Origin: a virus | Taxonomy: Duplodnaviria; Heunggongvirae; Uroviricota; Caudoviricetes | Length of the DNA stretch: 8,430 nucleotides | IMG/VR virus record: IMGVR_UViG_2667527792_000006 | Location: 1 to 8,430 of that record | Strand: one strand, 5' to 3' | Part shown: positions 1 to 8,430 of the stretch, piece by piece | How the letters are laid out: the number at the start of each line of letters is the position of its first letter | How positions within the stretch are numbered: the first letter of the stretch is position 1 | Position numbers and translations under genes: made by a program | Notes under the pieces: generated by a model | Told to the model about the DNA's origin: nothing | Database searches by the model: none | What the model saw: only the letters and a program-made list of their open reading frames with translations

Positions 1-299
1 GGCGCAACAGCGGGTGTGCGGCTGAGAGCCGCATCGGGGAAGTTGTGTCCATTTTCAGGGGAATGGAGTAAAAAACCATCAGTGATATGCAGTATCAATC
101 GATAAGATCCATTTAATTGACGGCGGTGCACTCATGGCACGCAGGCAGTGTTGAATAAACATCCGTTTTTTGGGTGTTTTTTTAATCTTTTTGGGATTTA
201 AATTCCTATCGATGAACGTTCGCGACGACCGCAACGCCGGATCAGCGCTGGCCCCGGCAGTGTGTTTCGCTTACAGCCCGGACAGAAAAGGCATCCACT

Positions 300-315
300 C
301 CACTGCATGCAGTGG
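300..315. repeat. 16-bp perfect palindrome CCACTGCATGCAGTGG
   Basis: Seen directly: positions 300-315 are self-complementary around a central GCATGC (SphI-like) core. Sits in a locally GC-richer patch of the otherwise AT-rich first segment. Confidence 0.5.
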
Positions 316-495
316 CGATCGTGAAGAAATACCTTCAGCATCAGAGTTATTGACTGATTGTTTGAATTTTCGGACAAACTCCTTTATTTTTAAAGAGTTG
401 ACTGAAATCAAAAGTTCTTTTTTGTTTGAGTGTATAGCAAAATCTAACCCGTAGATAATAATCTGAAACTATTCATAGACTATCACTATTTTCTA

Positions 496-747
496 CTATA
501 ATCTACTTTTGACAGAATTGATTTCGTAGGCACTATTTTTCTCTGGGCTAAAAATAATAAACCTTCGACTACCCGATCTAAATGATTTTGATAATACCAA
601 ATTGCTGTTGTAACGTGCCAAAATGTAATGCCATTCATTTTTATATCTTACCATTCCATATTCCTTTCTGAATTGCGGCTTATACCATCCAACAACCAAA
701 GAAAACATCCAAAAATAAACTAAAAACCATGCCATGTTGAATTCCAC
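496..747 (-). CDS. Downstream ORF (83 aa) continuing the membrane protein: one hydrophobic helix then a basic tail of about 60 aa
   Basis: GTG at 745-747 (ATG at 733-735). Overlaps the upstream ORF by 28 bp in another frame. A single-base insertion in the A5/T5 run would fuse the two frames (...STWHGF + LVYFWMF...). TAG stop at 496-498. Confidence 0.4.
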   Translation of the reverse strand: MEFNMAWFLVYFWMFSLVVGWYKPQFRKEYGMVRYKNEWHYILARYNSNLVLSKSFRSGSRRFIIFSPEKNSAYEINSVKSRL

Positions 748-1211
748 TCGATGTTTTCGAAGGAACTTGTTTTGCAGTATAAAAGCGAATGAAAAAAATG
801 CCCGTATCCTCTCACCACAAAAGTGATAGCAGCCGCAACTATAACAGAGAAGACCGTTAGCTTAATTGCAATATCTTGCTTTAATATAGAGAATTCGATA
901 ATAACAGGGGTAAATAGCAGAAAAATGGCAAGAAAAAGCCTTGTAAAACTCAATTCCTGCATATTACTGCGCTGTTTTACACTAATAAAAAATGCCAAAC
1001 CTATTCCCCATCCCAACAGAAATATTCCCATCACAGTGACAGCATATAATAGACTTCTGGCAACATCATCCATTCCAGCGCTAACAACCCACCATGGGTA
1101 TCCATAGTAAAAGGATATCCCCCAACCGTAAAAGTACGCACTTTCCCATCCTAAACATCCCATGTAAGCTACAAATAATGATGAATTTTTAATCAGCTTA
1201 TTGTCATCCAT
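720..1211 (-). CDS. Hypothetical polytopic membrane protein, upstream ORF (163 aa); probably the 5' part of a frameshifted gene of about 246 aa
   Basis: ATG at 1209-1211 with weak GAGA Shine-Dalgarno upstream. About four hydrophobic helices rich in W/Y/G/F. Visibly AT-rich compared with the rest of the window. TAG stop at 720-722 sits immediately after an A5 run (722-726, T5 on the coding strand). No family recognised. Confidence 0.5.
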   Translation of the reverse strand: MDDNKLIKNSSLFVAYMGCLGWESAYFYGWGISFYYGYPWWVVSAGMDDVARSLLYAVTVMGIFLLGWGIGLAFFISVKQRSNMQELSFTRLFLAIFLLFTPVIIEFSILKQDIAIKLTVFSVIVAAAITFVVRGYGHFFHSLLYCKTSSFENIEWNSTWHGF

Positions 1212-1297
1212 GTTAATTCTCGTAATTTTTCAGTAGAATTAATTAACTATAAAAATTTAATCTGTTAGATATTTAGACGCGATAATAACAGAGGTTT

Positions 1298-1317
1298 TTG
1301 TGTAGAAAAATACACAA
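1298..1317. repeat. Inverted repeat TTGTGTA-GAAAAA-TACACAA in the AT-rich region upstream of the membrane-protein ORF
   Basis: Seen directly: 7-bp arms at 1298-1304 and 1311-1317 are exact reverse complements. Lies 87-106 bp upstream of the ATG at 1211 on the template side. Operator-like, function unknown. Confidence 0.45.
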
Positions 1318-1463
1318 GATAGGTTTAACTCATGTGTTGATCCCTTCTTGAATGAAATGGAGCTAAATCTATTTGGATAGTCTGGTAATAACCAATTATT
1401 TGCATTAGTTGCGACTAGATCTGACACATAGCCTTGACAGGTTGAGAGTTACCGGTTTTGTAT

Positions 1464-1658
1464 CTGGTATTAACCGGGCGTTATTTCCAGGAGATTAACG
1501 GTAAGCGCGTGTTACTGGAACGGGGCGATTTTGTTTTTATTCCGTTAGGTTCGCACCATCAAAGTTTTTATGAGTTTGGTGCCACGCGTATATTGAACGT
1601 TGGGATCAGTAAACGCTTTTTTGAGCAGCATTACCTGCCGTTGTTGCCTTATTGCTTC
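1464..1658 (+). pseudogene. chbR: AraC-family regulator internal fragment (N-terminal sugar-binding domain), matching ChbR at roughly residues 50-115; no start, no HTH domain
   Basis: Translation [65 protein letters not shown] matches my recollection of E. coli ChbR. The frame then runs into cusA-derived sequence. Boundaries are +/-5 bp. Confidence 0.55.
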
Positions 1659-2667
1659 TGCGCTTGCCGAGCGTCTGGAAGGTGGGCGCTATATCAACGT
1701 TGAGATTAACCGTGAAAAAGCCGCGCGTTACGGTATGACGGTGGCGGATGTGCAGTTGTTTGTGACTTCTGCGGTGGGCGGGGCGATGGTTGGCGAAACG
1801 GTGGAAGGGATTGCCCGTTATCCCATTAATCTGCGTTATCCGCAAAGCTGGCGCGATAGTCCGCAGGCACTGCGCCAGTTGCCGATCCTGACGCCGATGA
1901 AGCAGCAAATCACCCTGGCAGACGTGGCCGACGTTAAAGTCTCTACCGGACCGTCGATGCTGAAAACCGAGAATGCGCGCCCGACGAGCTGGATTTATAT
2001 CGATGCCCGCGATCGTGACATGGTGTCGGTGGTTCACGATTTGCAAAAAGTGATAGCTGAAAAAGTGCAGTTAAAACCGGGCACCAGCGTGGCATTCTCC
2101 GGGCAGTTCGAGCTACTGGAGCGCGCCAACCATAAGCTGAAACTCATGGTGCCGATGACACTGATGATCATCTTCGTGCTGTTGTATCTGGCATTCCGTC
2201 GGGTGGGCGAAGCGTTGCTGATTATCAGCAGCGTACCGTTTGCGCTGGTGGGCGGCATCTGGTTGCTGTGGTGGATGGGCTTTCATCTTTCTGTGGCGAC
2301 GGGTACTGGCTTTATTGCCCTTGCCGGGGTCGCCGCCGAATTTGGCGTGGTGATGCTGATGTATTTACGTCACGCCATAGAGGCCGAGCCGTCGTTGAAT
2401 AATCCGCAAACATTCAGTGAGCAGAAGCTGGATGAGGCGTTGTATCACGGCGCGGTACTGCGCGTGCGCCCGAAAGCGATGACGGTGGCGGTGATTATCG
2501 CCGGTCTGCTGCCGATTCTGTGGGGAACGGGGGCTGGTTCAGAGGTGATGAGCCGGATTGCCGCACCGATGATTGGCGGCATGATCACCGCACCTTTGCT
2601 GTCGCTGTTTATTATCCCGGCGGCGTATAAGCTGATGTGGCTGCACCGACATCGGGTACGGAAATAA
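1659..2667 (+). CDS. cusA: CusA copper/silver RND efflux pump, C-terminal ~335 aa only (5'-truncated at a junction); the ORF-track start at 1600 lies in unrelated sequence
   Basis: Translation ends ...[23 protein letters not shown] with TAA at 2665-2667, matching the CusA C-terminus. Typical RND transmembrane helices ([15 protein letters not shown]..., [11 protein letters not shown]...). Confidence 0.85.
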
Positions 2668-2768
2668 AAGCAGGATACCCCGTTTAACCGTGTGGATTGT
2701 GTCTTGCGACGATGGGCACTAAATGTTAAAAGGTGCCCCTCAACAAAAAAGACACACAGGGGAAAGGC
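2668..2768 (+). promoter_or_regulatory. cusA-pheP intergenic region with pheP 5' leader and ribosome-binding site
   Basis: AGGGG motif at 2758-2762, 6 nt upstream of the GTG at 2769. This intergenic spacing is the native cusA-pheP arrangement in E. coli. Confidence 0.5.
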
Positions 2769-3739
2769 GTGAAAAACGCGTCAACCGTATCGGAAGATAC
2801 TGCGTCGAATCAAGAGCCGACGCTTCATCGCGGATTACATAACCGTCATATTCAACTGATTGCGCTGGGTGGCGCAATTGGTACTGGTCTGTTTCTTGGC
2901 ATTGGCCCGGCGATTCAGATGGCGGGTCCGGCTGTATTGCTGGGCTACGGCGTCGCCGGGATCATCGCTTTCCTGATTATGCGCCAGCTCGGCGAGATGG
3001 TGGTCGAAGAGCCGGTATCCGGTTCGTTTGCCCACTTTGCCTATAAATACTGGGGACCGTTCGCGGGCTTCCTCTCTGGCTGGAACTACTGGGTGATGTT
3101 CGTGCTGGTGGGGATGGCAGAGCTGACCGCTGCGGGCATCTATATGCAGTACTGGTTCCCGGATGTTCCAACGTGGATTTGGGCTGCCGCCTTCTTTATT
3201 ATCATCAACGCCGTTAACCTGGTGAACGTGCGCTTATATGGCGAAACCGAGTTCTGGTTTGCGTTGATTAAAGTGCTGGCGATCATCGGTATGATCGGCT
3301 TTGGCCTGTGGCTGCTGTTTTCTGGTCACGGCGGCGAGAAAGCCAGTATCGACAACCTCTGGCGCTACGGTGGTTTCTTCGCCACCGGCTGGAATGGGCT
3401 GATTTTGTCGCTGGCGGTAATTATGTTCTCCTTCGGCGGTCTGGAGCTGATTGGGATTACTGCCGCTGAAGCGCGCGATCCGGAAAAAAGCATTCCAAAA
3501 GCGGTAAATCAGGTGGTGTATCGCATCCTGCTGTTTTACATCGGTTCACTGGTGGTTTTACTGGCGCTCTATCCGTGGGTGGAAGTGAAATCCAACAGTA
3601 GCCCGTTTGTGATGATTTTCCATAATCTCGACAGCAACGTGGTAGCTTCTGCGCTGAACTTCGTCATTCTGGTAGCATCGCTGTCAGTGTATAACAGCGG
3701 GGTTTACTCTAACAGCCGCATGCTGTTTGGCCTTTCTGT
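2769..3739 (+). CDS. pheP: PheP phenylalanine-specific APC-family permease, N-terminal ~323 of 458 aa (3'-truncated); the ORF reads on to 3815 through foreign sequence
   Basis: GTG start giving [42 protein letters not shown]..., matching PheP. Match ends after ...[10 protein letters not shown]; the tail [24 protein letters not shown] is ybhG-derived DNA read in the wrong frame. Confidence 0.85.
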
Positions 3740-3967
3740 CCGGCGACCATCAGTTTTGTCGCCAGTGTCGCCCAGTTCACGCCAAAAACCGTCGAAACCA
3801 GCGATGAACGGCTGAAACTGATGTTCCGCGTCAAAGCGCGTATCCCACCGGAATTACTCCAGCAGCATCTGGAATATGTCAAAACCGGTTTACCGGGCGT
3901 AGCGTGGGTGCGGGTGAATGAAGAACTTCCGTGGCCTGACGACCTCGTGGTGAGGTTGCCGCAATGA
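3740..3967 (+). CDS. ybhG: HlyD-family membrane fusion protein, C-terminal ~75 aa fragment (ybhG-like)
   Basis: Frame gives ...[53 protein letters not shown] with TGA at 3965-3967 overlapping the next ATG (ATGA). No 5' end present. Confidence 0.55.
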
Positions 3968-4354
3968 CGCATCTGGAACTGGTTCCCGTCCCGCCTGTCG
4001 CGCAACTGGCGGGCGTGAGCCAGCATTATGGAAAAACCGTTGCGCTGAACAATATTACTCTCGATATTCCGGCCCGCTGTATGGTCGGGCTGATTGGTCC
4101 GGATGGCGTCGGGAAGTCGAGCTTATTGTCGTTGATTTCCGGTGCCCGCGTCATTGAGCAGGGCAATGTGATGGTGCTGGGCGGCGATATGCGCGACCCG
4201 AGGCATCGCCGCGACGTCTGCCCGCGCATCGCCTGGATGCCGCAGGGGCTGGGCAAAAACCTCTACCACACCTTGTCGGTGTATGAAAACGTCGATTTTT
4301 TCGCTCGCCTGTTCGGTCACGACAAAGCGGAGCGGGAAGTGCGAATTAATGAAC
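3964..4354 (+). CDS. ybhF: ABC transporter ATP-binding protein, N-terminal ~130 aa fragment (ybhF-like); the ORF runs to 4377 in glmS-derived sequence
   Basis: [53 protein letters not shown]... with Walker A motif GPDGVGKSS. Match ends after ...EREVRINEL; the tail CRSGRC* is chimeric. Confidence 0.6.
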
Positions 4355-5143
4355 TCTGCCGGTCTGGCCGTTGTTGATGCAGAAGGTCATATGACCCGCC
4401 TGCGTCGCCTCGGTAAAGTCCAGATGCTGGCTCAGGCAGCGGAAGAACATCCTCTGCATGGCGGCACCGGTATTGCTCATACTCGCTGGGCGACCCACGG
4501 TGAACCTTCAGAAGTGAATGCGCATCCGCATGTTTCTGAACACATTGTGGTGGTGCATAACGGCATCATCGAAAACCATGAACCGCTGCGTGAAGAGTTA
4601 AAAGCGCGTGGCTATACCTTCGTTTCTGAAACTGACACCGAAGTGATTGCCCATCTGGTGAACTGGGAGCTGAAACAAGGCGGGACTCTGCGTGAGGCTG
4701 TTCTGCGTGCTATCCCGCAGCTGCGTGGTGCGTACGGTACAGTGATTATGGACTCCCGTCACCCGGATACCCTGCTGGCGGCACGTTCTGGTAGTCCGCT
4801 GGTGATTGGCCTGGGTATGGGCGAAAACTTTATCGCTTCTGACCAGCTGGCGCTGTTGCCGGTGACCCGTCGCTTTATCTTCCTTGAAGAGGGCGATATT
4901 GCGGAAATTACTCGCCGTTCGGTAAACATCTTCGATAAAACTGGCGCGGAAGTAAAACGTCAGGATATTGAATCCAATCTGCAATATGACGCGGGCGATA
5001 AAGGTATTTACCGTCACTACATGCAGAAAGAGATCTACGAACAGCCAAACGCGATCAAAAACACCCTTACCGGGCGCATCAGCCACGGTCAGGTTGATTT
5101 AAGCGAGCTGGGACCGAACGCCGACGAACTGCTGTCGAAGGTT
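4355..5143 (+). CDS. glmS: GlmS glutamine--fructose-6-phosphate aminotransferase, internal fragment (about residues 31-293 of 609); lacks the N-terminal catalytic Cys and the whole isomerase domain
   Basis: [60 protein letters not shown]...NADELLSKV matches GlmS. The ORF-track start at 4283 lies in ybhF sequence, and the tail FSTA* is nikE antisense. Confidence 0.9.
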
Positions 5144-5960
<817 letters not shown>

Positions 5961-5964
<4 letters not shown>

Positions 5965-6284
5965 TGCGGAAAGTACCTGTACGGGCCGACAAGCCAGCCA
6001 AAACTCTGCGGCATGTCGAGTTTCTCCACTTCCGTAACCGACGAGCGGTTTTCGTAAAAATGGCTGATAAGCATCAGCATCCCCAGACGAATATCATCCG
6101 GCAGGTGCAGCCCGTCCGGATCGCTGTCCGGAATGGTTTCATGCGGTGCATAGAGCTTCCGGTTCAGATACGTTTCCGTCCGCTTTTGTGCCGCACAGGC
6201 CAGCAGTTGCAGATGGCGGTCATCAGTATCGAAATCCTCATCCAGCCGGAGTTGGGCTTTAATCTCTTCCATTGTCAGAAGCAT
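5961..6284 (-). CDS. Phage gp6-like head-tail connector / head completion protein
   Basis: 107 aa, MLLTMEEIKAQLRLDEDFDTDDRHLQLL... resembles the HK97 gp6-like connector family. Tightly packed after the capsid gene and the small ORF. Confidence 0.65.
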
Positions 6285-6286
6285 GC

Positions 6287-6487
6287 TCAGCCCTCTTTAC
6301 TGGTCGTGGCTTTTTTCTCTTTTGCCGCTTTACTGCTTTTTGCACTGATTCCGCGCTCTGCTAACCCGGCCTGAAGTGCAATCTCCTGCACACGGGCAGG
6401 AAGCGCCCCGTCGTCATACTCACCGGCCCGAATGACCTCAACACGCATACCGTCCGGTGACCATTTCAGATCTTGTTTCAGGATCAT
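6287..6487 (-). CDS. Hypothetical 66-aa protein inside the head module, with a Lys/Ala/Ser-rich C-terminal tail
   Basis: ATG at 6485-6487; stop 2 nt before the connector ATG. Same strand and tight packing as the flanking structural genes. No recognisable family. Confidence 0.4.
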   Translation of the reverse strand: MILKQDLKWSPDGMRVEVIRAGEYDDGALPARVQEIALQAGLAERGISAKSSKAAKEKKATTSKEG

Positions 6488-6510
6488 GATTCTTCACCCG
6501 TCAGAACAGG

Positions 6511-6528
6511 GGGCGCGGTTCCGCGCCC
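6511..6528 (-). other. GC-rich hairpin (GGGCGCGG-TT-CCGCGCCC) between the capsid stop and the 66-aa ORF start
   Basis: Seen directly: 8-bp GC-only arms (effectively a 7-bp stem with a 4-nt loop) within the 47-nt intergenic gap on the transcribed strand. No U-tract follows, so not a classic intrinsic terminator. Confidence 0.4.
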
Positions 6529-6536
6529 ATGAATGA

Positions 6537-7742
6537 TTACGCCGCTGCAATCTTCAGCAGTTTGATGGCCTGCGAATCGACCAGCATGCCGCCGGTGCGC
6601 TTGGTGGTATAAAAACCGACAAATGGTTTATTGGTGTACGGATCACGCAGAATGCGGGTACCGATACGGTCAACGATGGTGTAACCCCGCTTGAAGTTAC
6701 CAAATGCAATAGCTTTCGCATCAGCGGCGATATCCGGCATCTGTTCGTTTTCAGCGATACCGTAACCCGCCAGAGAGGACGGTTGCCCCAGCTCCAGCCC
6801 CGGACGCCACAGATAGTTACCCTCGGTGTCTTTCAACAGACGGATGGCAAACAGGCTGTTGTTGTTCATCATGAACTTCGCGCCAGTGCGGTGTGCCTTA
6901 CGCAGCGTGTAAATCAGTTTGATAATGGCGTCTGCGGTCACCGTCGTCGCTTCACCGGATACAATATGCTGAAGTTTACCGAACGCACGAACCTTATCGG
7001 TTTCATCGGTGGATTCATACGCCAGGAACCCTTTTGGCTTCTTGGTGCCATCACCGGTGGTAAAGGCAATTTCTTCCTGTTCAGCAAATTCGGTCGCCAG
7101 CTCGCTGTTGATCCAGGCCTCCACGTTGAAGAAGGCATCATCCAGCATTTTCTGAGTGGCCTGCGGGTTACCGTAGATTTCCCCCATGAAAGGTTCAATC
7201 AGCCCCAGTTTTGAGGTGGCAGTCTGGGAGCGCGCGTCAGTCTCGCCCACCCATCCGGAAGCCGTGCCGCCCAGATTCACCAGTTTTTTGTAGTCGGAAC
7301 CGCCAACAGTGATCACCGTGGCTTCCTGGCGCATCACCACTTCATCTTTCAGCAGGGTGAGAATGTTGCGATCCAGTGCTTCCGGCACGGCATAGCCACC
7401 GTCTTCATCGGTGCCCACCTGTAATGCCTTGCGCTCCAGATCGCGCAGACCGTCTTCACGGCCTTTACGCAGAAAGCCCACAAACGCTTCTTTATGCTCA
7501 GTGGCCAGTTTATTTTGCACACCACCTGCCGGACGTTTCAGCTCAAGCAGCTCTTTTTCAAGGTCGCTTTTGAGATTTTCCAGCTCGCTGAGTTTCCCGT
7601 TCAGGGTTTCCACCTGCCCGGCAAGTTTGCCTTTTTCCTGCTCAATCGCATCCACGCGCTTGTCGTTCTTTGCCTTGAAGTCGTCAAACTTCTGCTGCAG
7701 CTCCTGCGCGACCTGTTCCACATCTTTAATATCAACCGCCAT
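6537..7742 (-). CDS. HK97-fold major capsid protein with N-terminal coiled-coil delta (scaffold) domain
   Basis: 401 aa. First ~70 aa are heptad-like and charged (VEQVAQELQQKFDDFKAKNDKRVDAIEQEKGKLAGQVETLNGKLSELENLKSDLEKELLELK), followed by a capsid-like body. Strong AGGAG Shine-Dalgarno 7 nt upstream of the ATG at 7740-7742. Confidence 0.85.
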   Translation of the reverse strand: MAVDIKDVEQVAQELQQKFDDFKAKNDKRVDAIEQEKGKLAGQVETLNGKLSELENLKSDLEKELLELKRPAGGVQNKLATEHKEAFVGFLRKGREDGLRDLERKALQVGTDEDGGYAVPEALDRNILTLLKDEVVMRQEATVITVGGSDYKKLVNLGGTASGWVGETDARSQTATSKLGLIEPFMGEIYGNPQATQKMLDDAFFNVEAWINSELATEFAEQEEIAFTTGDGTKKPKGFLAYESTDETDKVRAFGKLQHIVSGEATTVTADAIIKLIYTLRKAHRTGAKFMMNNNSLFAIRLLKDTEGNYLWRPGLELGQPSSLAGYGIAENEQMPDIAADAKAIAFGNFKRGYTIVDRIGTRILRDPYTNKPFVGFYTTKRTGGMLVDSQAIKLLKIAAA

Positions 7743-7756
7743 CGTATTTCTCCTGA

Positions 7757-8407
7757 TTAGAAGTTCAGATTTTTCAGTGCATTCAGTGCAGAGCCCACAT
7801 CCTCAGCGTCGCGCAGGGACAGTGCGCCATAGCCCCCGGCCATGAATGCTTTGGCCTGGGTACGGGAGAGTCCGACATCACGCAGGACTCTTTCGATTTT
7901 TTTCTGTTCAGGGATTTCCCCGCGGGCCAGCGCGTTCTTGACGTCGCTGATCCGCGCCTCGTCGTTAGACGGAAACGTCACCAGACTGACTTCCCAGAGG
8001 TCGATTTCTTTCAGCAAAAAGGCTTCTTTCGTCCGGTCGTATTCCCAGTCTTTCAGGACGTACCCAATAGAAAGGCCGGTTAACGAACCGGCCTTCATGT
8101 GTGCATGTGCGCGTTTTGCCAGGGGATCATCATCAATAAGCAACCGTCCCCTGACGTAAAGCCCGACATCGTCTTCCTTCATTTCGGTGTAAACACCGAT
8201 GGGTTCATCCATGCGGTGCTGCCAGAGCAGCGCAGGTAACGCTTTTCTGTCACTCCACGCCCGCAGGGAAGCAGCAAATGCCCCGGACATCACCACATCA
8301 TCGTGGCTGTCCTTTACACCAAAGACGGAGCCATACCCTTCAAACTCACCGGAGTCACTGACAGATTTCAGACTCAGCGGTACATCAAGACGTTGTTTCG
8401 TCTGCAT
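7757..8407 (-). CDS. Prohead maturation protease (HK97 gp4-like, S78 family)
   Basis: 216 aa with the N-terminal pattern EFEGYGSVFGVKDSHDDVVMSGAF typical of phage prohead proteases. Sits directly upstream of the capsid gene with a 14-nt spacer. AAGGA Shine-Dalgarno 8 nt before the ATG at 8405-8407. Confidence 0.75.
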   Translation of the reverse strand: MQTKQRLDVPLSLKSVSDSGEFEGYGSVFGVKDSHDDVVMSGAFAASLRAWSDRKALPALLWQHRMDEPIGVYTEMKEDDVGLYVRGRLLIDDDPLAKRAHAHMKAGSLTGLSIGYVLKDWEYDRTKEAFLLKEIDLWEVSLVTFPSNDEARISDVKNALARGEIPEQKKIERVLRDVGLSRTQAKAFMAGGYGALSLRDAEDVGSALNALKNLNF

Positions 8408-8430
8408 TGGCGTTATCCTTCTGCTTACCG

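What the first reader, a model, noticed from the sequence alone, without database searches (positions are those of the whole stretch)
496..1211. Low-GC membrane-protein gene of unknown family, split in two at a homopolymer run
Two overlapping minus-strand ORFs (163 and 83 aa) together encode about five hydrophobic helices and a basic C-terminal tail. They are separated only by a frame change at the A5/T5 run at 722-726, so one extra base there would give a single ORF of about 246 aa. The composition is far more AT-rich than the E. coli core fragments, suggesting horizontal acquisition. I do not recognise the protein. Size, topology and AT-richness are compatible with accessory membrane proteins such as bacteriocin immunity or CPBP/Abi-like proteins, or surface-polysaccharide modification enzymes, but that is speculation. 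A loose resemblance of QELSFTR and HFFH to CPBP motifs is too weak to call.
Basis: partly seen in the sequence, partly recalled or inferred. Interest (0 to 1): 0.45.

Follow-up and report, generated by a model that had tools for sequence, protein, structure and literature searches.

The report
Broken phage/plasmid membrane-protein gene

Summary
The split gene is real. ORFs of 163 aa (720-1211, minus) and 83 aa (496-747, minus) are two halves of one 238-aa gene, not 246 aa. The frameshift is not at the A5 run 722-726, which is identical in intact and broken alleles. Intact alleles at 98-99.7% identity read CATCTTTTTTCA where the window reads CATTTTTTTCA. One C:G pair is therefore missing at window 797/798, which creates the A7/T7 run 792-798.

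The same lesion occurs in a complete IncF plasmid (CP024249.1), two other assemblies and at least 52 public contigs, so it is not a sequencing error. A Gly23-to-Glu change at a nearly invariant glycine arose after the frameshift. Sister alleles carry other independent knock-outs.

The protein belongs to Pfam PF27470 ("TfpB"), PHROG 1521 and PGAP's "STM1630 family". The model shows five membrane helices plus a small C-terminal beta domain, with no solved structural relative.

Homologues are single 237-238-aa genes. They sit directly after antiterminator Q in lambdoid phages (phage 434, O157:H7 prophages), on virulence plasmids, and beside sseJ in Salmonella. Function is unknown. CPBP/Abi resemblance is not supported; the "HFFH" motif is an out-of-frame artefact.

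The parts
496..1211 (-). Whole pseudogene: a TfpB/STM1630-family (PF27470, PHROG 1521) membrane-protein gene. It would encode 238 aa if one base were restored.
   Evidence: The restored protein is 98% identical to the intact 238-aa P0001 (E 8e-150). It matches PHROG 1521 at E 8.5e-82 over profile positions 1-221 of 222. The precomputed Pfam hit is PF27470:TfpB.
720..1211 (-). Upstream ORF, 163 aa: 138 native residues (helices 1-4) followed by 25 shifted-frame residues (FFHSLLYCKTSSFENIEWNSTWHGF). The stop codon TAG is at 720-722.
   Evidence: Helix boundaries come from the AF2 model.
496..747 (-). Downstream ORF, 83 aa from GTG 747 (79 aa from ATG 735), in the native reading frame. It encodes helix 5 and the C-terminal beta domain. 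This frame is open upstream to about 862.
   Evidence: It aligns to residues about 156-238 of intact homologues. It is called as a separate 79-aa gene in other assemblies.
792..798 (.). The lesion site. This A7 run (T7 on the coding strand) was created by loss of one G:C pair between 797 and 798. Intact alleles read CATCTTTTTTCA, the window reads CATTTTTTTCA, and a third allele reads CATTTTTTTTCA (T8, in frame).
   Evidence: DNA alignments A1 and A7 and a motif scan. The HMM score is highest for repair at 796-798.
722..726 (.). It is not the lesion: it merely contains the stop codon of the shifted frame.
   Evidence: GGTTTTTAG is identical in intact alleles (L004, L005, L006, L012) and broken alleles. 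Repair here scores about 26-28 bits lower.
1144..1144 (-). Substitution GGA to GAA (Gly23Glu) at a nearly invariant glycine of the GWGSAYFYGWG motif. It arose after the frameshift.
   Evidence: The window, L008 and L009 have A here. The frameshifted plasmid CP024249.1 (L011) and the intact alleles have G. G23 is at least 90% conserved.
1..1463 (.). The block of plasmid origin that holds the gene. Positions about 207-1463 are the AT-rich islet, and 207-298 matches DNA annotated as IS66-family transposase in many plasmids. All plasmid matches end exactly at 1463.
   Evidence: 100% identity to L009, 99.8% to CP024249.1 and 99.7% to pLAO6 over 1-1463.

Best explanation
Window 496-1211 (minus strand) is a frameshift-inactivated copy of a 238-aa accessory inner-membrane protein gene. 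The family is Pfam PF27470 'TfpB', also PHROG 1521 and PGAP's 'STM1630 family'. The gene sits in an AT-rich, IS-flanked islet of an IncF-type E. coli plasmid.

Shown:
- One C:G pair is missing at window 797/798. This turns CAT-C-TTTTTT into a T7 run.
- Translation therefore leaves the native frame after residue 138 and stops at TAG 720-722. The product is a 163-aa stub that lacks helix 5 and the C-terminal beta domain.
- The allele circulates in several strains. It picked up a Gly23Glu change at a nearly invariant residue after the frameshift.
- Sister alleles in the same >=90%-identity cluster carry other independent knock-outs. The gene is therefore dispensable and decaying.

Inferred:
- The deletion arose by misalignment at the run. 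It was either direct loss of the interrupting C, or a C-to-T change giving T8 (an allele that exists) followed by T8-to-T7 slippage.
- Intact protein: five transmembrane helices with the N-terminus in the cytoplasm. An aromatic AYxYGWG...YYGxPWW motif sits at the periplasmic end of helix 1, and a small five-strand beta domain lies in the periplasm. No conserved catalytic-type residues are present, so it is more likely a binding or scaffold protein than an enzyme.

Functional guess, about 0.2-0.3 confidence. In lambdoid phages the gene is the first gene after Q and tR', just ahead of the lysis genes, the slot where such phages often carry optional cargo genes. This suggests envelope cargo that serves the mobile element, for example by blocking entry of competing phage DNA or by modulating the envelope or lysis. 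It is unlikely to be a housekeeping or pilus function.
For: Lesion:
- Alignment with intact alleles at 98-99.7% identity shows a single indel at 797/798.
- The family-HMM scan peaks at 796-798.
- The protein repaired at that site aligns without gaps to 238-aa homologues, whereas the 722-726 repair needs gaps.

The lesion is real:
- The same T7 occurs in CP024249.1, CCCB01000908.1 and ERR738824.
- The 163-aa product is recorded on 52 contigs and the 79-aa partner on 56.

Decay:
- G23E arose after the frameshift.
- A 111-aa product that ends just before Gln112 is recorded on 86 contigs (its DNA was not read).
- A T8 allele carries a second C-loss (CAAAACAAG to CAAAAAAG) and a TGG-to-TAG change.
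- Other frameshifted or IS-truncated family members exist.
- E. coli Nissle 1917 carries a pseudogene.

Family:
- PF27470 is precomputed for the window's own ORF and for all homologues.
- PHROG 1521 matches at E 8.5e-82.
- The Salmonella copy is 48% identical and lies beside sseJ.
- PGAP uses the name 'STM1630 family protein'.

Context:
- Phage 434 has Q82-like, terminator, this gene, DUF3927, then the lysis genes.
- An O157:H7 prophage has the same order, and other prophages are similar.
- Plasmid copies are documented.
- 1194 of 5426 complete E. coli genomes hold a homologue.

Architecture: AF2 with a diverse alignment gives pLDDT 79.4 and pTM 0.69, with helices 3-36, 47-78, 89-111, 116-136 and 155-181 and strands within 187-232. 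Loop charges fit an N-in, C-out topology.
Against: - No function has been shown for any family member. Deleting Salmonella STM1630 gave no reproducible motility phenotype and no macrophage-replication phenotype.
- PADLOC has no match, so the defence or exclusion idea rests on gene position only.
- Topology is predicted, not measured. Helices 1 and 5 are only weakly hydrophobic on a Kyte-Doolittle scan.
- The T7 run is a U_UUU_UUU heptamer on which a -1 slip would restore the native frame, so the allele may not be a complete null.
- The 79-aa downstream ORF could be translated on its own.
- The contig holding the gene is chimeric beyond position 1463, although the gene lies in the verified block.
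Confidence: 0.87

Rival explanations
1. One reading: the frame change lies at the A5/T5 run 722-726 (A5 instead of A6), through slippage or a sequencing error there.
For: The two ORFs overlap at 720-747, and adding a base at 722-726 does give one 238-aa ORF.
Against: The run is identical (GGTTTTTAG) in four intact and several broken alleles. The only indel lies about 75 bases away on the + strand, at 797/798. Repair at 722-726 leaves 25 non-homologous residues, needs alignment gaps and scores about 26-28 bits lower.
Confidence: 0.02
2. The split is a sequencing or assembly artefact at a homopolymer, and the strain really carries an intact gene.
For: The lesion is in a 7-base homopolymer. The contig is demonstrably chimeric beyond position 1463.
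Against: An identical T7 is found in independent records: a complete plasmid, another NCBI assembly and a Logan assembly. The 163-aa product is recorded on 52 contigs. Lineage-specific substitutions accumulated after the frameshift. A 7-base run is not a typical Illumina error site.
Confidence: 0.04
3. The T-run works as an on/off (contingency) tract or a recoding site. T8 or C+T6 would be ON and T7 would be OFF. A -1 ribosomal slip on U_UUU_UUU, or transcriptional slippage, would still yield some full-length protein.
For: Three length or sequence states occur at the same tract in near-identical alleles. A -1 slip on the heptamer would restore exactly the native frame (read directly from the sequence). 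Other family alleles are frameshifted at the neighbouring KK(H) codons.
Against: The 81 nt from the tract onwards show no stimulatory structure (z = -0.81). The T8 alleles are themselves dead through two further lesions. The commonest intact alleles have the run interrupted by C, which lowers slippage. G23E drift after the frameshift argues for loss of constraint. Seven bases is short for efficient slippage (general knowledge).
Confidence: 0.06
4. It is a type IV pilus accessory protein, in the sense of the Pfam name TfpB or of the TfpY/FimB-like proteins, that helps pilin assembly.
For: The Pfam family is named TfpB, and one E. coli fragment is annotated 'protein tfpB'. Its size (238 aa) and its plan of N-terminal membrane helices plus a C-terminal beta domain predicted to be periplasmic resemble TfpY-like proteins of 235-245 aa.
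Against: No prepilin leader motif lies within about 6 kb in any of 33 loci. No annotated E. coli, phage or plasmid context holds a type IV pilin or pilus-assembly gene next to the gene; one fragment lies in a chaperone-usher (pap) fimbrial island. TfpY-like proteins are described with three membrane helices and a larger periplasmic domain, against five helices here. Homology to TfpY or FimB was not shown.
Confidence: 0.05
5. It is a CPBP/Abi-type intramembrane protease, a bacteriocin-immunity protein or a surface-polysaccharide modification enzyme.
For: Only its size, multi-pass topology and AT-richness fit. L004 carries a polysaccharide deacetylase and a GT4 glycosyltransferase 3-5 kb away.
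Against: There is no CPBP or any other significant Pfam, NCBIfam or PADLOC hit. 'HFFH' is a frameshift artefact, and 'QELSFTR' is not conserved. No conserved Glu/His/Asp pattern is present. The deacetylase and GT4 genes are not linked in other contexts.
Confidence: 0.03

Closest known systems
Pfam PF27470 'TfpB' / PHROG 1521: the phage 434 gene CPT_434_68 'putative membrane protein' and its O157:H7 prophage homologues
   Same: Same family: 54-60% identity over the full 238 aa, the same length, the same N-terminal aromatic motif and the same C-terminal domain. All are annotated only as hypothetical or putative membrane proteins.
   Different: The phage copies are intact and sit directly after antiterminator Q and its terminator, ahead of DUF3927 and the lysis genes. 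The window copy is plasmid-borne, flanked by IS elements and broken by a 1-base deletion.
Salmonella enterica STM1630
   Same: The Salmonella cluster P0194 is 48% identical over 238 aa with no gaps. It lies next to the SseJ effector gene, which is where STM1630 sits in LT2 (the LT2 gene order is from general knowledge). PGAP names an E. coli fragment of this family 'STM1630 family protein'.
   Different: STM1630 is chromosomal. It is up-regulated in macrophages and is listed among genes co-regulated with the SPI-2 virulence genes. Its promoter is inactivated in ST313 strains. Mutants showed no reproducible phenotype. No such data exist for the E. coli plasmid allele.
Intact sister alleles: pLAO6 WP_088551063.1 (NZ_OP242220.1) and P0001/P0283
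   Same: 99.7% DNA identity over window 1-1463. They share the same islet, with the same 211-aa hypothetical gene upstream.
   Different: They keep the C at the 797/798 site and Gly23, and they encode the full 238 aa.
TfpY/FimB-like type IV pilin accessory proteins (Qaderi et al. 2025, PMC11841053)
   Same: Similar size, a short cytoplasmic N-terminus, N-terminal membrane helices, a C-terminal beta-rich domain predicted to be periplasmic, and no recognisable catalytic domain.
   Different: Those genes lie immediately downstream of a major pilin gene and have three predicted membrane helices. This family has five predicted helices and no pilin gene nearby. Sequence homology could not be tested here.
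Phage cargo ('moron') inner-membrane exclusion proteins such as HK97 gp15, P22 SieA and T4 Imm (general knowledge)
   Same: They are small inner-membrane proteins carried as optional cargo by temperate or lytic phages. They are AT-rich, patchily distributed and often lost.
   Different: No sequence or fold relation was found. PADLOC gave no hit. The analogy rests on gene position and protein type only.

Membership tests
Pfam PF27470 (TfpB) | A significant match to the family HMM. | tested here: met
   The precomputed hit PF27470:TfpB is listed for the window's own 163-aa product (L007 7220-7711), for P0001 and for every homologue. The model is not in the local Pfam copy, so no score could be recomputed.
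Pfam PF27470 (TfpB) | An intact full-length ORF of about 237-245 aa. | tested here: not met
   A 1-base deletion at 797/798 splits it into 163-aa and 83-aa ORFs. It is a pseudogene member.
PHROG 1521 | A match across the whole profile. | tested here: met
   The protein rebuilt by adding one base at 792-798 matches at E 8.5e-82, residues 17-237 against profile positions 1-221 of 222. PHROGs also holds separate families for split halves (14371, 17164, 3985).
STM1630 family (PGAP name) | Homology to Salmonella STM1630, the gene next to sseJ. | tested here: met
   48% identity over 238 aa to the S. enterica cluster. The S. diarizonae copy lies beside an SseJ-type effector gene (NF011908, 408 of 408 positions). 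The STM1630 reference sequence itself was not at hand.
TfpY/FimB-like type IV pilin accessory proteins | The gene lies immediately downstream of a major type IV pilin gene. | tested here: not met
   No [GA][FM][TS][LF][ILV]E prepilin motif occurs in any frame within about 6 kb in 33 loci. No annotated context holds a type IV pilin or pilus-assembly gene next to the gene.
TfpY/FimB-like type IV pilin accessory proteins | Three transmembrane helices plus a periplasmic globular domain made of two beta-sheets. | tested here: inconclusive
   The AF2 model gives five helices and one five-strand domain. Only three segments are strongly hydrophobic.
TfpY/FimB-like type IV pilin accessory proteins | Sequence or profile homology to TfpY, TfpZ or FimB. 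| not testable with these tools
   No TfpY, FimB or Moraxella TfpB sequence could be retrieved. Profile searches returned only unnamed relatives in Enterobacteriaceae, Neisseriaceae and Pasteurellaceae.
CPBP (PF02517) intramembrane proteases / Abi | An HMM match and the conserved EExxxR, FxxxH and HxxxB motifs. | tested here: not met
   No hit at E<=1 for either ORF or for the rebuilt protein. 'HFFH' spans the frameshift, and 'QELSFTR' is variable across the family.
Known anti-phage defence proteins (PADLOC) | A match to any PADLOC model. | tested here: not met
   0 families at E<=1.

The most novel reading that the evidence does not exclude
The PF27470 family may be a new-fold envelope protein that lambdoid phages and plasmids use against competitors or to control lysis. 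It is expressed from the Q-dependent late transcript. Its repeated inactivation, including changes at the T-run 792-798 (C+T6, T8, T7), would then reflect fluctuating selection or a crude on/off tract rather than neutral decay.
Probability: 0.1. Interest if true: 0.5.

Novelty: new member of a known kind. Interest (0 to 1): 0.17.

Why it matters
For this window it matters little. It is a decaying cargo gene, and identical alleles are already in public records.

There are two useful by-products:
- Method. When two frames are both open for about 140 bases, the ORF overlap does not locate a frameshift. Comparison with an intact allele moved it about 75 bases and showed that one 'motif' was an artefact.
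- The family. It is present in about 22% of complete E. coli genomes. It occupies the first position after antiterminator Q in phage 434 and in O157:H7 prophages, and it includes the macrophage-induced Salmonella gene STM1630. It still has no known function and no solved structural relative. It is therefore a reasonable but modest target for phage-cargo or exclusion screens.

Tried and rejected
- Family libraries. Local Pfam gave only sub-threshold DUF4271 and DUF373 hits. NCBIfam gave nothing meaningful. PADLOC gave nothing.
- Origin of the name 'TfpB'. Literature searches returned chemistry, anaesthesia or the unrelated A. baylyi TfpB ATPase. Moraxella TfpB could not be retrieved. The profile search seeded with non-enteric members returned only unnamed Neisseriaceae and Pasteurellaceae proteins. 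The genome scan with the broad alignment failed and was redone with a narrower one.
- Other literature. Searches for phage 434 and TciB/DUF3927 found nothing relevant.
- Neighbouring genes. The 211-aa upstream gene, the small ORFs on L004 and the small phage ORFs gave no informative Pfam hits.
- Signals. The promoter and terminator scan of 200-1470 found no more sites than shuffled sequence.
- Ribosome-binding site. I first thought the ribosome-binding site had decayed (AAGGA to GAGAA). I rejected this because the intact pLAO6 allele has the same GAGAA version.
- Recoding. A stimulatory RNA structure for programmed frameshifting was rejected (z = -0.81).

Full report
**1. What is in the sequence**

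The minus strand of 496-1211 holds two overlapping ORFs: 720-1211 (163 aa, ATG start) and 496-747 (83 aa, GTG start). The region is AT-rich. GC is 0.32-0.38 over about 300-1350, against 0.50-0.60 in the rest of the window. However, the downstream frame is open far upstream of the overlap, to about position 862. A one-base insertion anywhere in about 720-862 would therefore fuse the ORFs, and the overlap cannot locate the lesion.

**2. Where the lesion is**

The window is the entire NCBI contig CDRT01000304.1 of assembly GCA_001373215.1.

- A search with a protein rebuilt by adding one base at 792-798 found an intact 238-aa protein, P0001, at 98% identity. Its DNA was recovered on three Logan contigs.
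- Alignment of those contigs with the window shows a single indel. The intact sequence is GGGCATCTTTTTTCATTCG and the window is GGGCAT-TTTTTTCATTCG.
- On the + strand this is the loss of one G between 797 and 798. It creates the A7 run 792-798.
It merely contains the TAG at which the shifted frame ends.
- As an independent check, I built a family HMM and scored every frame-restoring insertion position. The score peaks at 796-798 (381.7 bits) and falls to 354-356 bits at 722-726.
- The protein repaired at 792-798 aligns without gaps to 238-aa homologues. The 722-726 repair needs gaps and leaves 25 unrelated residues.
- The restored protein is 238 aa, not about 246.

**3. The lesion is real, and the gene is decaying**

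- The same T7 sequence is present in the complete plasmid CP024249.1 (E. coli O182:H21 D181), in CCCB01000908.1 and in a Logan assembly of ERR738824. pLAO6 (NZ_OP242220.1), which is 99.7% identical over window 1-1463, is intact.
- In the 90%-identity cluster, the 163-aa stub is recorded on 52 contigs and its 79-aa partner on 56. Intact 238-aa forms are on about 110 contigs.
- The window, L008 and L009 also carry GGA to GAA (Gly23Glu) at a glycine conserved in at least 90% of the family. The frameshifted CP024249.1 still has Gly there. This substitution therefore came after the frameshift, as expected for relaxed constraint.
- Other alleles of the same cluster are broken differently. A 111-aa product that ends just before Gln112 is recorded on 86 contigs (its DNA was not read). 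Another allele has T8 at the same tract (in frame, Leu139Phe) but has lost a second lone C (CAAAACAAG to CAAAAAAG) and has a TGG-to-TAG change.
- The T7 allele may thus derive either from direct loss of the interrupting C or from T8 by slippage. This step is inferred.
- More distant family members are also found frameshifted or truncated by an IS element. E. coli Nissle 1917 carries a pseudogene.

**4. What the gene is**

- Local Pfam, NCBIfam and PADLOC give nothing significant.
- The precomputed Pfam assignment for the window's own product and for all homologues is PF27470 'TfpB'.
- PHROGs places it in phrog_1521, of unknown function, at E 8.5e-82.
- An exhaustive profile search of 1.84 billion representatives found only 72 relatives. 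These are in Enterobacteriaceae, and more distantly (23-30% identity) in Neisseriaceae and Pasteurellaceae, where they are single genes among housekeeping genes.
- One E. coli fragment is annotated 'protein tfpB' and another 'STM1630 family protein'.
- The Salmonella copy is 48% identical over 238 aa and lies beside an SseJ-type effector gene. That is the position of STM1630.
- Published work describes STM1630 as up-regulated in macrophages and lists it among genes co-regulated with the SPI-2 virulence genes. Its promoter is silenced in ST313 strains. Its deletion had no effect on replication in macrophages, and an early hypermotility result was not among the confirmed phenotypes in a follow-up study.

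**5. Genomic context**

- In phage 434 the homologue (54% identical) is the first gene after the Q82-like antiterminator and its terminator. A DUF3927 gene, a small membrane protein, a SASA esterase and the lysis cassette follow it.
- An O157:H7 prophage has the order Q, this gene, DUF3927, holin.
- Other prophages place it between Q or the DNA methylase and tRNA genes on one side and the lysis genes on the other.
- On plasmids it lies in IS-rich islets.
- 1194 of 5426 complete E. coli genomes have a homologue detectable at the DNA level, mostly chromosomal.
- No prepilin motif occurs within about 6 kb in 33 loci. The name TfpB therefore does not imply a pilus role here.

**6. Structure and likely mode of action**

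- With a shallow alignment AF2 gave pLDDT 64. With a diverse 40-sequence alignment it gave pLDDT 79.4 and pTM 0.69.
- The better model has helices 3-36, 47-78, 89-111, 116-136 and 155-181, two short helices at 142-153, and a five-strand beta domain within 187-232.
- Loop charges place loops 79-91 and 134-157 in the cytoplasm. This puts the conserved aromatic motif (AYxYGWG...YYGxPWW) and the C-terminal domain in the periplasm. The topology is inferred, not measured.
- Nearly invariant residues are aromatic, Gly or Pro, plus one Arg. There is no catalytic-looking set.
- The 163-aa stub lacks helix 5 and the beta domain, so it is very probably non-functional.
- My functional guess is an envelope protein that serves the mobile element, through exclusion of incoming phage DNA or modulation of the envelope or lysis. 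It rests only on gene position and protein type, at about 0.2-0.3 confidence.

**7. Rivals**

- An assembly artefact is unlikely because independent records agree.
- Recoding or phase variation at the U_UUU_UUU tract is possible in principle, since a -1 slip would restore the native frame. But there is no stimulatory structure (z = -0.81), the T8 alleles are dead, and drift followed the frameshift.
- CPBP/Abi is not supported. 'HFFH' straddles the frameshift (the native sequence is GHLFSF), and 'QELSFTR' is variable.

**8. Surroundings**

Window 1-1463 is colinear with plasmids, and every plasmid match ends at 1463. Beyond that point the contig strings together fragments of ChbR, CusA-PheP, RbbA, GlmS and NikE/NikD, followed by HK97-type prophage head genes. 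These loci are unlinked in E. coli, so the contig is most likely a chimeric assembly. This does not affect the finding.

**Verdict**

This is an ordinary frameshift pseudogene of a catalogued but uncharacterised phage and plasmid cargo gene. Interest is low.

Noticed in passing
window 1463/1464 and onward (1464-8430): The contig is a chain of unlinked E. coli pieces. After the plasmid block 1-1463 come a ChbR fragment (profile positions 49-118 of 280), the CusA C-terminus with PheP 1-332, RbbA 1-123, GlmS 29-285, NikE 1-31 with NikD 111-230 on the minus strand, and then HK97-type prophage head genes at 5662-8430. It is most likely a chimeric short-read assembly.
   Followed up: partly
window 79-298: This is the end of an IS-like element. 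Window 207-298 matches DNA annotated as IS66-family transposase in about 1900 plasmids. The minus-strand ORF 79-234 (…IDRNLNPKKIKKTPKK…) resembles the foreign C-terminal tail of P0074, which is another family member truncated after about residue 66 by a related element.
   Followed up: partly
L037-L039 (positions about 1885-2016), aligned to window 700-830: A sister allele has T8 at the same tract (in frame). It has also lost the lone C in CAAAACAAG (giving A6) and carries a TGG-to-TAG change. Together with the window allele, this makes two separate losses of a single C that interrupts a homopolymer within 30 bases.
   Followed up: yes
P0002 (a single Logan contig, 237 aa): This allele follows the shifted frame for about 25 residues (GHLFHSLLYCKTSSFVNIEWNSIWHGF) and then returns to the native frame near the 722-726 run. 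It is either a compensated double frameshift or an assembly error.
   Followed up: no
L004 4650-5285, L012 10617-11252, L008 755-1390, L037 255-890: A 211-aa hypothetical gene with no Pfam hit always lies about 600 bp upstream, on the same strand as the plasmid allele. The two may form a two-gene islet. The window is cut at 1463, just before this gene.
   Followed up: partly
L010 (phage 434) 4100-8764; L035 (O157:H7) 3428-6125: The gene order is conserved: Q antiterminator, terminator, PF27470 gene, DUF3927 small membrane protein, lysis cassette. In this arrangement the family's gene is the first one after Q.
   Followed up: partly
PHROGs 14371, 17164 and 3985 against the repaired protein: PHROGs holds separate 'families' that match only residues 1-154, 1-85 or 160-237 of this protein. 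Split or truncated copies have therefore been catalogued as if they were separate genes.
   Followed up: no
L004 472-3981: The intact allele on L004 lies 2-5 kb from genes for a polysaccharide deacetylase, a GT4 glycosyltransferase, a DUF535 protein and a DsbA-like protein. From memory this resembles the shf-capU-virK cluster of enteroaggregative E. coli and Shigella virulence plasmids. I did not verify that.
   Followed up: no

Follow-up and report, generated by a model that had tools for sequence, protein, structure and literature searches.

We found that a 66-aa open reading frame (ORF) between the major capsid gene and the connector gene of a tailed-phage head module is a genuine conserved gene under purifying selection. 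Its product, a 7.1-kDa protein, is a small accessory protein of the late (head) operon of an SfII/SfIV/ST64B-type temperate phage and possibly an analogue of lambda gpFI. It is most plausibly a minor head-associated tether rather than a core structural protein. The stretch of DNA that was analyzed, here called the window, is 8,430 nt long; the coordinates of the relevant features are given in Table 1.

Table 1. Position and character of the ORF, its parts, and its neighbors in the window.
Feature	Position	Strand	Remarks
66-aa ORF	6287..6487	minus	ATG 6485-6487, TGA 6287-6289; translation MILKQDLKWSPDGMRVEVIRAGEYDDGALPARVQEIALQAGLAERGISAKSSKAAKEKKATTSKEG; PHROG 1020 member
HK97-family major capsid gene	6537-7742	minus	PF05065, E 1e-79; immediately upstream of the ORF
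gp6-like connector = head-tail adaptor (Ad1) gene	5961-6284	minus	PF05135, phrog_40; immediately downstream of the ORF
Prohead protease gene	7757-8407	minus	PF04586
Head-closure gene	5647-5964	minus	PF05521
Predicted folded domain, codons 1-45	6353..6487	minus	From alignments and AF2; helix LPARVQEIALQAGL
Predicted disordered tail, codons 46-66 plus stop	6287..6352	minus	GISAKSSKAAKEKKATTSKEG; Lys/Ser/Ala-rich, pI 10; from pLDDT and family tail statistics
Shine-Dalgarno-like GGUGA	6494..6498	minus	6 nt upstream of the ORF ATG
Connector Shine-Dalgarno GAGGG	6291..6295	minus	Inside the last codons of the ORF (K-E-G)
GC-only hairpin GGGCGCG-GAAC-CGCGCCC	6511..6528	minus	Just after the capsid stop; no T-run here

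The ORF had been singled out in an original prediction made from the letters of the window. The ORF listing bore out the predicted coordinates, strand, and length, together with both quoted peptide strings, and the 2 nt claimed between the ORF and the connector ATG are indeed present (GC). The distance from the capsid stop, given as 47 nt, is actually 49 nt to the ORF ATG (6488-6536). The composition was also described correctly: the mildly acidic N-terminal part (residues 1-45) has a pI of 4.8, with eight acidic and six basic residues, and the Lys/Ala/Ser-rich C-terminal tail (residues 46-66) has a pI of 10.0, with six lysines and two glutamates. Because the listing for the window holds 58 ORFs of at least 40 aa, many of them spurious, a length of 66 codons is not significant in itself.

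What raises the ORF above chance is a combination of its match to a catalogued family, its pattern of codon substitution, synteny in 78 loci, and conservation of its Shine-Dalgarno sequence. The product matched PHROG 1020, a family of unknown function, over its full length (E 2.3e-44; residues 1-66 on profile positions 1-66 of 66). The dN/dS ratio, computed by the Nei-Gojobori method over 35 ungapped codons of the conserved domain and with synonymous sites saturated in distant pairs, had a median of 0.23 and was below 1 in 236 of 236 usable pairs. A Shine-Dalgarno sequence, either GAGGTG or GGAG, is kept in the same place before the ATG in relatives. The 2.8-kb phage block around the ORF shares 96-98% identity with Shigella phages SfIV, SfII, and SfI and about 92% with Salmonella phage ST64B, and many E. 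coli chromosomes carry a stretch 100% identical to it. Counterparts of the ORF product are Sb7 of ST64B, SfII_07, and RefSeq WP_000601360.1 (a "hypothetical protein" of E. coli APEC O78), all of the same family as the ORF; the SfIV record leaves its counterpart ORF unannotated. The SfII and SfIV copies are 100% identical to the ORF product over residues 1-46, the C-terminal tail lying outside the search alignment. Conservation in related head modules, on which the original prediction had staked the ORF, was found: the slot holds a homologue in SfI/SfII/SfIV, in ST64B, and in prophages of Klebsiella, Yersinia, Serratia, Enterobacter, and Erwinia, among others.

The original prediction also named a capsid-size or packaging modifier, of interest if the module belonged to a satellite, and these comparisons bear on whether the protein is such a redirector of a phage satellite. 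The small size of the protein and its position beside the capsid gene agree with that idea, and nothing more does. The phages to which the module is 96-98% identical are complete, and the APEC O78 copy lies within a complete prophage that has its own tail genes. The gene order there is HNH endonuclease, P27-type small terminase, large terminase, YmfR, portal, protease, capsid, and the ORF, followed by adaptor, head closure, tail terminator, sheath, tube, tape measure, and baseplate. Most related contigs span 30-45 kb and include tail genes. The genomic context (complete phages, a full prophage, and tail genes in 66/78 loci) thus contradicts a satellite role, which we regard as extremely unlikely.

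Related loci were located by a search with a subset of the family alignment. An HK97-type capsid gene ends 9-53 nt upstream of the family gene in 78 of 78 IMG/VR loci. In each of the 77 loci whose sequence extends far enough, a gp6-like adaptor gene starts at -4 to +51 nt downstream, and 36 of these 77 have a 4-nt ATGA overlap between the small gene and the adaptor gene. Tail genes follow downstream in 66 of the 78 loci, of siphovirus type in 40 (major tail gene) and with a sheath gene in 26. Because the capsid and adaptor flanks are fixed with either siphovirus or sheath tails, the small gene belongs to the head module independently of tail type. We also considered whether the region downstream of the capsid gene encodes a C-terminal extension of the capsid protein reached by programmed frameshifting. 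This was rejected: a stop codon, a hairpin, and a Shine-Dalgarno sequence all lie within the spacer, and the spacer varies in length (9, 37, 38, 42, 43, and 46 nt, among others), so that the frame relation is not conserved.

We then surveyed presence and absence with the capsid protein as query, taking a single genome for each species. The small gene occupies the slot in Shigella, Symbiopectobacterium, Serratia, Klebsiella, Citrobacter, Enterobacter, Erwinia, Lonsdalea, Yersinia, Scandinavium, Edwardsiella, and Endozoicomonas. In Mangrovibacter, whose capsid is 83% identical, and also in Morganella, Proteus, Xenorhabdus, and Gilliamella (capsids 64-70% identical), the slot is empty, with capsid gene, hairpin, and adaptor gene following one another across 15-95 nt. 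Phage phiP27 lacks the gene despite a capsid that is 89% and an adaptor that is 69% identical, and HK97 itself has no small gene between capsid and connector. Since close relatives such as phiP27, Mangrovibacter, and HK97 do without it, the small gene is an optional accessory and not a cement required for capsid integrity. In one Morganella morganii prophage (locus L112, 3781-4086) an unrelated 101-aa ORF (MTEKNYEAIGRCKVLLEK...) fills the slot, which suggests that the capsid-adaptor junction is a hot spot for accessory insertions.

An optional gene at such a junction could be a non-virion passenger that acts on the host or on gene expression, or an ORF whose translation tunes that of the connector. 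The presence/absence polymorphism of the gene and the ability of the junction to hold other cargo, as in the Morganella prophage, agree with this possibility. Against it stand the dN/dS of 0.23 and the constancy of the slot in hosts from Escherichia to Endozoicomonas, which point to a role in phage assembly; moreover, an ORF serving purely as a spacer would not be expected to have its amino-acid sequence preserved by selection. A passenger of the classical moron kind would bring its own promoter and a shift in composition, and neither was seen: there are no promoter-like sites in 5600-8430, and the GC content of the ORF is 0.537 compared with 0.534-0.539 in its neighbors. The hairpin upstream of the ORF belongs to the capsid gene, and we rejected the moron (an independent passenger) as a candidate. 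We consider a passenger role in the wider sense very unlikely.

A GC-rich hairpin lies right after the capsid stop in every related locus; its position is kept while the stem sequence differs, and in many loci a T-run follows, giving an intrinsic-terminator-like structure. The hairpin is also present where the small gene is absent (phiP27, Mangrovibacter, and HK97), and the HK97 record annotates it as a putative terminator. In the window copy the T-run is absent and a terminator scan of the window did not call the hairpin; its folding energy in a 66-nt context is not exceptional (z -0.5). Its significance therefore rests on positional conservation and not on the folding energy in the window. 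The hairpin is probably a leaky terminator or an mRNA stabilizer that sets the ratio of capsid to connector expression. Because the ORF has no promoter-like site of its own, the small gene is presumably read from late transcripts that pass the capsid hairpin and is expressed with the low-copy connector genes. The ORF and the connector gene are probably translationally coupled, since the two are tightly packed and the connector Shine-Dalgarno sequence sits inside the last codons of the ORF. Co-expression with the structural genes, as originally predicted, is supported by the common orientation, the lack of a separate promoter-like site, and the packing against the connector gene.

Searches for known relatives agreed with the earlier statement that the protein matches no recognized head protein. 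Queried with the ORF product alone and with a profile of 30 sequences, Pfam, NCBIfam, and the PDB sequences yielded nothing beyond chance or low-complexity matches, and no PDB structure matched in fold. The window ORF remained unmatched in Pfam at E values up to 1, and the only similarities of family members in Pfam were weak, low-complexity ones to PF16031 (TonB polyproline region) and PF05887 (procyclin EP repeats). Known decoration and cement proteins (gpD, Soc, Hoc, Dec, gp12, and similar) had no sequence or fold similarity to the ORF product. The solved structure closest to the window capsid is that of the RcGTA capsid (6tb9). The ORF is thus already catalogued (PHROG 1020, Sb7, WP_000601360.1), and its entries carry no function, Pfam family, or structure. 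A literature search found no paper on Sb7, no virion proteome or cryo-EM map for phages of the SfII/ST64B type, and no earlier account of the family architecture or of the variation in repeat length described below.

One similarity proved to be a trap for automated annotation. The W-S-P-D-G beta-turn of the family mimics a propeller blade motif and draws in hundreds of long propeller proteins. We rejected membership in the PD40/WD40-like beta-propellers: the long propeller proteins match only profile positions 5-25, in 4-14 separate stretches each, and the ORF product is a single hairpin with no Pfam match, so that the likeness is one of the SPDG motif.

A word-indexed search with the ORF protein retrieved enterobacterial relatives only, and a profile search among 1.84 billion representatives added about 30-35 small homologues (44-104 aa). 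All true members consist of a ~45-aa N-terminal domain, a low-complexity spacer, and a basic C-terminus. The consensus of the N-terminal domain is hxLxKxLKWSPDGxxVExIxAGEYxxxxLPxRAxEIAxQxGI, in which P11, G13, G22, and R32 are invariant in the family alignments. This domain is predicted to fold as a beta-hairpin around the invariant W-S-P-D-G turn, followed by a loop (AGEY) and then a helix. AF2 run with 29 sequences gave a pLDDT of 85-89 for residues 1-40 and below 50 for residues 48-63, and the tail of the ORF product is accordingly predicted to be disordered. The window tail, GISAKSSKAAKEKKATTSKEG, is the counterpart of the variable spacer and basic C-terminus seen across the family.

The tails of 104 unique family sequences are 19-87 aa long and share a pattern of charge. 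The last eight residues carry a net charge of at least +3 in 91 of the 104 proteins (typically KKSKK, KKGKK, KKAKK, or KRGKTK), and the tail minus these eight residues is net acidic, with a median of -6. The spacers are often tandem repeats, (PE)n with 2-18 copies or (EQP)n with 2-13 copies, ending in KKxKK. Two divergent members (from Endozoicomonas and from locus L085) have no PE or EQP repeats and instead carry Glu/Ala/Lys-rich stretches resembling ER/K-type single helices. The window copy is of a minority type, with a short, directly basic Lys/Ser/Ala tail and no repeat.

Between near-identical prophage genes, in which the flanking domain and the tip are alike, the copy number of (PE)n or (EQP)n varies, a VNTR-like polymorphism (loci L006-L009, L019-L066, L068, L075-L080, L092, and L099). 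In a prophage from an Arsukibacterium metagenome-assembled genome (MAG; locus L137, 3754-4068), the slot holds a 104-aa protein that is a probable distant homologue by profile comparison (hhalign 76%, E 2e-5). Its Lys/Ala-rich disordered segment is N-terminal rather than C-terminal, giving a permuted architecture.

We compared the family with gpFI of phage lambda. According to a review, gpFI forms a bridge between capsid and terminase-DNA complex and promotes packaging, and suppressor mutations can bypass the need for it (PMC13595911). In other phages, MCP3 of TP901-1 is reported to be similar to gpFI, and a DNA packaging chaperone is listed for JBD30, namely gp43. The gene order is alike, E-FI-FII in lambda and capsid-ORF-adaptor here (78/78 and 77/77 loci for the two flanks), and so are the small size of the protein and the fact that it is dispensable or can be bypassed. 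In the sequence of gpFI, an acidic linker joins a helical N-terminal module to a C-terminal one, and a disordered acidic linker also recurs in the bipartite layout of most family members. There are differences, however. The families share no sequence, profile, or fold similarity: neither the ORF product nor any of 29 family members matched PF14000 (Packaging_FI), the ORF product did not match the fold of the head-binding C-terminal domain of gpFI (PDB 2LSM), and hhalign of the family profile (A3) against the single gpFI sequence gave a probability of 0.5%. The module order is reversed, in that the folded domain of the ORF family is N-terminal and its putative second module is a short Lys-rich peptide. 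The phage of the ORF also differs from lambda in having an HK97-type capsid with an HNH-assisted, P27-type terminase. We therefore speak of analogy, not membership: the ORF family would be a functional analogue of gpFI and not a homologue.

Because gpFI occupies the same slot with two modules and an acidic linker, we favor an FI-like role, as a packaging or head-completion helper that tethers the head to DNA and is present in minor amounts. We hold this reading tentatively and at less than even confidence. Of the roles named in the original prediction, a DNA-binding head-completion or packaging factor fits this anatomy best. The folded domain would dock on the prohead or head, and the spacer would hold out the lysine-rich end, which could bind a polyanion, most likely DNA or the DNA-terminase complex. 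In the window copy the whole Lys/Ser/Ala tail would be the polyanion-binding part; with its own tail short and basic, the spacer picture for this copy comes from its homologues. Small amounts of the protein would suffice to help packaging or head completion, much as gpFI does in lambda. Two features sit less easily with this role: the acidic spacer of most relatives fits poorly with DNA binding, and repeat-length hypervariability is more typical of exposed surface proteins.

The latter feature leads to a different reading, in which the protein is a Hoc-like decoration or whisker. The domain would sit on the outside of the mature capsid, for example at one copy per hexamer, and the spacer would project the cationic tip, which would change surface properties or aid reversible sticking to the anionic cell envelope. 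T4 Hoc, T5 pb10, and SPP1 gp12 are dispensable small head accessories of this kind, each with a capsid-binding module and a projecting part. The capsid gene is adjacent in every locus, the gene is dispensable like those of most decoration proteins, and the length of the spacer is hypervariable between near-identical phages, as expected of an exposed non-essential appendage. The spacers also look extended or rod-like (TonB-like and procyclin-like EP repeats, Glu/Ala/Lys-rich stretches). PE- and EQP-type repeats form extended, rod-like segments, and the likeness to the TonB polyproline spacer and procyclin EP repeats is compositional only and confined to the spacers of homologues, the window copy having no repeat. 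On the other hand, decoration genes are usually upstream of the capsid gene, and this gene lies downstream of the terminator-like hairpin, unlike those of Hoc, pb10, and gp12, and is probably coupled to a gene whose product is required in only about 12 copies. It also counts against a whisker that HK97-family capsids of this kind are stable without cement proteins. The family has no Ig-like or collagen-like domain, in contrast to those accessories, and resembles no known decoration protein in fold or sequence. Finally, a capsid surface signature tracking gene presence is absent, only one capsid column, a conservative one (I274), separating gene-bearing from gene-less capsids. We judge a whisker to be rather unlikely, though it is the main rival of the FI-like reading.

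Matched low stoichiometry, as suggested by the packing and overlap with the adaptor gene, would also suit an accessory of the neck or portal vertex. In this case about 12 copies would sit on the adaptor or portal ring, in the manner of a collar whisker or an adaptor-loading helper, and the basic end would contact the tail or the end of the DNA. Co-variation with the neighboring genes gave mixed signals. In a mirror-tree analysis, the folded domain correlated with the capsid at r 0.81 and, indistinguishably, with the adaptor at 0.80 (range 0.72-0.81 when the protease and head-closure proteins are included), so that neither stood out as the partner, and its partial correlations with the two were about equal (0.55 for the capsid and 0.51 for the adaptor), which speaks against a preference for the adaptor. 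A single type of folded domain accompanies the same adaptor type in two capsid clusters, and pairs of loci with close capsids and distant adaptors have divergent folded domains (mean distance 0.40), as a neck protein might; yet in the same analysis several folded-domain types occur with a single adaptor cluster. The phiP27 genome, with its 69% identical adaptor, also lacks the gene. We consider a neck accessory distinctly unlikely.

The FI-like helper and the whisker have an anatomy in common, and the family as a whole may be an unrecognized class of head-associated tether, analogous in function to gpFI but unrelated in fold, in which a rigid spacer joins a docking domain to a cationic tip. 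Slippage of the (PE)n/(EQP)n repeats would set how far the tether reaches, and the tether would either recruit the DNA-terminase complex to proheads or serve as an adjustable capsid whisker. This more specific proposal is possible, if somewhat doubtful. Small accessory genes beside capsid genes are common and almost never characterized, and this one occurs widely among prophages of Escherichia, Shigella, Salmonella, Klebsiella, Yersinia, Serratia, and others. If the FI-like reading is true, FI-type function would have arisen more than once at this genomic position, and an accessory factor would be added to HK97-type, HNH-dependent packaging. If the protein is a surface whisker, variation in repeat length would give phage particles a simple tunable trait. 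In both cases, the result is a modest addition to phage assembly biology and not a new system.

The same head module contains another conserved small ORF. In the APEC O78 prophage (locus L146, 12965-13147), a 60-aa homologue of YmfR lies between the large terminase and portal genes. YmfR is a gene name from the e14 prophage, and the annotations of SfII and phiP27 call the product a "putative integral membrane protein".

Phage homology in the window starts at 5662, and positions 1-5661 are a patchwork, within which 1654-3739 is a contiguous cusA-pheP region; other fragments presumably derive, from their resemblance by eye, from an ABC-transporter ATPase gene, glmS, and a second ABC ATPase gene. 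At most about 37% of the patchwork occurs in one place in any of 5,426 complete E. coli genomes, and it looks like a chimeric assembly or artificial concatenation and not a natural locus. The junction truncates the head-closure gene, whose ORF is 105 aa long compared with 136 aa (411 nt) in SfII and APEC O78 and takes its last few codons from unrelated sequence. The 66-aa ORF is unaffected by the junction, because it lies well inside the contiguous phage block.

Three records with unexpected hosts also belong to the set of related sequences (OR844966.1 and loci L104 and L097). OR844966.1, "Enterococcus phage Efm 3-10" (1,429 bp), encodes a protein 86% identical to the ORF product, the same as the ST64B copy. 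A contig from a "Bacillota" MAG carries a 96%-identical capsid, and one from "Martelella alba", an alphaproteobacterium, carries an 81%-identical capsid together with an Enterobacterales-type small gene. All three records look mislabeled or contaminated.
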